Shown here: one piece after another, positions 1 to 64,000 of the stretch
Layout of the letters: each line of letters opens with the position of its first letter
Position numbering within the stretch: the first letter of the stretch is position 1
Origin: Gemmatimonadota bacterium
Lineage (GTDB): Bacteria; Gemmatimonadota; Gemmatimonadetes; Gemmatimonadales; GWC2-71-9
Assembly (NCBI GenBank): GCA_039586365.1
Contig: JBDHKN010000001.1
Span: forward strand, 128,001 to 192,000
Reading direction: 5' to 3'
DNA length: 64,000 nucleotides
Program-made: the position numbers and the translations under genes
The notes under the pieces: generated by a model
The model's input: only the letters and a program-made list of their open reading frames with translations
Database searches by the model: none
What the model was told of the DNA's origin: nothing

Positions 1-837
1 GGCGGCCTCCAGCATGGCAGGCACCGTCGCAGCCGTGCTCGACGTGCTGGCTGCAATCAACAACGGGTTTATGACGGCCTTCAGGAAGACCCGGACCGGC
101 ATACCGCCCAGGAACCTGACTGCCGGTAGGAAGACCACCCCGACCAACACCAAGAGCCCCAAGAGAACCGCGAGGATGAAGGCACCAAGGCTCTGCAGCA
201 TCGCCCACCCCGCGCGGGCGGTAACCGGGGCGGCAAGCGCGAACACACCGACCGGTGCGAGCCAGAGAATCCAATGGACCAGTCTAATTAATGCCGCGGT
301 GACCGAACTCCCCAAAGAGAGCAACTGATCGCGCTCTTTGTCGGGAAGGGCACCGGTGGCTGCGGCAAACAGGACGGTGAACACGATGAGTGGTAGCAGG
401 TCTCCTTTGGCGGCTACCTGGAAGGGGTTACTGGGAATGAGCGAGAGCAGGAACTCGATGGGTGCCGGAAGCACGGGTGCCTCCGGTTCAACAACAGCAA
501 CGGCTTGGGCAGCAACCTCACTGGCGAGCGGGAGCATCAGCTGCATGATACCCATACCGATGAGTACTCCAAGCGCGCTGGTAGCCGCGAAGAAGGCCAG
601 TGTGGCCACACCGATCTGTCCCAGTCGTTTCAGATCGCCGAGCGCGCCCACCCCCACGAAGATCACAGCGGCCACCAGAGGAATGACCACCATCTTGAGC
701 AGATTCACGAACGCGGTACCGATGGGCTCAATGCCCACGGCAATGTCCAGGAGGAGCGACGAGCCAGAAAGCGCAGCGACCAACCCCAGTAAGAGGCCGC
801 CAATCAGACCGATGGCGACCGCGACGTAAAGTTTCAT
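1..837 (-). CDS. Dicarboxylate/amino acid:cation symporter (DAACS/SDF family), 3'-truncated by the window edge
   Basis: Not in the ORF track. ATG at 837-835 overlaps the upstream stop (ATGA). Translates MKLYVAVAIGLIGGLLLG...IEPIGTAFVNLLKMVVIPL...LIPSNPFQVAA, a clear paralog of 834-2060. Confidence 0.9.
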   Translation of the reverse strand, partial: MKLYVAVAIGLIGGLLLGLVAALSGSSLLLDIAVGIEPIGTAFVNLLKMVVIPLVAAVIFVGVGALGDLKRLGQIGVATLAFFAATSALGVLIGMGIMQLMLPLASEVAAQAVAVVEPEAPVLPAPIEFLLSLIPSNPFQVAAKGDLLPLIVFTVLFAAATGALPDKERDQLLSLGSSVTAALIRLVHWILWLAPVGVFALAAPVTARAGWAMLQSLGAFILAVLLGLLVLVGVVFLPAVRFLGGMPVRVFLKAVINPLLIAASTSSTAATVPAMLEAA

Positions 838-2060
838 CGCTGCGTCGTGTCTCCCTCGAATCTGTTAACGAGCACAGTAGCGGTCATGGTTCCTGTCACG
901 TTGGTGGCCGTTCGCGCCATGTCCGGAATCCGATCGATGCTCAACAGAACTGCCAGTCCATCGAGCGGAATGCCGATTGTGCTGATGGCGGGAGCCATGC
1001 TCAGCACACTCCCGCCAGGTACGCTGGCCACGGCAAAGGAAACGATGAACGTGGCCAGTATGGCACCTCCTACGCCCGCTGCAGCCAACGGCACTCCGTA
1101 GAGCCACGCCAGGAACACGATACCGGCTCCCTGGAACACGGCGCTACCACCACGTCCGATCCCAGCTCCCAGCGGGATTACGAAACCAGCAACCGCCTTG
1201 GATACCTTCAGTTCGCCTGCGGCCTCCAACATCGCCGGCACTGTGGCCGGTGATGACGTCGCCGCCGCGGCGATGGCCTGGGGGCTAACACACGCGCGCA
1301 TGAAGGATCCCACTCCCCGCCTAGCGAGGAACCTCACGGTGGGCAAATAGAGGACTCCGATGTACAGAGTAAGGGCCAGGAGCACGGCAAGCACGAACGT
1401 GATCAGACTCTGCAGCACGGCCCAGCCTGCGCGGGCTGTCACCGGCGCGGCGAGGGCGAATACCCCTACCGGTGCTATCCACAGAATCCAGTGAACGAGC
1501 TTGATGAGTGCAGCTGCCACGGCCTGCGCCAAGTTGAAGAGCCGGTCCCGTTCCGCATCTGGAAGAGCCCCTGCTGCCGCAGCGACCAAGACCGTGAAGA
1601 CAATCAACGGTAGCAGTGCGCCTTCCGCCGCCACCTGGAACGGGTTGCTGGGGATTAGGTCCAAGAGGAATTGGATCGGTTGGAGGGAGGTAGATGCCTC
1701 TACCGAGGCAGCTGTGACGGCTTGAGTCGCAGCTTCGCTGGCCCAGGGGAGCATTACGCGCATGATCCCCATGCCCATGAGCACGCCGACGATGGCCGCA
1801 GTAGCAAAGAAGCCCATCGTGATAGCCCCCATTCGGCCCAGGCGCCGGAGGTCACCGAGAGAGGATACACCTACGAACACCACAGATGCAATGAGTGGGA
1901 GGACGACCATCTTCAGCAGATTGACGAACGCATCACCGATTGGCTCGACACCTACCGCGATCCACATTAGAACCGGTGAATTCGTTATCGCGGCCGCGAG
2001 CCCCAAGGCGAGGCCTCCAATCAGGCCCAGCGCAATCGCGAAATGGAGTCTCAGCGGCAC
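834..2060 (-). CDS. Dicarboxylate/amino acid:cation symporter (DAACS/SDF family)
   Basis: FVNLLKMVVLPL, IPSNPF, TSS-type HP1 loop and DRIPDMARTATNVTG motifs. Confidence 0.92.
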   Translation of the reverse strand: MPLRLHFAIALGLIGGLALGLAAAITNSPVLMWIAVGVEPIGDAFVNLLKMVVLPLIASVVFVGVSSLGDLRRLGRMGAITMGFFATAAIVGVLMGMGIMRVMLPWASEAATQAVTAASVEASTSLQPIQFLLDLIPSNPFQVAAEGALLPLIVFTVLVAAAAGALPDAERDRLFNLAQAVAAALIKLVHWILWIAPVGVFALAAPVTARAGWAVLQSLITFVLAVLLALTLYIGVLYLPTVRFLARRGVGSFMRACVSPQAIAAAATSSPATVPAMLEAAGELKVSKAVAGFVIPLGAGIGRGGSAVFQGAGIVFLAWLYGVPLAAAGVGGAILATFIVSFAVASVPGGSVLSMAPAISTIGIPLDGLAVLLSIDRIPDMARTATNVTGTMTATVLVNRFEGDTTQR

Positions 2061-2122
2061 GTTCGCCTCCTCACCTCAAGGGGAAAGTATCTGAACAATC
2101 GTACCACGGATGGCTCCAGGGG

Positions 2123-3286
<1,164 letters not shown>

Positions 3287-3478
3287 ACCATGGCATCCCC
3301 GGTCGGGTTGAAAACGTACACGCGGTCAAAGGTGTTCACCGGCTCCGCAACATAACGCGTTGCATCGGTTCCGGCTGCCCCTTTCAGGCGAACGGACATT
3401 CCTTCGTTCCTTACCGGACTCCGTTGGCAAAACCGCACTTTTCTACTATTTTCGGGCCCTTGCTGACCGGAGGTAGTA

Positions 3479-4276
3479 TTGAGACACGCGCAGACCGTTA
3501 CACCACGCTGGGCGCTCATATTGGGTGCGTCGAGCGGTTTCGGAGAGGCCACTGCCAAACACTTGGCCAGGGCCGGCTATCACATTGCAGGCGTTCACCT
3601 CGATCGCAGCTCGACTATGCCGCATGTGGAGGATGTCATCGCCGAAATCGAGGCGACAGGACATCGGGCGATGTTCTTCAACGTCAATGCGGCTCACGAA
3701 GGTAACCGGATTGAGGTACTTGAGTCTCTAGCAGCCGACATCGACGAGAATGGCGGTACAGTTGCGGTCCTCATGCACTCGCTTGCTTTTGGCACTCTCA
3801 AGCCTTTCATCTCACCCGATGCCCTGAGCAAGAGAAACATGGACATGACGCTTGACGTGATGGCGCACTCGCTGGTCTATTGGGCGCAAGGCTTGGTTGA
3901 GAGGGGACTCATGGGCAAGGGCGGACGCATTTTCTCAATGACTTCTTCGGGCTCGAATCGGGTGATTCACTCATACGGTGCGGTTTCAGCAGCTAAGTGT
4001 GCTCTTGAATCACACACCCGTCAGTTGGCGGTGGAGCTGGCGTCGCGTGAGATCACCGTCAATGCACTGCGCGGTGGTGTGACGAGAACACCAGCTGCCG
4101 AGAAGATTCCTGAAAGCGATCAGCTCTTCGTTGAAGCGGTGCGACGGAATCCTCACAAGCGGCTCACAACTCCAGATGATGTGGCTCGGGCGGTGATGGC
4201 CTTGTCAAAGCCGGGCACCGATTGGATCACTGGAAACGTGATCAACGTCGATGGAGGTGAGGACGTGATGGGGTAG
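3479..4276 (+). CDS. SDR family oxidoreductase (FabL-like enoyl-ACP reductase)
   Basis: GASSGFG nucleotide-binding loop, YxxxxxxK (YGAVSAAK), WITGNVINVDGG; GGAGG RBS. Confidence 0.8.
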   Translation: MRHAQTVTPRWALILGASSGFGEATAKHLARAGYHIAGVHLDRSSTMPHVEDVIAEIEATGHRAMFFNVNAAHEGNRIEVLESLAADIDENGGTVAVLMHSLAFGTLKPFISPDALSKRNMDMTLDVMAHSLVYWAQGLVERGLMGKGGRIFSMTSSGSNRVIHSYGAVSAAKCALESHTRQLAVELASREITVNALRGGVTRTPAAEKIPESDQLFVEAVRRNPHKRLTTPDDVARAVMALSKPGTDWITGNVINVDGGEDVMG

Positions 4277-4285
4277 TGCGCACGA

Positions 4286-4858
4286 TCAGTCCCGCTTGTC
4301 TCTCAGCGCCGCCAGTTCTTCTTCTAGCTGTGACAACCGCGCGACCACCATATTCTCACCTGGTTCCGAGGCGTCCAGGACGATTCCGCGCTTGTTGAGT
4401 AGCGTCTCGACAAGCACGTCGGTGTACCCGACAACTGAGTATGATATCCCGCGATCTAGCAAACGGTTCAACCGTAGCACGGTGGCCAGGGATTGTCTGG
4501 CAGGAAGAGCTGCGATGATCTCAGAGATATCACGTATCAGCAGTTCTCTGAGGTGTTGGATCTCTTCCACCACCTCTCCGGCCGCCAATCCCCGAGCTGC
4601 CGCAGCCCGACCGTACGCATCGCAAGCGTTGAACCACAGTTCGGCCACGTGGCGCCGCAGAGGGCTAGCCATCTCGATCATGATATCTACGAGTAGTGCA
4701 AGCTGGCGATCAATCGTAGATCGATCGAGGAGCGGAGCATGGTTGCCGCGACCGAATATCCAGTCTCCCCACTGGCGAATCAATCTGTCTCGGCTGGAAA
4801 CCAGAGAGCGGCCAACCGCGGCTAGGGCCGGGCTGGAGGGACGCGCTGTGAGACCCAT
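4286..4858 (-). CDS. Hypothetical all-helical protein (RsbRD-N/globin-sensor-like)
   Basis: Fills the gap between genes; helical pattern YGRAAAARGLAAGEVVEEIQHLRELL. Confidence 0.6.
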   Translation of the reverse strand: MGLTARPSSPALAAVGRSLVSSRDRLIRQWGDWIFGRGNHAPLLDRSTIDRQLALLVDIMIEMASPLRRHVAELWFNACDAYGRAAAARGLAAGEVVEEIQHLRELLIRDISEIIAALPARQSLATVLRLNRLLDRGISYSVVGYTDVLVETLLNKRGIVLDASEPGENMVVARLSQLEEELAALRDKRD

Positions 4859-4927
4859 CCTGCGTTCCCTGCGAGGTGAATTAGGTGCACAATTTACTCG
4901 GGCGGCTCCTGCACGTCAAAAGGCTCC

Positions 4928-5776
4928 ATGTCCACTGTAGCGAAGCAGCCTTTTGAACTCCGCGGAGCCGATGGGGGACCGCTGCGCGGAGAAGTGCGAA
5001 CCGCGGGTAGTGGGAGTGATCGGCCTGCCGTCATCATCTGTCACGGTTTCAAGGGCTTCAAAGAGTGGGGTTTCTTCCCCCACTTAGCGGATCGTCTGGC
5101 CAGGGCTGGCCTGACGGTGATTTCGTTCAATTTCAGTGGTAGTGGCGTGGGCCCGGATGGCGAGAGATTCTCGGAGCCCGAGCGGTTCGGCCATGCTACG
5201 CTGTCCAACGACCTGAGCGACCTGCAGCTCGTGGTGGCTGCGTTGCAAGAGGGTGCGCTCAGTGATGGTCTGGCGAAGCAAGACGGCTACGGGCTGTTCG
5301 GTCACAGCCGGGGTGGTGGAACCACCATCATACACGCAGCCAGCACGGATTCCGTAAAAGCCATGGTAACGTGGGCTGCGATCGCGACCCCGCTGCGGTG
5401 GGATGACGCAACGGTTACTCGCTGGCGGAGCGAAGGGAGAATTGACGTAGTCAATCAGCGCACCGGAGACGTGTTGCCGCTTTACACCGACTTCTTGGAC
5501 GACCTTTCTGCGAGGGGCCACGAACTTGATATTGCGCGAGCTGCCGCGCGGGTCAGAGGCAAGTGGTTGATCGTACATGGTGCTGAAGACGAGGCAGTCC
5601 CATATGGCGATGCCATGAAGCTTCACGCCGCGGCGCAGCCCACAGTTTCACAGCTGACAGTGATCCCCGGAGCAGGTCATACATTCGGAGCACGCCATCC
5701 ATGGACCGGCTGTACGACGGAACTCGATGCGGCATTTGAGGCCACCGTCGGCTGGTTCTCCGACAACCTTCTGTGA
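4928..5776 (+). CDS. Alpha/beta hydrolase
   Basis: HGFKG, GHSRGG nucleophile elbow, HGAEDEAV, GAGHTF. Confidence 0.9.
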   Translation: MSTVAKQPFELRGADGGPLRGEVRTAGSGSDRPAVIICHGFKGFKEWGFFPHLADRLARAGLTVISFNFSGSGVGPDGERFSEPERFGHATLSNDLSDLQLVVAALQEGALSDGLAKQDGYGLFGHSRGGGTTIIHAASTDSVKAMVTWAAIATPLRWDDATVTRWRSEGRIDVVNQRTGDVLPLYTDFLDDLSARGHELDIARAAARVRGKWLIVHGAEDEAVPYGDAMKLHAAAQPTVSQLTVIPGAGHTFGARHPWTGCTTELDAAFEATVGWFSDNLL

Positions 5777-5780
5777 CTCA

Positions 5781-5812
5781 CAAAACAAACGGGGGCTCCG
5801 AGAGGAGCCCCC
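5781..5812 (-). terminator. Rho-independent terminator
   Basis: Perfect 9-bp stem GGGGGCTCC/GGAGCCCCC followed on the minus strand by GTTTGTTTTG. Confidence 0.75.
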
Positions 5813-5821
5813 AGGGGCCAA

Positions 5822-6007
5822 CTAGAGCCCGGCCGCGTATAGCCGGTCTAGCCTACGTCGCTCCCGCGCAGATCTGCCTTGCGCAGAGGGTTGTCGACGG
5901 CGGTGCAGAAGGAAACCCGCCGCAGCGAACGTAGCGAGCGCGAGAAGTCCGACACCGAAGCTTCGAATAATCGCCTCCCAGTTGTGGTGAACCGTCGCTG
6001 CAACCAC
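5822..6007 (-). CDS. Small single-TM membrane protein
   Basis: One hydrophobic helix plus a basic tail; followed directly by a terminator on the same strand. Confidence 0.55.
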   Translation of the reverse strand: MVAATVHHNWEAIIRSFGVGLLALATFAAAGFLLHRRRQPSAQGRSARERRRLDRLYAAGL

Positions 6008-6117
6008 CCCGTCAGTCCCATCTCAATATAGTGATGGCCGCAAGTGGCATGTCACGTTGTGGTATCGTGTGTGTATCTATAAGTACGGTTGTGCACCTCG
6101 TTGTCTCCACAAGGGAG

Positions 6118-6702
6118 ATGCGCTCGACTTTGACGAGCCCAACATTCAATCACATCCGCAATCATCTGCGAAGTCGGCAGCCACGGCGGATAGTGGAATC
6201 CAATACCGTTGAGGCCGCCGTCGCCATAGTCCTCGCCGCCGGTAAGACTGGCGGCACGGCTGTGCTGTTGATCAGGCGCGCTGAGAACGAGCGCGATCCG
6301 TGGTCTGGACAAATGGCACTTCCAGGCGGACGTCGAGCGCCCGATGACATAAACCTTCTGCAGACTTCATGCCGTGAGACATATGAGGAGACTGGCGTTG
6401 TCTTGCCGGAAAAAACGCTGCTTGGTGAGCTAGACGACCTCCACCCGAGAACGCCTGTCCTTCCGCCGATAGTGGTCCGACCATTCGTGTTCGGTCTGAC
6501 TGAGCGACCAGCTGTGCGGACGAATGAGGAAGCTACGCTGCACCTCTGGACATCTCTTGAATCTCTCAGAGCCGGGGCGACCACCTCTCGAGTAGAGATA
6601 AGGGGCCATTGGTTGGAGGTCCCATCCTATGTGGTCGGTAGCCATGTTATCTGGGGAATTACTGAGCGTATTCTAAAGCCAATCATAGACTTAGCTGCCT
6701 GA
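6118..6702 (+). CDS. Nudix hydrolase, CoA pyrophosphatase (NudL-like)
   Basis: EAAVAIVL, DPWSGQMALPGG, RETYEETG Nudix box, IWGITERIL; start position uncertain. Confidence 0.88.
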   Translation: MRSTLTSPTFNHIRNHLRSRQPRRIVESNTVEAAVAIVLAAGKTGGTAVLLIRRAENERDPWSGQMALPGGRRAPDDINLLQTSCRETYEETGVVLPEKTLLGELDDLHPRTPVLPPIVVRPFVFGLTERPAVRTNEEATLHLWTSLESLRAGATTSRVEIRGHWLEVPSYVVGSHVIWGITERILKPIIDLAA

Positions 6703-6744
6703 TCCCGAGCTGGTGTCTTGCCCTTGGGCGCGGCTGGCCTGATG

Positions 6745-6760
6745 TTTAGGCAAGCTTAAA
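6745..6760 (+). promoter_or_regulatory. Putative DtxR/MntR-family operator
   Basis: Near-palindrome TTTAGG-CAAG-CTTAAA 18 nt upstream of the DtxR-family gene. Confidence 0.65.
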
Positions 6761-6778
6761 TCTTGGCTGGAGTGTGCC

Positions 6779-7474
6779 GTGGCTGTGCGCAAGAAAGACC
6801 TGACCAGGTCGATAGAGGACTATCTCAAGGCGATCTACGAGCTTGAGCAAGATGGAATGCCAGCTCAGACCAACGCAATTGCCACGGCACTTGACGTGGC
6901 GCCGCCTTCGGTGAGTGGCATGGTGAGACGCCTATCGGAGGCTGGTTTGCTGCAGCACGCCCCGTACAGAGGAGTGCAGTTGACTAGGGACGGACGGAAT
7001 GCTGCGCTCAACATGATCCGCCGTCACCGAATCGTAGAGACCTATCTCACCTCCAAGCTGGGCTACGATTGGGACTCGGTGCACGAAGAAGCTGAGCGGC
7101 TGGAACATGCGGTTTCGGACGAGTTAATAGAGCGAATGGCCATGGCGCTGGGGAATCCGCGATTCGATCCGCATGGGGCTCCGATACCCACAAGGGACGG
7201 GGCTGTGGAAACGCTTCAATATGTGCAGCTATCGGACGTAGCCGTTGGCGATGTAGCAGAACTGCGGCTGGTGAGCGACAAGGATCCGGAGCGGCTCCGT
7301 TTCGTCGCATCCCTGGGGCTCAAGCCGGGAGTAATGTTTGAGGTGCTTGCGCGGCAACCGTTCCGCGGACCCACAACGATTCGGATTGTCGGGCCGTCTT
7401 CCAAGGAGCAAGTGATCGGGCACGAGTTGGCCGGCTCGTTGCGGTGCTCGGTTGTGGAGCGGGTCGTGGGCTGA
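6779..7474 (+). CDS. mntR: DtxR/MntR family metal-dependent repressor with FeoA-like C-terminal domain
   Basis: EDYLKAIY, RRHRIVETYL, VHEEAERLEHAVS, DPHGAPIP. Confidence 0.9.
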   Translation: MAVRKKDLTRSIEDYLKAIYELEQDGMPAQTNAIATALDVAPPSVSGMVRRLSEAGLLQHAPYRGVQLTRDGRNAALNMIRRHRIVETYLTSKLGYDWDSVHEEAERLEHAVSDELIERMAMALGNPRFDPHGAPIPTRDGAVETLQYVQLSDVAVGDVAELRLVSDKDPERLRFVASLGLKPGVMFEVLARQPFRGPTTIRIVGPSSKEQVIGHELAGSLRCSVVERVVG

Positions 7475-7482
7475 GCAAGCCG

Positions 7483-8475
7483 CTACGTCTCTGCTGCCTC
7501 GCCCAGACTCTGACGGCGGGTCGCCATCGTGCGTCTGGTCTGTTCAAGACCTCGCAATATCGCCGCGAGCCTCCGGTCTCGGAGGGGGCGAATCTTCTCG
7601 AGGTTGTCCTTGTAGCTCCTCTCTATCGCGTGTATCAGCTTGGTGCGTTGCTCCGGTTCCAGGCTGGACCAAGTCGCGAGATCGGCCCATGTGTTCTCAA
7701 ACATGTGGATCAGGTTCTGGAGGAATCCGTCAACGCCTCTCTGTCCAGCGGCGAGGTGGTATGAGAGGTGGGGTCCGGCGGCCGCCCAACCCAAGGCCGG
7801 ACCCAGGGACACCGCTCGGTCGAGGTCCTCGACACCAATAACGTCGTTGAGCACCAGGTCGATGGCCTCTCGCCATACGGCAGCCGCGATACGGCCTGCC
7901 ACATTCCCAGGAACCTGCTTGTTGAGTGTCACCGGGATCCTACCGAGTGCCCGCAACCAAGCCTTGAGAAGCTCTACCAGCGCTTTGTCAGTGTGAGGGC
8001 TCGGTGCCAACTCAACCACAGGCACGAGCTCAACGGGAGTCAGTGGATGTGCCACGAGGCAGCGATCCTGGCGTACACAACGGCCAGCTATGTCCTTGGC
8101 AGCGTAACCACTGGAGGAGCTGGTAACGATTCGAGCTTTGCCGGCTACCGACTCTATCCCTTCGAACGTCTTCTGTTTGGTCAACAGATCTTCTCGCACG
8201 GCCTCGATTATCCAGTCCGCATCGCCACACGCCTGTAACAGGCTGCGACCGACCTTGACGGAGGCGAGACCCTCGTCCACTTCCTCGGCTGTCGCCTGAG
8301 CGAGTGCAACCAGTGAGCGCGCACGGGTCGCGATCTCGTCGGGTGCCTCACGGAGTGCCTGTGCTTCAGTGTCGTAAATCGCTACGGGCCAGCCACTAGC
8401 CGCGCACAGGGCCGCCCACCCACGACCGATCTCACCCATACCTACGACGGCGACCCGCACCTGTCCCCCGGACAT
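7483..8475 (-). CDS. 3-hydroxyacyl-CoA dehydrogenase family protein (carnitine/L-gulonate dehydrogenase-like)
   Basis: GMGEIGRGWA Rossmann loop, IEAVRE, SSSSG, VAHPL, GPALGWA. Confidence 0.85.
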   Translation of the reverse strand: MSGGQVRVAVVGMGEIGRGWAALCAASGWPVAIYDTEAQALREAPDEIATRARSLVALAQATAEEVDEGLASVKVGRSLLQACGDADWIIEAVREDLLTKQKTFEGIESVAGKARIVTSSSSGYAAKDIAGRCVRQDRCLVAHPLTPVELVPVVELAPSPHTDKALVELLKAWLRALGRIPVTLNKQVPGNVAGRIAAAVWREAIDLVLNDVIGVEDLDRAVSLGPALGWAAAGPHLSYHLAAGQRGVDGFLQNLIHMFENTWADLATWSSLEPEQRTKLIHAIERSYKDNLEKIRPLRDRRLAAILRGLEQTRRTMATRRQSLGEAAET

Positions 8476-8485
8476 TCAGCTCCTC

Positions 8486-9454
8486 CTATCTCTTCTGAGC
8501 GGACCAACCATCTCCGAACAGAGCGTCGAGTGTACCTCTCAGCAGATTCACATCCACGTCGCTGGCAACTCGAGTTGAGGTGCCAGTCGGCTGTGCCCTC
8601 GTATGCCCCCGGTGCTCTCCCTCGTCAAGGTCGACCGACATCAACAGCGTATCCCATGTGAGCAGTCCCGGAGCGATCAGCTCACCAACCGGTAGTATGT
8701 CGTTCAGCACACAACCGTCCAATCGCGCCCGACATCGATAGACTTCCACATAGAACTGCAGAGCCTTGCCGAGCCAGTTGATCAGTGTGTTCTGACTCGT
8801 CGTGAGCCCCCAAACCTCGGCAGCTGACAGGGTCATTCGCCGAGTCACATCGAGTCCGACCATCAATGTATTGAGCCCGGCGCGCAATACGAGATCGGTC
8901 GCCTCAGGATCGCACCAAGCGTTGAAGTCAGCCCAGCGGTTCGCGTTGCCCCGCTCTCCTACAGTGCCGAACGTACCAATGTGTTGCACGACCCGTGCTT
9001 TCACCAGTGGGGTGTCGGTTTCGAGCGCGTGGGCCAGGTTTGTCAGGGGGCCCAGCGTCACGAGAGTGAGGGGACAGCTTACCGCAGAGAGAACGTCTAT
9101 CAAGACCAGAGAGTTCTGCTGTACATCGTTGGGCGTGCTATCGGGGACAAGTGCGTGTCCAACGCCCGTCTCCCCGTGAGTCTCCGGTGCAGTAACCAGG
9201 GGCCTTTTAAGAGGACTAGCCGAGCCAGGTAGGACAGTGACGTCGCTGCGGCCGGCCAGCCTCAACACCTCCACGGCATTCCGGCTGGTCATGTGTAGCG
9301 GAGCGTTGCCGTATGACGTTGTTACAGCTAGGACGTCGAGCTTGGCTGAGCGAGCTGCGAGCGCGAGAGCGACCACATCGTCGATGCCGGGATCCGTGTC
9401 GATCACTATGGGATGGCGCTCGGGATCAGAGCTGACAACCACTTCCTGATACAC
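8486..9454 (-). CDS. Inosine/uridine-preferring nucleoside hydrolase
   Basis: IDTDPGIDD, HGETG, LGPLTNLA, FNAWCDPEA, VGLDVT. Confidence 0.9.
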   Translation of the reverse strand: MYQEVVVSSDPERHPIVIDTDPGIDDVVALALAARSAKLDVLAVTTSYGNAPLHMTSRNAVEVLRLAGRSDVTVLPGSASPLKRPLVTAPETHGETGVGHALVPDSTPNDVQQNSLVLIDVLSAVSCPLTLVTLGPLTNLAHALETDTPLVKARVVQHIGTFGTVGERGNANRWADFNAWCDPEATDLVLRAGLNTLMVGLDVTRRMTLSAAEVWGLTTSQNTLINWLGKALQFYVEVYRCRARLDGCVLNDILPVGELIAPGLLTWDTLLMSVDLDEGEHRGHTRAQPTGTSTRVASDVDVNLLRGTLDALFGDGWSAQKR

Positions 9455-9593
9455 TGAGACTCCTTATCTGGCTCCGAGACCACCAACAACAGCTGCTCGG
9501 TCTGCACCATGCTGGTCGACTATCTCGGTCCGATCGGCTGACTCCAACGGTGTCCTGATACTGGCGTGTTGCCCCATGAGGACCTAAGCTTGG

Positions 9594-10022
9594 ATGCGAG
9601 ATCAACGGAGTGACTTTGTTGCCGTGACCGCCAACTGGTCCACAGAATCGAAGGAGCTGGTCGAAGGGTACGGCTCGCTCATCCAGCGATTCGGCGAGAG
9701 CTGGGAGTGTGGTGAGGGAGAGGAGATAGCAGACCTCTTTGTGGAGGACGGTGTCTTCGTGCCCGGACCCTTCGATCCCCCCCTCCGCGGTAGAGAGGCG
9801 ATCCGCGAATACTGGAAGGACATATCCCTAGAGCAAGCGGAAATATCGTTTCGGTTTGGCGAGATCTACCTGGCTGGCCCATGGTTCGCCACGGAGATTA
9901 GGTGTACCTTCCGCCGCCGCCGGAAAGGCGAGATGGTCGACATACGCGGCGCGCTTTTCTGCGAAACCCGCGACGGGAAGATAGCCGAGATGCGTCTGTA
10001 CTGGCACCGCACTACGCGATAG
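9594..10022 (+). CDS. NTF2/SnoaL-like domain protein
   Basis: LFVEDGVF, GREAIREYW, DGKIAEMRLYW; start uncertain. Confidence 0.75.
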   Translation: MRDQRSDFVAVTANWSTESKELVEGYGSLIQRFGESWECGEGEEIADLFVEDGVFVPGPFDPPLRGREAIREYWKDISLEQAEISFRFGEIYLAGPWFATEIRCTFRRRRKGEMVDIRGALFCETRDGKIAEMRLYWHRTTR

Positions 10023-10036
10023 GCGATCCGTTTACA

Positions 10037-10849
10037 ATGACCGAGATTCTGCTGGGATGCCAGGATTGGAGGCACTCAGAATGGGTTGGCTCGTTCTATC
10101 CGAGTGATATGAGAGACCCTGACATGCTGCGCTGGTATGCGGCCGGATTCAACACGGTCGAGGTGAGTGATACGTTTAGAGGAATCCCACCTGAGCCACT
10201 GGTCCGTGAGTGGCGAGACGCGGTACCAGGGGGCTTCGTCTTTGCTTTAAAGGTGCCTCGACAGGTTACCCACGAGCGGCGCTTCGTGGGTGCTGATGAG
10301 ATCCTGCGGCGGTTCCTGGATCGCGTAGCCATACTCGGTGATTGTCTGGGCCCGTTGTTGCTCACGATCAGCCCCGGCTTCACTGCCACCGACGAGGCTC
10401 GAGCAGCTGTCATCAGCTTCGTTTCGTCACTTCCGGAGAGCTTCAAATGGGCAGTTGAGTTCCGTCATGCCGACTGGCTCAAGAGTGACATGGTGGAGGC
10501 GTTGTCTGCACGCCGCGTGGCGACCGCGCTTGTGGAGGGACGCTGGATTCGTCGATCCCGTATGTTGGAATTGGCTCGTGCACCCACGGCAGACTTCGCC
10601 TATGTGCGCTGGAGTGACCCACCGCGGGGTTCCATGGCACGGGCAGAAAATGTGGTGAATCACGACGAGGTTTGGTCTAGCTGGACTGAGATTCTGCGAC
10701 GGGTAGGTGCATTGGTAGGGACCATATACGGGTACTTTGGCAATCGGTTCAGTGGAAACGCCCCACACGACGTTAAGGATTTCTACCGTTCGACATACGG
10801 CGCGGGCGGAGAAATCCAGAACTGGAGACACTGTGCCGATACCGATTAG
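10037..10849 (+). CDS. DUF72 family protein
   Basis: GCQDWRHSEWVGSFYP, FNTVEV, FALKVPRQVTH, AVEFRH; ATG at 10037. Confidence 0.88.
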   Translation: MTEILLGCQDWRHSEWVGSFYPSDMRDPDMLRWYAAGFNTVEVSDTFRGIPPEPLVREWRDAVPGGFVFALKVPRQVTHERRFVGADEILRRFLDRVAILGDCLGPLLLTISPGFTATDEARAAVISFVSSLPESFKWAVEFRHADWLKSDMVEALSARRVATALVEGRWIRRSRMLELARAPTADFAYVRWSDPPRGSMARAENVVNHDEVWSSWTEILRRVGALVGTIYGYFGNRFSGNAPHDVKDFYRSTYGAGGEIQNWRHCADTD

Positions 10850-10880
10850 GTAGAGAAGTCGGGCAGAGGAGGGTCCACCA

Positions 10881-11471
10881 GTGGCCAGCTACAAGATTTT
10901 GTTCATCGACGACGACTCCGGCATCTTGCGGTCGCTTGGCAGCCACCTCGAAAGACTGGGCCATGCCGTCTTCCGTGCGGTAACAGGCGAGTAGGGACTT
11001 GCCATCCACGAGAAGGTGCGGCCGGACGTAGCGGTGCTGGATCTTGTCATGCCTACTATGTCCGGCATGGAAGTGTTGGAGATCCTGGGCCGCCGGCAAG
11101 CGACGGTAATCGTGCTCACGGGACAGGGTGAGATCGAGACCGCGGTTGAGGCCATTAGGTTGGGTGCGGAGAATTTCCTGGTCAAGCCGGTCGATCTCGG
11201 CCAACTGAGTGCGGCAATCGAAAAGGCGAGCGAGAAGAGCTTGCTGCGCCGCGACAATGTGGCTCTCAAGCGCCAGCTCAATCCGTCAGCGAAGCGATGT
11301 CTCACCAGGTTGGCGCTTCTGCCGCTTCTCGTGCTGGTGTCGGCGGGAGTTGGCAGGGTATTCGGAGATAGCGGGGGGACGGATCGGCTGCGGAACCCCA
11401 TTCCAGTACCGTTGGATTCTGCCGACACGCTCAGAAATCGGCAGCGGGATCAATCGCCGGATTCACGCTAG
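10881..11471 (+). pseudogene. Response regulator receiver domain with C-terminal TM helix, interrupted by an in-frame TAG at 10992-10994
   Basis: VASYKILFIDDDSGILRSLG...TGE*GLAIHEKVRPDVAVLDLVMP...LTGQG...FLVKP; AGGAGG RBS before GTG 10881. Confidence 0.8.
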
Positions 11472-11621
11472 TCATGTAACACAACAGAGCAACACCTAGT
11501 CAGGCACACTGAGGTCAACGCCATCTGCGCTTTGGTACATCACGTTACTATCGGCCGGAAGCTGGGTCGCAGCACTACCGCCAGACCTCTCCAAACGCAT
11601 GCCGCACGGCTATCTTCTCCT

Positions 11622-13430
11622 GTGACCATGATCCGGGTGGCACTTGCACAGATCCATCCTGCTAAGGCTGACTACGCCGAGAATCTGCGGCGTGTCGGTG
11701 GCGTGCTTTCCACCGTGAGATCATGGGAACCCAGCCCGGACCTGGTCGTGTTTCCGGAGAGTGTAATGTCGGGCTACTTTCTCGAGGGCGGGGTGCGCGA
11801 AGCGGCGGTCCCGGCTGGGGCGCTGTTCAAAGACCTCCAGGCGCAACACTCCGCCTCCCATGCACCACCACTCGACGTCGTGGTTGGGTTCTACGAGGAG
11901 TTTCGCAGCCGTTATTACAATTCCGCGCTGTACGCTACGCTGGGTGGCCCTGGCTCTCAGATCCGGCATATTCACCGCAAGGTCTTCTTGCCAACGTACG
12001 GGGTCTTCGACGAAGGGCGCTTCGTTCGGTCTGGTGACTCGATCAGAGCTTTCGATACTGCATGGGGTCGGGCAGCGATTCTCATATGTGAAGACTCGTG
12101 GCACTCACTTACGAGTACCCTTGCCGCATTAGATGGCGCGCAGGTGTTGATAGTGCCGAGTGCTGCGCCGGCCAGAGGAATCGAACCGGAGGCGGGAAGG
12201 GATCGCGAGCTGCCGTCACGCCCCACCAGCGTGTCCCGCTGGGAGCGATTGATACAGCGTTTGGCGGAGGAGCATGGCGTCTACGTGATCTTGACTCAGC
12301 TAGTTGGATTCGAGGGTGGCAAGGGATTCCAGGGTGGGTCATTGGTTGTGGGGCCAGATGGGAATACAGTGGTCGCTGGGCCTGTCTTCGAGGAGGCTCT
12401 CATCCAGGCCGAACTAGATCCGGAGGCGATCACCAGGGCCCGGGTGGAACAACCTCATCTCGCCGACTTAGAGGTGCAGCTCCTGAACCTCCTCCGGTTG
12501 CATGATGGCACCGCCGCGACCACAGCTCAATACGATGACGGGAAAACCGACAGCCGTTCTGTGGAAAGGGTGGCAGCCGCCGAGATACCGATAGTCGTTC
12601 GCGATGAGCGCGATGACCCCATGGCTATGGACTGCGAGCTGACAGCTCAGTGGCTCACGGCCTTTCTCAAGGATGAGGTTGTCCGCCGGCGGGGATTCAG
12701 TCGGGGCCTCGTTGGGATGTCGGGTGGCGTCGATAGTTCACTCACAACGCTCCTTGCATCACGCGCTCTTGGGTCGGAGCAGGTGATCGGGGTGAGGATG
12801 CCATACCGTAGTTCCAGTGCCGAGAGCCTGGATCATGCCGAGTTGCTGGCAAAACAACTCGGTATTCGCATGGTAACCGTGGACATCTCCGCTGCGGTAG
12901 ACGGTTACCTCAAAGCTGTAGGTGACGACACTACTCCAGCGCGCCGCGGCAACGTGATGGCACGCCTCCGCATGGTAACCTTGTTTGATCTATCAGCGAA
13001 ATACCAAGCACTGCCAATCGGTACCGGCAACAAGACAGAGCGACTGTTGGGTTACTTCACTTGGCACGCAGACGACTCTCCACCGGTCAACCCCCTGGGT
13101 GACTTGTTCAAGACACAGGTTTGGGAACTTGCACGGCACGTGGGCGTGCCGAAGGAGATTCTGTCCAAACCGGCCACGGCAGACCTAGTAGCTGGCCAGA
13201 CTGACGAAGGGGACCTAGGGATATCGTACGCAAGGGCTGACCTGATCCTCTACTGGCTACTCAAAGGACTGCGTCGAGAGCAAATTGCAGCTCTGGGGTG
13301 CGCTTCCGAGGAAATCGATCTGGTTAGTAGCCTATTGCGAGGCACCCACTGGAAACGCCGGCTACCGACAGTCGCAATGGTGAGCGGGACCGCGATCGGG
13401 CAGTCGTATTTGAGACCAGTGGATTACTGA
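11622..13430 (+). CDS. nadE: Glutamine-dependent NAD+ synthetase (nitrilase-type glutaminase plus synthetase domain)
   Basis: FPES, HRKVFLPTYGVFDE, ICED, GMSGGVDS, GTGNKTE, GDLFKT, GQTDE. Confidence 0.93.
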   Translation: MTMIRVALAQIHPAKADYAENLRRVGGVLSTVRSWEPSPDLVVFPESVMSGYFLEGGVREAAVPAGALFKDLQAQHSASHAPPLDVVVGFYEEFRSRYYNSALYATLGGPGSQIRHIHRKVFLPTYGVFDEGRFVRSGDSIRAFDTAWGRAAILICEDSWHSLTSTLAALDGAQVLIVPSAAPARGIEPEAGRDRELPSRPTSVSRWERLIQRLAEEHGVYVILTQLVGFEGGKGFQGGSLVVGPDGNTVVAGPVFEEALIQAELDPEAITRARVEQPHLADLEVQLLNLLRLHDGTAATTAQYDDGKTDSRSVERVAAAEIPIVVRDERDDPMAMDCELTAQWLTAFLKDEVVRRRGFSRGLVGMSGGVDSSLTTLLASRALGSEQVIGVRMPYRSSSAESLDHAELLAKQLGIRMVTVDISAAVDGYLKAVGDDTTPARRGNVMARLRMVTLFDLSAKYQALPIGTGNKTERLLGYFTWHADDSPPVNPLGDLFKTQVWELARHVGVPKEILSKPATADLVAGQTDEGDLGISYARADLILYWLLKGLRREQIAALGCASEEIDLVSSLLRGTHWKRRLPTVAMVSGTAIGQSYLRPVDY

Positions 13431-13527
13431 TTCCTTGTGTGCAATCACCTTTTCAATCTGCGCTCACCCCTGTCATCTCGGGTGGTGTGGCAAACCCTGA
13501 GAGTTCTAAGGAAGTAGGGGAAGTCGA

Positions 13528-14022
13528 ATGCCCGAAAGCGGTCTAACCCCGCGGGCCGCTCGTGAGTCACGCGCCACTATGACTGAACTTATGATGCCAA
13601 ACATGGCCAACACATTGGGCAACGTGTTCGGTGGCGTAGTGCTATCGCTCATAGACCGCGTAGCCGCGGTAGCAGCAATCCGCCACGCGCGCGGGCCCTG
13701 TGTGACGGTGTCAGTTGATCGAGTCGATTTCCGGTTGCCAATTCATGTTGGGGAACTCGTGACGGCGCAGGCAAGCGTGAACTTCGTTGGGCGTACATCA
13801 ATGGAAGTTGGTGTTCGGGTTGAGGCAGAGAACATAGTCACCGGGGAACGGCGTCACACGAATAGTTGCTACCTCACCTTTGTGGCTATCGATGAGGAGG
13901 GTAATCCTACACCGGTACCCCCCATCGTTGTCGAGACTGCTGAAGAACGCCGATGGCACGAAGGTGCCAAGCTTAGGCGTCGTGGGCGAGAAGAGGCGCG
14001 AGGGGTAGGTTGGCAGCTTTGA
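13528..14022 (+). CDS. Acyl-CoA thioesterase (hotdog fold)
   Basis: ANTLGNVFGG, VTVSVDRVDF, GRTSMEVGV, TFVAID. Confidence 0.92.
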   Translation: MPESGLTPRAARESRATMTELMMPNMANTLGNVFGGVVLSLIDRVAAVAAIRHARGPCVTVSVDRVDFRLPIHVGELVTAQASVNFVGRTSMEVGVRVEAENIVTGERRHTNSCYLTFVAIDEEGNPTPVPPIVVETAEERRWHEGAKLRRRGREEARGVGWQL

Positions 14023-14885
14023 TACACTCACGGGTGGTGTGTGTTTTGAGCGGAGGTGGCGCTAAGGCCACGGCCCATCTGGGCTCGATCGAGGCGTTGG
14101 CCGAGCGGGGCATTCATCCGGCGCACTACGTCGGCACTTCCATGGGTGCCGTGATGGCGGCATGTTTTGCGAGTGGTCTGACATACCGGGAGGTCCTCAA
14201 ACGGGTCGCTGGCATATCGCGCCGGGACGTGGCGGTGTTCTCACCTAGCGCAATTCTGGGTCCGTTAGCTGCACACCTGTTCAAGTCGGAACCACTGAAG
14301 AAGACGATAGGCCGCATCGTCCCGGTTGAGACTTTTGACGAGCTAGAGGTGCCGCTTTCGGTTACGAGCGTGGACGCTGATACTGGAGAGTTGGTGATCT
14401 TCGGCGCCGGAGGCCGCCAGGATGTGGCCCTCGCTGACGCGCTGTACGCGTCCTGTGCACTGCCTCTGTACTACCCGCCAGCCCGTATTGGCGGGCAGAC
14501 TCTCGTGGATGGTGGCATGCGTGCTGTTCTGCCGCTTGAGGTTGGCGAGAGGTTCGATCCCGACATTCTCTTCGCGGTGGAAGTCGGGCCGTCTCTCTAT
14601 GCCGAACCATCGGACAAGCAGTTCCCGGTCCCGGCCATGCTGCGAGCCTATGGGCGGGCCATTCGGATTCTCATGGCCACTCAAATAGAGGAGGCCATTG
14701 CCCGGTGTAGACGCAAGCGTATTCCGCTGGTGCTGGTCCGGCCACTGAGGGAACAGGACGCGACATTTGCCGTCGACGCAATCGTGCGCTTTGTGGAGGA
14801 AGGGTATCGGGCAACTCACCGCGCTCTCGACGAGTGGTTCAGCGAGGGCCACGAATCACAGGCCCCAGAAATCCCGCAGGAATGA
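14010..14885 (+). CDS. Patatin-like phospholipase
   Basis: LSGGGAK, GTSMG, DGG motifs. Confidence 0.9.
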   Translation: MAALIHSRVVCVLSGGGAKATAHLGSIEALAERGIHPAHYVGTSMGAVMAACFASGLTYREVLKRVAGISRRDVAVFSPSAILGPLAAHLFKSEPLKKTIGRIVPVETFDELEVPLSVTSVDADTGELVIFGAGGRQDVALADALYASCALPLYYPPARIGGQTLVDGGMRAVLPLEVGERFDPDILFAVEVGPSLYAEPSDKQFPVPAMLRAYGRAIRILMATQIEEAIARCRRKRIPLVLVRPLREQDATFAVDAIVRFVEEGYRATHRALDEWFSEGHESQAPEIPQE

Positions 14886-15197
14886 GATTATACCCGAGCC
14901 TGGCTGGTCCACGATTTTGTGACAATCATCTCCCTCCAGACAGCTACCAGGACACATCATGGAGGTAGGGCGAACATCATGGCGATGGTTGCTCATCCTG
15001 CGGTTTGCTCCGATCGTCGTAGGTGCCAGGCGTGGTTAGTATTCTGTGTTGACCGCGTTGTTCATTTTGACCGACCAACGCATCCAGTTTGCCGCGCAGG
15101 CCAATGCAGCGGCATCGGCGGCTGCGCAGCTTGCGTCTCGATCCGAACGCACGGGGTGGGGCTGCTGGTTGAAGGAGATCGGAAGATGGGAGCTTAG

Positions 15198-15632
15198 ATG
15201 GCGGACGAGCGGATGATCCAGCACTTCACACTTGAGGAGGCGAATCGAACGCTGCCGTATGTAGGACCTATCGTCCAAGACATCGTTCGGGCCCACCAGA
15301 AGTGGCGCAAAGGCATGCGGGAACTTGAGTTGCTAACTGCCCGATGCGGCGGAGGCGCCGGTGAGTTGATGCAGCAACAGTCACTACGAGTCGAGGTCGA
15401 TGGGGTAGCGCAGCGGATACAACGGTATCTCGATGAACTGTCGGCCGTGGGATGTGTCTTCAAGGGCTTCGACGACGGGCTGGTCGACTTCCTCTCAAAG
15501 CTGGAAGGGCGTGACGTTTACCTGTGCTGGAAGTTGGGAGAGGCCCAGGTCGGGTACTGGCACGAACTGGACGCGGGGTTCGCCGGCCGAAAAGAGCTGG
15601 TCCCCGAGCTAGTAGAGGGGAAAGCCGAATGA
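15198..15632 (+). CDS. DUF2203 family protein
   Basis: FTLEEANRTLP, GLVDF, YLCWKLGE, YWHELDAGFAGRK. Confidence 0.85.
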   Translation: MADERMIQHFTLEEANRTLPYVGPIVQDIVRAHQKWRKGMRELELLTARCGGGAGELMQQQSLRVEVDGVAQRIQRYLDELSAVGCVFKGFDDGLVDFLSKLEGRDVYLCWKLGEAQVGYWHELDAGFAGRKELVPELVEGKAE

Positions 15633-16093
15633 TACTCATAGTGCGGTTCGTTCATTTCATGGGGTCGGCCCTCTGGATTGGTGGGGCTGTGACGGCGCTG
15701 GTCCTAGCATTCGGTGCCAGAAGGGAGTCAGTGGAAGTGCGCGTAGGCCTATTCAGGCTGCTCACGCAGGTTCAGACTCTGGTGATAGGACTTGGTGCTC
15801 TTCTTACAGTCGGGACGGGTATTGTCTGGAGTATGTGGCTCGTGCAAGACGGTGGTGAATCCGGCACACACTCAATTGGCTTGTGGCTCATGCAGGGCCT
15901 AGGACTGTTGGGTGCGGTGTTAGTTCTGTTTGTGGCCGTGCCAACGGCGGTGAAGGTGGGAGGCCTTGCGGTAGCGACTGACGACGGTCAAGTGCTTCCG
16001 GCCTTCGATTATCTGCGGCGCCGTCAGGTCTTGGTGTCCTCGGTGGCAACCGTCCTTGCGATTCTGTCGCTGTTCACAGGAGTAGTACTCTAA
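15629..16093 (+). CDS. Four-TM membrane protein (DUF2269/CopD-like)
   Basis: ATG overlaps the upstream stop; RFVHFMGSALWIGG; four hydrophobic segments. Confidence 0.7.
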   Translation: MILIVRFVHFMGSALWIGGAVTALVLAFGARRESVEVRVGLFRLLTQVQTLVIGLGALLTVGTGIVWSMWLVQDGGESGTHSIGLWLMQGLGLLGAVLVLFVAVPTAVKVGGLAVATDDGQVLPAFDYLRRRQVLVSSVATVLAILSLFTGVVL

Positions 16094-16295
16094 CCCTGCC
16101 AGGCAACGCCCATTTCTGCTTGCCATGGTTCGTTCGCCATCGCCTGGTTCTTGATGATTTCTTGAGCCACCGGAGTTATGTAATTTGGGGGGGACTGGAC
16201 TCCGGGCCCTCCGTCCACCAACATTCGGACGTTTTCTGCAACCCTGCGGCGGTGGTCCTTTCATTAATGTGGTTGACGATTGTGACAGTTTGGGC

Positions 16296-17120
16296 ATGAC
16301 TAGCTGGCGTCTGACTACTTCATATGCTGTTGAGCGGAGTGGTGCGCTCCTCGACCTGAGACGGGTCGTCGGTCGTTTCACTTTGCGGATGGCCAGCCAC
16401 GTGGGTCGCGTCACATATCTAATGTGGGAGTTCGCTCGCGGATTGACTGAGTGGCGCGTGTGGGTATCCCGAGCGGCAGAGCAAGGCGTACACGTGGGAT
16501 ACGGGTCGTTGTTCATCATAATCCTCACGGCGGGGTTTGCCGGTGGGGTCACCGCTCTGCAGGCCGGCTACCAGTTCACGGGTGGGATCCCAGTCTATTT
16601 CGCTGCAGGTGTAATTGTCGAGTCGATAATCCTCGAATTGGGTCCAGTGCTAACCGCGCTCATCCTCGCTGGCCGAATCGGTGCCCGGTATGCCGCAGAG
16701 CTCGGAACGATGAGGGTGACCGAGCAGATCGATGCTCTGGAGAGTCTGGGCAGGTCGTCGATCTCTCACCTAGTGATCCCGCGGGTCGTCGCTGGTACAA
16801 TCATGCTGCCGGTGTTGGTGGTATTTGCCGATGCAGTGGGTATCGGGGTGGGATGGATCGCTGCGAAAGGGTCGCTTGGAATCAGCAACGCTGACTTCAT
16901 CTACGGAGCTCGATACTTCTTCAAGCCGTTTGATCTCTGGTACTCGATGATCAAGTCTTTTGCCTTCGGTCTGGCCATTACCATCATCCCGTGCTACGTA
17001 GGCTTCAGTACGAAACAGGGCGCTGAGGGGGTCGGTCGATCCACAACCGCCGCCGTCGTGAGTGCTTCGGTGCTCGTGCTCTTCCTAGATGTGGCTCTGG
17101 CGAAGATACTGCTACAATGA
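16296..17120 (+). CDS. mlaE: MlaE family lipid ABC transporter permease
   Basis: ELGPVLTALILAGRIG, AELGTMRVTEQIDALE, GAEGVGRSTT; start uncertain. Confidence 0.93.
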   Translation: MTSWRLTTSYAVERSGALLDLRRVVGRFTLRMASHVGRVTYLMWEFARGLTEWRVWVSRAAEQGVHVGYGSLFIIILTAGFAGGVTALQAGYQFTGGIPVYFAAGVIVESIILELGPVLTALILAGRIGARYAAELGTMRVTEQIDALESLGRSSISHLVIPRVVAGTIMLPVLVVFADAVGIGVGWIAAKGSLGISNADFIYGARYFFKPFDLWYSMIKSFAFGLAITIIPCYVGFSTKQGAEGVGRSTTAAVVSASVLVLFLDVALAKILLQ

Positions 17121-17178
17121 GAGCTGCACAGCCTAGGAGGGCCTGCCGCGGTGCCGCGCCGCCCCACGTGGGCAAAAG

Positions 17179-17940
17179 GTGGCGGTCACCATGATCCAGC
17201 TCAAGAATGTCCACAAGCGTTTCGGCGACCTCATCGTGCTGGATGGGGTGGATTTCGAGGTGCGGCGGGGCGAGACCGTGGCATTGCTGGGTCCATCGGG
17301 CACGGGAAAGAGCGTGCTGCTGAAGCACATGAATGGTCTCCTTCGTCCCGATAGTGGTACCGTGACCGTCGACGGCTTGGACGTGCCGAATCTAAAACGC
17401 AGGGACCTTGCGAAGCTGAGAAGCCGCATCGGTTATGTCTTCCAGTTCGGTGCCCTGTTTGATTCGATGACGGTGTTCGAGAACATAAGACTGGGGATAA
17501 CGGACGACGCTTGTGCAACAGACAGGGACTACTGTCGAATGAGGGTCCTCGAATGTCTCGACCTGGTGAATCTGCCTCGAGATACCGTTTCCAAGTTCCC
17601 AGATGAACTCTCTGGTGGAATGAAGAAGAGAGTTGGCCTGGCGCGGGCCATCGCGGGAAACCCGTCATACTTGTTGTATGACGAACCTACCACAGGGCTT
17701 GACCCGGTAAACGCAGACATCATCGACAAGCTCGTTGAGAAGTTGCAGGATGAATTGGGGGTCACCAGTGTCATGGTGACTCATGACGTGCGGGGATCGT
17801 TCGGTGTGGCAGACAGGGTGGCGCTGCTTTCGGGTGGCACGATACACGCCATGGGGACTCCGGAGGAGTTGCTCGCGAGTACTGATGGGGCGGTACGGGA
17901 GTTTCTTGAGCGCGATCTAGGTGGGGCCTTCGTGACCTGA
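17179..17940 (+). CDS. mlaF: MlaF family ABC transporter ATP-binding protein
   Basis: GPSGTGKS, FQFGALFDS, LSGGMKKRVGLARA, YDEPTTGLDP. Confidence 0.93.
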   Translation: MAVTMIQLKNVHKRFGDLIVLDGVDFEVRRGETVALLGPSGTGKSVLLKHMNGLLRPDSGTVTVDGLDVPNLKRRDLAKLRSRIGYVFQFGALFDSMTVFENIRLGITDDACATDRDYCRMRVLECLDLVNLPRDTVSKFPDELSGGMKKRVGLARAIAGNPSYLLYDEPTTGLDPVNADIIDKLVEKLQDELGVTSVMVTHDVRGSFGVADRVALLSGGTIHAMGTPEELLASTDGAVREFLERDLGGAFVT

Positions 17941-17953
17941 GAGGTCGGATTTC

Positions 17954-18841
17954 ATGGATCTATACTACAAGCAGGAAGTATCTGTTGGGCTCCTGGTCAT
18001 GGTAGCCGTGGCGGCGTTCTTCGCCGGGTTAATGTGGCTCACTGGTCGGTCGTTCGGGGCAAGCAATGTGGAAATGTCCGCGCAATTCCTTGATGTAGGG
18101 ACTCTGACGGTTGGGGACCCCGTCCGGATATCCGGAGTTCGGATCGGACGGGTAGCCGGCACGATGCTGGAGGATGCGGGGAGAGTGCTCGTGACGCTGG
18201 AAGTAATGGAGCGCTTCCGACCCAAGGTGGACGCTAAGGTCTCCATCAAGTCGCTCGATTTTCTGGGTGCGAAGTACATTGACTACAGTCCGGGTAGCTC
18301 CTCGACTTATCTGGAGGACGGCCAGACGATAGTGGGGACCACCACCGGCGATATTGCCGACGCCGCGGCGGGACTGACCGACGAAGCTGCCGACGTGCTC
18401 ATCGGTGCCCAGAGACTCCTGACGGAGCAAATGGCGGACGAAGTGCAGCAGACCCTAGCAGCGGCGCAGCGGGCGTTGAACGCCGTAGCCCAGGTGGGAG
18501 AAAGCCAACTAGCCGACAACGCCCAGGCTTCATTGCTTGCGCTCCAGCAGGTCGCGGTGAGGCTGGACTCTACGTTGGCCAATCCGGCGATAGACGAGTC
18601 TCTCAGCCAACTGGACGAACTGACTGAGAACGTGACCGAGATGGCCGAAGGGCTCGCCGGTGCCACCATGGCACTCAGTGCCATGCTCCAGCAGGTGAGC
18701 GATACATCCGGCACAATCGGCAAGTTGCTCACAGACCAGACCATTCACACCGACCTCCACGAACTGCTCGGCTCGCTGACCAAGCTGTTGGACGATGTTA
18801 GGGAGCGGCCGGGTCGATATACCTTCGTATCGGTATTCTAG
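17954..18841 (+). CDS. mlaD: MlaD/MCE family protein
   Basis: N-terminal TM, GDPVRISGVRIGRV MCE domain, helical tail; in operon with mlaEF. Confidence 0.9.
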   Translation: MDLYYKQEVSVGLLVMVAVAAFFAGLMWLTGRSFGASNVEMSAQFLDVGTLTVGDPVRISGVRIGRVAGTMLEDAGRVLVTLEVMERFRPKVDAKVSIKSLDFLGAKYIDYSPGSSSTYLEDGQTIVGTTTGDIADAAAGLTDEAADVLIGAQRLLTEQMADEVQQTLAAAQRALNAVAQVGESQLADNAQASLLALQQVAVRLDSTLANPAIDESLSQLDELTENVTEMAEGLAGATMALSAMLQQVSDTSGTIGKLLTDQTIHTDLHELLGSLTKLLDDVRERPGRYTFVSVF

Positions 18842-18922
18842 GGGTGAGTGGGTCGAAGGGGGGTAGCGGCACTCCACAGTCTGCCCTTTCGCCCTTGTAC
18901 GCTGCTGCCTTACTTTCGCCCC

Positions 18923-19843
18923 ATGCTCTCGCTGACGTTTCTCGGTACGTCTGCCGCTCGTCCCACAGTCGAGAGATCAGTCTCGTCTGTTGCAGTTTCG
19001 CGAGAAGGCGAGACCCTGCTGTTCGACTGCGGCGAGGGGACCCAGCGCCAGATGATGCGCTACGGCGTGGGCTTTGCTCTGTCCGAGATCTTCTTTACTC
19101 ACTTTCATGCTGATCACTATTTGGGCGTTGTCGGACTCATACGGACTCTGGCGCTGCAGGGACGTACCGAGTCCATGTGTCTCTACGGTCCCAAGGGGGC
19201 CAAACAGATACTTCGTGCGGCGGTCGACCTGGGACTGGAGCGCCCCACCTTCCCAATCGAGATCGAGGAACTGACCGTCGGCGAGCGACTGAAGCGGCCG
19301 GGATACGACCTTGAGGTCATCGGCGTGGAGCACGGCCGCAATGCCGTGGGTTACGCGTTGCGCGAGCATGAACGTCTAGGGAAGTTCGACCCGGACAAAG
19401 CGCGCAGGTTGGGCGTTCCAGAGGGTCCGACCTGGGGCCGGATCCATCGCGGTGAGGCCGTGGAACTCGAAGATGGGCGCGTTGTGAGCCCTAACGACCT
19501 GGTCGGACCTGCCCGTCCAGGGCGTTTGGTTGTCCTTAGCGGCGACACGAGGCCGTGCGGGGGGGTGGTTGAAGCCTCTCACGGAGCTGACCTGTTGGTA
19601 CACGACGCCACGTTTGGGGAGGATGAGAAGCAACGTGCTTGGGACACTGCTCACTCCACCGCTTTGGAGGCTGCGCAAGTAGCGCTGGCTGCCAGGGTGA
19701 AGCGACTGGTTCTGACCCATTTGTCAGCACGCTACTCGGTCAGTGCGCAGCAGCTACTGGATGAAGCACGGTCGGTGTTCGCTGAGACCGCGGTGGCCAA
19801 AGATGGTCTGGCACTCGAGGTGCCGTACTCGGGTGAGGAGTGA
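18923..19843 (+). CDS. rnz: Ribonuclease Z
   Basis: FLGTSAARPT, FDCGEGTQRQ, THFHADH, exosite GVPEGP, GDTRP, THLSARY. Confidence 0.95.
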   Translation: MLSLTFLGTSAARPTVERSVSSVAVSREGETLLFDCGEGTQRQMMRYGVGFALSEIFFTHFHADHYLGVVGLIRTLALQGRTESMCLYGPKGAKQILRAAVDLGLERPTFPIEIEELTVGERLKRPGYDLEVIGVEHGRNAVGYALREHERLGKFDPDKARRLGVPEGPTWGRIHRGEAVELEDGRVVSPNDLVGPARPGRLVVLSGDTRPCGGVVEASHGADLLVHDATFGEDEKQRAWDTAHSTALEAAQVALAARVKRLVLTHLSARYSVSAQQLLDEARSVFAETAVAKDGLALEVPYSGEE

Positions 19844-19897
19844 GGGCAGGCTGCCGTGTTGCTGCGTGGAAAGGGTTGTGTGCTGTTGAATTGTGCC

Positions 19898-19926
19898 TTG
19901 ACTGGACTTGACGATATTTCTACGTT
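19898..19926 (+). promoter_or_regulatory. Sigma70-type promoter of the tRNA pair
   Basis: TTGACT-17 nt-TACGTT upstream of tRNA-Ala. Confidence 0.6.
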
Positions 19927-19965
19927 GCCTACCCCGTCTGCAGTGACCGGGACGGGCTGACGTCT

Positions 19966-20038
19966 GGGGCTGTAGCTCAGCTGGGAGAGCGCCTGGATCG
20001 CACCCAGGAGGTCAGGGGTTCGAGCCCCCTCAGCTCCA
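19966..20038 (+). tRNA. tRNA-Ala(CGC)
   Basis: GGGGCTG/CAGCTCC acceptor stem with G3:U70, anticodon stem CCTGG/CCAGG, loop ATCGCAC, GTTCGAG T-loop; CCA not encoded. Confidence 0.95.
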
Positions 20039-20045
20039 TCATCGC

Positions 20046-20118
20046 TGCCCCGTGGTGTAACTGGCAACACGTCTGACTCTGGATCAGAAGAGTCCAGGTT
20101 CGAGCCCTGGCGGGGCAA
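20046..20118 (+). tRNA. tRNA-Gln(CTG)
   Basis: TGCCCCG/CGGGGCA acceptor stem, anticodon stem TCTGA/TCAGA, loop CTCTGGA, GTTCGAG T-loop; CCA not encoded. Confidence 0.95.
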
Positions 20119-20121
20119 TTG

Positions 20122-20155
20122 AGAGGGCGGCCCATTGAGGGCCGCGTTCTTTTTT
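20122..20155 (+). terminator. Rho-independent terminator after the tRNAs
   Basis: GCGGCCC-ATTGA-GGGCCGC stem followed by a T run. Confidence 0.8.
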
Positions 20156-20174
20156 GCCACCGCCGGTCTCGCCG

Positions 20175-20260
20175 TCGCGTCTCACTGTGTTCGACGCATT
20201 GGAGCCGAGCCGGTCGTGCCTTCGCGTCTCACTCCGTTCGACGCATTCTGGGCCGAGCCC
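20175..20260 (+). repeat. Imperfect tandem direct repeat, about 47-nt period, two copies
   Basis: TCGCGTCTCACT..GTTCGACGCATT..GCCGAGCC at 20175 and 20222. Confidence 0.8.
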
Positions 20261-20271
20261 TGGCGGGGCAA
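20254..20271 (+). repeat. 18-bp direct repeat of the tRNA-Gln 3' end (att-like)
   Basis: CGAGCCCTGGCGGGGCAA is identical to 20101-20118. Confidence 0.85.
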
Positions 20272-20445
20272 CTAAGGGCCGGTCAACCTGTTAGGTGGGC
20301 TCGCTTTGCCATTCTGAGGGGCTGCTGCCCCGACATCTGACCGAAGTTGATCCGGAAGACCGGAGCCGGTCGCCGCTGCTGTGGCCATGTGCGTCATCGA
20401 GCGCGAACGCTCTCAGCTGAGCAGCGGGCGCTGGCTGCCGCATCA

Positions 20446-20838
20446 CTAGGTGCCCGGGCGCCGCAGCTCGAGCCCCCGAACGATCACGTACGCTACCAAT
20501 GCGAACAAGAACACGACAAGCAGCACCCAGGTGATACCCTGGAGCGCGCCGAGCAGCGTGCGGAAGATCTCCCAGGACCAGAGTTCGTTCGTGAGGCTGA
20601 CGACCTGCGCTTCAGGATCAGACGGCGTGATGTACCGGTCCAGCTGCCAGATCCGGACACCGCCCGTTATCCCCACGACGTAGATCGCGAATTTGATGTA
20701 CCGCACCCACGCCACGCTGATCTCGTCAGCGATGATCCGATCGAAGATCCGGCGGAGCGGCTTGTCGAAGACCTTGGCCACAACGTACGCGACCACGATG
20801 GAAACGATGGTAGTCACGACTAGGAGCGTGATGAACAT
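20446..20838 (-). CDS. Hypothetical membrane protein (about three TM helices)
   Basis: GGAGG RBS, ATG at 20838, hydrophobic segments. Confidence 0.8.
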   Translation of the reverse strand: MFITLLVVTTIVSIVVAYVVAKVFDKPLRRIFDRIIADEISVAWVRYIKFAIYVVGITGGVRIWQLDRYITPSDPEAQVVSLTNELWSWEIFRTLLGALQGITWVLLVVFLFALVAYVIVRGLELRRPGT

Positions 20839-21240
20839 GATGACCTCCTCGGCCCGCACGGGGGCCCACGTAGAATAGGCCGTGCGTTGCGTGGCGACCA
20901 GTAGGATCTACAACACACACCCCTACAAGTTCTCGATTCGCCCAAAAACGCGATCCGTGTCTCCTTTGATCTGTGTCATGCGCGCCGCCAGGAAACTGTA
21001 CTGCTGCGACCCGTCGACACAGGTCCCGCCCAAGGGCTCAGCTACGCACAGAGCGGTTGGGCATTGTCGACGATCCGGCAGCTCTGGGCCTGGACATCCT
21101 CGCTCCCGACGGCATGTTTCCGCCAGATGAGCAATCACACCCGTGGTCCCCACGGAAGCCATGCAACGTGAGCCGACAGCGACTGGCAGGTCGGCCGCTT
21201 CGCGGTGCTCGTTCGCGAAGCAGGAATAAGGAGATCCATC

Positions 21241-21738
21241 ATGCGTTCATCCAGAACGGTACCGGTCGTGATCACTGTCGTCGCGGCGGCGCTCACAGCG
21301 TGCGGAACCACGGCTCCAGCGGTGCTCACAGAGGCTGACCGAGATGCCATCGGTGACGTGACCGAGGCCGCCGTCCAGATGGCCAACGAGGCGACAGAAT
21401 GGACGGCGTACACCGACCTCTATTACGCCGAAGACGCCATCATCCTTCCTCCAAACGCTGAGGCAATCAGGGGTAGAGAGCAGATTGCTTCGTTCTTCGG
21501 GACTTTCCCACCGATCAGCGATATGCGATTCGAACAGATCGACGTCGGTGGGGCCCGCGACGTCGCTTACGTGTACGGCACGTACTCCATGGTCATGACG
21601 CCGGAGGGCGGGGAGCCGGAGCAGGACTCCGGCAAGTATATCGAGGTCTGGAAGCGGCAGGCCGACGGATCCTGGAAGGTAACGCTCGACATCTTCAATT
21701 CAGATCTGCCGCTGCCAAGCTCTGAGAGTCAGATGTAG
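21241..21738 (+). CDS. DUF4440/SnoaL-like lipoprotein
   Basis: AAGGAG RBS, lipobox LTAC, YAEDAIILPP, GKYIEVWKRQADGSWK. Confidence 0.85.
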   Translation: MRSSRTVPVVITVVAAALTACGTTAPAVLTEADRDAIGDVTEAAVQMANEATEWTAYTDLYYAEDAIILPPNAEAIRGREQIASFFGTFPPISDMRFEQIDVGGARDVAYVYGTYSMVMTPEGGEPEQDSGKYIEVWKRQADGSWKVTLDIFNSDLPLPSSESQM

Positions 21739-21822
21739 GGATCGGACGCGCTGCCGGAGCCTAGCCCGCTCAAGAAGCCGCCGAACTCTATCCGGGTCAT
21801 TCAAGCACCTCGGAGGTGATGG

Positions 21823-22003
21823 AGAGTCCACGTGGTCCGGCGGTCTCTTTCGTAAGCTGGTCAGGCTATACGGACGGTGGCCTGGAGGCTTTTCGACGTG
21901 GGAAACCGACCAACATCATCTGGATGGACGGTCTGGGCGTGAGCCACGTGATCAGTGGTAACCTAGATTTGCGGGAAGTCATCGAGCGTCTGGCTTTGAA
22001 GGG
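21823..22003 (+). pseudogene. Remnant of an Mrr-like restriction endonuclease C-terminus
   Basis: STWSGGLF then a +1 frameshift into VSWSGYTDGGLEAFRRGKPTNIIWMDGL; no N-terminal part. Confidence 0.55.
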
Positions 22004-22193
22004 CTTGCAGAACTCCCTACACTGGCCGTTAGCAGGTCCTGTCTGCCGAATTGGCGGCGACAGTCTCCGCAACAGATTTTAGCTTGGCTCAAGCTGGGTA
22101 CGGAGGGCAGAAACCTCGGTTTGCGGTGCGTAACTGTTCCCGCTTATCCGTGACGCTGGGGAGCCGGGGCAATGCCGCCAGTGGGCTGTCTGT

Positions 22194-23201
22194 TCAATGC
22201 TCTCTGCGCGTACCTTGCTCTTCCAGCCAGGCTGCAGCAGCAGGGTGTAGGGGTATGGGTGCCGTGAGCAGTGCTTCTACGTGAATCTGATTCGCGATTG
22301 CGTTGACTTGGATCAGCTGGTCACGTTGATCTCGCAGTATGTCCAGGAGGAGCCGTACGACGCTGCCGTCCAGCGCCTCAGTTGCGACAATCCAATTCAT
22401 CACAGCAACGGTGGGGATGTCTGTCTCAACGCCAGGATATGCGTGAGCGGGAATCGTCCCAGGCGCATAGTACGGATACCTCTCAGCAAGAAGCTGCTGA
22501 GTGGCGCTGTCGATCTGCAGTATGCGCGCCTTTCCTGTAGTCGTCGCTTCGAGTACCGCAGCAGCAGGATAGCCTACGGAGATGAGGGCTGCATCGATAG
22601 CCCCGTCTCGTAGCGCATTGGCCGATTCACTGAACGAGAGGTAACGGGTCTCGATATCTTCGTAGCCGATGTCGTAGGCCTCCAGCACTTGGCGGGCGAG
22701 TTGCTCCGTACCGCTTCCGGGCGAACCGACCGAGACCCGCTGGCCAGCCAAGTCCACTATCGAGTTAGCATCCGAACCCCTGGAAACGAGGACGTGAGTC
22801 ACGTTCGGATAGAGAGGTGCGATGATTCGCAGCGTTTCTAGAGGCTCCGGATAATCGCTGCCGCCAGAATACGCCTCGTACACGGTTGTGGCCATCGAGA
22901 AGCCGAAGTCCATCTCTCCATTCACCACCCGGTTTACATTCTCCACTGATCCACCGGTAACCTCGGCTGTGTATTGATGGCTAGGATCCGCGACCGACAG
23001 TCGGCTGGCAATTGCGCCGCCCAGAGGATAGTAGATCCCACCGGTGCCTGCAGTGCCCAGGCTGAGGAAGCGGCGTGCGCCATCCGTTTGCCCGGATCCG
23101 CACGACGTGGAGATCGTGGCAGAGACTGCAAGGAGCGCAGCGACTAGCGTAGCCCTCTTGAGACTACGTCCCTGGGTCATAGAGCTGGTCATGGTCACCA
23201 C
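22194..23201 (-). CDS. TAXI family TRAP transporter solute-binding subunit
   Basis: GTAGTGGIYYPLG, TGGSVEN, VSVGSPGSGTE, IPLHPAA. Confidence 0.93.
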   Translation of the reverse strand: MVTMTSSMTQGRSLKRATLVAALLAVSATISTSCGSGQTDGARRFLSLGTAGTGGIYYPLGGAIASRLSVADPSHQYTAEVTGGSVENVNRVVNGEMDFGFSMATTVYEAYSGGSDYPEPLETLRIIAPLYPNVTHVLVSRGSDANSIVDLAGQRVSVGSPGSGTEQLARQVLEAYDIGYEDIETRYLSFSESANALRDGAIDAALISVGYPAAAVLEATTTGKARILQIDSATQQLLAERYPYYAPGTIPAHAYPGVETDIPTVAVMNWIVATEALDGSVVRLLLDILRDQRDQLIQVNAIANQIHVEALLTAPIPLHPAAAAWLEEQGTRREH

Positions 23202-25071
23202 CAGCGACCTCCTTGAGTTGGCTCAGAAGTGTGACGGCAACGATCCCGAAGCCCACTGCGTCAGTCAAGAGTCCGGGTCTTACAAGGGCCACCGCTGCCA
23301 GCAGGAGGAGAACTCGCTGCCAAGCCACGACGGGTCGACGGACGTACCCAACTACGGCTCCTGCCAACGTCATTACGCCCACACACGCGGTGACTACTGC
23401 ACCAATCACGGCCAGAGGTGAGGCCTGGAGTAGCAGTGCCGGTCCGTATACGAACATGAACGGAATCAGAAAGCCGGCGCTGGCCAGCGTGAGCGCGGTA
23501 AATGCGGTTCTCAGTGGTGGTGCCCCGGCGATGCCGGATGCCGCGTACGCCGCGAGGGCCACTGGTGGGGTGACGTTCGATAGGCAACCGAAGTAGAAGA
23601 TGAACAAATGCGCGGCGAGTAGAGGCACACCCAAATCCGTGAGCGCAGGCGCCCCCAGGGCCGCTAACACCACATACGCCGCAGCCGGTGGTAGTCCCAT
23701 TCCCAGTAGGATCGATCCGAGGGCAGTGAGAACGAGGGCGACTGGGAGGTGACCGCCCGACAACGTGATGATGAACTCCGACATCCGCAGGCCGATGCCA
23801 GTCAAAGACACCACACCGACGACGATTCCGGCGGCGGCGCATGCAGCCGCGACCTGAACAGTGCCCTTTGCAGCACCGACGAGAGTGTTGCCGACCTGCC
23901 CCGACGTGAGGCGCGTCTGTTTGGGCCCCAAGGTCACAACCGCTGCCACGATGACTCCCCAGAACGCGGCCCTCATAGGTGAACGGCCGAGCACGAGGAG
24001 TACCACGATGACACCAATGGGAAGCAACAGGTGCAACCGCGACAGAGTCTCGCTGTCGAGGTGGGTAGTGCCCGGTGGCAGTCTCATCTTGTGTGCCTGG
24101 AAGTGGATCGCCATGAGGAGGGCAACGTAGTAGAGGAGAGCCGGGATGGCCGCAGCCAAGGCCACTTCGACATAGGGGATGTTCGTCCAAGTGGCTAGGA
24201 TGAAGGCCCCAGCTCCCATGATCGGAGGCATTAGCTGCCCGCCCGTGCTCGCGGCCGCTTCGATGGCACCCGCGAAGTGAGGTCGGAAACCAGACCGCTT
24301 CATCACAGGTATTGTGAGCGAGCCGGTTGTGACGACGTTGGCCACGGCGCTGCCGGAGATTGAGCCCATCAACGCGCTGGCGACAGCCGCGGTCTTGGCG
24401 GGACCGCCCCGCGTGGATCCAGCTATCTTGGCCGACAGCCCGGTCAGCAACCTTCCCCCTCCCGCTACATCCAGCACTGTCCCAAACAAGACGAATAGGT
24501 AGATGAAATCGGCCGACACCCCCAGCGGAACGCCCCAGATCCCTTCGGTTGTCAGGTATAAGTGCTCGATCAAACGTTGAACGCCGTAGCCACGGTGCGC
24601 GAGAAGACCAGGCAAGTACGGGCCCAACAATACGTATGCGATTGCCAACAGAGCGACGGTCACCAGACCCCAGCCGGAGGTGCGTCTTGCTAACTCCAGT
24701 GTAACGACGATGGCCATCGCCCCAGCTGTGAGGTCGAGCACCGTCGCTGCTCCTGCGCGCCGCACCAGCTCTTGATGGATCACCGCGATGTAGCAGCAGG
24801 AGATCAGGGTTGCGCCGATCAGCAGGGCGTCGATCGTACAGTTGAGCTGCTTCCTGCGCCTGCCGGCCGGTTCGTTGTCGGGCTCGTCGTCCGTGTCCTG
24901 TCGTCCACGCTTCCAGCGAACGACGCCCACCCCGAGGAATCCCATGACGGCCATGAAGGCCAGGTGGACGGGACGCTGGACGAATGCGGTGAACGGCTCG
25001 ACGCCCGCGCCGTACAGGTGGAACAGCGCCGCCCCCAGAGCGAGGGCGGCGACAACGGTGCGGTGAATCAG
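23164..25071 (-). CDS. TRAP transporter fused 4TM/12TM permease (TAXI type)
   Basis: GGPAKTA, GSISGSAVANV, ASTGGQLMPPIMGAGAF, TPPVALAAY. The frame stays open and protein-like upstream of the ORF-track start (LFHLYGAG...QRPVHLAF); probable CTG start at 25071. Confidence 0.9.
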   Translation of the reverse strand: MIHRTVVAALALGAALFHLYGAGVEPFTAFVQRPVHLAFMAVMGFLGVGVVRWKRGRQDTDDEPDNEPAGRRRKQLNCTIDALLIGATLISCCYIAVIHQELVRRAGAATVLDLTAGAMAIVVTLELARRTSGWGLVTVALLAIAYVLLGPYLPGLLAHRGYGVQRLIEHLYLTTEGIWGVPLGVSADFIYLFVLFGTVLDVAGGGRLLTGLSAKIAGSTRGGPAKTAAVASALMGSISGSAVANVVTTGSLTIPVMKRSGFRPHFAGAIEAAASTGGQLMPPIMGAGAFILATWTNIPYVEVALAAAIPALLYYVALLMAIHFQAHKMRLPPGTTHLDSETLSRLHLLLPIGVIVVLLVLGRSPMRAAFWGVIVAAVVTLGPKQTRLTSGQVGNTLVGAAKGTVQVAAACAAAGIVVGVVSLTGIGLRMSEFIITLSGGHLPVALVLTALGSILLGMGLPPAAAYVVLAALGAPALTDLGVPLLAAHLFIFYFGCLSNVTPPVALAAYAASGIAGAPPLRTAFTALTLASAGFLIPFMFVYGPALLLQASPLAVIGAVVTACVGVMTLAGAVVGYVRRPVVAWQRVLLLLAAVALVRPGLLTDAVGFGIVAVTLLSQLKEVAGGDHDQLYDPGT

Positions 25072-25080
25072 CGCGCTGTC

Positions 25081-26685
25081 CTACCGTCCTGATCCACTCC
25101 CAGCGCCGGTCGGCGGTGGCGCAGGAGGCGGATAAGGAACACCCAGCTGTGCCAGGTACGTGTCGTACTTGGTCGGATCGTAAATGAGCTTCTCCAGCTC
25201 CGGACGGTACAACTTCATCTTTTCCTCGTTGAGGTGGATCGGCGGGTCGGTTCCTTCGGGGATGAGTGAGACCCACTGGTACTCCTTGGTTTGCACTTCC
25301 CGGTGGTAGCGCCAGGCCTCGTCCACTAACTCGGGGTCCATCAGAACGTCTATAGCGGTCATGGCGATTACCCGGGCACCGTAGTTGGAGCCCTTGTGTG
25401 CAATGGGAGTCGCCGCCGCGATCCCAGCCGACCAGTGGTGGCCGATGGTTCCAGGTATGTTCGCCGGGTACCGGAGCCGGATGGTGGGCACGTTCCAGGA
25501 CACCTCGGCGATGTCGTCACTGCCGCCCCCCATCCCCTGGTCGGACTCGCTCAGCGTGTCCACTTCTGTCCGTAGTCCGGTTTCCTCCCGATCCAGCATC
25601 TTCTGTACTGCCTTTGCTAGGACCTGATCAGCCTCGTCCCACTCGGGCATGCCGACCCGGTCGATGTTGGCCTGCATCCGTTCGGCGAGGGGCTTGCTCA
25701 TGGTGGAAGGCCATGCCGAGCCCAGCACGCGCTCCTCGACGGTGGTCGACGTCATCATCGAGGCGGCCTTGGCCATCGTCTGACCCAGTTCGTGCAGCTC
25801 CTTGATGCGGGGATAGTCGAGTTCTCGGAAGTAGTACCAGACGGACGCCTCAGATGGGACAACGTTCGGTTGATTGCCGCCGTTGGGAATCACGTAGTGG
25901 GATCGCTGCTGGAGCCTCAGGTGCTCACGGCGGAAGTTCCACCCAGTGTTCATCAACTCCACTGCATCCAACGCACTGCGGCCGGCCCACGGCGCTCCCG
26001 CTCCATGTGCTGACGTGCCGCTGAAAGTGAAGATCGTCGACACGAGTCCGGACCCCGAGATGCCCCATCCGGTAGTCATCCGGTTGCTCACGTGGGTCGA
26101 GAGCATGATATCCATGCCCTCGAACAACCCGGCGTTCACCATGTAGGTGCGCGAGGCCACGAGTTCCTCGGCCACACCCGGGATCACCTTGAGCGTTCCC
26201 TGCAGACCGTGTCGCTCCATCACGCGCTTCACGGCTATCACAGCAGTGATGTCAACTGCCGGTGTGGTGTTGTGGCCCTCGCCGTGCCCCGGTCCTCCCG
26301 GAATCAAAGGATCGTGATATGGTACGCCGGGCCGCTGGGATGTTTCAGGCAGGCCGTCGATGTCACCCATGAATCCAACCACCGGGCTTCCGCTGCCCCA
26401 GGTAGCGACATAGTTGGTGGGCATCCCGGCGCCACCCATCTGCACGTCGAAGCCCTCCTGGCGGAGAATGCCGGTCAGATATTCAGCGGTCCAGATTTCC
26501 TGGAAACCCAGTTCACCGTGGCTGAATACCTTGTCCACTATCTCCTGGGTGAGCTTCCCCATGGAAGCAACTTCCTGGCGCACCTCTTCACGGACTTGAT
26601 CGACTGACTGTCCTTGAACGGCGAGCGGTGTCAAAAGAAGGCTGCAGAGAGAGGCAGCAAGCACCGAAAGACGGCATTTCTGCAT
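25081..26685 (-). CDS. Secreted M20 family amidohydrolase (AbgB-like)
   Basis: Sec-type signal peptide, ELGFQE, GHGEGHN, AEE, SAHGAGAPWAGRSALDA, GGSDD. Confidence 0.88.
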   Translation of the reverse strand: MQKCRLSVLAASLCSLLLTPLAVQGQSVDQVREEVRQEVASMGKLTQEIVDKVFSHGELGFQEIWTAEYLTGILRQEGFDVQMGGAGMPTNYVATWGSGSPVVGFMGDIDGLPETSQRPGVPYHDPLIPGGPGHGEGHNTTPAVDITAVIAVKRVMERHGLQGTLKVIPGVAEELVASRTYMVNAGLFEGMDIMLSTHVSNRMTTGWGISGSGLVSTIFTFSGTSAHGAGAPWAGRSALDAVELMNTGWNFRREHLRLQQRSHYVIPNGGNQPNVVPSEASVWYYFRELDYPRIKELHELGQTMAKAASMMTSTTVEERVLGSAWPSTMSKPLAERMQANIDRVGMPEWDEADQVLAKAVQKMLDREETGLRTEVDTLSESDQGMGGGSDDIAEVSWNVPTIRLRYPANIPGTIGHHWSAGIAAATPIAHKGSNYGARVIAMTAIDVLMDPELVDEAWRYHREVQTKEYQWVSLIPEGTDPPIHLNEEKMKLYRPELEKLIYDPTKYDTYLAQLGVPYPPPAPPPTGAGSGSGR

Positions 26686-26979
26686 AATGACGCTCCTGTT
26701 GGTTGGGGAGAGTGGCGGATGCCAATGAATATGGCACCTGTGAAGTCTATCCGGCAGGAGACATGATGCCGCTCGCCGCCCCCCCAGGGGTCGGGAACGG
26801 CGGCGACCAAAACAATTTTGAATCCTACTCTATCGGCCCAGGTCTGTCTCCGGCTCGGTGGTTGATTCGGCCAGCGGTGGATAGGGCACTCCCGTTTGCT
26901 CGAGATAGGTGTGCCAGCTCGGCGAGCAAGCACGTGCTGCTGTCAGGGTGGGCCAAGAGGAGAGATCGTAAGCAGGGTG

Positions 26980-27756
26980 TCAAGTCGCAATCAACACGAG
27001 CCATGTCGCCAGGTTCGATGCTACCAGTGACCATCCCACCGTTTTGAGTTGCCGCGGATGAACGTGTACCGCAGTGATAATGAGAGCGGTCACGCCTGCC
27101 GGTACCAACGCCAGCGCTGCCTTGGGAGGGAGCGGACCGACGGTGGTTATCACAACGCCGGCAGCGATGGTGAGCAATCCCAGCAGGGGTGCGGCAACAA
27201 TGGACCAGGATGAGCGAGTGGCTGGTTTGTGCTTGGCCTTTATGGCGTGAACCGCAATCGTGCCGAGCAGGAAGCTCACAAACCACACTCCACACGCGAG
27301 CCATGCCAAGGCCCACTCCACGCCCCCAGACACTGCAACGGGCATTACAATGCTCGACATCGCCGCTATCACCAGAGTCTCCGGCACAAGACCCTTCAAT
27401 CTCCCAGTCGCGAAGGCTGGAACCAAGACACCGCTACAGGCCAGTGGTGCCAGGACTGCAAGTCTGCCCTCGGGGGAAGCTGCTACCATAGCTATCAATC
27501 CGGCCGCCGTCCCTGCAGATGCCAGCAAGACAATCCGCATGGTTGCTCTTCTGGTCCACAACTCCCGCAACCGCTCTCCCCTCACGCCGTTGATGATCGC
27601 AACAGGTTCGTGCAGGAAGAAGAACACCACAGCGGCGAAAGCGAAGCAGTACGAGGGTACTGTGGCGCGGCCAAGCGACAATCCTGTGGCAAGCGGAAAC
27701 AGGAGTTCCGCGTACGCACCGTGCTCGCGCGGGAGCAAGGACTGATAGCGAGGCAT
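26980..27756 (-). CDS. YwiC-like membrane protein
   Basis: PREHGAY N-terminal motif, multiple TM helices. Confidence 0.75.
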   Translation of the reverse strand: MPRYQSLLPREHGAYAELLFPLATGLSLGRATVPSYCFAFAAVVFFFLHEPVAIINGVRGERLRELWTRRATMRIVLLASAGTAAGLIAMVAASPEGRLAVLAPLACSGVLVPAFATGRLKGLVPETLVIAAMSSIVMPVAVSGGVEWALAWLACGVWFVSFLLGTIAVHAIKAKHKPATRSSWSIVAAPLLGLLTIAAGVVITTVGPLPPKAALALVPAGVTALIITAVHVHPRQLKTVGWSLVASNLATWLVLIAT

Positions 27757-27819
27757 TGATCGGCGTGGTCTCCCTCTGGGAGCTTCTGTCTCTTGATTGC
27801 AGTCAGGGGTGCCCAGTCA

Positions 27820-28046
27820 TCTCTGGGGCATCGGTGGCGTTCAGTGCGTACCTCTGGTTGATGGGTGCTACGACCCCTGCACCTGCACCCACCTATGCGT
27901 ACGTGAATCCCTTGGTTGCTGTTGTACTGGGTTGGCAGCTAGCAGCCGAACCGATGAACCCTATAGTGGTTCTTGCCGCAGCGGTAGTCGTAAGTACCGT
28001 GGCTCTCATCGTCTCCCGGCAGGCTCGGGTTGGCTCCCCGGCATAG
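27820..28046 (+). pseudogene. EamA/DMT transporter C-terminal fragment
   Basis: VAFSAYLWLM...TYAYVNPLVAVVLGW...EP; the N-terminal part is missing. Confidence 0.7.
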
Positions 28047-28168
28047 AAACGTCTACTCCAGCAGCACAAGCCCCCGGTATGGCAATGCTGCCTTCGGCGT
28101 GTGACGGCCCCTTTCCCTAACATAAAGTCAGGTCTGGAGCGGTGAGCAGTCAGATAGAGAAGCGTCCC

Positions 28169-28357
28169 CTATTTGCTGCCTCTCTCTTTCATCACTATGT
28201 CCACTATCACCTTCATGAGCTTGTCTCGAGCAGTATCGACATCTTGCTGCAGAGGCACCTTGCTCCCAATTAGCTTCTTCTCTCGGCGCACGACTGCGTC
28301 CTCAAAGTGGTTCAATGCCTCTACGATCATGTGCTGATATTCCAGGCCTGAACTCAT
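28169..28357 (-). CDS. Small hypothetical helical protein (62 aa)
   Basis: GGGAGAG RBS before ATG 28357; MSSGLEYQHMIVEALNHFEDAVVRREKK. Confidence 0.65.
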   Translation of the reverse strand: MSSGLEYQHMIVEALNHFEDAVVRREKKLIGSKVPLQQDVDTARDKLMKVIVDIVMKERGSK

Positions 28358-28470
28358 TGGTCTCTCCCGGTTGGCGTTCTCCATGCTCTCAGATAACATT
28401 GGGGCCGATGGTCGGCAAGTGTTGCCCGGGTGGTCGCGGTTCCGGACGGTTGCTTTCCCAGTGTCGAACC

Positions 28471-29583
28471 TCAGAAGATCCTGACCAACGCGATTCTCCC
28501 ATCCGGTCCGACAGCCCAACCGACTTCACGGGAGGAGAACGCTACACTCCAATAGGCAAGCGTGTCCAGCAGGGTCCAGTTGATGCCGTTGTCCAGCGTG
28601 TAGGCGGCTCCCTTGGGACCGACGGCGACAAAGCTATGCGGTGATCCGGGTATTGATGCGACTCCGTAGATCGCTCCGGAAAAGGCCGGCCTCCCCGCCA
28701 ACGTCCAAGTGGAACCTCCGTCCCCAGTCCGGGCAATATTGTCCGCGTAGGTATCGGGACTGTTGATGTCACCTCCGACCGCGAGACCCCGTGAGGCATC
28801 CTCGAACGCCAGCGCAGTGATTCCTCGTCCCGTTCCGCTCACCACTGGAGTGTCGTGCACAGACCAACTGTAGCCCCTGTCAGCCGTGACCAAGATCCGG
28901 GCCCGGTCGCTCGAACCCGTTCCGAACCACGCTGTGCTGTCACCGAAAGTCACCAGGCAATCGCCGCTCGCAGCAAAGCCTCCCTCTCCAGGTAGCGCGG
29001 CAGGAATCGCCGCCTGCGGAATCGGGTTCCAATGTTCACCATCTGTGGTGACGATGATGGGGAACCTGCTGTCAACAGCGTCACTAAACGCGATGCCATT
29101 CGACTCATCCCAGAACCCCATGCAGTCGAAAAACGCCTCCGGTTCGTGGTTGACGAACTGCAGCACCCAATGCCTGCCTCCATCCGAGGTCTTGTAGATG
29201 CGTGAGCCGTCTCCTATACCGGCACTCAAGAGGTAGGCCTTGCTTGAGTCAACCGCGTGTACATCTCTGAACTGTAGAGAATCGGCTCCGGGAACGGTGC
29301 CCGTGCGCCATGTCTGACCGCCATCAACGGTCAGGGCGTAGGTACCTCCCAGCCCGCTAACCCAGGCCACTCTATCGTCGACAGGGCTTATAGCCTGGAG
29401 CCTGCTTGCAGTGCCGCTGGCTTGTCGCGTCAGTGTCGGCTTGGCTCGCGGTCGATCTGCCGTTCCAGAGCCACAGCCTTTCGTGAAGCTGGGCAGCACC
29501 ACGATGACGAGGAGCCTGAGAAATCGGCTATGCACCACGAGCGTACCTCTCCTGTTGCAGGATTTGCTGTCAGTATGCTGCAC
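28471..29583 (-). CDS. BNR/Ycf48-like beta-propeller secreted protein
   Basis: Repeated T-x-D-G-G-x-T-W Asp-box motifs. Confidence 0.85.
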   Translation of the reverse strand: MQHTDSKSCNRRGTLVVHSRFLRLLVIVVLPSFTKGCGSGTADRPRAKPTLTRQASGTASRLQAISPVDDRVAWVSGLGGTYALTVDGGQTWRTGTVPGADSLQFRDVHAVDSSKAYLLSAGIGDGSRIYKTSDGGRHWVLQFVNHEPEAFFDCMGFWDESNGIAFSDAVDSRFPIIVTTDGEHWNPIPQAAIPAALPGEGGFAASGDCLVTFGDSTAWFGTGSSDRARILVTADRGYSWSVHDTPVVSGTGRGITALAFEDASRGLAVGGDINSPDTYADNIARTGDGGSTWTLAGRPAFSGAIYGVASIPGSPHSFVAVGPKGAAYTLDNGINWTLLDTLAYWSVAFSSREVGWAVGPDGRIALVRIF

Positions 29584-29585
29584 GA

Positions 29586-30083
29586 TCAGTCATCGAACTT
29601 CTTGGGATAGTCAAAGTCTACCAACTGACCTCCGGCATCTCCGATCTCCCGCCATGAAGTAGCTGTGAACTGGATTTGTGCGATGCCACAGGTCGGAACG
29701 TTGTCGATACTGCAACGCGCAAGTTGGTTGACGAGGTCAGTCAATTCGGGGTTGTGACCGAACAGCAGCGCACAACTGGCAGCATCGTCAAGCTCGTGGA
29801 TCGCTCTGAGTATGCCTGCAATGCCTCCGTGATATACGCGTTCGTCGACCACAATGTCCTTGGCCGGATAGCCGATCTCGGCGCTGATCGCCTTCGCAGT
29901 GGCCATCGCCCGCAAGGCAGGACTCGACACCACCAGATCGGGCTGCATTTGACGGTTTGCCAATCGTTTCCCCATCCGGGGTGCGTCTCTCTTGCCTCGA
30001 TTGTTCAACGGCCGGTCACTGTCTGCCAATGTTTGGTCCTTCCAGCTCGATTTTGCATGACGTGCCAGCAACAGTGTCTTCAT
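29586..30083 (-). CDS. sixA: SixA family histidine phosphatase
   Basis: RHAKSSW, DRPLN, SSPALRA, FGHNP. Confidence 0.88.
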   Translation of the reverse strand: MKTLLLARHAKSSWKDQTLADSDRPLNNRGKRDAPRMGKRLANRQMQPDLVVSSPALRAMATAKAISAEIGYPAKDIVVDERVYHGGIAGILRAIHELDDAASCALLFGHNPELTDLVNQLARCSIDNVPTCGIAQIQFTATSWREIGDAGGQLVDFDYPKKFDD

Positions 30084-30373
30084 CTTGCACATTCCGTTGG
30101 AGGAGACAGGTTCTTGTCATGAACGTTTCGTGGTGGGTGGACTGGTGTCAACTGATCCCTAGACCTAAGGCGCGCCGGGTCGCCCACCACGGTCAGCTCG
30201 CAGCAAGGAGCGGTGACGGCCGCATTCGGATGTATTGTTCGTAGCTGGTCCGTTGTTTCAGCACTAAATTGTGGGGCGTCGGCAAGTTGCAGTTCCGTCG
30301 CCGGATCGGCAACCATTTCTGCATGTTAGCCTGGGCATGGACCAGGTCTTCAACCATCGATGAGGAGGTCGGC

Positions 30374-31375
30374 ATGACTGACAGCGAACTTACGCGACGC
30401 GATTTCGTGAAGGTAGGGGCGGTCGGAGCGGCCTCGGTCATCTTGAATACGAATGCTGCCAGTGCCGAGGCGCCCCGCGTCGCCATGCCCGACCGACCGC
30501 TCGGCCGCACCGGCCACCGCGTGAAGCTATTCAGCCTGGGTGGGCAGGCTACACTGGAGATGCAAGGCACCCGGGATCAGTCTATAGAGATCATAAATCG
30601 AGCGATAGATCTGGGAGTCAACTACATTGACACCGCGGCTGCCTACGGTCGTGGGATCAGCCAGACCTACATCGGTGAGGTGATGGCTACCCGGCGCGAC
30701 GAGGTGTTCCTCGCTACCAAGACACACAATCGGACGCGGGATGGGTCCCTGGAGCTGCTGGAGCAGAGCTTGAATCTGCTGCAGACTGACCACCTGGATC
30801 TGTGGCAGCTACATAACGTCCAGCGAAATGAGCAACTCGACACGATCTTTGCAAAAGACGGCGCAGTTCATGCGCTGCAGGAGGCGAAGGAAGAGAAGAT
30901 CGTCCGGTTTCTAGGCATCACCGGACATTTCGATCCCGCCGTGCTCGTTCGGGGACTGAACGGTTTCGACTTCGACACGGTGTTGCTGGCCCTGAATCCC
31001 GCCGATCCTCACTATCTCCCCTTCACTGAGGAACTGCTACCGCTCGCAAACCGGAAGGGACTGGGGATCATAGCAATGAAGATACCGGCACGCGGCCAGC
31101 TGTTCCGTGAGGGGGGAATCACATCTATGAGGGACGCGATGACCTGGGTGATGGCGCACCCGATAAGCACGGTAATAGTGGGCTGTGACACTGTGGAACA
31201 GCTGGAGGAGAACGTCTCAATAGCAGCAAACTTCCAGCCACCATCTGAGCAGGAGTTGGCTCGCATAGCGGGACTAACCGCACACTATCCCAAGGAGGCT
31301 GCTTTCTTCAAGCGTGACGCCGCGGGGTTCCCGGGACGTCGTGACGATGAGGACGATCAGCAGACCGATGACTGA
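30374..31375 (+). CDS. Aldo/keto reductase with Tat signal peptide
   Basis: TRRDFVK, GVNYIDTAAAYG, LATKT, IIAMK; GAGGAGG RBS. Confidence 0.9.
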   Translation: MTDSELTRRDFVKVGAVGAASVILNTNAASAEAPRVAMPDRPLGRTGHRVKLFSLGGQATLEMQGTRDQSIEIINRAIDLGVNYIDTAAAYGRGISQTYIGEVMATRRDEVFLATKTHNRTRDGSLELLEQSLNLLQTDHLDLWQLHNVQRNEQLDTIFAKDGAVHALQEAKEEKIVRFLGITGHFDPAVLVRGLNGFDFDTVLLALNPADPHYLPFTEELLPLANRKGLGIIAMKIPARGQLFREGGITSMRDAMTWVMAHPISTVIVGCDTVEQLEENVSIAANFQPPSEQELARIAGLTAHYPKEAAFFKRDAAGFPGRRDDEDDQQTDD

Positions 31376-31745
31376 ACCGAGCCGAGAGCGCTGCATCGCG
31401 TAGACTGTGGGGCAAGGGAGCGACAGGCGAGTACTCTCCACGGACCGTTTGATCGGTTGCGCAGTTGGAGCAGTCTGACCGCTTCGACTGATCTCCAGCC
31501 GCCCGCAGGCTAGAAGATGGCCGGCCGCCCCCGGGGACGGGTGCCCGCTGCTGTGTGGTGGGCAGGGGAATGGAGGTCCCGCGAACCCGGTCGTAAGTTA
31601 TTGCTACCGAAAATCTTAGGTTGTATCGGTCAGCAGTAGCCTCGGCTGGTCGTTCAGGCAAGGAAACCGCAGTTCCGCTCATCTGTGCTTCATGATTCCT
31701 TAATCGGCCAACAGCTAGTTTGCTTGCGATATTTACTTTTCCGGG

Positions 31746-31763
31746 TATCCTGATCACCGGATA
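31746..31763 (+). promoter_or_regulatory. Putative ArsR-family (SqrR/BigR-like) operator
   Basis: Inverted repeat TATCC-N8-GGATA just upstream of the regulator start. Confidence 0.55.
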
Positions 31764-31780
31764 TATCGACGGGAGTACCG

Positions 31781-32125
31781 ATGAAGGCAGAACCGAGTGA
31801 TATCCGCCGTGCCGCCGGGATCTTCAAGGTGTTGTCCCACCCACATCGGCTCAGAATCGCCTGTCAGCTTTCGGACGGTCGCTGTACGACCCAGAAGGAA
31901 CTGATCGAGGAACTGGGCTGGCCCCAATCCACGATGGCCCGCCACCTGTCCGCGCTGCGCGACCGCGGGCTGATCAAAGCCACGCGAAAAGGGCAGGAGG
32001 TGCAGTTGGAGCTGGGCAGTCCTGTCACTCGCCAACTGCTGGAGGCAGTGTGCGTGTGGGTGCATCCTGAAACCGGCGAACGTTTCGCCGGGAGTTTCAA
32101 AATGGCTCCAACCGGGCAAGTGTGA
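31781..32125 (+). CDS. ArsR/SmtB family regulator, SqrR/BigR-like two-Cys type
   Basis: FKVLSHPHRLRIACQL, SHL-type helix (ARHLSALR), C-terminal LLEAVC. Confidence 0.85.
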   Translation: MKAEPSDIRRAAGIFKVLSHPHRLRIACQLSDGRCTTQKELIEELGWPQSTMARHLSALRDRGLIKATRKGQEVQLELGSPVTRQLLEAVCVWVHPETGERFAGSFKMAPTGQV

Positions 32126-34389
32126 TGCGGCGAAGAGAGTTCATACGTATCGGCTCCGGAGCCGCTGGAGCGATGCTCATGGGAGGCCTAGCAAGCGATT
32201 GGTTCAACCTGTACGGCAATCCCCTTCCCGATCCAGGTACTGACGGTGATCGCATAATCCCGTCCTTCTGCGAACTCTGCTTTTGGAAGTGCGGGATATT
32301 GGCTCACGTCAAGAACGGACGTGTCACCAAGATCAAAGGCAATCCCAAAGATCCACTCTCGCACGGTCATCTCTGCCCGCGCGGAGCCGGAGGAACAGGG
32401 CTGCTGTACGATCCGGATCGTCTGAAGAAACCACTGATCAGGGTGAGTAAACGCGGTGGCCAGGAGTTCGAGGAAGTCACGTGGGATGCGGCGCTCAACG
32501 AGGTGGCCGAGAATTTCGAGCGCATCAAGGGGCTGTATGGTGCGTCTGCCTTGGCGCTGTTCTCGCACGGTTACGGCGGCAACTGGATGAAGCACCTATT
32601 CAAAGCCTATGGCTCACCCAACATCGCCGCCCCGTCATATGCGCAGTGCCGCGGCCCCAGGGAAGTCGGCTTCGATTTGACTTTCGGATCGGGAGTTGGG
32701 TCTCCGGAGGTCACTGACATGGCCAACAGCCGGTGCGTCGTGCTCATCGGCAGCCACCTGGGCGAGAACATGCATAACACTCAGGTTCAGGACTTCGCCC
32801 AGGCGATTCGCAATCGTGCGGACATTATCGCTGTCGATCCGCGGTTTTCTGTCGCCGCATCCAAAGCCAACTATTGGCTACCCGTCAAACCTGGAACGGA
32901 CATCGCATTGCTGCTCGCTTGGATGAATGTGATGGTGGGGGAGGGCTTATACGACAGAGAGTACGTCGAGGGGTACACAGTAGGGTTCGAGCAACTGAAG
33001 GCACACGTCGAACCGTACACACCAGAGTGGGCCTACCCTAGGACAGGACTCGAGCCGGAGTTGATTCGGCGGACAGCGCGCGTGATGGCCGCTGCGAAGC
33101 CAGCCACCTTGATCCACCCAGGCAGACACGTAACCTGGTACGGCAATGACACCCAACGGTCTCGAGCGATCGCAATCTTGAACGCACTCCTCGGGTCGTG
33201 GGGTCGCAAAGGTGGGTTCTACATTCCGTCTCAGGTGGAGCTACCCCCTTACAGGTATCCGGGCTATCGGGCGCCGGAGGGCGAGGCAGCGGATCGCCCC
33301 CAACCGAGCGACTACCCCCTGGGTGATGAGGTGCTAGCGCAGGGTGTTTGCGAAGCGACAATCCCGGGCGTGCGAGAGGAATCCGGCATCAAGGGCTGGA
33401 TGGTGTACGGCTCAAACCTGCCGACAACCCTGCCCAATCCCAAGCAGACGTACCAGGCAATCCAAGAACTTGAGTTCTTGGTGACAGTGGACGTGTTGCC
33501 GGCGGAGATCGCTGGCTGGTCGGACGTGGTCCTTCCCGAAGCAACCTACTTGGAGCGGTGTGACGAACTGTTAGCCCCAAGCTATCGGCAGCCCTACATC
33601 GCGGTACGTCAGGAGGTAGTTCCACCGATGTACGACAGCAAGCCCGGTTGGTGGATAGGGCGCGAACTTGGGAAGCGGATAGGGCTTCCCGAGTTTTTTC
33701 CGTGGACAGATTCGATCGAGTATGCCCAGACGCGGCTGCACGAAGCTGGGTACGACTGTGAGGAACTCCAGCGTGATGGCGTCATACTTGGGCCGCCGCA
33801 ACCGCTCTACTTTGAGGAGGGAGCTGCACCGGAGTTCTACACCGACTCTGGGAAGATCGAACTGTACTCCGCACGGCTTGCGAGCTACGGCTTCGATCCC
33901 ATGCCGACGTATCACGAAGCTGAAGTTGAGGAACCACCGACAGGATACTACCGACTGCTCTTCGGTCGGGCCCCGAGCCATACGTTCGGTCGTACGACCA
34001 ACAACCGGTTGTTGTCAGAGGTCTACTCAGAAAACACCGTTTGGGTAAACGGTGCCGTCGCTGGGAAGTGGGGCCTGCAGGACGGTGACCGAGTCTATCT
34101 CCAAAACCAGGACGGAGTGCGCTCATCCTTCTCAGGCCCCGTGAAAGTAACTGAGCGGATTCGTCCCGACGCCGTTTACCTGGTGCACGGCTACGGCCGC
34201 AAGGCGAGAAAACTACGCTTCGTTTACGGCAAGGGTATCGACGACAACGAGCTGATCACACGCTACAAGACAGATCCAGTCATGGGTGGGACCGGAATGA
34301 ACGTGAACTTTGTGACGTTCTTGCGGGCGAGTGAAGTGGATGCGGAACTCGCCGCGCCGGCTGCTGAGACAGAGGTGGAGAATGGTTGA
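32122..34389 (+). CDS. psrA: Polysulfide/thiosulfate reductase catalytic molybdopterin subunit (PsrA/PhsA family)
   Basis: Tat RRREFI, CELCFWKC...HLCPRG FS0 motif, AQCRGPR putative Mo-ligand Cys, DVVLPEATYLER. Confidence 0.8.
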   Translation: MMRRREFIRIGSGAAGAMLMGGLASDWFNLYGNPLPDPGTDGDRIIPSFCELCFWKCGILAHVKNGRVTKIKGNPKDPLSHGHLCPRGAGGTGLLYDPDRLKKPLIRVSKRGGQEFEEVTWDAALNEVAENFERIKGLYGASALALFSHGYGGNWMKHLFKAYGSPNIAAPSYAQCRGPREVGFDLTFGSGVGSPEVTDMANSRCVVLIGSHLGENMHNTQVQDFAQAIRNRADIIAVDPRFSVAASKANYWLPVKPGTDIALLLAWMNVMVGEGLYDREYVEGYTVGFEQLKAHVEPYTPEWAYPRTGLEPELIRRTARVMAAAKPATLIHPGRHVTWYGNDTQRSRAIAILNALLGSWGRKGGFYIPSQVELPPYRYPGYRAPEGEAADRPQPSDYPLGDEVLAQGVCEATIPGVREESGIKGWMVYGSNLPTTLPNPKQTYQAIQELEFLVTVDVLPAEIAGWSDVVLPEATYLERCDELLAPSYRQPYIAVRQEVVPPMYDSKPGWWIGRELGKRIGLPEFFPWTDSIEYAQTRLHEAGYDCEELQRDGVILGPPQPLYFEEGAAPEFYTDSGKIELYSARLASYGFDPMPTYHEAEVEEPPTGYYRLLFGRAPSHTFGRTTNNRLLSEVYSENTVWVNGAVAGKWGLQDGDRVYLQNQDGVRSSFSGPVKVTERIRPDAVYLVHGYGRKARKLRFVYGKGIDDNELITRYKTDPVMGGTGMNVNFVTFLRASEVDAELAAPAAETEVENG

Positions 34390-34930
34390 GAAGCAGTATG
34401 CGATGGTGGTAGACACTCGCACCTGTGTGGGTTGTGGTGCGTGTGTGATCGGCTGCAAGACCGAGAACAGTGTGGCGCAGGGCTACGCGCGGGACTGGGT
34501 GGTCACTGAGACTGCGGGTACCTACCCGTTCCTACAGATGAACGTCAGGTCTGAGCGGTGCAACCATTGTGAAGACGCGCCGTGCGTGACTGTTTGCCCG
34601 ACCGGCGCCTCACACTACGGCCCAGGTCGTACCGTCCAAGTGAACCAGGCCAAGTGTTCGGGTTGCAAGGCGTGCATTGCTGCATGCCCGTACGGTGCCC
34701 GCTTCATCGATCCCCAACTGGGAGCCGTTGATAAGTGCACGTTCTGCGTCCACAGGATCGAGGACGGTATCCCGACCACTTCGTGTCAGGAGATCTGTCC
34801 GACACAGAGCATCTACTTCGGTGATCTGAGTGACACGAACAGCCAAGTCTCCCGGCTCTTGGCCACGCGCGACCACTATACGTTGCTGCCTGACGCTGGG
34901 ACGAAGCCCAAGCACTTCTACGTGAGGTGA
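34382..34930 (+). CDS. psrB: 4Fe-4S electron-transfer subunit (PsrB/NrfC family)
   Basis: CVGCGACVIGC, CNHCEDAPCVTVCP, CSGCKACIAACP, CTFC...CQEICP. Confidence 0.85.
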   Translation: MVEKQYAMVVDTRTCVGCGACVIGCKTENSVAQGYARDWVVTETAGTYPFLQMNVRSERCNHCEDAPCVTVCPTGASHYGPGRTVQVNQAKCSGCKACIAACPYGARFIDPQLGAVDKCTFCVHRIEDGIPTTSCQEICPTQSIYFGDLSDTNSQVSRLLATRDHYTLLPDAGTKPKHFYVR

Positions 34931-34940
34931 GTAGGCTACC

Positions 34941-35903
34941 ATGAATGAGATCACGACGACGCGACACAATCCTTTGATTGACCCAGTGCTTCACGTGTGG
35001 CATGGCGAGGTCGCGCTGTATTTGTTTCTCGGCGGCGTAGTGGCGGGGATAATGGTGCTCTCCGGGATGTGGCTGCTCCGCAGGCCTATTCCTGAACGCT
35101 CCCGCGCCCTGTCATTCTTGCCGTGGGCCAGTCCGGCACTCCTTTCGGTGGGCATGTTCTTTCTCTGGCTAGACTTGGAACATCCGTGGAATGCCTACCG
35201 CTTCTACCTGGCCTTTCGAGCGAGCTCTCCCATGTCTTGGGGCGCCTGGATTCTGATTGCCATCTACCCCGCTTCGGTTCTGCTAGCTTGAACGGGTTCT
35301 CCGCCGGACTTCCGCCAGCGCTGGGAACAGCGCTTAGCGTTGCTTCCGCCGGTTGCACGGCTTGGTCGCTGGGCGGTTCAACACGTCCGACAGCTTGCGC
35401 TAATCAACGTGCTGACCGGCGCTGCCCTCGGCCTCTACACAGGTGTTCTCCTGGGGACGATGGCCGCGCGCCCACTGTGGAATTCTGCGATCCTCGGCCC
35501 ACTGTTCCTCGTGTCCGGTCTCTCCACGGGGGCGGCCTTTCTTCTCCTGTATCGCCTTGGCGATCAGGAGCGCATTCTGCTGGGCAGGGTCGATATGGGG
35601 TTGATTGTTGCTGAATTGTGCTTGCTCGCGCTCTGGCTGATCGGCCTTGCAAGTGGTGGCATCGCTGCCAGAGCGGCCGTTTCCATCTTCTTCGGAGGGT
35701 CGTACACGGCGGCGTTTTGGACGCTGGTAGTGGCTCTGGGACTCGTCACACCATTGATCGGAGAGTGGATCGAGCATCGCAATCGCGTCGTCCCAGGCCG
35801 CGCCATCGCCATACTGGTTCTGGTCGGTGGCTTCGCACTGCGTTGGATCGTGGTCTTTGCCGGCCAGCATGCACGGTGGGTTGGCGAAGTCGCATTGCGA
35901 TAA
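34941..35903 (+). CDS. psrC: NrfD/PsrC membrane anchor with an in-frame TGA at 35289-35291
   Basis: The two ORF-track pieces share one frame: ALYLFLGG, DLEHP, SPMSWGAW before the stop; YTGVLL, RPLWNS, SGLSTGAA, LRWIVV after it. Confidence 0.8.
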
Positions 35904-35918
35904 GAGGAAGAGAATCTC

Positions 35919-36431
35919 ATGACTGCAAGACCATACTGGAATCCGTATCTCGCCGGCGCGCTATTGGGACTGGCCCTGCTGGGCGCATTCCTGATTGCCG
36001 GACAAGGGCTAGGCGCCAGTGCGTTTCCCAAGAGGGTACTGGCCGTGGCAGGTAGCGAGGTAGCGCCGCAGTGGACGGCGCGGAATCCATCGCTTGGCCA
36101 ATACGTGGAAGATGACTCCAACCCGCTGCGAAACTGGCTCGTAGTTGAGGTGATTGGTGTGGTGTTGGGTGGGTTAATCGGCGCCCTCAGCGCCGGACGG
36201 CTCAAGGCCACCGTTGAGAAGGGTCCCAACATCTCGGTGAGGGGAAGGCTAGGCTATGCCTTGGGTGGTGGGATCATCATGGGGTTTGCAGCGGCGCTGG
36301 CCCGGGGCTGCACTTCCGGGCAGGCTCTCAGCGGCGGTGCCCTACTGGCGACCGGTAGTTGGATCTTCATGATGATGTTCTTTGCCGGGGCCTATGCGTT
36401 CGCGTACGTGGTTAGGAGGCAATGGCTATGA
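35919..36431 (+). CDS. YeeE/YedE family sulfur-compound transporter (half-size)
   Basis: YWNPYLAG, LARGCTSGQALSG. Confidence 0.88.
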   Translation: MTARPYWNPYLAGALLGLALLGAFLIAGQGLGASAFPKRVLAVAGSEVAPQWTARNPSLGQYVEDDSNPLRNWLVVEVIGVVLGGLIGALSAGRLKATVEKGPNISVRGRLGYALGGGIIMGFAAALARGCTSGQALSGGALLATGSWIFMMMFFAGAYAFAYVVRRQWL

Positions 36432-37624
36432 GTGACGCGGTCTTCCCAATCGTCTTTGCTTCAGAGGAAGCACGTCTCCTTACGGCAATCTTACTGGGAT
36501 TCCTGTTTGGGTTTGCCCTCGAACGAGCCGGTTTTGGCAACGCGCGCAAGCTCGTCGGTCAATTCTATCTGCACGACATGACGGTTTTCAAGGTGATGTT
36601 CACTGCCGTGTTGGTGGCGACGGTTGGACTCTATTCGTTGTCCGCCTTCGGGTTCTTGGATATGTCGCGCATGTGGGTCAACCCGACCTTTGTTTGGGCC
36701 CAGTTGATCGGCGGATTCATGTTGGGGATCGGGTTCATCATGAGTGGCCTGTGTCCGGGCACGTCTGTAGTATCGGCCGCCTCCGGACGATGGGATGGAC
36801 TGGTGACGTTCGCTGGGATGTTCGTCGGTTCGTTCGCCTTCGCATTGTTCAGCGATTGGTTCCCGATCCTGGTGCGGCTGTACGAAGGTGGTTCCCTCGG
36901 TGTGTCAATGCTGCCACAACTCCTGGGACTATCTGTCCCATGGTTCATCCTGGGAGTCGTGCTTCTTGCAGGCGCAGCGTTCGTTGGTGCTGAGAGGGTC
37001 GAGCAGATCTTCCAGCGGGAGCAGCGGCCAGTAGAACTGACACCTGAACCCACTCGCCGTGCGCGGCGGTACAAATTCGGTCTGGCCGGTAGCCTAGCAT
37101 TGGTGGCATTGGTGGCCTCGGGAGCGTCAGCACCGCGCGTCGAGCAACCGCAGGTCCGGGCGGTGGAGATCGCACCGCTCGAGCTGGCTGAGGCGATCAT
37201 TGCCAAGAACCCCGGGCTGCTGATTCTGGACCTCCGCAGTCAGACCGATTCGCCGGGCTTGGTGATACCTGGTGCAATACCGATCGGCCCCGACCATACA
37301 GCCGTACAGTATCTGCAAGGAGCTGCGCCTGAGACGGTTGTGGTGCTCTGCGACGAAACTGGGACCATGGCCACCGTGCCGACCGAGTGGCCGCAGAAGC
37401 TCGACTACCGGATCGTGGCCGGCGGTATTGAGGGCTGGCGAGCTGAGGTGTTGACTCCGATCCAAGCCATCAGCTCGGCACTAGCAGAACGGGAATTTGT
37501 GGCTCGGCAGAACCAGATTGCGGGCTTCTTCTCCGGGGCGGCGGTACGCCCAGCGGCGGTGAGTGCTCCGCCGGTGGTGAGCACTCTCGGTCCGAAGAAG
37601 AAAAAGAAATCGATGGGTTGCTGA
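36422..37624 (+). CDS. YeeE/YedE domain fused to a rhodanese-like domain and a C-terminal Cys tail
   Basis: FGFALERAGF, GLCPGT; then ILDLR..IPGA..VVLCD..AGGIEGW; ends PKKKKKSMGC. Confidence 0.85.
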   Translation: MAMSDAVFPIVFASEEARLLTAILLGFLFGFALERAGFGNARKLVGQFYLHDMTVFKVMFTAVLVATVGLYSLSAFGFLDMSRMWVNPTFVWAQLIGGFMLGIGFIMSGLCPGTSVVSAASGRWDGLVTFAGMFVGSFAFALFSDWFPILVRLYEGGSLGVSMLPQLLGLSVPWFILGVVLLAGAAFVGAERVEQIFQREQRPVELTPEPTRRARRYKFGLAGSLALVALVASGASAPRVEQPQVRAVEIAPLELAEAIIAKNPGLLILDLRSQTDSPGLVIPGAIPIGPDHTAVQYLQGAAPETVVVLCDETGTMATVPTEWPQKLDYRIVAGGIEGWRAEVLTPIQAISSALAEREFVARQNQIAGFFSGAAVRPAAVSAPPVVSTLGPKKKKKSMGC

Positions 37625-37633
37625 CCCTGGGAG

Positions 37634-38458
37634 CTAGCTCGCTGGTTTCCTGGCTCTGATGAAGGCGCTCATGAACCGACCGTCTATCTGAGATGCTACT
37701 GACTCTACATCCAGACCGGCCCCTGAGAGGAAAGTCCTGGCGTCGTCCACGCTGTAGATGCGTGTGGGTTCAATGGCGGCGTCTTGGAAGCCTACCTCTT
37801 GCAGAAGCCGCTCGAATTCGGACTCCTCAAGAGCGCCGGCTATGCAGCCCGTCCACAGTTCCACACTCTGCCTAATGTCTTGCGGCACCTCACCTCGAAC
37901 GACTACGTCCGATACGGCGAACCTGCCGCCCGGCCTAAGCACCCTGTAGGCCTCGCGCAACGCCCGCTGCTTGTCGGCGGAGAGGTTAATCACGCAGTTG
38001 GAGATCACGACGTCGACTGAGTTGTCGGGCAGTGGGATTGCCTCGATCTCACCCTTGAGAAACTCTACATTTCGGATGCCTGCCGCGGCAGCGTTTCTTC
38101 GGGCGAGCTCGAGCATCTCGTCGGTCATGTCCAGACCGTAGGCCTTGCCCTGGGGGCCAACGCGGCGTGCGGAGAGTAGCACATCGATCCCGCCGCCCGA
38201 TCCAAGGTCAAGCACTGCTTCACCGGGGGACAACTGAGCCAGCGCCGTGGGATTGCCGCACCCAAGTGACGCAACAACGGCGGGCTTCGGGAGGCCGTCG
38301 GCTTCCTCTGCGCTATAAAGATCCGTTGTGATCGGATCACAGCAGTGACTGCCTGTAGCTGAACCACAGCACGAGTTGGATTGACCGCGCTCGATGCGCG
38401 CTGCGGCGTGTCCGTACTTCTCTCTAACGAAGTCCCTGACCTCTTGTTCTCTTCTCAT
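37634..38458 (-). CDS. arsM: Arsenite S-adenosylmethionine methyltransferase
   Basis: VREKYG, SLGCGNP, LDLGSGGGID, ISNCVINLS, WTGCIAGAL. Confidence 0.93.
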   Translation of the reverse strand: MRREQEVRDFVREKYGHAAARIERGQSNSCCGSATGSHCCDPITTDLYSAEEADGLPKPAVVASLGCGNPTALAQLSPGEAVLDLGSGGGIDVLLSARRVGPQGKAYGLDMTDEMLELARRNAAAAGIRNVEFLKGEIEAIPLPDNSVDVVISNCVINLSADKQRALREAYRVLRPGGRFAVSDVVVRGEVPQDIRQSVELWTGCIAGALEESEFERLLQEVGFQDAAIEPTRIYSVDDARTFLSGAGLDVESVASQIDGRFMSAFIRARKPAS

Positions 38459-38462
38459 GTCA

Positions 38463-38807
38463 CTAATAGCAAGGTGTATGGGTTGGTGCTGCCTCGATGC
38501 AGCAGTCGGCAAACTGTTCTGCCGACGGGGTTGGCTGCAGGAAATTGCTCACTTGTTCAAGCACGTTGCAGCAGGCCCTGTAGAACACCCAACGGCCCTT
38601 CCGGCGAGCGTGGATGAGGCCAGCGTTTCTCAAGGTCTTGAGGTGGAACGACAGAAGCGGTTGACCAGCTCCCAGCGCGTCTTTGATCTCGCATTGACAA
38701 CGCTCGCCATCACCGAGCAGCACCAGTATCCGGAGGCGGGTCTCGTCCGATAAGGCTCGGAGACGGCTCGCGAGAAAGCCACATTGCTCAGATCTCAGGG
38801 AACGCAC
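38463..38807 (-). CDS. arsR: ArsR family As(III)-responsive repressor
   Basis: ALSDETRLRIL, ERCQCEI, LSFHLKTL, GRWVFY, extra CC pairs; upstream of arsM. Confidence 0.85.
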   Translation of the reverse strand: MRSLRSEQCGFLASRLRALSDETRLRILVLLGDGERCQCEIKDALGAGQPLLSFHLKTLRNAGLIHARRKGRWVFYRACCNVLEQVSNFLQPTPSAEQFADCCIEAAPTHTPCY

Positions 38808-38813
38808 ACCAGC

Positions 38814-38841
38814 AATATATCAATGACTTTTGATATGTCAA
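38814..38841 (-). promoter_or_regulatory. arsR promoter with overlapping ArsR operator
   Basis: TTGACA-16 nt-TATATT on the minus strand; palindrome ATATCAA-N6-TTGATAT at 38817-38836. Confidence 0.8.
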
Positions 38842-39088
38842 TCCAAACAATACGACGGGACCAGTTGTTCTTCCCTTGATCCCGCGGTGGAGCGATCCAG
38901 TTCTCCGAAGCCGCACTGCCGTTCAATCCGCAAGAAATGCTGTGCGACCTGCAGCCGAGCCCGGTAACTCCTTCCAAATCAACGTCATAGCAGTCGCTGA
39001 TTCATGGTGCATGTGCAATAGGAACATCTGGGAGAGGACGTGGAAAGTGGGGCCATGGGGTGGAGAACCGTGCCAAAGTGCAATCGAG

Positions 39089-39134
39089 TTATTAATTTAT
39101 TTATTATAATTGGTCATAAATAAAATAAACTAAA
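39089..39134 (+). promoter_or_regulatory. AT-rich promoter/operator element
   Basis: TTTATTTAT-N11-ATAAATAAA inverted repeat enclosing TATAAT (39105-39110). Confidence 0.6.
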
Positions 39135-39146
39135 GGCTCCCCCAGC

Positions 39147-39812
39147 TTGCGTAGACAGCACCGGCCGGGTCGCCCACGACAACCGCTTCCCGAGCCAAGA
39201 CATGCGCTCACGAAACGGGTTCGGCTTCTCATCGATAGGGCCCATGGCGGAAACCTCAGCGATGCCAGCCGGCTGACCGGAATCTCCTATCCAGCGCTGC
39301 GAGATCTCTACGTTGGTAAGGTGATAGGGCCCAGTCTCAGGACATTGGACGCCCTGAAGTCACCGTACGGTGTTGACCTCGGGTGGCTGACAGAAGGAGG
39401 GGCTTCCGATGCCATCGCAATACTCGGTCGGGTCGGGCCGGTGCCGCCGGGACCGGGGGGGGAAAGCACCGGGAGCCGGGCGCTGCGTGAAGTTTTGATC
39501 CCGTTCCTTGCTTGGCCCATGTATGAATTGTTTGCAGCCACTGAGAGGCGCCTGAATGAGCAGGCTCCACGCCCAGACCGACCGATAGTGGGAGAGGCAA
39601 CTGGGGACGCCTTCTCTTTTCGGCTCACAACCTTCTTGCTGCAACCGTTGCTGGCGGCAGAGAAACTTGGTAGCAGCGCCGCAATCCTCACGTTAGGGAG
39701 CTACACGGACGAAGCAACACCGGCTGCGGAGCGGGAACAGTGGATCGCAGGGCTGAGGCATCTGGGCGGCTTTTGGAGTGCCGTTCTTCCCGAGACTCTG
39801 ATTCGAGCGTGA
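39147..39812 (+). CDS. Putative Cro/CI-type HTH protein with an N-terminal AT-hook-like motif
   Basis: RPGRPR; NLSDASRLTGISYPALRDL...PSLRTL...YGVDLGWL HTH-like pattern. Confidence 0.6.
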   Translation: MRRQHRPGRPRQPLPEPRHALTKRVRLLIDRAHGGNLSDASRLTGISYPALRDLYVGKVIGPSLRTLDALKSPYGVDLGWLTEGGASDAIAILGRVGPVPPGPGGESTGSRALREVLIPFLAWPMYELFAATERRLNEQAPRPDRPIVGEATGDAFSFRLTTFLLQPLLAAEKLGSSAAILTLGSYTDEATPAAEREQWIAGLRHLGGFWSAVLPETLIRA

Positions 39813-39889
39813 TATTTCAGTCGGTGGCATGCGGTTGGTAGTGGTGAGTTCTTGTCTCTGCTGCCGTCCGGAACGCAGAGGTTGTGGCT

Positions 39890-40078
39890 TGGTCACTGGT
39901 TCGGAGGATTTCGCCTTCTTTGCTGATCTAATACCCGGGCTGTACTTCACTCTGGGTGTTACCCCCTCAAACGCAGATCCCGATACAGTAGCTGTCCAAC
40001 CACTCGCCGCACCTCTGTGCAGATGAGAGGGCACTCGTAATCGGGGTTCGGGCCCTTGCGAACCTGGCGGTCGACTAA
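39890..40078 (+). pseudogene. C-terminal remnant of an M20 amidohydrolase
   Basis: TGSEDFAFFADLIPGLYFTLGVTP, a frameshift, then NHSPHLCADERALVIGVRALANLAVD*. Confidence 0.75.
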
Positions 40079-40190
40079 CTGTGGACTTCGGCGACTACGG
40101 AACGATAGGAGGGCGAGGTATAGGCGCACACGACAACGCGACCGTGGCCCCGACACCGCACTCCACGTAGTAGCGGCGGCTCGAACCAGG

Positions 40191-40412
40191 CTATCCCTTG
40201 TGTCTGAAAGTAATGCGGCCGCGGCTCAGGTCGTAGGGTGACAACTCTACAGTGACTCTGTCCCCGGCGAGCACTCGGATTCGATAACGCCGCATCTTGC
40301 CGGCAATCGTACATAGCACGGTGTGCCCGTTCTCCAACAAGACGCGGAAGGTGGCGTTCGGCAACACCTCAGTTACCTTACCCTGCAGTTCAATCGCCTC
40401 GTTCTTTGCCAT
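40191..40412 (-). CDS. infA: Translation initiation factor IF-1
   Basis: [30 protein letters not shown]...[18 protein letters not shown]. Confidence 0.97.
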
Positions 40413-40494
40413 CTTCTCCGATTGGGTCCTGTTTGACCACTATTCTGTTCGTGCTGCCCAAGCTCCCCACTTTGGTCAGCCAGGCGGATCTGGG

Positions 40495-40539
40495 AAAACC
40501 ACAGGGGCCGTCCCGCGTTTACTGCGGAATGCGGCCCCT
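40495..40539 (-). terminator. Probable terminator hairpin downstream of the csp gene
   Basis: AGGGGCCG...CGGCCCCT stem with a short T tract on the minus strand. Confidence 0.5.
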
Positions 40540-40569
40540 ACTGTAACTCACCGTGAGAAGCAGAACCTA

Positions 40570-40782
40570 TCACTCGCCGAGCTTCACAACGTTTTCAGCG
40601 GCCGGCCCTTTGTCACCTTCCACTAGATCGAACTCAACTCTTTCGCCCTCTTTCAATGACCTGAATCCTTCCGCTTGTATCGCAGAATGATGGACGAAAC
40701 AATCTCGTTCGCCGTTCTCTGGAGAAATGAAACCGAACCCCTTTGAGTCGTTGAACCACTTCACTGTTCCACTGATGCGCAT
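40570..40782 (-). CDS. cspA: Cold-shock protein
   Basis: [15 protein letters not shown] (RNP1), FVHHSAI (RNP2), KGPAAENV. Confidence 0.95.
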
Positions 40783-40996
40783 TTACTGCAATCTCCTAGT
40801 GTCTCTTTGTCCTAACAAATCTGCCGTGCCTACCGACTACCGTCCAACCCCAACACGCCTGCTCTCCGCCGCCAAACATGATGCATCCGCCGCCTTGCCG
40901 TGGGCCCGGAAGCCAAGAAGAAGCTACGTGACGCATCCAAAAAAGCGGGACCTCGCGTAAGCCAGGCCCCACTAAGAAGTTACCTGTCGCAGTCCC

Positions 40997-41025
40997 AAAA
41001 TAGCGGCGCACGCACACTCTGTCAA
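40997..41025 (-). promoter_or_regulatory. Sigma70-type promoter of the csp gene
   Basis: TTGACA-17 nt-TATTTT on the minus strand. Confidence 0.65.
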
Positions 41026-41054
41026 AACGGTTTCCCGCGGAAAAGCACATGCAA

Positions 41055-41834
41055 TCAGTGGCGATTTGCCCGACCGCTGAATCGTTCCAGGAACGCTCTC
41101 TCTTCTCCTGTGAGGCTCGCAACCCCAGCTTGACCCACCTTGTCGAGAATGCGATCCAACTCCTCCCTATTCACAGGGTGCAATTCGTCCCGCCTGATCT
41201 CGTTCCATCGTGCCAGGTTGGCCGACTCATTGCCCATGCTCCGTTTTGGCACCGGCGCTGCCTTGGCACGGAACAGAGCAGCGGGAGACCTGTGTTCCCA
41301 CCACTTGAGGAAGAGGAAACCTCCCAGAAACCCACCAAGGTGTGCGAAATGTGCTATGCCTTGACCACCACCACCGAACCCACCCGCTAGCGAAAGGACC
41401 GTCATGGCGACCACAAGGCTGCGCGCTTCAACCGGTAGAACACCCCAAATGTAGATCCTCTCGCGCGGCCAGTAACGTGCAAACCCCAACAATACCCCGA
41501 ATACTGCGCCCGATGCCCCCACTATCGCCACCCTCGGTGTAAACGGAAAGGACAGCAGTCCGCCAAAGATCCCGCTTACGAAATAGAGTATTAGAAACTG
41601 TCGACCACCCAGTCGCCCTTCGAGCCGCGGGCCGAAGAAGTACAGCCCCAGCATGTTGAACAGCAGATGCATCCACCCGGCGTGCAAGAACATGTAGGTG
41701 ACTAGAGTCCAGGGTTGCCTCGGAACCAATATGGGCACTAGCCAGAGATTGAATGTCGGGAGTACGCGGAGGACGTCCGTGGCGAAGAAGACCGCCACGT
41801 TCGCTATGATCAAACGTCTCACCCAGAGGGTCAT
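41055..41834 (-). CDS. Rhomboid family intramembrane serine protease
   Basis: TYMFLH, HLLFNM, GASGA, AHLGG; C-terminal LDRILDKV domain. Confidence 0.93.
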   Translation of the reverse strand: MTLWVRRLIIANVAVFFATDVLRVLPTFNLWLVPILVPRQPWTLVTYMFLHAGWMHLLFNMLGLYFFGPRLEGRLGGRQFLILYFVSGIFGGLLSFPFTPRVAIVGASGAVFGVLLGFARYWPRERIYIWGVLPVEARSLVVAMTVLSLAGGFGGGGQGIAHFAHLGGFLGGFLFLKWWEHRSPAALFRAKAAPVPKRSMGNESANLARWNEIRRDELHPVNREELDRILDKVGQAGVASLTGEERAFLERFSGRANRH

Positions 41835-42037
41835 TGCAGAGAAGGCTAGGTGCTTTTGCTCTTCGGCGCCAGTGGCGACGCCTCAGACGTGTAACGGTCA
41901 GTGTGCGCTGTATCCTTGTTCTTCGGAACGCACACACTAACCCCGCGAGGGTCCACAGTGTGCACATGGCCTTCGCAGCGCATCAGGCTTCCCGCTGCCG
42001 TCAGGCAGCACAACCAGCCGACCCGGCGCGGCCCAGC

Positions 42038-42757
42038 CTACCCTCCGCCAGTCCGGGCCGCACGAACGCGGGTCCCAGGCCCAGCGTCCATCTGGCGATG
42101 GCACTGTGCACAGGTCGCCAAGAGATCTCCGTAGACCTTCGCCCTGTCTATGAACCCTGTTGCCTCACCCGCCTGGGTCCCAAGTTCGTGGACTCGGCTC
42201 GCCAGTTCTCCCACCTCTTCGGGTGATTCCGTCGGTTGCAGCGGCGCCTCAGCTAGGGCAGCCACACCGCGAGACCAGGCTTCCTCGGATGGCCCCACCA
42301 ATCCCTCCCACAGCCGCTGCGCGGCCCACTGGTGACGCAGCATGTGGGCAACGACCCCAGCCTCTTGCGGCGGGGGTGCAACGAACGTGAATTGTGCCCC
42401 CTCGTCCATACCCTGATGGCAGCCCCCGCAAATGGCTCCCATCTCTGCCGTAGCCGCGGCAGCAGGAGCGATCTCGTTAGCATCGACTATGCGCTGCGCA
42501 GCAAGCTGCATCTGCACAACGTGTTGGCCCCAACCCTCGGGGACTCCCTGCGTGGCTTCATGGCGGGCTAGCCAGCGCGCGGGTTCCCGAGCAGCATCGA
42601 GGTCACCACTGATAACCGCTGCTCGCGTGGCCTCGACCTGCGTGAAGTGTTCCTGCATGTGGTCCGTTGTGGTTTCGGGTTGACTACACGCGGCCAGTAG
42701 GACCAGGCATCCGTGCATCGAAACAATGGCCATCTTATCAATCAATGATCGCATCAC
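42038..42757 (-). CDS. Dihaem c-type cytochrome lipoprotein (cytochrome c'-like helices)
   Basis: Lipobox LAAC; CGGCH and CAQCH haem-binding motifs. Confidence 0.75.
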   Translation of the reverse strand: MMRSLIDKMAIVSMHGCLVLLAACSQPETTTDHMQEHFTQVEATRAAVISGDLDAAREPARWLARHEATQGVPEGWGQHVVQMQLAAQRIVDANEIAPAAAATAEMGAICGGCHQGMDEGAQFTFVAPPPQEAGVVAHMLRHQWAAQRLWEGLVGPSEEAWSRGVAALAEAPLQPTESPEEVGELASRVHELGTQAGEATGFIDRAKVYGDLLATCAQCHRQMDAGPGTRVRAARTGGG

Positions 42758-42807
42758 TCTCTCCTCTAGCGACCTCTCCTGTCGCTCCGGTTAAGGCTCG
42801 GGGCAGG

Positions 42808-43299
42808 TCACGCCGTATCTCCTGGAGGTCCCGGCGGCGGCCGCAGTTGGTTACGAAATATCATGCGTGCGCACGTGTTCCAGCGCAGTAGCGCGTCGTC
42901 GTTCTCTGGTGGGCTCAGCCGCTCCGCCTGCTCATATTGGTCCATCGCCTCTCGCAGGAGTTCGAAAACGGCGGGGCCGCTGCCCAACGTGCCATGTGAG
43001 AGCCTCTCCTTAGCATGTCTCTCACAGATTATTCCGGCGTAGTAAGCCCTCTCGTAATCACTCCGGAGGCGACGCAGTAGACCCCGCGGCTCGCTCACGT
43101 CCACGCCACCCTCTTCGCCAAGGCGCTCTGTCAAGGCCAGTATTAGTGTGACTAGCGCTCGCTGATTATGGGGATCGATGGCGAGAATATCGCGGCAGAT
43201 GCTGTCAGCTTCCCATGGCTCGTTGAGCAGACGATAGTGTTCTGCCTTCTCGAGTGCTGCTGCGATTCCCTCCTCAGACAGAGCTTTGTACTCGAACAT
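42808..43299 (-). CDS. Hypothetical TPR-like helical protein
   Basis: GAGGGGAG RBS; natural helical composition (ALEKAEHYRLLNEP, YYAGIICER, LLRWNTCAR). Confidence 0.75.
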   Translation of the reverse strand: MFEYKALSEEGIAAALEKAEHYRLLNEPWEADSICRDILAIDPHNQRALVTLILALTERLGEEGGVDVSEPRGLLRRLRSDYERAYYAGIICERHAKERLSHGTLGSGPAVFELLREAMDQYEQAERLSPPENDDALLRWNTCARMIFRNQLRPPPGPPGDTA

Positions 43300-43510
43300 G
43301 ATGCAGTGACTCCCCTCACCGGCAACGCCATGGTATGCGGACTGTTCAGGCTGCCCAATGGGGCCCTAGAGTCTTGCACTTCCAGGCCTGGGCCTTGAGC
43401 GACCGCCGGTGGCAGCTCAGTTTTCCATTACCGGTAAGCAGCGGCGAGTGGGTTGCTGACTCTGCTACGGTCGCCTGCGGCTGATTGCTACAGGCGACCG
43501 CAGCGGCTGA

Positions 43511-44179
43511 TCAACCGGCCGTACCCTCAGCGGGGTTTGCTGCCTCCCACTCGGCCCGCGTCGTGAGGTAGGCACGGTCTATCACAATCGGCGGGTCGAT
43601 CGGCACGTCCTCACGCGTTCCACGTTGCCGCGTTTCGACCTCACCGATCCTCTCGACAACGTCCATTCCACTGATCACCTGCCCGAACACCGCGTAACCC
43701 CACTTCTCCTCAGTGGTGTCGAGTACATTGTTGTCCCTCAAGTTGATGAAGAACTCCGACTTTGCGCTGTTCGGGTCTGTACCACGAGCCATGCCAACGG
43801 CGCCACGGATATTCAGGAGGCCGTTATCCCCTTCGTTATCGAGAAACGCTGCCGTGCTCGTACGCGGCGCGTACTCAGCAGTCAGGCGACCAGCCTGGAT
43901 CAAGATGCCCTTCATGACCCGATGAAAGATGAGGCCGTCGTAGAAGCCACTGCGGACATGCACTTCGAAGTTGGCGACAGACTTCGGGGCATTCTCCCGA
44001 TCGAGTTCCATCGCGATGGTGCCCCAATTCGTCTCCAACACTGCAATGGGCTTCGGGTCTGGCCCCGCAGGCGCCTGTTGTTCGGCCTCGGTCTCGCCAC
44101 CATCACCCGCTTCGCTCGCACAACCTGCGACGAGTAGCATGAGTGCGAACGGCAGGATCTTTCTCTTAAGGGATCTCAC
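43511..44179 (-). CDS. Cyclophilin-type peptidyl-prolyl isomerase, lipoprotein
   Basis: APKSVANF, FYDGLIFHRV, GMARG, SEFFINL, GYAVFGQV; lipobox VAGC. Confidence 0.93.
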   Translation of the reverse strand: MRSLKRKILPFALMLLVAGCASEAGDGGETEAEQQAPAGPDPKPIAVLETNWGTIAMELDRENAPKSVANFEVHVRSGFYDGLIFHRVMKGILIQAGRLTAEYAPRTSTAAFLDNEGDNGLLNIRGAVGMARGTDPNSAKSEFFINLRDNNVLDTTEEKWGYAVFGQVISGMDVVERIGEVETRQRGTREDVPIDPPIVIDRAYLTTRAEWEAANPAEGTAG

Positions 44180-44316
44180 CTACCATCTCCTTTCTAATGC
44201 ATCGGGCAACCCCGGTCGGGCCCTCCCAGACGCCAATCCTCGACCAGACGGCCGGATTCAGCATATGCCAGGGCAAAGTACGGAAGTGGCAACACCAACG
44301 CTTGCCAGAAGACAGT

Positions 44317-44325
44317 ATTATACCA
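44317..44325 (-). promoter_or_regulatory. Extended -10 promoter upstream of the cyclophilin gene
   Basis: TGgTATAAT on the minus strand, flanked by a 9-bp inverted repeat. Confidence 0.45.
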
Positions 44326-45143
44326 CTCCAACAGCATGTTGCCACCCATCGTGGGGACCCAATATCGACAGACGGGCCAACCGCTCTCCGGTGCACCCAC
44401 AGGGCCGTACTTCTGGGTGCGCTCAAGCGTCGGCAGTGCGCCGAACCCTCGGCGAAGCCATCTACCCTCGGACCGACATCGACTCGAGTCGAGCTACCGC
44501 CGCACCGCGATCGCCAGCGGCCCTGCTGTTACGTCGTTGCAGCGTTCTGTCGCGCAACGTGCCATTCGAAGCGCCCACTGCGCTCAAGATGCTGGCCGGC
44601 TGCGATTAGGTACTGTAACTGTAACAGAAGAGAATTTCGCCCGCGTCTGCATCGGTCCTTGAAGTTGCTGAAGCCATCCAAGGAGCAGCGGCAGAAGCCC
44701 CGACCCGTTGCCGCCAAGGAAGACACAGTGGTTGCGGCGTGAAACTTGCCACGTCCTGGTAACGGAATGATGTCGGCGCAATTGATGCTAGGCCGTGCCG
44801 AAAAAGCGGGCACGTACGCGCAGGGAAATGTAACTCGACTCATGTCAAGCAGTTAGCATTTCGCGCTGCGGTGGTGCCTTTCCGTCATCCGCGTGGCGGG
44901 TATATTTTCACGGGAGTATTGAGCAGGGCACGACGGTCCGCGTAGCATCAATCCACGTGCAGCATCCCGGGCGCAGCGGCACCTAACTCGCCACCCCATC
45001 CGGCCGTCAGGGAAGTCCCCCCAGGGGACTGTCGAGAAGTTGATCCACAGGATCTTTGCAGGCGTTTTGCCGAGGAATCCATAACGGATAGTATCCGCGC
45101 TGTTCTCTACGGGCGGCGAAACGCCGGAGAAAGGAGGCATCCT

Positions 45144-46520
45144 ATCGCGCACGCGACACGGAAGTTTCAGGTGTACACGCGGAAGGACATTGACCGGATC
45201 CCGCAACTCCGGCAGCTATCCGAGGCCGAGCGTATGGCGATGAAGGCGGTCTCGTTCGTCTTGCCCTTCCGGGTCAACAACTACGTAGTAGAAGATCTCA
45301 TCGATTGGTCGGACATCCCCGGTGATCCACTGTATCAGCTCACTTTTCCGCAGCCGGAAATGTTGAGCCAGCAGCACTTTTCACGGATGTACGGTTTGGT
45401 CCGCAGATGCGCCAGTGTGGGAGAGATCAAAGCCGCAGCTCGTCAGATACAGTACACACTCAATCCGCATCCCGCGGGCCAGCTGGCGCTGAACGTGCCG
45501 CGCGTGAGCGGCGAGCCGATTCACGGCTTGCAGCACAAGTACCGCGAGACCGTCTTGTTCTTCCCGGCTGCCGGACAGACCTGCCACGCCTATTGCACGT
45601 ACTGCTTCCGGTGGCCGCAATTCGTCGGCATCGAGGAGTTGAAGTTCTCCGGGCGGGAAGCAGACCTTCTAGCCGCGTACCTTCGCCACCACACGGGTGT
45701 GCGAAGCGTGCTCTTTACTGGTGGTGACCCGATGGTCATGAAGGCCTCCAACCTCCGCCGGTATATAGAGCCGATTCTGGATCCCTCTCTGGAGCACGTT
45801 GCGAGCATTCGAATCGGCACCAAGTCACCCGCCTATTGGCCCTACCGGTTCGTCACCGACCCGGATGCCACCGATGTTCTCAGACTGTTCGAGCAGATCC
45901 GAGCGTCTGGGAGGCACGTCGCTGTCATGGCGCATTACAGCCACCCGCGGGAACTGCAGACTGAAATCGCCCAAGAGGCAATACGGCGAATCCTCAGCAG
46001 CGGAGCAACTATCCGTTCTCAGGCTCCTCTCATCAGGCGGGTGAATGATTCAGCTGACCTCTGGTCAGCTATGTGGCGAGAACAGGTTCGTCTTGGAGTC
46101 ATACCCTACTACATGTTCGTCGAACGGGATACGGGACCAAAGGACTACTTCGGAGTGCCGCTCGCGCGAGCGTATGAGATCTTCCGTACCGCATATACAC
46201 AAGTCTCAGGGTTGGAACGGACCGTACGAGGGCCTTCAATGTCGGCCACGCCGGGCAAGGTCCTCATCTCGGGAGTGACGAGCATCAATGGTGAAGAAGT
46301 GTTCGCGCTCCGGTTCCTACAAGCAAGAGATCCCGACTGGGTGGCAAGACCGTTCTTTGCGAGGTTCAATCCCCACGCCAAGTGGCTCGACGACCTGGAG
46401 CCGGCGTTCGGCGAGAGAGAGTTCTTCTACGAAGCGGGGCTGAGGGAAATGGAGGCAGCACAGCCAAAGCGCGGAGAGTCCGGGCGCTTGGATCGCAGAT
46501 TGGCAGTGGTTGGTCGGTAG
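45144..46520 (+). CDS. KamA family radical SAM protein (lysine 2,3-aminomutase-like)
   Basis: GLQHKYRETVLFFP, CHAYCTYCFRW, FTGGDP, IRIGTK, PYYMFVERDTG; start is ATC 45144 (after AAGGAGG) or GTG 45171. Confidence 0.9.
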   Translation: MAHATRKFQVYTRKDIDRIPQLRQLSEAERMAMKAVSFVLPFRVNNYVVEDLIDWSDIPGDPLYQLTFPQPEMLSQQHFSRMYGLVRRCASVGEIKAAARQIQYTLNPHPAGQLALNVPRVSGEPIHGLQHKYRETVLFFPAAGQTCHAYCTYCFRWPQFVGIEELKFSGREADLLAAYLRHHTGVRSVLFTGGDPMVMKASNLRRYIEPILDPSLEHVASIRIGTKSPAYWPYRFVTDPDATDVLRLFEQIRASGRHVAVMAHYSHPRELQTEIAQEAIRRILSSGATIRSQAPLIRRVNDSADLWSAMWREQVRLGVIPYYMFVERDTGPKDYFGVPLARAYEIFRTAYTQVSGLERTVRGPSMSATPGKVLISGVTSINGEEVFALRFLQARDPDWVARPFFARFNPHAKWLDDLEPAFGEREFFYEAGLREMEAAQPKRGESGRLDRRLAVVGR

Positions 46521-46617
46521 CGGACTGCGTTGCCAAGTGCAAGAATGTGAGGCCCGCCAGCGCAGGTCCCTCTTGACGTTCGGCCGCAGCGGCTCTCTTC
46601 CGGGGCTCGATCAAGGA

Positions 46618-47145
46618 CTACCTGTTCAAGATCGAGAGATAGGCCTTCCAAGGGCCCACGGCCCTGTCGTACCGCTTCGCCATCGTACGTGCTAACTGGC
46701 AGATGTGGGAGAGGTCGTGCGCAACCCAAGTCGCAATGAGCTGAGACAGTGTCACCGGGCCAAACTCAGGGTGAGTACCCTGTAGGGATAGCTGCTCCGG
46801 GGCCAGGTTGATTTCCGCTAGAATCTCCAGATTGCGCTGGCGCAGTCCAGCGAAGTCATCAACCAGCTCTCCAAGCGTCTTGTGCGCAATCCTCTGTTTG
46901 AATGCGAACCGGTCAAACGGATCGAAGGTCCGTGTCTGGCCCCGCTCGAGAATAATTCTCGCGCGCGGGATCCAGTCGTCTTCCTCTCCGTGAATCAAAT
47001 GACCGATAACATCCCGTGGGCTCCACGTGTCCGTTCCCTCATCGCAGTCTGCCCAGGTGTCGGAAAGCCCGTATAGCATGGCGTGCAACGCGGCGGGCGT
47101 ATTGCGAAGCAACTCTACAGCCTCATCAAGCCGGAACTGATCCAC
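46618..47145 (-). CDS. DinB family protein
   Basis: WSPRDVIGHLIHGEEDDW, HPEFG, WVAHDLSH. Confidence 0.88.
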   Translation of the reverse strand: MDQFRLDEAVELLRNTPAALHAMLYGLSDTWADCDEGTDTWSPRDVIGHLIHGEEDDWIPRARIILERGQTRTFDPFDRFAFKQRIAHKTLGELVDDFAGLRQRNLEILAEINLAPEQLSLQGTHPEFGPVTLSQLIATWVAHDLSHICQLARTMAKRYDRAVGPWKAYLSILNR

Positions 47146-47184
47146 GCTTCCTCCTGTCGTCCTGAGTAGCCGTCCCCGGGTTGG

Positions 47185-47790
47185 CTACCGCCACGTCGGT
47201 CGTACATCCATGGTGAGTTCGTAGGCAAGTGCCTCAACCAACGGTCCGTACGCCTTGCGGGGATCCTCAGCCGAGAAGTCTGGGATGCCTCCGGTCAGGG
47301 TCAGATGCCCGACCCTGTCTGATATCCGCGCCGACTCACGCCAGATCGATCCGCCGGATTCAGTTGACACCAAACGGACTGCCCCCTGAACGGTTATGGT
47401 AGCTTCGAAGCGCAGCGCTGACAGGGAAGCCCGGGGCTCCACACCGGAAACGTTCAGGTCTCCCAGGAAGACGGCGGGCACGTTGTAGGCCTCTCCAATA
47501 GCCCGGAGAGCCTCCACGTCCATCCGGTTCATCCCTAGCCCGGCGAGGAGTTGGTCTTGCTCACCCAACTCCAGCAGCTCAATGGCCTGCGCAGCCAGTA
47601 CTTGTTCAGCGAAGTACTCCGTTGCCAGGGTATTCAACTCACCTTTTGCGTTTTCCGCAGTGAACGTCACCAACCCGACTCGGCCGTAAGGTGTGACGTC
47701 AAGAAATGGAGGAACGAGCACTCGCTTGGATGCGCAGCCGACTGCGGAGAATGCAGCAATGAACAGCGAGGCTATCAATAGTCTCGACAT
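47185..47790 (-). CDS. Hypothetical lipoprotein (TolB-N/CsgG-like fold possible)
   Basis: GGAGG RBS, ATG 47790, lipobox AVGC. Confidence 0.65.
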   Translation of the reverse strand: MSRLLIASLFIAAFSAVGCASKRVLVPPFLDVTPYGRVGLVTFTAENAKGELNTLATEYFAEQVLAAQAIELLELGEQDQLLAGLGMNRMDVEALRAIGEAYNVPAVFLGDLNVSGVEPRASLSALRFEATITVQGAVRLVSTESGGSIWRESARISDRVGHLTLTGGIPDFSAEDPRKAYGPLVEALAYELTMDVRPTWR

Positions 47791-47854
47791 TCCCACCTCC
47801 TGAGATATGGCGTACCGGCGGATCCCATCTCTGCTCACAAATAATCGTACCAGC

Positions 47855-48532
47855 CTAGCAAAGATGCTTCGTTCGCGCCACCAAGCGGTCCGCGAGCCGG
47901 GTGGGCTCGGGTAGTCTGAAGTGCACTGCACAGGCGAGTACGAGAGAAATCGCCGTCTCGAGATCGCACAGGTGTCCGACACTGACGAAGACCGGCTTCA
48001 CGGCCGTTCTGGTTCTGAGAATGGCAGCAATCACTTCCCCTTCATGTCTGAGCGGGCTCCTAGAGCCACGGTCGGGTCCCGGTTCGCAGTGTGTTCCTAT
48101 GAGCCGGCTCTTGGCACAGCCGATCGTGGGCACGCCGCAAATCACTCCGACATGGCAAGCCAAACCGAAACGTCTCGGGTGGGCCAGGCCGTGTGCATCA
48201 CACATGATCGTGTCAGGCCGGTTGCCAAGCTTGCCCAACGCAGCTAGAACAGCCGGTGCCTCACGGAACGACAGCAGCCCTGGCACGTAGGGGAAGGTCA
48301 GCTTGCGCACTGCCGTTCGTTGTTCGACTACCGCTCGTTGGTCCAAGTCCCAAAGAACTGTGCCGGCGATGCAGTGAGTGCGATCCAAGCTCAGAGCGGC
48401 GTCTACCCCGGCCACAAACCGGGTTCGTGTGTTCGGCGCCGTAGTCAATACCTGCGTTGCCAGTCGCCGTTGGATGGCGATGGCTTCAGCCGGGGTGACA
48501 GACCACGAATGTGGTGGTGGCGGTATCTTCAC
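47855..48532 (-). CDS. nfi: Endonuclease V
   Basis: VAGVD, FPYVPGLLSFRE, DAHGLAHPRRFGLA, GCAKSRL, LPEPTRLAD. Confidence 0.95.
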   Translation of the reverse strand: MKIPPPPHSWSVTPAEAIAIQRRLATQVLTTAPNTRTRFVAGVDAALSLDRTHCIAGTVLWDLDQRAVVEQRTAVRKLTFPYVPGLLSFREAPAVLAALGKLGNRPDTIMCDAHGLAHPRRFGLACHVGVICGVPTIGCAKSRLIGTHCEPGPDRGSRSPLRHEGEVIAAILRTRTAVKPVFVSVGHLCDLETAISLVLACAVHFRLPEPTRLADRLVARTKHLC

Positions 48533-48540
48533 GCCAGCGA

Positions 48541-49533
48541 TCAGCTAGCTTCGGTGATCAAGACCGCAGCCCCACGCAATCGGCCTTCCCGCAGGTTCTC
48601 CAACGCTTCGTTGGCATGATCGAGTGCGTATTTCTCGACGTGCGTAGTCACGGGTACCGTGGGTGCCAATGCCATGAACTCCTCCCCGTCACGCCTGGTG
48701 AGATTCGCCACAGAACAGATGGTTCTTTCCTGCCACAGAATCTCGTAGGCAAATGCTGGTATATCACTCATGTGGATACCGGCGCAGACTACCGTCCCTC
48801 CCGGTGCAACAGCCCTGAGAGCGGCGGGCACGAGCCTGCCGACCGGCGCGAAGATGATTGCGGCATCCAGCTCCTCTGGCGGCGCGTCATCAGAAGATCC
48901 GGCCCACTCGACCCCCATTTCTCTGGCGAATCCTTGAGCCGTCGAATCGTCTGCGCGAGTGAACGCGAACAGACGTCTACCTTGGTACAGGGCCACCTGG
49001 GCGATGATATGGGCGGCGGCCCCAAAGCCGTAGAGGCCGAGCCGCTCGGAATCACCTGCCGCGATCAAGGAACGGTATCCGATCAGCCCGGCGCACAGTA
49101 ATGGTGCTGCCTGCAAGTCGTCGAAACCACTTGGGATTGAGAAACAGAATCTCTCGTCGGCAACCGTGTACTCAGCGTACCCTCCATCGATCCCGTAACC
49201 AGTGAAGCGAGCGCTTTGACAGAGATTCTCGCGACCCGAACGGCAGTAGCGACACGCTCCGCAGGTCCAGCCGAGCCACGGTACACCTACACGATCTCCC
49301 TCCCCGAAACGCGCGGCGCCGGAACCCGCACGCACCACCGACCCGACTATCTCATGGCCGAGTATGAGGGGGAGCTTGGGTTCGGTGAGATCCCCATCCA
49401 GCACATGCAGATCAGTGCGACACACGGCGCAGGCGCTGACCTTGACTAGTAGCTGTCCTGGCCCGGGTTCTGGGGTGGGGACCTCCCTCTCTTCGAGCGG
49501 ACCACCGACAGCTGCCATGACCATCGCGTGCAT
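48541..49533 (-). CDS. Zinc-dependent alcohol dehydrogenase
   Basis: VCRTDLH, GHE, CGACRYC..ENLC, LLCAGLIG, GFGAAAH. Confidence 0.92.
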   Translation of the reverse strand: MHAMVMAAVGGPLEEREVPTPEPGPGQLLVKVSACAVCRTDLHVLDGDLTEPKLPLILGHEIVGSVVRAGSGAARFGEGDRVGVPWLGWTCGACRYCRSGRENLCQSARFTGYGIDGGYAEYTVADERFCFSIPSGFDDLQAAPLLCAGLIGYRSLIAAGDSERLGLYGFGAAAHIIAQVALYQGRRLFAFTRADDSTAQGFAREMGVEWAGSSDDAPPEELDAAIIFAPVGRLVPAALRAVAPGGTVVCAGIHMSDIPAFAYEILWQERTICSVANLTRRDGEEFMALAPTVPVTTHVEKYALDHANEALENLREGRLRGAAVLITEAS

Positions 49534-49641
49534 GGCTCTGCCACTCCTCTCTATCCGGGGGGCGCGCTCAGCCAAGCCACCCAACCCTAGTAGTGCGCCG
49601 CCACCCGCCCCGGTTGAACAATCACCGGAACAGGTTCGTGG

Positions 49642-50046
49642 TCAGGCACCACCGCTGCGCCTGAAACGGTCGATGTCACGCCGCTCTCTCTTGGTCGGCC
49701 TGCCCTTGGTTCGGAAGACGGGTGTTGGGAGGGACTTGAGCTGGTCGCTGAGTGCCTCTCTGCGAAGTATCGACTCGGCGGTTTCCTGATACAGCGCTTG
49801 AGCTTCCCGCACAGGGCCACGTCGTTCCGCGATAGCGCGCACTGTCACGCGGTGCTCGAAGGGGCCTTTGCGGATCAGCAGCTCGTCGCCGACATGTACC
49901 AGCTTGGCCCGTTTGGCGCGGTGACCGTTGACTTGAACCTTCCCGCCGCCGATGGCCTCGACAGCGAGAGATCTGGTCTTGAAGAACCTTGCCGCCCACA
50001 GCCAGCGATCCAGCCGTACTCCCACTGGTCGGTGTGGATCACCCAT
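49642..50046 (-). CDS. hslR: Ribosome-associated heat shock protein Hsp15
   Basis: RLDRWLWAARFFKTRSLA S4 domain, GRPTKRERR. Confidence 0.93.
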   Translation of the reverse strand: MGDPHRPVGVRLDRWLWAARFFKTRSLAVEAIGGGKVQVNGHRAKRAKLVHVGDELLIRKGPFEHRVTVRAIAERRGPVREAQALYQETAESILRREALSDQLKSLPTPVFRTKGRPTKRERRDIDRFRRSGGA

Positions 50047-50176
50047 GGTCGGAATCGTACTGCACCTCGGGAAATAAGCAAATGGCTATGACCCTCATGC
50101 CCGACCCTGGATGAACTCGCCGCGTGCGGTTGCAAACCGTATCTTGGCAGGGAGTGCAAGAGAATGGAGGGGAACG

Positions 50177-50638
50177 ATGAAGAGACTTGTAGTGGGCTTG
50201 CTTTGGGTTGTCGTGGTGGGGACGGTCGGTTGCTCGTCCAGTCCCGATCTAGCAGCGGAACTCGAGAATCTCAGGGCAGCCGACCGCGGCTTCGCTCGGG
50301 CCACCGCAGCACGAGGGGTGGAGGGGTGGGTTGCGAACTTCGCAGAGGACGGTGTGATGTTCCAAGCCGGTGCGATTGTGCGTGGGCACGCTGCGATTGA
50401 GGAGTTGATGGCCCCAGCGTTTTCCGACAGTTCGTACATGCTTTCGTGGGAACCCGAGTATGCGGAAGTTTCGAGCACCGCTGACCTCGGATACACCGTT
50501 GGTCGCTACGAATCGCGCCGCGTCGGCCCCGATGGCGTGTCGCTCGTCGGGACAGGAAGGTACGTGACCATCTGGCGCCGGGATTCGGATGGCCGCTGGC
50601 AGGTGGTACTGGACATCGGGAGCCCTGACGAGCAATAG
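50177..50638 (+). CDS. DUF4440/SnoaL-like lipoprotein
   Basis: GGAGG RBS, lipobox TVGC, DLGYTVG, GRYVTIWRR. Confidence 0.82.
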   Translation: MKRLVVGLLWVVVVGTVGCSSSPDLAAELENLRAADRGFARATAARGVEGWVANFAEDGVMFQAGAIVRGHAAIEELMAPAFSDSSYMLSWEPEYAEVSSTADLGYTVGRYESRRVGPDGVSLVGTGRYVTIWRRDSDGRWQVVLDIGSPDEQ

Positions 50639-50698
50639 GGGCGGGCAGTCAGGCCGCGCCCTGACTAGTAGTTAGTGGCTTTCCTCTGGAGGTGAACC

Positions 50699-50953
50699 AT
50701 GGCAGAGGAGTTGGTAGGCACGGTCACGCACTTCTTCAAGGGACCCAGCGTTGCTGTCGTGCGGGTGACCGAGGGGGAGATCGCCCTGGGAGACAAAATC
50801 CACTTCGTTGGGCACACGACGGATTTTGCCGAGACCGTCAATTCACTGGAGGTGAATCACCAAAAGGTCGAGCGGGCGAAAGCCGGTGACGAAATCGCCA
50901 TCCAGGTGGTCGACCGAGCGCGCCAGCATGACCAGGTGTACAAGGTGAACTAG
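50699..50953 (+). CDS. Small EF-Tu domain II/U32 C-terminal-like beta-barrel protein
   Basis: VGTVTHFF..VAVV, GDKIHFVGHTTDF, DQVYKV; GGAGG RBS. Confidence 0.8.
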   Translation: MAEELVGTVTHFFKGPSVAVVRVTEGEIALGDKIHFVGHTTDFAETVNSLEVNHQKVERAKAGDEIAIQVVDRARQHDQVYKVN

Positions 50954-51088
50954 TTGACAGTCCGACCGCATACCGCTGCGCGCTGGAGTTCAGGGGGCTA
51001 TGGGTGCGGTCGGGTGCAGGAATGTCGGCCCTGCGGTTCCCTCCGGGCGGTGTAGCTGACCGCCCGGAGTCGCCGCAGACGAAGTCAG

Positions 51089-51835
51089 CTACCGTATTGC
51101 CGGACCGATGGTGTCGTGGTGGTACTGGATGAGAGTCCTCATGTAGCTGCCGATCCGGTCAGCACCTTCGAAGCCGGCAGCAATCGCTGCGGCCTGCGCC
51201 CGCTCTGGGGCTATATCGGCGCTCGCGGCCCAATGTTGTAGATCGCGGTAGACACCGAGAGTGAATGCGTCCCAGGACGACCCGGCGGCTCGAGTGAAGA
51301 TCAGGTTCTGGGGTCGACCCACCCGCGCCAAGTAGTCGTTTTCCATCTCTCGTTGCCGAAACAGATCAGCGTGCTTTCCTGGGAGCGCCAAGAATATCTC
51401 GAGGTGGTAGTACTCGCCACCGTTCATGGTGGTGGAAACCACATCGAGTGACGGACCGAGTACGAAAAGGTCCTCTTGCCAGGAAGCGTGCTGTCTGAGC
51501 TGGCTCTCAAACTCGGCTGCGCTCACACCTGACTGTGCTGCCGCCTGCTCGCGACGAGACGTTCGATCGGGCGCGTAGTAATCCTGGAAGGTCCCCATAG
51601 GATATAGCAGCATCAGGTCCCACTGGTCTCCCTGACTGTGCCGCATTATGAAAGGAGGCGTCTGTCCGGCCGCCTCATGCAGCGTCCGCCGATCGTTGAC
51701 GATGTCGATCAGTTCGAGGAGGCTGCCCGGTGCAGCCCGCACGAAGTGAGCTCTGTAGAGAAAAGAGGTGTCCGCCTGCACCTGAGTTGCAGCCAAAGAT
51801 GCGACGATTAGTATGAAATTCATCAGGCCTCCCAT
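51089..51835 (-). CDS. Secreted hypothetical protein (tandem NIPSNAP-like repeats)
   Basis: Signal peptide; two internal repeats (AAPG...WD and ALPG...WD). Confidence 0.7.
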   Translation of the reverse strand: MGGLMNFILIVASLAATQVQADTSFLYRAHFVRAAPGSLLELIDIVNDRRTLHEAAGQTPPFIMRHSQGDQWDLMLLYPMGTFQDYYAPDRTSRREQAAAQSGVSAAEFESQLRQHASWQEDLFVLGPSLDVVSTTMNGGEYYHLEIFLALPGKHADLFRQREMENDYLARVGRPQNLIFTRAAGSSWDAFTLGVYRDLQHWAASADIAPERAQAAAIAAGFEGADRIGSYMRTLIQYHHDTIGPAIR

Positions 51836-51981
51836 TCGGTGCCGGTTGATAATGGGTATGCGACTGCGTGAAAGTTGCTCGCCGGGGTTGCGGCCGCAAC
51901 TTTCAGGCTGATCGCTGCTCCGACGGTGTAGGTTGTTGTCTCAGCTGCCGGCCAATTGGAGCGAGACGAGACGGTCCCGAC

Positions 51982-52710
51982 ATGAAGACTACCCCCGATT
52001 CCTGGAAGCCATTCGCTGCCGCGATGCGGCGGTATTTCGCTGGTGATACCAGTGCCAAGATCGTGGTCCATAACGACTTTGGTGAGCGTGATGAATACTC
52101 GATGGCGTACTTCTACAGGGAGCCAGCGGAGTTTCCGCCGTTGGAGCAAACGGCGCTCGAGTTGTGTCGGGGTCGCGTACTGGATGTTGGGGCAGGAGCT
52201 GGCTGCCACAGCCTCGCGCTCGAACAGCGGGGTATTGCGGTGACAGCGCTCGAGATCTCACCTGAATTGGTCGCCATAATGCAGGCCCGCGGAGTGTCCA
52301 AGGTGTATTGCTGTGACATCAACGATTTCGAGGCAGATCATCAGTTCGACACTATATTGATGCTCATGAACGGACTGGAGTTGGCCGGCACGCTGGTAGG
52401 GTTGGAACAGTTCCTGAGCTCAATCCATAGACTTGTGAAGGCAGACGGTCAGATCCTTGCTGACTCGACCGATCTCCGCGCAGCATATGGCAGTGGGCCC
52501 GGTAGAATGTTTCGTGGAGACGGGCGCTACGTAGGCGAAGTAGTAATGCAACTGGAGTTTGATGGTGAGAGGGGTGCACCGTTCCCTCGTCTCTACGTCG
52601 ATTCCGACGCATTGGCGGAGTATGCCGAGCACCACGGGTGGGATTGCGTCGTCGTCTCTCACAACGACTGTGGTGGCTATCTTGCTCGGCTGACTCCGCG
52701 GTGTGACTAG
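51982..52710 (+). CDS. Class I SAM-dependent methyltransferase
   Basis: VLDVGAGAGCHSL, FDTILMLMNG. Confidence 0.88.
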   Translation: MKTTPDSWKPFAAAMRRYFAGDTSAKIVVHNDFGERDEYSMAYFYREPAEFPPLEQTALELCRGRVLDVGAGAGCHSLALEQRGIAVTALEISPELVAIMQARGVSKVYCCDINDFEADHQFDTILMLMNGLELAGTLVGLEQFLSSIHRLVKADGQILADSTDLRAAYGSGPGRMFRGDGRYVGEVVMQLEFDGERGAPFPRLYVDSDALAEYAEHHGWDCVVVSHNDCGGYLARLTPRCD

Positions 52711-52880
52711 GGACGCTGGCTAGGATCTTCGAGCAAACGTTCGAACGTGAAATGGCGGACGCTCCCCCCGTCGTGATGTCGCTGCCACAGCTCCGTGATG
52801 GTTTTCACAGATCATCTTGCCCACCCGCCAGTTCGATATGTATCATCCATTGCCTTTAAGCTCCCTCCAATGGAGACACG

Positions 52881-53567
52881 ATGCGTCGAGTAACGAATCT
52901 CTATCGCTCGTCAGTCGGCAAGAAAGTGTTCATGGCCGTGACGGGCGCTCTGTTTGTTGTCTTCGTGCTCGGGCACATGTACGGCAACCTCAAGGCGTTC
53001 TATGGGCCCGAGACGTTCAATCACTACGCAGAATTCCTGAGGGAGATGGGCTCGCCGCTGCTGATGCACGGGCAACTCCTCTGGGTTCTGCGATTCGGAT
53101 TGTTGTTGGCGTTAGCGTTGCACGTTGTGCCGGCGTTACAGCTGTGGTGGACTGGGTACTATGCGCGGCCGGTGAAGTACCAGCGCGGCCTCACGGCCGA
53201 AGAATCGACCGTCGCTTCGCGCACCATGCGGTGGGGCGGTCTGCTCTTGCTCGCCTTTGTGATTCTCCACCTGCTCCACCTTACGGTTGGAACGATCCAT
53301 CCGGACTTCGTGCCGGGTGACGCCTACAACAATCTCGTAGTCGGCTTCCAGTGGTGGCCAGTTCCCGCCGCGTACATCGTCGTGATGGCCGGGCTGTGTT
53401 TCCACCTGTACCACGGGGTGTGGAGTGCAATGCAGACCCTAGGTATCAATCATCCACGGTTCAACCGCTACCGCCGGCCGATCGCGCTGATGGTCGCTGG
53501 CGTGGTCTTCGTTGGTTTCGTAACGACTCCGGTAGCGGTCCTTACCGGAATCCTGACACTCGCATAG
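52881..53567 (+). CDS. sdhC: Succinate dehydrogenase/fumarate reductase cytochrome b subunit
   Basis: [33 protein letters not shown]. Confidence 0.92.
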
Positions 53568-53586
53568 ACCACGCAGGGAATGTCAA

Positions 53587-55500
53587 ATGCAACTTGATTC
53601 GAAGATCCCCTCCGGTCCGATCCAGGATAAGTGGGACAAGCATCGCTTCGAACTGAAGCTGGTGAACGCTGCCAACAAGCGGAAATACGACGTGATCGTG
53701 GTCGGGTCGGGACTTGCCGGCGGCTCGGCGGCGGCCTCGCTCGCCGAGTTGGGCTACAACGTCAAGTGTTTCTGTTATCAGGATAGCGCGCGGAGGGCCC
53801 ATAGCATAGCAGCACAGGGCGGTATCAACGCCGCAAAGAACTATCCCAACGACGGTGACAGTATCTGGCGTCTGTTCTACGACACGGTAAAGGGCGGCGA
53901 TTATCGGGCGCGCGAGGCAAACGTCTACCGCCTGGCCCAGGTGAGCAACAACATCATCGACCAATGCGTCGCTCAAGGAGTTCCGTTTGCCCGTGAGTAC
54001 GGAGGCTTGTTGGACAACCGGTCGTTCGGTGGCGCTCAGGTGTCCCGCACTTTCTACGCGCGCGGTCAGACCGGACAGCAATTGTTGATCGGTGCCTACC
54101 ACGCGCTGGCGCGGCAAGTCGGCATCGGTCAGGTCAAGATGTTTCCGCGCAGCGAGATGCTGGACTTGGTGGTGGCAGACGGGCGGGCACAGGGAATAGT
54201 GGTGCGCGACATGGTGACGGGTATGGTCTCCTCACACGCGGCCCACGCCGTGGTGCTTGCCACCGGTGGTTACAGCAACGCGTTCTTCTTGTCCACCAAC
54301 GCGAAGGGCTGCAACGTGACCGCAGCGTACCGGGCCCACAAGCGCGGCGCCCTGTTCGCGAATCCCTGCTTCACTCAGATCCATCCCACCTGTATTCCGG
54401 CCAGTGGCGACTACCAGTCGAAGCTCACCCTGATGAGTGAATCGCTCCGAAATGACGGGCGCATCTGGGTTCCGAAAAAGGAGGGCGACGACCGGGCACC
54501 CGGACAGATTCCGGAAGGAGAGCGCGACTACTACTTGGAGCGCCTCTATCCCAGCTTCGGGAACCTCACGCCACGGGACATCGCGTCTCGCCGCGCAAAG
54601 GAGATGGTGGACATCGGCCACGGCGTTGGTGAAATGAACAACGGCGTCTATCTCGACTTCAGCCACGCCATCCAGCGGCTCGGCAAGAGGGTAATCACCG
54701 AGCGGTACGGCAACTTGTTCGAGATGTACGAGCGCATCACTGGCGACGATCCGTATGAGGTTCCGATGCGGATCTATCCGGCTCCGCACTATACGATGGG
54801 TGGACTCTGGGTCGACTACAACCTCGAGAGCACTGTACCGGGCCTGTTCGTGATCGGTGAGGCGAACTTCTCCGATCATGGTGCCAACCGTCTAGGCGCA
54901 AGCGCCCTAATGCAAGGTCTGGCCGACGGCTATTTCGTGCTTCCCTACACGATCGGTGACTACCTGGCACGTCTGGGACCCGTCAAGGTGAGCTCGGACA
55001 CGTCGGCTTTCAGTGCCGTTGCGGGTGAAGTGCAAGACCGCGCCAAGAAGCTGCTTGGCATAAACGGCAAGCGTACGGTCGATTCCTTCCATCGCGAGTT
55101 AGGCAAGCTCCTCTGGGAGAAGTGTGGCATGGGGCGTAACAAGGCCGGACTCGAGAAGGCACTGGAGACGATCCCGATGCTCAGAGACGAGTTTTGGCAG
55201 GATGTCCGCGTCACAGGAGTGAACGAGGAGCTGAATCAGACGCTGGAGAGAGCCGGCCGCGTAGCAGATTTTCTGGAGTTCGGTGAGCTCATGTGCCACG
55301 ACGCACTCTATCGCGCGGAGTCGTGTGGTGGACACTTCCGTGAGGAGTACCAGACGGAAGAGGGTGAAGCTCAGCGCAACGACGACGAGTTTGCACACGT
55401 TGCTGCTTGGGAGTTCACCGGTGTTGGATCGACGCCGGCGCTGCACAAGGAGCCGCTCACATTCGAGAACGTTCCCTTGTCGCAGAGGAGCTACAAATAA
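53587..55500 (+). CDS. sdhA: Succinate dehydrogenase/fumarate reductase flavoprotein
   Basis: [42 protein letters not shown]. Confidence 0.96.
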
Positions 55501-56246
55501 TGAAGATCATCCTGCACGTTTGGCGTCAGAAGAACGCCTCCGCCAAGGGCGGTTTCGTTCGTTATGTAGCCGACGACGTGAACGAGCACATGTCGTTCCT
55601 CGAGATGCTCGATACGTTGAATGAGAAACTGACGGAGCGGGGCGAGGATCCGATTGCCTTTGAGCATGACTGCCGTGAGGGAATCTGCGGCTGCTGTGGC
55701 GTCGTGATAAACGGGATCGCGCACGGGCCGCAACACGGGGCAGCAACCTGTCAGCTCCACATGCGCACTTTCGAAGACGGCAATGAGTTGTGGATCGAGC
55801 CGTGGCGCGCGAGGCCGTTTCCGGTGCTCAAGGACCTGATGGTTGACCGCAGCCCTTTGGACCGGATCGTAGAGGCCGGTGGTTTCATCTCAATTCGCAC
55901 CGGTGCAGCTCAGGACGCCAATGCGATTCCGATCGAGAAGGAAAAGGCGGACCTGGCAATGGACGCGGCGGCATGCATCGGCTGCGGCGCCTGTGTGGCG
56001 GCGTGCCCCAACGCATCGGCGATGCTGTTCACGGCCGCCAAGGTCTCCCATTTGGGGCTGCTGCCACAGGGGCAGCCCGAGCGCATCGAGCGGGTGCTCA
56101 GAATGATCGCCACGATGGACGAACTGGGGTTCGGCGGATGCACTAACCATGGCGAGTGTGAATCTGCTTGTCCGAAGCAGATCAGTATCGACTTCATTGC
56201 CCGCTTGAACCGGGACCTGATGAAGGCGTCGGTGGTCGCGAGGTAG
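55500..56246 (+). CDS. sdhB: Succinate dehydrogenase/fumarate reductase Fe-S subunit
   Basis: [36 protein letters not shown] overlaps the sdhA TAA. Confidence 0.95.
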
Positions 56247-56272
56247 ACCACGCAGTTGGAGTGGTAATGAAG

Positions 56273-56396
56273 GAGCGGGGAGCCGGGAGCTGGGAGAGGT
56301 CAGGGCGGTACAAGCGTCCTTCGCCAACATGGTGGACCGCGGCGTTCGAGCCGTGTCTGGCCCGACCCCGCGGGGCCGGCTCTCTGCTCCCCGCTC
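56273..56396. repeat. 21-nt inverted repeat enclosing a multi-hairpin structure
   Basis: 56273-56293 pairs with 56376-56396 (20 of 21 positions including G:U). Confidence 0.75.
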
Positions 56397-56451
56397 TTTG
56401 CTCCCTCGTCCCGCCAATTAAGCGTTTCCCACCTTCCCCGTATCTAATTCC

Positions 56452-57033
56452 ATGCCAGAGGATCTGAGGCGTGGAGTGGAGCGCACCCTGACGAACGAGT
56501 TCGAGCTAACGCCAGCTGAAGCCGACATGATCGATGTCGAATTTGCGGTAAACGGGGACACAGTGGCCTTCGAGCGTCTCTATAGGCGCCACGTGCCTCG
56601 CATACACAGTGTGGCGCGTTGGCTCATGGGTCGCGAGGACGTGGATGACGCGTTGCAGGAGGTTTTCATCCGGGCTTGGGAGAAGCTCAGCTCCTTCCGT
56701 GGGGATGCGGCTTTCAGCACCTGGCTGCATCGGCTAGCCACGAACGTGATCCTGAGAGAGCGGGAGAGGTACCGCAGGGACGAGAATCGGCACTCCGGCT
56801 TGCTGGTGGAGGTGGAGAATGCACGCTCGGCTCCGGTGACACCGGATCTGACAACCGATATCGAGACCGCAGTGGATCGGCTCCCAGAACGCGCACGGCA
56901 GGTTTTTGTGCTCCACGACATGGAGGGATACAGGCACGAGGAGATAGGCAAAGTGCTGGGCGTCTCGGTGGGTACTTCCCGATCGCAACTGCATCACGCC
57001 CGCATGGCGCTGCGCAGCTTCTTCGAGGCCTAG
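56452..57033 (+). CDS. ECF RNA polymerase sigma factor
   Basis: AFERLYRRH, DALQEVFIRAW, FSTWLHR, EEIGKVLGVSVGTSRSQL. Confidence 0.93.
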   Translation: MPEDLRRGVERTLTNEFELTPAEADMIDVEFAVNGDTVAFERLYRRHVPRIHSVARWLMGREDVDDALQEVFIRAWEKLSSFRGDAAFSTWLHRLATNVILRERERYRRDENRHSGLLVEVENARSAPVTPDLTTDIETAVDRLPERARQVFVLHDMEGYRHEEIGKVLGVSVGTSRSQLHHARMALRSFFEA

Positions 57034-57045
57034 AGGAGACAAGCA

Positions 57046-57729
57046 ATGTCGGATCAGTGGACCAGCAGGCTTTCTGCCTATCTCGATGACGAGCTGACAC
57101 AGATTGAGCGTACGGAGCTCGAGGGGCATGTGGAGATCTGTGATGAATGCCAGGCTGCTATCGCGCAGCTCAGGCGCGTCGTTTACTGGGCCCAGGACTA
57201 TCCAGGTAGAAGCACTGACCGTGACGTCTGGCACCGGATTGCCGCCAATATCAGGGGGACTCATCCTGGTGTGGTGAACCTGCCAAGTCGTTCTCGTAAG
57301 CTTCAAGGCATGCGGTACCGCCTACCGCAGATCCTGGCAGCCGGGATTGTGCTGGCTTTGGTCGGCACCGGTAGCTGGTGGCTGGCCCGAGCGACTGCTC
57401 CCCAGGATCGCATGGCGGCGGTGATGGATGCTCCGACGCCGGAAGCGAGTTCCACGATTGTGCTGACTATCCACGCGGCTCAGAAATACAGGCCGGCAAT
57501 CGCGGAGCTAGAAAGGGTGCTGCTCGAAGAACCGGGAAGACTGGATAGCACGACGGTCCGCGTCCTGCGCGAAAAGCTGGCAATCATTGACCGGGCATTA
57601 CACGAAGCTCAGGAGGCGTTGGCGAGGGATCCGTACAGCGACTATCTCGCCGATCACTACACTGGAATGATGAAGCAGAAGCTCACGGTACTGCGATCCG
57701 CCGCACGTGAAGCTGCAGTGCGTAGCTAG
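57046..57729 (+). CDS. Anti-sigma factor (zf-HC2)
   Basis: LSAYLDDEL, HxxxCxxC (HVEICDEC), one TM helix. Confidence 0.88.
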   Translation: MSDQWTSRLSAYLDDELTQIERTELEGHVEICDECQAAIAQLRRVVYWAQDYPGRSTDRDVWHRIAANIRGTHPGVVNLPSRSRKLQGMRYRLPQILAAGIVLALVGTGSWWLARATAPQDRMAAVMDAPTPEASSTIVLTIHAAQKYRPAIAELERVLLEEPGRLDSTTVRVLREKLAIIDRALHEAQEALARDPYSDYLADHYTGMMKQKLTVLRSAAREAAVRS

Positions 57730-57783
57730 CCGGTCGGCATGAGAAGCTGTGGGTGACGTGAGTCGGCTTGGATTGCCGGCTCG

Positions 57784-58656
57784 ATGACTGGAAGGAGACA
57801 GACGATGCTAGTGGGAATTGCACTTGGGGTGATCGCATTGGCGACGCCCGTACTGCAGGCGGACACGACCTTTGCGGTCGATCCTGGGTTGCGTCTCGAA
57901 GTGAGAAACCGTAGCGGCGACATCACCATTCGGACTTGGGACCGCAACGAGGTGAGGGTGGAAACGGATCGTTCGCGGCGAAGCCCGATCGTGATCGAGC
58001 GCACATCCAGTGCTGTGCGCATTGGCACGACAGCTTGGCCGCGGGACGACGACGATATTGACTTGTGGCTCACCGTACCGGCTTCGATGCCACTCGAGTT
58101 GAGTGGCTCGGAATCCGACGTGACGGTGGATGGATCCAGAGGTGAAATCAATGTGGATCTGAGTGAAGGTGACGTGTCCATCCGGGGAGGTTCGGGGCGG
58201 GTCTCGGTTCGGACCAACGACGGTGCCGTAACCGTGGAAGATGCAGAAGGCATGGTTCGGCTGTTCTCGATGGACGGGGACATAATCGTCGAGCATGCGT
58301 CGGGTGATATCGAGGTTGAGACCACCGACGGTACAATTGAGCTACGAGATGTTCTGGCCACAACGGTCCGAGCTACCACGGTCGACGGCGATATTTGGTT
58401 TGATGGTGAGCTCGCTCTGCGGGGCGAGTATTCTCTGGAGACACACGACGGGGACATAACGGTCTATGTATCCGAAGACTCCGACGCTCGGGTGAGAGTA
58501 GCTGTATACGACGGCGACTTCTCGTCGGATTTCTCCATCACGTTTCCCTCGTGGCCTCGAGGTAGGCGGGCGGAGTTCACGTTGGGTGGCGGAAGCGCCG
58601 ACTTGCAGATCGAGACGTTCGACGGAGATATTCAGTTGCTGAGGAGACGGAGGTGA
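57784..58656 (+). CDS. DUF4097 family beta-strand repeat protein
   Basis: Signal peptide; repeated T-x-D-G-D-I motifs; typical third gene of such ECF modules. Confidence 0.85.
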   Translation: MTGRRQTMLVGIALGVIALATPVLQADTTFAVDPGLRLEVRNRSGDITIRTWDRNEVRVETDRSRRSPIVIERTSSAVRIGTTAWPRDDDDIDLWLTVPASMPLELSGSESDVTVDGSRGEINVDLSEGDVSIRGGSGRVSVRTNDGAVTVEDAEGMVRLFSMDGDIIVEHASGDIEVETTDGTIELRDVLATTVRATTVDGDIWFDGELALRGEYSLETHDGDITVYVSEDSDARVRVAVYDGDFSSDFSITFPSWPRGRRAEFTLGGGSADLQIETFDGDIQLLRRRR

Positions 58657-58795
58657 CGTAGGCCTGAGCACGAACTGGGGGCGACGCGCCCGGGGTCACG
58701 TGGTCGTGACCAGCCCTGCGTTACATTTGTAGCGCGGGGCTTCTTACTTGCCCCAATGCTCCTACTGCCATAAGCCACTTGCAGGCAGACGAATC

Positions 58796-60280
58796 ATGAG
58801 TTCACCACTCCAGACCGAGACGCATCCATCCGTAGGCGATATGCCACCAGAGGAGTTTCGTAGGTATGGTCATCGGCTGGTGGACTGGATTGCGGATTTC
58901 TTTGACGGAATCGATGAGATCCCAGTTACAGCAGCTATTCAACCCGGAGATCTGGTAGCGCAGCTACCGAATGAGGCGCCGGCAGCCGGTGAGAGTATGG
59001 CAACCATTCTAGCTGACATTGACCGCCTCATCATGCCCTCCATGACTCATTGGAATCATCCGTCGTTCTTCGGCTATTTCAACTCGAGCGGATCGAGCCC
59101 TGGCGTGCTGGCTGAAATGCTGAGCGCGGCATTCAACGTGAACTGCATGCTCTGGCAGTCATGCCCCGCGGGCACCGAGTTGGAGCAGGTAACGTTGGAC
59201 TGGTTGCGAGACTTGTTGGGCTTGCCGAGTGACCTATGGGGAATCATCTACGACACAGCTTCGAGTGCCAGCATGCACGCTGTTGCCGCTGCTAGGGAAC
59301 AGATCGCGGGTCTGCGCGTTCGAGAGGAGGGACTGGCTGGTCGGGCCGATGTGCCACGGCTACGCATCTATACGTCCGAGCAGGTCCACTCATCGGTCGA
59401 GAAAGCAGCAGTCACGCTAGGGATTGGAATGGCCGGTGTTCGAAAGATTCCCGTGGACGATGCGTTTCGCATGCGTGTGGATCTGCTGGAAGCGGCCATT
59501 GCCGAAGACCGTCGTGATGGCTGGTTGCCGTTTTGTGCAGTCGGCACGGTGGGCACTACCTCCACTACTGCGATCGACCCGATCCCATCTCTGGCTGCTG
59601 TCTGCCGTCGGGAAGACATGTGGCTGCATGTCGATGCAGCACATGGAGGGATCGCCGGCCTAGTGCCGGAGAAGCGCGCGGTGCTGGACGGGTGTGATGG
59701 TGCTGACTCGATCGTAGTGAACCCGCACAAGTGGATGTTCGTGCCGTTAGACCTGAGCGCGTTCTACACGCGGAAGCCGGCGGTTCTGAAACGGGCATTC
59801 AGCCTCGTCCCCGAGTACCTGCGGACTGACCACGACCAGAAGGTGGAGAACTACATGGACTATGGGGTCGCCCTGGGCCGAAGATTTCGAGCGCTCAAAC
59901 TCTGGTTCGTGTTGCGGTACTTCGGTGCCGACGGATTGGCCACGCGGTTGCGGGAACATTTTCGTTTGGCGAGCCAGTTCCAGGACTGGGTGAATGCCGA
60001 CTCGTGCTTCGAACTGATGGCGCCTGTGCCGCTAACCACAGTATGCTTCCGAGCACATCCGCTTGAGGTTACTGACGAGTGCGAACTGAACGAACTCAAT
60101 GACCGGCTGATGAAAGCGGTAAATGCTACGAGGAAGGCCTTTCTGACTCATACTAAGCTGGGTGACCGGTTCGTCCTGAGGCTAGTTGTCTCGCACTTGC
60201 GGACGAGACCACATCACGTGGAACAGGTATGGGGCTTGTTGCGCGAGAAGCTCGCCGAAATACGCAACACTGCGAGCTGA
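58796..60280 (+). CDS. PLP-dependent aromatic L-amino acid decarboxylase family protein
   Basis: THWNHPSFFGYF, PAGTELE, HSSVEK, HVDAAH, NPHKW, GRRFRALKLW. Confidence 0.92.
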   Translation: MSSPLQTETHPSVGDMPPEEFRRYGHRLVDWIADFFDGIDEIPVTAAIQPGDLVAQLPNEAPAAGESMATILADIDRLIMPSMTHWNHPSFFGYFNSSGSSPGVLAEMLSAAFNVNCMLWQSCPAGTELEQVTLDWLRDLLGLPSDLWGIIYDTASSASMHAVAAAREQIAGLRVREEGLAGRADVPRLRIYTSEQVHSSVEKAAVTLGIGMAGVRKIPVDDAFRMRVDLLEAAIAEDRRDGWLPFCAVGTVGTTSTTAIDPIPSLAAVCRREDMWLHVDAAHGGIAGLVPEKRAVLDGCDGADSIVVNPHKWMFVPLDLSAFYTRKPAVLKRAFSLVPEYLRTDHDQKVENYMDYGVALGRRFRALKLWFVLRYFGADGLATRLREHFRLASQFQDWVNADSCFELMAPVPLTTVCFRAHPLEVTDECELNELNDRLMKAVNATRKAFLTHTKLGDRFVLRLVVSHLRTRPHHVEQVWGLLREKLAEIRNTAS

Positions 60281-60289
60281 GGCCAATCA

Positions 60290-60898
60290 GTGGATACGGC
60301 TGAAGTCCGCCAAAAATACGACGCGTTTGCCCCCTCGTATGATGTGACTGTGGGGGCACTTGACGCCCTTGGTATGCGACGACTGCGACGAGCGATGCTG
60401 CGACAGGCACGCGGCAAGGTGCTGGAGGTAGGTTTCGGGACCGGCAAGAACCTAACGTCTTATCCGCCGGGCTGTGAGATAACGGGAGCGGATCTGAGCA
60501 GGGAGATGCTCAGGCGGGCGCGGCACGGGATGTCGCAGCGCCAATTAGCCTGGCGCTGCGCCCAGGTGGATACGCACTATCTCGCCTTTGCCGACAACAC
60601 CTTCGACAAAGTGGTCGAGGCGCTCTGTCTTTGTACTTACATGGAGCCGGTGGCCGCTCTCGCAGAGATGGCAAGGGTCTGCCGCGCGGACGGCCGGATC
60701 CTGCTACTGGAACATGGTCGGAGTCGGCATGGATGGCTGGGGCGACTGCAGGATCGGCTGGCAGGTTCTCACGCAAAGGCGGTCGGCTGCATATGGAACC
60801 GGGAACCTCACGAATGCTGTGAGGCAGCCGGCTTGCGAGTTGCGGCGGCCCGCAGGACATTCTTCGGCGTGTTCCACGTACTGGAAGCGATCCCCTAG
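60290..60898 (+). CDS. Class I SAM-dependent methyltransferase
   Basis: VLEVGFGTG, DLSREML, LAEMARVC, LLEHG. Confidence 0.88.
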   Translation: MDTAEVRQKYDAFAPSYDVTVGALDALGMRRLRRAMLRQARGKVLEVGFGTGKNLTSYPPGCEITGADLSREMLRRARHGMSQRQLAWRCAQVDTHYLAFADNTFDKVVEALCLCTYMEPVAALAEMARVCRADGRILLLEHGRSRHGWLGRLQDRLAGSHAKAVGCIWNREPHECCEAAGLRVAAARRTFFGVFHVLEAIP

Positions 60899-60906
60899 GT
60901 AGCTAG

Positions 60907-62199
60907 GTGGCTGGTCAGGGAGCAGAGATGCGGAAGACTGCCTGTGCATCCAGGTCACGCTTTCGGACCAGCCTTGGTCCCGGTCTCCTGTGGGCAGCTG
61001 CTGCCGTAGGTGTTTCCCACTTGGTGCAGTCGACGCGCGCGGGAGCTGTTGCCGGATTCGGACTGAGTGGAGTGATACTGTTGGCGCTGATACTCAAATA
61101 CCCGTTTTTCGAGTATGGTCCTCGCTACGCTGCAGCCACTGGCTGGAGTCTGGTAGAAGGTTACCTGCGGATTGGTAGGTGGGCACTGTGGCTCTACCTC
61201 GCGGTAACAATACTGACTTCAGTGGTCATTCAAGCCGCAGTCGTACTCTTCACTGCCTTCCTGGTGAAGTTCGTCTTGGGACTGGATTGGTCTTTACCTA
61301 TTACCGCAGCTGTTCTCATCACACTGTGCGCAGCCTTGCTCTGGATCGGTCGCTACCGGGCTCTTGACGTTACTGTCAAGGTGATACTAGCTGTGCTGGC
61401 CGTTTCTACCCTGGTCGCTGCCTTCGTGACGCTGCCGCGGGCGGATCTCTCGACGTTCGCTTTGTGGCCGGGCGAAGTCGGTACGGCGGTGCCGTTCGCT
61501 TTCATTCTGGCGCTAATGGGCTGGATGCCCTCCGCCTTCGATATCTCAGTCTGGAATTCGCTGTGGACCCTGGCGAAAGACGAGAGTGAAGGCACGAGAT
61601 CCTCAGTACGCCACGCCCGACTGGATTTCTTGGTTGGGTATGTTGGAACGGGTGTTCTCGCATTCGCCTTTGCGACGCTGGGCGCCGGTGTGATGTTTGG
61701 GTCTGGTGCTTCGTTCAGCCCGCAAGGGACGGTTTTCTCGACGCAGTTGGTGGACCTCTATAGCCAGACACTGGGCGCGTGGACCCGGCCGATCGTCTTG
61801 GTAGCAGTAACCACGACGATGGTGTCGACCACGCTTACAGTCGTCGACGGGTTCCCGCGGGCGATAGAGCGATCGCTTTACTATGTCCGAACGAGCAAGC
61901 CTCCCCAGGCAGCGGTGCCTTCCGCTGGGAACCTCTACTGGGGTTCTCTCACGGCACTCGGGGTCCTCACAGTAGTCGTACTGATCTTCTTCGTTGGCAA
62001 TCTGACCACGATGGTCGATTTCGCCACTATCGTTTCCTTCCTGACGGCGCCGATACTCGGTTATCTCAACCTCAGAGCCGTGACATCTCCGGATGTAGCC
62101 CCGGAACACCGACCCTCCAAGCCAATGCAAGTGTTGTCGCGGGTTGGTCTGGCATTGTTGGGAGGGATTGGAGCGGTGTACCTGGTGTCTCTGTTCTGA
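60907..62199 (+). CDS. NRAMP-related (non-canonical) membrane transporter
   Basis: GPGLLWAAAAVGVSHLVQSTRAGA, KYPFFE, GWMP; about 11 TM helices; no DPGN motif. Confidence 0.8.
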   Translation: MAGQGAEMRKTACASRSRFRTSLGPGLLWAAAAVGVSHLVQSTRAGAVAGFGLSGVILLALILKYPFFEYGPRYAAATGWSLVEGYLRIGRWALWLYLAVTILTSVVIQAAVVLFTAFLVKFVLGLDWSLPITAAVLITLCAALLWIGRYRALDVTVKVILAVLAVSTLVAAFVTLPRADLSTFALWPGEVGTAVPFAFILALMGWMPSAFDISVWNSLWTLAKDESEGTRSSVRHARLDFLVGYVGTGVLAFAFATLGAGVMFGSGASFSPQGTVFSTQLVDLYSQTLGAWTRPIVLVAVTTTMVSTTLTVVDGFPRAIERSLYYVRTSKPPQAAVPSAGNLYWGSLTALGVLTVVVLIFFVGNLTTMVDFATIVSFLTAPILGYLNLRAVTSPDVAPEHRPSKPMQVLSRVGLALLGGIGAVYLVSLF

Positions 62200-62326
62200 T
62201 GCAATCAGGGGATATCGCGCCGTCCAGCGGAACAGGTGCCGTCTCAAGTTGGATTGTCTGTGCAACCCCCACTGACTGGTCGACTGTCTGCAATTCCATC
62301 GGACCACTAGCCCCTAGAGAATCACT

Positions 62327-63439
62327 ATGACAATTCGCGCTGCGGTGATGACCGCTCCCAATGAACCGATAGAGCTGTGGAACCTCGACGACCCCCAAAT
62401 GGAACCGGGCTCCATTCTGTTGGAGACCGTGGCCAGTGAAGTCTGCGGTACCGACGTTCACCTACACCATGGTCGACTCGCCGGAGTCCCCTATCCCATC
62501 ATTCCGGGTCATGTGAGCGTGGGGCGAGTGGCTGAGCTGCGGGATGTTGTGCGGGACGGTTTGGGTGAGCCACTCGCCACAGGTGATCTAGTCACCTTTT
62601 ACGACGTAACCGAAACCTGCAATACGTGCTGGTACTGCACCGTCGCGCAGCAACCGAATCGCTGTCCCAGCCGTCGGGTATATGGAATCACTTATTCAGC
62701 CACTGATGGGCTATTGGGGGGCTGGGCCGAACGGATCTACTTGAAGCCGGGTGTGCGGGTACTCAAGCTGCCCGAGTCGCTCACGGCGGACGATGTAATT
62801 GGAGGCGGGTGTGGCCTGTTCACGGGGTTTGCCGCGGCCGACCGAAGTCGCCTGAGGCTGGGTGACACGGTGGTTGTGCAGGGGGCTGGCCCAGTCGGCC
62901 TCGCCGCTGCAGCGTTTGCCTCCGTAGGTGGAGCCGACTGTGTAATCGTGGTTGGAGCTCCCGAAGACCGTCTGCAGCTGGCGCAGCGACTCGGTGCCGA
63001 CGTGGTGCTGTCATTGGAGACAATGGCTGCGGAAGATCGTAGTGAGGCCGTGCGCACGCTGACCGGTGGTCGTGGCGCGGACGTAGTCGTCGAGGCAAGT
63101 GGGAATCCAGAGGCTATACCTCAAGGCTTTGATCTGCTCCGCGATGGTGGAACCTACGTTATAGCGGGGCATTACACGGATGCAGGTAGCATCGCGATCA
63201 ACCCGCATGTAGCCATCAACCGCAAGCACGCCGACATCCGGGGTCAGTGGGGTACCGATTTCCGTCATGTGGTTCGGGCTCTGAAGCTGTTGTCGCGACA
63301 CGTCGACCGGTTGCCGTTCGCGCAGGTGATTGGAGGGCGCTACGGACTGGAGCAGGCGGGACAGGCGTTAGAGGATGTGGGGGGCCTGCGCGTGACCAAG
63401 GCGATAATACAGCCGCAGCTTGCGACTGGCGGAGCGTAG
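62327..63439 (+). CDS. Zinc-binding medium-chain dehydrogenase
   Basis: VCGTDVH, CNTCWYC..PNRC, GAGPVG. Confidence 0.9.
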   Translation: MTIRAAVMTAPNEPIELWNLDDPQMEPGSILLETVASEVCGTDVHLHHGRLAGVPYPIIPGHVSVGRVAELRDVVRDGLGEPLATGDLVTFYDVTETCNTCWYCTVAQQPNRCPSRRVYGITYSATDGLLGGWAERIYLKPGVRVLKLPESLTADDVIGGGCGLFTGFAAADRSRLRLGDTVVVQGAGPVGLAAAAFASVGGADCVIVVGAPEDRLQLAQRLGADVVLSLETMAAEDRSEAVRTLTGGRGADVVVEASGNPEAIPQGFDLLRDGGTYVIAGHYTDAGSIAINPHVAINRKHADIRGQWGTDFRHVVRALKLLSRHVDRLPFAQVIGGRYGLEQAGQALEDVGGLRVTKAIIQPQLATGGA

Positions 63440-63474
63440 GTATGAAACGAATGATCGCCCTTGCGTCTCACCGC

Positions 63475-63999
63475 TCACCGTCTTGCTCTCATGCTCTCGA
63501 ACATGCGAGCGACGCCCTCCGGTGGCCTAGTGAAGTAGCTCACCACCACCGTAACCAGCAGTCCTGCCATGAAAGCGGGGATCAGCTCATAGAGCCGTGA
63601 ATTGAGCGCGGGGATTCGGTCCCACACGATCGTGATGAGGGCTCCGGTCACCAGCCCGGCTATCACGCCCGTTCGGGTAGTACGTCGCCAGTACAGGGCC
63701 AGGATGGAGGTCGGGCCGAAAGACGCACCCAAGCCGGCCCAAGCCAGCAGCACTAGCCAGAACACGCCGATCTTCTCGGCGATGAGACCGAAGCCCACCG
63801 CTGCTGCAACTAACGCTACCACCACAATCCGGCTATACCGCACCAGTCGCTGCTGTGGAATCGTAGCGCCAGAGTGCAGAATCTTCTCGTAAAAGTCTCG
63901 CACCACGCTCGACGTTGACACCAGTAGCTGGGAGTCAGCGGTCGAGATGATGGCCGCGAAGATCGACGCGACTACGACGCCGAAGAACACCGGATGCAG
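63475..63999 (-). CDS. Sodium:solute symporter (PutP-like), 5'-truncated by the window edge
   Basis: AAIISTADSQLLV, AWAGLGASFGP, LYELIPAF. Confidence 0.9.
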   Translation of the reverse strand: MHPVFFGVVVASIFAAIISTADSQLLVSTSSVVRDFYEKILHSGATIPQQRLVRYSRIVVVALVAAAVGFGLIAEKIGVFWLVLLAWAGLGASFGPTSILALYWRRTTRTGVIAGLVTGALITIVWDRIPALNSRLYELIPAFMAGLLVTVVVSYFTRPPEGVARMFESMRARR

Positions 64000-64000
64000 G

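Follow-up and report, generated by a model that had tools for sequence, protein, structure and literature searches.

The systems closest to the locus described here are the Psr, Phs, and Srr reductases, the YeeE channels, and the SoxY carrier; what is said of them follows selected passages of the papers cited. PsrA, PhsA, and SrrA are mixed in trees, and srr is set apart only by its extra genes srrD, srrE, and srrF, so that phylogeny cannot separate the three; a heme-less NrfD-type membrane subunit separates Psr from Phs (PMC12949373). Rhodanese genes adjoining a PsrA-like gene have been used as a mark of the selenite reductase Srr (PMC8528874, PMC12949373), and rhodanese domains are present in SrrE and SrrF (PMC12481199). 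Two cysteines are essential in StYeeE; the YeeE N-terminus lies outside, helix H7 reverses the topology, and the outer cavity is described as positive (PMC7449682). PmpA/PmpB-type halves are proposed to form heterodimers, and the YeeE-like SoxT proteins to take up sulfane sulfur that is then oxidised in the cytoplasm (PMC11582611). YeeD, an essential partner of YeeE, binds thiosulfate on a cysteine (PMC11073785, PMC13047784), and the cysteine of the C-terminal GGCGG of SoxY is an established sulfur carrier (PMC6067878).

The window, a stretch of 64,000 nucleotides from a genome that its same-genus relatives place in Gemmatimonadota, holds six genes on the + strand, overlapping or closely spaced, that span 31781-37624. 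The operon of regulator, Mo enzyme, 4Fe-4S subunit, NrfD anchor, YeeE, and YeeE-rhodanese described in the original prediction was found complete, with the following features.

31781-32125, + strand: ArsR/SmtB-family regulator, 114 aa; 4-nt overlap of its stop with the psrA start
32122-34389, + strand: psrA, Tat-exported Mo-bisPGD catalytic subunit, 755 aa
34382-34930, + strand: psrB, four-cluster ferredoxin subunit; ATG at 34382
34941-35903, + strand: psrC, NrfD-type quinol-oxidising membrane anchor, 320 codons with one in-frame stop
35289-35291, + strand: in-frame TGA (codon 117 of psrC), where predicted TM3 ends
35919-36431, + strand: yeeE1, C-terminal-half homologue of YeeE/TsuA, PmpA-like, 170 aa
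36422-37624, + strand: yeeE2, whole gene, YeeE half plus rhodanese
36422-37021, + strand: yeeE2 residues 1-200, N-terminal-half YeeE homologue, PmpB-like, plus the central reversing helix H7
37055-37123, + strand: yeeE2 residues 212-234, extra TM helix (AF2), with an Arg/Lys-rich linker before it
37163-37456, + strand: yeeE2 residues 248-345, rhodanese-fold domain (Pfam Rhodanese, 24.3 bits), acidic
37535-37621, + strand: yeeE2 tail, disordered, Pro/Ala-rich, ending KKKKKSMGC-COOH

Junctions overlap at arsR/psrA (4 nt), psrA/psrB (8 nt), and yeeE1/yeeE2 (10 nt); the remaining gaps measure 10-15 nt. The genes on both flanks are unrelated to the module, which is therefore self-contained, as had been proposed. 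An arsM-type methyltransferase gene with its own arsR is convergent with the operon, 9 nt from its end; the module locus of the out-of-genus relative G024 gave no arsM match.

In a survey of 80 loci from other genomes, all five structural genes were found together in 63, the record titles of which name about eight phyla, and at least one psr gene adjoined the YeeE pair in 70; on these counts the arrangement of psr with YeeE is far beyond chance. The pair lies inside the operon, between psrB and psrC, in 10 loci, one of them from the cultured Anaeromyxobacter terrae SG22. Seventy-six loci were informative for the context of the pair, 70 with psr and six without. In three of these six, the pair follows a cluster of the octaheme tetrathionate-reductase type, whose members are a cytochrome of the octaheme tetrathionate-reductase family (TIGR04315, 568 bits; cut-off 375), a PhsC-like cytochrome b, and a multiheme protein. 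Here the pair partners a different reductase for S-S compounds, unrelated to Psr, and across the informative loci it hardly ever stands apart from a periplasmic reductase cluster.

The catalytic subunit is classed here as Psr-type, in line with the Psr/Phs assignment made beforehand. PsrA carries an N-terminal RRREFI twin-arginine motif, the Pfam domains Molybdop_Fe4S4 (PF04879), Molybdopterin (PF00384), and Molydop_binding (PF01568), and an FS0 motif C50-x2-C53-x3-C57...C85. Over residues 2-736 it matches Thermus thermophilus PsrA (PDB 2VPW/2VPZ chain A) with 696 bits (E 6e-208), vs. 136 bits for ArrA; among NCBIfam models PhsA scores 482 bits (below its cut-off of 694), ArrA 130, and TtrA 49. 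Residues C176, H149, and R335 align with Thermus C173 (the Mo ligand), H145, and R332, and are invariant in 21 homologues; relatives at 69-96% identity fall into more than 120 clusters. PsrB contains Fer4_11 (E 6e-20) and further 4Fe-4S domains according to Pfam, and stays below the cut-offs of the NCBIfam models for NrfC, ArrB, DsrO, and TtrB. The membrane subunit PsrC is of the heme-less NrfD type, again as expected: Pfam NrfD covers both pieces of the interrupted frame (residues 19-108, profile positions 10-101; second piece, profile positions 129-309).

The two YeeE proteins are complementary parts of one profile. YeeE1 covers positions 175-309 of the 310 of Pfam Sulf_transp and 237-327 of the TsuA model; YeeE2 covers Sulf_transp positions 3-193, and its AF2 model has helices at residues 15-35, 41-48, 54-75, 91-108, 112-120, 124-146, and 172-200. 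Both halves match TsuA models, weakly, and selenium YedE models are about as weak (best NCBIfam match of YeeE2: TIGR04112, a selenium YedE model, 31.8 bits). The single cysteine of YeeE1 (C131, GCTSG) is kept in 80/80 loci and the channel cysteine of YeeE2 (C111, GLCPGTS) in 67/67; the two cysteines described as essential in StYeeE are thus both retained, as the original prediction had it for the conserved YeeE cysteines, and the split channel looks intact from its sequence.

Beyond H7, the linker has eight Lys/Arg between residues 190 and 218, and the extra helix, by prediction, returns the chain from the cytoplasmic to the periplasmic side. A Kapaibacterium locus has a natural three-gene version, in which this helix stands at the N-terminus of a separate rhodanese-arm protein, as its signal-anchor. 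The rhodanese domain is modelled with a pLDDT of about 90 and reaches target-normalised Foldseek TM-scores of 0.63-0.66 vs. single-domain rhodaneses. Its C310 (codon 37349-37351) aligns, weakly (E 0.23), with the catalytic cysteine of 3FOJ. This position is occupied by Y in 26, V in 24, I in six, F in six, M in three, and C in two of 67 proteins; a catalytic cysteine there is evidently not a conserved family feature. The window protein is one of the two exceptions, and its domain could therefore be active in this lineage. The only invariant cysteine outside the channel (67/67) is the C-terminal one, C400 (codon 37619-37621), the proposed carrier, on a tail with a pLDDT below 50 at residues 379-400. 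Tails across phyla are Lys-rich and end in KKKKxGGC, GGC, GGCS, GGGCS, GGCSG, or GGGCG, reminiscent of the GGCGG arm that SoxY has of its own; the terminal cysteine is predicted to be periplasmic. The Sud-like catalytic rhodanese feeding Psr that had been envisaged is not supported for the family.

The regulator matches Pfam HTH_20 and HTH_5 and NCBIfam HTH_metalloreg (62.7 bits, cut-off 55). Its best solved relatives are YgaV, BigR, and SqrR, sulfide or persulfide sensors with an alpha-2 cysteine that aligns with C28 in helix alpha-2 of the regulator; C91, near the C-terminus, lies just outside the aligned region. Each of the two cysteines is kept in 27 of 28 upstream orthologues. This two-Cys ArsR-type protein, taken to be co-transcribed with the psr operon, fits a sulfur sensor, and the sensing role assigned to it earlier is borne out to that extent.

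The reading we prefer, and hold to be evenly poised between right and wrong, is a Psr-type, NrfD-anchored periplasmic Mo reductase operon with a built-in pair that presents sulfane-sulfur compounds on a tethered cysteine. The halves of YeeE would come together in antiparallel orientation as a single TsuA-like channel, and through the extra helix the rhodanese scaffold and the arm would come to lie in the periplasm, beside PsrA; the outside N-terminus described for YeeE, H7 followed by one more helix in the AF2 model, the Lys/Arg linker, and the signal-anchor of the three-gene version all point to that side. The thiolate of the arm would attack compounds that have an S-S bond, namely S8 or polysulfide and perhaps tetrathionate or thiosulfate, which it would then bear as persulfide or thiosulfonate, a loading likened to that of the SoxY arm or of Sud in Wolinella. 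PsrA would reduce the arm-bound sulfur with menaquinol electrons received via PsrC and PsrB; the YeeE channel would pass sulfur species inward, and the regulator cysteines would sense them, derepressing the operon. We infer substrate, reaction direction, and topology alike. Several points count against this model. A positively charged substrate funnel should repel a Lys-rich arm, and the outer cavity of YeeE is described as positive; rhodanese genes beside a PsrA-like gene are the Srr mark mentioned above; the regulator falls far below the BigR cut-off (43 vs. 155 bits), and only 30 of the 52 loci with enough flank have an arsR-like gene immediately before psrA. The weak selenium YedE scores, the psrC stop in this assembly, and the window's own rhodanese-position cysteine belong here as well.

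An Srr-kind reductase of selenite or another chalcogen oxyanion, with PsrA reducing selenite, the rhodanese-like domain and its thiol arm handling selenium as selenotrisulfide or perselenide, and a YedE-like channel moving selenium, appears improbable. The mixing of PsrA, PhsA, and SrrA in trees, the rhodanese genes of srr loci (a resemblance by domain names only, for SrrE and SrrF), and the weak YedE matches speak for it; the genome uses selenocysteine, because its SelD has an in-frame TGA, and the arsM-type gene is near. However, a Pfam scan of the six operon proteins found no SrrD-like chaperone family, the YeeE-arm pair also partners the octaheme cluster, the regulator is nearest to sulfide or persulfide sensors, and arsM has its own arsR and no match in the G024 locus. 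Somewhat harder to credit is sulfur import or an oxidative direction, in which the arm would be loaded with periplasmic sulfide or polysulfide, YeeE would deliver it to cytoplasmic Dsr or assimilation, and Psr would act as a quinone-reducing dehydrogenase of sulfide or polysulfide. The role proposed for SoxT would suit this, as would two heme-copper oxidase genes and a full dsr locus in the genome (qmoA-like, qmoC, sat, dsrC, dsrT, dsrMKJOP, dsrAB, a dsrL-like gene, dsrN, and TauE). DsrA is present in G000, G002, and G006, three genomes of the genus that carry the module, but G024, 98% complete, has the module and shows no DsrA, G040 has DsrA without the module, and DsrH and DsrD were looked for in the window's genome and neither was found; the octaheme cytochrome, the alternative partner, is known as a reductase, and we know of no biochemical precedent for Psr working oxidatively. 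A TsuA/TsuB-kind assimilatory thiosulfate importer, co-located with psr yet mechanistically separate and with the rhodanese-like partner in place of YeeD, is regarded as very improbable: TsuA models do match both halves and YeeE does need YeeD, whereas the partner domain here is predicted to be periplasmic, not cytoplasmic, and the pair sits between psrB and psrC in some loci and hardly ever away from a reductase.

Rather doubtful, finally, is a module dead or on its way out in this genome, a recent pseudo-operon in which the psrC TGA is a real nonsense codon that removes TM4-TM8. The assembly shows the stop in frame; this genome does use TGA for termination (the normal stop of four of the six operon genes), and the RNA fold downstream is unremarkable (z -0.37), with no SECIS-like structure. 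Position 117 is W in 42, L in 19, and another residue in nine of 70 genome loci, and W in 34, L in two, and a gap in one of 37 metagenome loci, hence Trp in 76 of the 107; because it is never a stop in these other loci, the TGA is either a nonsense change confined to this genome or an error of sequencing or assembly. Against decay, it differs by a single G-to-A from the TGG of 5/5 close relatives, the frame runs on unbroken to the normal stop, this downstream part and all other operon genes are intact at 66-72% identity, and TM4-TM8 could be made as a separate piece from a TTG restart at 35340. With 132 contigs and 86% completeness, the genome is a draft in which a consensus error or a minority variant is plausible. 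The complex would work here only if the TGA is an error, is read through, or leaves two psrC pieces that still assemble.

For the phylum, the view in the original prediction that Gemmatimonadota are not regarded as sulfur respirers is weakened by the full qmo-sat-dsrC-dsrTMKJOP-dsrAB locus; the module itself is rare there (about seven of 401 sampled genomes). The gene set of psrABC, split YeeE, and arm is conserved across many phyla, and the substrate that the tethered cysteine would present to the reductase may be polysulfide, thiosulfate, tetrathionate, or selenite.

The operon postulated in the original prediction was recovered at exactly its coordinates, 31781-37624, as six genes on the + strand whose ends overlap or almost abut; all six assignments are backed by Pfam and NCBIfam.

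Genes of the operon (positions in the window; assignments from Pfam and NCBIfam)
31781-32125, + strand, arsR-like: ArsR/SmtB-family regulator
32122-34389, + strand, psrA: Mo catalytic subunit, 755 aa
34382-34930, + strand, psrB: four-cluster ferredoxin
34941-35903, + strand, psrC: NrfD-type membrane anchor
35919-36431, + strand, yeeE1: YeeE C-half, 170 aa
36422-37624, + strand, yeeE2 fusion: YeeE N-half plus rhodanese, 400 aa

The neighbours of the operon (aldo-keto reductase, histidine phosphatase, BNR-repeat protein, rhomboid protease) bear no relation to sulfur. The aldo-keto reductase gene (30269-31375, + strand), upstream of the operon, keeps its position in one relative only (L023, the same locus as L026) and probably lies outside the module. 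Downstream, with 9 nt between the stop codons, is a separate arsR-arsM unit (37634-38807, - strand) encoding an arsenite methyltransferase (ArsM; NF008823, 368 bits, above cut-off); the pair recurs in same-genus relatives. ArsM was rejected as a part of the module on the convergent orientation of its gene, the presence of its own ArsR gene (38463-38807, - strand) and the absence of an arsM match from the locus of the out-of-genus relative G024. In the region upstream of the arsR-like gene no promoter-like or terminator-like site was found, and the operator search there returned a single 10-nt GC palindrome.

In the PDB search the top match of PsrA, over residues 2-736, was Thermus thermophilus PsrA (PDB 2VPW/2VPZ; 696 bits, E 6e-208), followed by acetylene hydratase at 209 bits, formate dehydrogenases and, at 136 bits, ArrA. 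Among the NCBIfam models PhsA ranked first (482 bits, below its equivalog cut-off of 694), followed by Fdh-alpha (249), DmsA (231), ArrA (NF041714, 130 bits against a cut-off of 1600, on which an ArrAB arsenate respiratory reductase was rejected) and TtrA (49). By both sets of scores PsrA is nearer Psr/Phs than Arr, Ttr, Dms, Nap or Fdh, and the Psr/Phs-type catalytic subunit foreseen in the original prediction is borne out. PsrA residues C176, H149 and R335, invariant in 21 homologues, pair in the alignment with Thermus C173, the Mo ligand, and with H145 and R332, two residues of the active site. The N-terminus bears a twin-arginine motif (RRREFI) and the FS0 [4Fe-4S] cysteines are C50, C53, C57 and C85; Tat signal, FS0 motif and Mo-ligand Cys, the marks of a Psr-type catalytic subunit, are thus found together. 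Homologues of PsrA are numerous and highly similar, forming more than 120 clusters at 69-96% identity.

According to the accessible part of PMC12949373, PsrA, PhsA and SrrA are inseparable by phylogeny; Psr is told apart from Phs by its heme-less eight-helix NrfD-type anchor, while srr is marked off from psr by possessing srrD, srrE and srrF in addition. A PhsABC thiosulfate reductase was rejected, the anchor being NrfD-type and not Ni_hydr_CYTB (the five-helix di-heme PhsC) and the PhsA score falling below cut-off; because of that anchor the enzyme is classed, on the published criterion, as Psr-type and not Phs-type. All three subunits of Thermus thermophilus PsrABC (PDB 2VPW, 2VPX, 2VPY, 2VPZ) have counterparts here: a PsrA aligned over its full length, in which the Mo-ligand Cys is kept along with the His and Arg near it, a four-cluster PsrB and an NrfD-type PsrC, whose gene is interrupted by TGA in this assembly. 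The predicted PsrABC would carry out quinol-dependent polysulfide reduction. Beyond these subunits the operon encodes the ArsR-type regulator and a YeeE channel in two halves, to which a rhodanese-fold domain and Cys arm are tethered.

The two YeeE halves divide the Pfam Sulf_transp profile between them, the first 200 residues of the fusion covering its N-terminal half (positions 3-193) and yeeE1 its C-terminal half (positions 175-309), with scores of 76.9 and 69.9 bits for the halves against a cut-off of 27. The channel cysteines are kept throughout (C111 of yeeE2 in 67/67 proteins, C131 of yeeE1 in 80/80), so that the Sulf_transp fold occurs here together with the equivalents of the two loop cysteines C91 and C293 of StYeeE, which are essential, while C22 is not (PMC7449682, accessible part). 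Foldseek on the whole fusion gave rhodanese matches alone at E <= 0.001 and no YeeE structure among the matches listed; the YeeE assignment therefore rests on Pfam and the conserved residues. The same split is described for PmpA (C-half) and PmpB (N-half), for which the authors propose a heterodimer (PMC11582611, accessible part); in view of that proposal, and of the adjacent and overlapping genes, the two halves here would likewise form one membrane unit. The pair shares with YeeE/TsuA plus YeeD/TsuB and with PmpA/PmpB the Sulf_transp fold, the two essential cysteines and the C-half/N-half gene split. Unlike the PmpB-type N-half, the present one still has H7, the central helix, and continues into an anchor helix, the rhodanese fold and the arm; whereas YeeD is cytoplasmic and TusA-like, the Cys partner here is predicted to be periplasmic and is covalently tethered.

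In an AlphaFold2 model of the fusion, built on a 41-sequence alignment (mean pLDDT 77), the YeeE half is followed by H7 (172-200), a long helix (212-234), an alpha/beta domain (248-344), a helix (354-371) and a disordered tail (372-400), here called the arm, which is Lys-rich and ends in an invariant Cys (C400). The alpha/beta domain is modelled with confidence (pLDDT about 90), and in Foldseek it matched single-domain rhodaneses (target-normalised TM-scores of 0.63-0.66). Ahead of the extra helix the linker is rich in positive charge (8 Arg/Lys); the rhodanese domain, by contrast, is acidic. This domain and the tail are predicted to lie in the periplasm, given the modelled helices, the 8 Arg/Lys of the linker and the published YeeE topology (N-terminus outside, C-terminus inside, with helix H7 reversing topology between the halves; PMC7449682, accessible part). 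On a Kapaibacterium chromosome (L095, 7363-9228) the fusion occurs naturally as three genes, encoding the YeeE C-half, the YeeE N-half with H7 (199 aa) and a rhodanese-like protein of 224 aa that has a signal-anchor and finishes in ...KPKREGC. The last of these starts with a helix equivalent to the extra helix of the fusion, as signal-anchor, and this three-gene version supports the periplasmic placement.

Polysulfide sulfur is supplied by a sulfur-binding protein in Wolinella succinogenes, which has PsrABC and the periplasmic rhodanese Sud, and in Aquifex, which has SreABC and SbdP; Sud and SbdP are soluble catalytic rhodaneses that use an active-site loop Cys. The original prediction had cast the rhodanese domain in the role of Sud, feeding Psr, and for the family this did not hold: across 67 complete members the residue at the canonical catalytic position, 310, is Tyr in 26, Val in 24, Ile in 6, Phe in 6, Met in 3 and Cys in 2. 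A catalytic rhodanese of the Sud or GlpE type was consequently rejected for the family, the fold itself being confirmed. The idea of a periplasmic sulfur-binding protein supplying a Psr-type enzyme is common to both cases; unlike Sud and SbdP, the domain here is tethered in the membrane to half a YeeE channel, and its invariant Cys ends a disordered tail. The window protein has Cys at the catalytic position (C310, 37349-37351), aligned with the catalytic Cys of 3FOJ in a weak match (E 0.23). Cys was also seen there in a 91%-identical relative (P0121) and in one Latescibacterota protein, the others examined having Tyr, Val, Ile, Phe or Met. C310 may be a lineage-specific regain of the loop thiol.

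Cys stands within the last three residues of 67/67 family proteins, after Gly and a Lys/Arg run; the tails end in ...KKKKxGGC in Gemmatimonadota and in ...GGGCS, ...GGCSG or ...GGGCG in Myxococcota, Bdellovibrionota, Planctomycetota and others. Because this terminal Cys is universal in the set and the loop Cys is not (2/67), the conserved thiol of the family is assigned to the predicted flexible arm and not to the rhodanese loop. The Sox system holds its sulfur intermediates on the Cys of the C-terminal GGCGG of SoxY (PMC6067878, accessible part). The arm resembles SoxY in that its flexible peptide closes, at the very C-terminus, with a Cys flanked by Gly, and in its predicted periplasmic location, and may work like it. 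It differs in having a rhodanese fold in place of the SoxY fold, in lacking a SoxZ partner (a Pfam scan of the operon found no SoxZ-like gene) and in the Lys run before the Cys; its partner enzymes are reductases (Psr and the octaheme tetrathionate reductase, Otr), whereas those of SoxY are the oxidative SoxXA, SoxB and SoxCD. Membership of the SoxY family was rejected, the terminal motif alone being alike. The Myxococcota and Bdellovibrionota versions carry a CX9C pair early in the rhodanese-like domain; in the loci with this pair the YeeE genes lie between psrB and psrC (L084, L089, L090, L092, L093, L098, L100, L102, L103, L104).

The best solved relatives of the ArsR-type regulator are E. 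coli YgaV, BigR and SqrR, whose alpha-2 Cys lines up with C28; 27/28 orthologues keep C28 and 27/28 keep C91, and an arsR-like gene stands immediately upstream of psrA in 30 of the 52 loci with enough flank. BigR and SqrR are persulfide-responsive ArsR-family repressors in which a Cys of alpha-2 and one of alpha-5 become bridged on persulfidation. Likeness to BigR, SqrR and YgaV extends to a second conserved Cys near the C-terminus and to co-transcription of the gene with its sulfur operon. Unlike BigR and SqrR, the regulator scores low on the BigR equivalog model (43 bits, cut-off 155), and C91 lies one residue past the local alignment with BigR/SqrR/YgaV, about one helical turn earlier than the second Cys of BigR and SqrR. 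That it is a persulfide-sensing repressor is a reasonable prediction.

The survey of operon conservation called for by the original prediction was run with the fusion alignment on one genome per species; it confirmed 206 relatives, from which 80 loci were retained. The five structural genes occur together in 63/80 loci, and at least one psr gene in 70/80; four of the ten loci without psr break off no more than 50 nt upstream of yeeE1 and carry no information on this point. Ten loci, including that of the cultured Anaeromyxobacter terrae SG22, have the order psrA-psrB-yeeE1-yeeE2-psrC, which therefore places the YeeE pair inside the psr operon. By record titles, in which bin labels can be wrong, most loci belong to Gemmatimonadota, the others to Acidobacteriota, Latescibacterota, Bacteroidota (Ignavibacteria and Kapaibacteria among them), Myxococcota, Bdellovibrionota, Planctomycetota and one Hyphomicrobiales bin. 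The module is rare among Gemmatimonadota, about 7 of 401 evenly sampled genomes having near-full-length fusions; in the window's genus most genomes have them.

Six of the loci without psr are informative. The rhodanese part is missing from three of them; in the other three (L086, L088, L101) the YeeE pair stands directly behind an Otr-type cluster.

Otr-type clusters and their loci
Octaheme tetrathionate-reductase-family cytochrome c: TIGR04315, 568 bits against a cut-off of 375
Multiheme protein of ~700 aa: 6-7 CxxCH motifs
PhsC-like cytochrome b
Otr-type cluster with YeeE pair: L088, 1-5779; L101, 671-6688; L086, 5-4028; L082, 37-3319 (Planctomycetota and Anaerolineae bins)

For the ~700-aa multiheme protein no Pfam family and no PDB relative was found. 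The YeeE pair behind these clusters bears the rhodanese domain and a GGGCG tail, and at L082 an Otr-type cluster and a psr module lie side by side, divergently. Because the same pair is found beside psr or Otr-type clusters, it thus appears to serve two unrelated periplasmic, quinol-linked reductases. Otr is known to cleave S-S bonds, which argues for sulfur compounds as the substrates.

A dead operon in this genome is one rival explanation, and it turns on psrC, where codon 117 is TGA (35289-35291), at the end of predicted TM3, the frame then being open to the normal stop. The Pfam NrfD match falls into two parts (profile positions 10-101 and 129-309) with the TGA between them, and a TTG at 35340 may serve as start of a TM4-TM8 piece. 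TGA closes 4/6 operon genes and is therefore a true stop in this genome; an alternative genetic code was rejected on the same count. Selenocysteine was also rejected and is unlikely here, because the ancestral residue is Trp, not Cys (relatives have Trp or Leu), and the downstream RNA fold is unremarkable (z -0.37, no better than shuffled). The relatives are intact: codon 117 is TGG in 5/5 relatives with the same operon (four of the same genus, one of another), and the residue is W in 42, L in 19 and another in 9 of 70 further genome loci (stop in none, two flagged stops being natural gene ends). The metagenome scan for a near-identical psrC had a best match of 74% identity, and its 37 loci gave W 34, L 2 and gap 1. 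Since codon 117 is a stop in none of these sets, the TGA would be either a private G-to-A nonsense mutation or an error in the draft assembly (132 contigs, 86% complete). Elsewhere in the same genome (G000:C97:171022-171954, - strand) a SelD match of 358.6 bits, above cut-off, contains one in-frame TGA, and the organism for that reason probably makes selenoproteins.

The main rival to polysulfide reduction is selenite respiration of the selenite reductase (Srr) kind, for which neighbouring rhodanese genes are a marker in the accessible literature. Bacillus selenitireducens SrrABCDEF is like the present operon in its PsrA-like subunit, inseparable by phylogeny, and, by domain description, in its extra rhodanese-domain proteins SrrE and SrrF; moreover, the selenium YedE models match the YeeE halves about as weakly as do the TsuA equivalog models, which stay far under cut-off (49 against 400 bits). 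Against an Srr stands the Pfam scan, in which none of the six operon proteins matched a chaperone family that could stand for SrrD: the srr criterion is srrD, srrE and srrF, and the operon has a rhodanese-fold domain without that match. A plain assimilatory thiosulfate importer is another rival; the genomic context here is respiratory, in contrast to the assimilatory one of YeeE/TsuA systems. An oxidative or import role feeding Dsr is the further rival, and the own genome does hold a complete dissimilatory sulfur locus (L145, G000:C97:42000-61999) with HdrA/QmoA-like, qmoC, sat, dsrC, dsrT, dsrMKJOP, dsrA and dsrB genes; it further includes dsrN (a cobyrinic-acid-diamide-synthase-like gene) and the genes of a TauE/SafE exporter and of a DsrL-like NAD(P)-binding protein. 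Neither DsrD nor DsrH was found in the own genome, so that Dsr may run in either direction; the genome also encodes two heme-copper oxidases. DsrA occurs in 4/61 relatives and does not strictly track the module, and a strict link was rejected, G024 having the module without DsrA and another relative, G040, DsrA without the module.

The genes observed, the extent of their conservation, the protein folds and the residues that are kept form the basis of the following mechanism, proposed for a protein-bound sulfur supply to a Psr-type reductase. The two YeeE halves would form a single channel, with the rhodanese scaffold and arm facing the periplasm; the arm thiolate would capture S-S bonded sulfur and present it to PsrA, which would reduce it with menaquinol electrons arriving via PsrC and PsrB, while the YeeE channel would move sulfur species inward, where the regulator would sense them. 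Put tentatively, and in a form that we think more apt to fail than to hold, Psr-type and Otr-type reductases in at least 8 phyla would use not free polysulfide or polythionate but a sulfur chain bound to a SoxY-like Cys arm; this arm would be borne by a rhodanese scaffold without catalytic activity, itself joined to one half of a YeeE channel, so that one membrane machine would capture insoluble or labile sulfur, reduce it and pass sulfur species inward for sensing.

Psr operons with separate rhodaneses, and with YeeE genes elsewhere in the genome, have already been described (PMC12142623, PMC13490349, PMC13047784, accessible parts). The accessible parts of the open literature yielded no description of the YeeE-half/rhodanese fusion, the invariant terminal Cys or the obligate Psr/Otr linkage, each of which may have been published elsewhere. 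Two questions are unsettled in the field: by what route Psr-type enzymes come by sulfur substrates of low solubility or stability, and by what route sulfane sulfur passes the cytoplasmic membrane. The module ties both steps physically at the gene level. Across many phyla the reductase of a respiratory chain travels with a YeeE channel and an invariant Cys on a tether, and the same accessory pair appears to serve a second, unrelated reductase. The carrier hypothesis is directly testable, because a cultured Anaeromyxobacter carries the module. For the organism, whose same-genus relatives are recorded as Gemmatimonadota, the module and the complete dsr locus together mean a Gemmatimonadota lineage equipped for dissimilatory sulfur metabolism. 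If the arm is the carrier, the substrate would have to be defined anew for an entire clade of genes annotated as thiosulfate/polysulfide reductase, and a diagnostic marker would be gained for the metagenomic annotation of such genes; the full proposal, if true, would amount to a reductive counterpart of the Sox carrier principle.

Follow-up and report, generated by a model that had tools for sequence, protein, structure and literature searches.

The 400-residue protein studied here, encoded in a 64,000-nucleotide stretch of DNA from a Gemmatimonadota bacterium (hereafter, the window), joins the N-terminal half of a split YeeE/YedE channel to a rhodanese-like domain and a Cys-tipped tail. Across its relatives, the very strongly conserved feature of the arm is a terminal Cys on a flexible Ala/Pro/Lys-rich peptide. 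We give somewhat better than even odds (probability, about 0.55) to the reading that this residue, Cys400, acts as a tethered periplasmic carrier of sulfane sulfur, namely a SoxY-like swinging arm on one half of the channel. Such a carrier would feed the channel and, probably, also PsrA, the molybdopterin subunit of the Psr-type reductase whose genes, psrABC, adjoin the fusion gene in the window.

Table 1. Positions of the conserved gene cluster and of the segments of the fusion protein in the window
Feature	Coordinates	Strand	Basis
ArsR/SmtB-family regulator, first gene of the conserved cluster	31781..32125	+	Pfam HTH_20/HTH_5; NCBIfam HTH_metalloreg, 62.7 bits (cut-off, 55)
PsrA/PhsA-type molybdopterin subunit, with twin-arginine signal RRREFIR	32122..34389	+	Pfam Molybdopterin, Molybdop_Fe4S4, Molydop_binding
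PsrB-type 4Fe-4S subunit; start uncertain (GTG 34331, ATG 34382, or ATG 34403)	34382..34930	+	Pfam Fer4_11 and related
PsrC/NrfD membrane subunit, with in-frame TGA at 35289-35291	34941..35903	+	NrfD matches on both pieces
YeeE C-half, PmpA/YedE1-like, 170 aa, with invariant Cys131 (ARGCTSG)	35919..36431	+	Pfam Sulf_transp, 76.9 bits, profile positions 175-309 (cut-off, 27)
Fusion protein, 400 aa: YeeE N-half, two TM helices, rhodanese-like domain, Cys-tipped tail	36422..37624	+	Open ORF, Pfam, model
YeeE N-half core, residues 17-147, four TM helices; Cys111 codon 36752-36754	36470..36862	+	Conservation, 6LEO alignment
H7-like TM (170-193), basic cytoplasmic loop (194-218, ...RRARRYK), and extra TM (219-237)	36929..37132	+	Model helices, loop charge, YeeE topology (PMC7449682)
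Rhodanese-fold domain, residues 244-345, predicted non-catalytic in the family; private Cys310 codon 37349-37351	37151..37456	+	pLDDT, fold match, conservation
Conserved helix ending in FFSG motif, residues 354-371	37481..37534	+	Helix pLDDT about 90-96; conserved columns
Flexible Ala/Pro-rich tail, residues 372-400; KKKKK 37595-37609; terminal Gly-Cys, Cys400 codon 37619-37621	37535..37621	+	No secondary structure; conservation

The split channel and its Cys-tipped arm

As the initial annotation had proposed, the gene encodes a YeeE–rhodanese fusion with the motif GLCPGT: the reading frame is open, and both Pfam domains score above their cut-offs, Sulf_transp on residues 37–229 (69.9 bits; cut-off, 27; profile positions 3–193 of 310, corresponding to the N-half) and Rhodanese (PF00581) on residues 255–341 (24.3 bits; cut-off, 22.2), with DUF6691 being the only other match in the scan at E ≤ 0.01. 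GLCPGT contains Cys111, which is present in 121/121 sequences and aligns with Cys91 of StYeeE (6LEO), whereas VVLCDETG in the rhodanese-like domain contains Cys310. The upstream gene matches the complementary half of the same profile, also above the cut-off, and the pair is, on these profile matches, a split YeeE/YedE of the PmpAB/YedE1E2 type (PF04143). Cys131 of the upstream partner, whose charge bias fits an N-in/C-in arrangement, is found in 76/76 sequences and would be equivalent to StYeeE Cys293, as we infer from the half-to-half correspondence in PMC11582611. Only the 170-residue partner fits the description of a half-size protein of ~130 residues with four TM helices and nothing else; the 400-residue fusion does not. 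After the four-TM YeeE half, where one extra TM helix had been annotated, there is indeed additional helix material, but the structure model has two helices there, not one (residues 172–200 and 212–234). The N-half protein is thus predicted from the ORF and the model to have six TM helices plus an extracytoplasmic module, the membrane part of the full-length model being poor without the partner (pLDDT, 47–77 by ten-residue block).

The Ala/Pro-rich linker, the five lysines, and the terminal Gly-Cys of the earlier description are all read in the translation, the C-terminus of which is ...APPVVSTLGPKKKKKSMGC with the last residues KKKKKSMGC. The tail (Ala, 16%; Pro, 12.5%; Lys, 11%; Gly, 11%) extends for 29 residues after FFSG in the fusion (median for the other forms, 41) and is modeled without secondary structure (pLDDT, 46–63 when the full-length protein is modeled and about 70 for the module by itself). 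The terminal Cys is nearly invariant. It is present in 118 of the 120 close homologs listed, the two exceptions being a truncated protein and one ending in ...KKKRSG; among 80 genome loci fetched, 7 are cut by the contig end, and all 73 with a complete C-terminus (73/73) have a Cys within the last three residues. It is also found in 100 of 103 short, distant single-domain representatives among the best 149 matches of a whole-library profile search, in which the profile includes the tail columns and thereby favors tail-bearing matches; 69 representatives added to alignment A5 were picked for having a terminal Cys. Gly399 and Cys400 are invariant in alignments A1, A3, and A4, and Phe370 and Gly372 in A1 and A3. 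Across the 50 fused and stand-alone modules of A4, the Gly-Cys pair (G188 and C189) makes up two of only seven invariant columns. The terminal Cys is the sole Cys in 88/116 modules, and the endings are mostly GGC or EGC (the latter in 59/116), with the variants GGCGG, which is the SoxY motif (L071 and P0203), and GGCS. By its sequence, the tail is therefore of the SoxY type in having a Gly-flanked Cys at the end of a flexible C-terminal arm, as had been surmised when it was annotated as a Cys swinging arm; carriage of sulfur by it is putative. Searches of open-access full text found no paper that describes such a terminal-Cys arm.

Two other meanings of the C-terminus were considered and rejected. 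PEP-CTERM and GlyGly-CTERM sorting signals have a hydrophobic helix after the motif; here no such helix follows, and Cys is the last residue. A ThiS/MoaD-like precursor of a GG thiocarboxylate does not suit a family in which most modules end in EGC, and its activation would need cytoplasmic ATP.

The same conservation, tethering, and flexibility would equally be expected if the tail had a regulatory role, as a plug or as a redox switch, in which its terminal Cys would form a reversible disulfide or polysulfide bridge with the periplasm-facing channel Cys or with a second copy of the protein, so as to gate the channel or sense periplasmic sulfur and not to carry it. The tail is long enough to fold back, the periplasm is an oxidising compartment, and nothing in the sequence separates a plug from a carrier. 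Handling of a substrate nevertheless agrees better than gating with the linkage to a reductase in 50/53 loci and with the exact SoxY motif of some homologs, and we regard a switch as unlikely.

The Psr operon and related loci

The module accompanies the YeeE pair in every locus examined, and a TAT-exported PsrABC-type reductase is adjacent in most of them: in the 53 loci whose upstream sequence extends for 4.5 kb or more, PsrA, PsrB, and PsrC are all matched in 47, PsrA and PsrC in 3, and none of them in 3. PsrA of the window aligns over its full length with the Thermus thermophilus enzyme (2VPW; E, 5.8e-208), while the NCBIfam PhsA model gives 482 bits, below its cut-off of 694, and in the 49 homologs with one full-length PsrA ORF a start codon lies beside the RRxF motif. 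A homolog of the ArsR/SmtB-family regulator is located upstream of psrA in most related loci; the BigR model reaches only 43 bits on the regulator of the window (NCBIfam cut-off, 155). In the window genome, psrC is interrupted by an in-frame TGA, and the operon there may therefore be non-functional. In 67 homologs the corresponding column is occupied by Trp (41), Leu (21), Ile (3), Phe (1), and Ala (1); recoding of the TGA was rejected, since with Trp in 41/67 homologs one TGG-to-TGA substitution is the simpler explanation.

Within the phylum, the operon has a patchy distribution, being present in 9 of 201 sampled genomes including that of the window. Outside this phylum, a gene of its own encodes the module, with a membrane anchor; this split form is found in loci of Ignavibacteria, Chlorobi, and Bacteroidota. 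Three Desulfobacterales loci (L063, L072, and L074) retain the TM helix, the linker, and a ...DEGC ending, with neither a rhodanese domain nor Psr nearby; because these forms keep the tail with neither of the other two, the arm belongs to the YeeE pair and not to the rhodanese domain. The best matches fall into about a hundred clusters at 50% identity in several phyla, and those that are named bear generic labels only. The initial annotation knew of no characterised protein with this architecture, and this stands insofar as no curated family reaches its cut-off: neither the fusion nor any of five distant modules scores above an NCBIfam cut-off, and the ESM Atlas matches are only "hypothetical protein" clusters with Rhodanese. 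The gene cluster itself, however, has been described. In the part of PMC6338057 that deals with Ca. Thermonerobacter, a psrABC–DUF395 ×2–rhodanese cluster is reported and its psrABC is compared with those of Melioribacter and Ignavibacterium; its gene order is that of the split form in Ignavibacteria, Chlorobi, and Bacteroidota. In that cluster passage the last gene is labeled a rhodanese-related sulfurtransferase, and neither the missing catalytic Cys nor the terminal-Cys tail is mentioned.

The neighborhood also bears on the element that is handled. In the window, the operon borders on divergently oriented genes for an arsenite methyltransferase (368 bits against a cut-off of 263) and another ArsR, and ArsM matches of 61–72% identity flank seven related loci (L002, L003, L004, L006, L007, L009, and L055), six of them with ArsR2. 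Both channel halves also match the YedE selenium-transporter models, albeit weakly (E, 8e-8 and 1e-8) and with scores far below cut-off. These findings could suggest selenium or arsenic in place of sulfur. On that view, a Psr-like reductase would act on selenite or thioarsenate, and the arm would carry Se as a selenotrisulfide or perselenide or bind As(III). A single thiol alone is, however, a poor binding site for As(III). The ArsM and ArsR neighbors are confined to the closest relatives and lie on the other strand, and PsrA is by far closest to the Thermus Psr/Phs-type enzyme, with ArrA at only 130–136 bits. Moreover, the characterised split YedE1E2 moves zero-valent sulfur, according to excerpts of PMC10812762. 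Selenium or arsenic is hence quite unlikely to be the cargo.

The rhodanese-like domain and its location

The Pfam score and the fold comparisons of the model agree that the domain is a rhodanese fold. It is modeled with pLDDT of 85–98 in both the full-length and the module models, and VIA-align superposes it on 1YT8 (Z-score, 12.4; root-mean-squared deviation, 2.1; 96 aligned residues), on GlpE (1GN0; Z-score, 12.0), and on Sud (1QXN; Z-score, 8.8; root-mean-squared deviation, 2.7; 94 aligned residues), the profile match to Sud having an E-value of 0.048. Foldseek with the full-length model returned rhodanese chains only, at E-values of 1e-3 and weaker.

As a family, however, the domain is, from the aligned sequences, a dead rhodanese, having neither the catalytic Cys nor a loop Cys of the Sud type. 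Only two of the 121 aligned sequences, namely the fusion and a 91%-identical relative (P0001), have Cys in column 310, the remainder having Tyr (84), Val (18), Phe (9), Leu (4), or Ile (4); none of the other 49 modules of A4 has a Cys there or at the next position, which is Asp in the fused forms and Ser or Ala in the stand-alone forms, and no other Cys within the domain is conserved. The HMMER alignments to solved rhodaneses are split as to the position of the canonical catalytic residue. Alignment A4, which includes the stand-alone forms, and two 6MXV alignments place it on Asp311, one residue past Cys310, whereas the 3FOJ alignment sets the column-310 residue on the catalytic Cys. It is probable that Cys310 sits one residue before the catalytic position. 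The active loop of rhodaneses is usually a cationic cradle; here it is acidic (CDETG or YDExG), and across the family it is acidic or Cys-less.

The initial annotation had put a Cys at the active-loop position and had made the rhodanese site a station of a sulfur relay. The Cys exists in VVLCDETG, but it is nearly private and probably off the catalytic site by one residue, and the second part of the proposal is not supported: because Cys310 is confined to the window genome and one 91%-identical relative and the family loop is acidic or Cys-less, the site is not a relay station. A three-station scheme, in which the arm carries sulfur among the YeeE pair, a catalytic Cys310, and the Mo centre, could draw on the presence of Cys310 in these two proteins and on its location at or beside the active-loop position, where the 3FOJ alignment makes it catalytic. 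It is very improbable in view of the alignments just described, the acidic loop, and the Desulfobacterales forms, which do without the whole domain.

The location of the domain and the tail was deduced from charge bias and homology to YeeE, with the N-out topology of the YeeE crystal structure as the reference (PMC7449682). The loop charges alternate exactly as in that topology, and the loop before the extra TM helix averages 6.6 Lys and Arg residues, with more of them before the helix than after it in 120/121 sequences. The extra TM helix is therefore predicted to return the chain to the periplasm. In 17/17 stand-alone forms from the loci, a basic N-terminus precedes a hydrophobic anchor. The domain and tail would thus be periplasmic, on the same side as the TAT-exported PsrA and not across the membrane from it. 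A cytoplasmic module, acting where sulfur leaves the channel as a tethered counterpart of YeeD/TusA, its lysines bound to the inner leaflet, would have precedent in the cytoplasmic Cys carriers of YeeE–YeeD fusions (PMC11073785) and would suit a polybasic stretch, but it is scarcely credible against loop charges that follow the N-out topology, the Lys/Arg-rich loop before the last TM helix, and stand-alone forms that begin as exported or type II anchored proteins do.

A putative sulfur carrier compared with known systems

If Cys400 is a sulfur carrier, its thiol, made more reactive by the basic side chains nearby, would take on zero-valent sulfur, in the form of polysulfide or S8, and become persulfidated; the poly-Lys stretch might, as the initial annotation supposed, attract anionic sulfur species. 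The arm would hand the sulfur to the periplasm-facing Cys131 of the upstream partner, starting a Cys-to-Cys relay across the membrane. The arm might also give sulfur to, or take it from, the active site of PsrA, as Sud does for the Wolinella Psr, with the dead rhodanese domain acting as a scaffold or docking module. Sulfur could flow either way, namely toward reduction of carrier-bound sulfur or toward import of sulfur made at PsrA. The vestibule of StYeeE is positively charged (PMC7449682); a similar charge in the present channel would repel a Lys-rich tail, which is a point against a carrier.

A wider proposal is that an arm of the SoxY kind has been grafted via a dead rhodanese onto a split YeeE to form a full Cys bucket brigade from a periplasmic molybdoenzyme across the membrane, in which Psr works on, or loads, arm-bound sulfur and not free polysulfide. 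We put this forward tentatively, as something that may well not hold in full. If true, the action of Psr on protein-bound sulfur would be an undescribed mode of sulfur respiration or uptake. The route of zero-valent sulfur to periplasmic reductases and across the inner membrane is a long-standing gap, to which Sud, SoxY, and YeeD each answer a part, and three of these ideas come together in the present family, where half of a channel, a putative periplasmic scaffold, and an arm ending in Cys occur in a single polypeptide or operon. Its natural fusion points to a hand-over from carrier to YeeE, so far only proposed for SoxYZ and SoxT.

Sud of Wolinella succinogenes (1QXN) likewise has a rhodanese fold, is periplasmic (a location only predicted here), and works with a Psr-type reductase. 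From the work of Klimmek in 1999, it is said to use a single Cys, which lies in the rhodanese active loop; this loop Cys is absent from the present family, in which the conserved Cys is at the C-terminus instead. Sud is also soluble, whereas the module has a membrane anchor or is part of a fusion with half of a channel.

SoxY, the motif GGCGG and carrier role of which are given in the parts of PMC6067878 and PMC5336275 that concern it, likewise has a single reactive Cys beside Gly at the end of a flexible peptide and serves sulfur enzymes in the periplasm, the location being a prediction for the present arm. A hand-over from SoxY to the YeeE-like SoxT has been proposed (PMC11582611). The SoxY arm is shorter, however; the arm described here is far longer, Lys-rich, tethered to the membrane or channel, and without a SoxZ partner. 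The SoxY domain (PF13501) is absent from the Pfam scan of the fusion at E ≤ 0.01, and SoxY was not found in the window genome, which is 86% complete.

Among the channels, PmpAB of Serratia and YedE1E2 of Cupriavidus likewise consist of two half-size genes matching the C-half and the N-half of YeeE, with one essential or invariant Cys in each; YedE1E2 imports zero-valent sulfur via two essential Cys residues, according to the excerpts of PMC10812762. Their halves are of about 130 residues with four TM helices and no extension (PMC11582611), whereas the N-half here has about 230 additional residues, and they are linked to persulfide dioxygenase, the present pair to Psr. The YeeE–YeeD (TsuA–TsuB) systems and YeeED fusions likewise add one relay station to the channel by means of a Cys-bearing partner that is sometimes fused through a linker, YeeD being the "fourth cysteine" on the cytoplasmic face and natural YeeE–YeeD fusions being known (PMC11073785). 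The fusion gave no TusA-family Pfam match and, with its predicted periplasmic location, does not qualify as a YeeD/TusA protein. YeeD has a TusA fold with a CPxP Cys at the cytoplasmic exit face, whereas the present module combines a rhodanese fold with a peptide arm at what is predicted to be the periplasmic entry face.

Architecture of the fusion protein and its terminal cysteine

The fusion protein joins the N-terminal half of a YeeE channel to two TM helices, a rhodanese-like domain and a Cys-tipped tail, and all of the sequence features named in the initial annotation were found: GLCPGT (Cys111), VVLCDETG (Cys310), an Ala/Pro-rich stretch, KKKKK, and the terminal SMGC. The Pfam Rhodanese match of residues 255–341 is weak yet over threshold (24.3 bits versus 22.2), and the rhodanese fold is clear from structure comparison (Z-scores of 12.4 to 1YT8, 12.0 to GlpE, and 8.8 to Sud). 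In the full-length model (48 sequences; mean pLDDT, 69.9), the rhodanese domain has pLDDT values of 85–97 and the helix 354–371 of about 90, with the final 29 residues lacking structure (46–63); in a model of the module, i.e., the domain and tail only (116 sequences; mean pLDDT, 89), the tail likewise shows no secondary structure (about 70). The YeeE C-half gene lies directly upstream, with a 10-base overlap. Since the two genes match complementary halves of one Sulf_transp profile, the channel is split over two genes, with the C-half encoded first. It has the arrangement of PmpA/PmpB (YedE1/YedE2), in which PmpB aligns with the YeeE N-half and PmpA with the C-half, with one conserved cysteine each (PMC11582611).

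Features of the fusion gene and its neighbourhood (window positions)
Feature	Position	Strand	Remarks
Aldo/keto reductase	30269-31375	+	twin-arginine signal; just upstream of the operon's ArsR
ArsR/SmtB regulator	31781-32125	+	
Molybdopterin subunit	32122-34389	+	twin-arginine signal; 755 aa
NrfD-type membrane subunit (psrC)	34941-35903	+	
In-frame TGA in psrC	35289-35291		
YeeE C-half gene	35919-36431	+	170 aa; Pfam Sulf_transp, profile positions 175-309, 76.9 bits
YeeE-rhodanese fusion gene	36422-37624	+	open reading frame, 400 residues; Pfam Sulf_transp, profile positions 3-193, 69.9 bits
Loop motif PVELTPxP	37016-37048		fusion residues 199-209
Arsenite methyltransferase (ArsM)	37634-38512	-	NCBIfam 368 bits, cut-off 263; tail-to-tail with fusion gene
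Second ArsR regulator (ArsR2)	38463-38807	-	same opposite-strand neighbourhood

Among the candidates scored from a 5.8-billion-protein collection, 799 were relatives of the fusion; such homologs carry Gemmatimonadota labels, and the best 120 are 375–403 residues long throughout. A C-terminal Gly-Cys after a Lys/Arg cluster is kept in 118 of these 120, the exceptions being one truncated protein and one ending in ...KKKRSG. Aligning the query with the 120 shows no variation at Cys111 and 98% conservation of the terminal Cys, and 91 of the 121 fused proteins have exactly two cysteines. The terminal Cys is the sole one in 88 of 116 modules, and only seven columns, the terminal Gly and Cys among them, are invariant across 50 fused and stand-alone modules. 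The tail past FFxG has a median of 29 residues in fused forms and 41 in others, is rich in Ala, Pro, Lys, and Gly, and averages 4.3 basic residues in its last ten; fully extended, 29 residues would reach roughly 100 Å.

With one genome scanned per species, 364 stretches were confirmed, and the 80 best loci were analysed further. Seven of these are cut short by a contig end within the gene; the other 73 have a complete C-terminus, and each has a Cys among its last three residues. The conservation on which the initially proposed swinging arm depended is thus borne out in both samples. The fused, window-like form occurs at 52 loci (Gemmatimonadota, Latescibacterota, Acidobacteriota, and others). 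At 17 loci (including L077, classed "other" in the locus tabulation), the module is a separate gene directly after the YeeE N-half; behind a basic N-terminus and a single hydrophobic anchor come a rhodanese-like domain free of Cys, FFGG, a linker, and KKKKKEGC, and the hosts are Ignavibacteria, Chlorobi, Bacteroidota, Kapaibacterium, Zhuqueibacterota, Gemmatimonas, and one Hyphomicrobiales MAG. Three Desulfobacterales loci encode a reduced form (YeeE N-half, extra TM, Lys/Pro-rich linker, and ...DEGC) with no rhodanese domain in the protein and no Psr genes within 7 kb, and the C-terminus of one Isosphaeraceae protein, KVKGGCGG, has the SoxY motif. When 1.84 billion representatives were searched with a profile, 140 matched at E ≤ 1e-30. 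The best 149 matches comprise 46 long multi-rhodanese proteins and 103 short ones, of which 100 have a Cys at one of their three final positions, most often in the form [K/R]n-x-[E/G]-G-C, in a search whose profile includes the tail columns and so favours tail-bearing matches; the 69 representatives added to the enlarged module alignment were picked for their terminal Cys.

We consider it somewhat probable (roughly 0.55) that the terminal Cys is a tethered periplasmic sulfane-sulfur carrier. It might instead form a gating or sensing disulfide, a reading that the sequence does not separate from a carrier and that we regard as unlikely.

Operon context and linkage to Psr genes

Five same-strand genes precede the fusion gene, encoding an ArsR/SmtB regulator, a molybdopterin subunit, a 4Fe–4S subunit, an NrfD-type subunit, and the YeeE C-half. 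The molybdoprotein matches Thermus thermophilus PsrA (2VPW–2VPZ) over its full length (E-value, 5.8e-208), with far weaker matches to ArrA and the remaining DMSO-reductase-family members; since the NCBIfam PhsA model scores 482 bits, below its cut-off of 694, its substrate is not nameable from sequence. The in-frame TGA cuts psrC into pieces of 116 and 204 codons, whereas the gene is intact (about 320 codons) in nearly all relatives. The corresponding column in 67 homologs holds Trp (41), Leu (21), Ile (3), Phe (1), or Ala (1), and the prevalence of Trp points to a single TGG-to-TGA change, which could reflect a genuine nonsense mutation, variation within the population, or faulty assembly. 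A genuine mutation might impair the reductase of this strain; the channel reading frames are uninterrupted. The rest of the 64-kb window, from an assembly of 132 contigs and 86% completeness, contains housekeeping genes and no further sulfur genes. The aldo/keto reductase upstream has a 78%-identical counterpart at the same place in the related locus L002; an exported enzyme of this type is unusual.

Of the loci whose C-terminus is complete, 53 have 4.5 kb or more of upstream sequence. PsrA, PsrB, and PsrC matches lie directly upstream in 47 of them, and PsrA and PsrC matches in three more, where stop-to-stop labelling gave no ORF labelled PsrB; the three without Psr matches upstream are all Desulfobacterales. 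At L078, with only 3.2 kb upstream, a MarR regulator and a two-domain rhodanese stand where Psr would be. In this survey, whose loci were detected by peptide patterns in the YeeE N-half and which is therefore unable to reveal modules without a YeeE neighbour, every arm is accompanied by the YeeE pair and most, though not all, by Psr. The module was found at E ≤ 1e-20 in nine of 201 sampled genomes of the phylum, the window's own counted, so the operon is patchy. Two successive NrfD/PsrC-like ORFs lie between psrB and the YeeE C-half at L034, L042, and L054, versus one elsewhere. In the Desulfobacterales loci L063 (6612–7415) and L072 (6687–7388), the YeeE pair, here bearing the Cys tail but no rhodanese domain, follows a HEAT-repeat protein and sits among oxidative-stress/redox genes (cytochrome bd, AhpC, rubrerythrin, and a ferredoxin-thioredoxin-reductase/glutaredoxin fusion) unlike the Psr context.

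ArsM flanks seven closely related loci (L002, L003, L004, L006, L007, L009, and L055), joined by ArsR2 in six, and is absent at more distant loci; these neighbours could point to arsenic or selenium chemistry, or could be inherited synteny and nothing more. Weak matches to YedE-selenium models, together with the ArsM/ArsR genes present only in the closest relatives, would suit a selenium or arsenic substrate instead of sulfur, which we hold to be rather improbable.

The rhodanese-like domain and its predicted membrane side

The canonical rhodanese active loop has the pattern C-x-x-G-x-R-S. Cys310, initially read as the active-site cysteine, proved to be a private substitution: column 310 contains Tyr (84), Val (18), Phe (9), Leu (4), Ile (4), and Cys (2), the two Cys-bearing sequences of the 121 being the query and a relative 91% identical to it. 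In an alignment with the stand-alone forms, whose loop Y-S-E-G-G-I-H-S-A-Q matches the canonical pattern with Ser at the Cys position, Cys310 of the query falls on the preceding Tyr and Asp311 on the catalytic position. HMMER alignments to solved rhodaneses disagree, 3FOJ setting the family Tyr on the Cys and two 6MXV domains setting Asp there. Under either alignment, the module family is, as judged from its sequences, without the catalytic cysteine, and a catalytic-rhodanese relay through Cys310, contradicted by these conservation data, is very improbable.

In the YeeE crystal structure, the N-terminus is outside and the C-terminus inside, H7 inverts the topology of the halves, and the H7–H8 loop is cytoplasmic (PMC7449682).

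Mean charges per segment over 121 fused sequences
Segment	K+R	D+E
N-terminus	0.0	2.3
H1-H3 loop	2.0	1.0
H3-H4 loop	0.5	1.0
H6-H7 loop	0.4	1.7
Loop after H7-like helix	6.6	2.4
15 residues after extra TM	1.0	1.8

The alternation of loop charges is that expected for an N-out protein whose extra helix returns the chain outside, and K+R counts are higher ahead of the extra TM than behind it in 120 of the 121 sequences. Of 65 stand-alone representatives examined, 40 have an uncharged hydrophobic 17-mer near the N-terminus (strict filter), with means of 2.45 K+R and 0.35 D+E in the 15 residues ahead of it and of 1.85 and 2.02, respectively, behind it. The N-terminal, central, and C-terminal loops of the partner C-half are basic, consistent with N-in/C-in, and its Cys131 is invariant (76/76 sequences) and, when the halves are matched up, corresponds to Cys293 of StYeeE, which faces the periplasm. 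An RRxF motif lies beside the start codon in 49 PsrA homologs. Loop charges and the YeeE crystal topology thus put the predicted location of the rhodanese-like domain and arm in the periplasm, on the same side as TAT-exported PsrA, as the shuttle first proposed had implied; a cytoplasmic location is contradicted by the loop charges and most improbable. A conserved motif, PVELTPxP (Leu206 and Pro208 kept at 90% or more), lies in the cytoplasmic loop that joins the H7-like helix to the extra TM, and a cytoplasmic sulfur acceptor might dock there.

A proposed tethered carrier among known sulfur relays

The system combines a split cysteine-relay channel with a tethered, flexible, basic tail bearing a near-invariant sole cysteine; the rhodanese cysteine is lost in the family, and the genes are linked to a Psr-type enzyme. 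If the arm is a carrier, its terminal thiol, activated by the adjoining basic residues, would pick up sulfane sulfur in the periplasm and pass it to Cys131 at the channel mouth, and in the window operon it would also exchange sulfur with PsrA, with the dead rhodanese domain serving as a scaffold or docking piece. Sulfur might flow from the carrier to PsrA (reduction, Sud-like) or from PsrA via the carrier to the channel (import of enzyme-made sulfur).

The initial statement that no characterised protein has this architecture stands insofar as no curated family covers the fusion protein or the module; the gene cluster had already been noted in Ca. Thermonerobacter, as psrABC with two DUF395 genes and a "rhodanese-related sulfurtransferase", and its psrABC compared with those of Melioribacter roseus and Ignavibacterium album, in an account whose passage on the cluster mentions neither the missing catalytic Cys nor the terminal-Cys tail (PMC6338057). 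No description of the terminal-Cys arm was found in full-text searches of the freely readable literature. Metabolic models already draw psr-encoded periplasmic rhodaneses, and YeeE fed by periplasmic transferases (PMC12142623). Split YedE1E2 is described as importing zero-valent sulfur via two essential cysteines (PMC10812762); YeeD, in some cases fused to YeeE, provides a "fourth cysteine" at the point where that channel opens into the cytoplasm (PMC11073785); and SoxY carries sulfur on a Gly-flanked Cys tipping a swinging arm (PMC5336275, PMC6067878). Altogether, the proposed carrier resembles a SoxY-type arm, a Sud-type helper, and a YeeE–YeeD-type extension of the cysteine relay.
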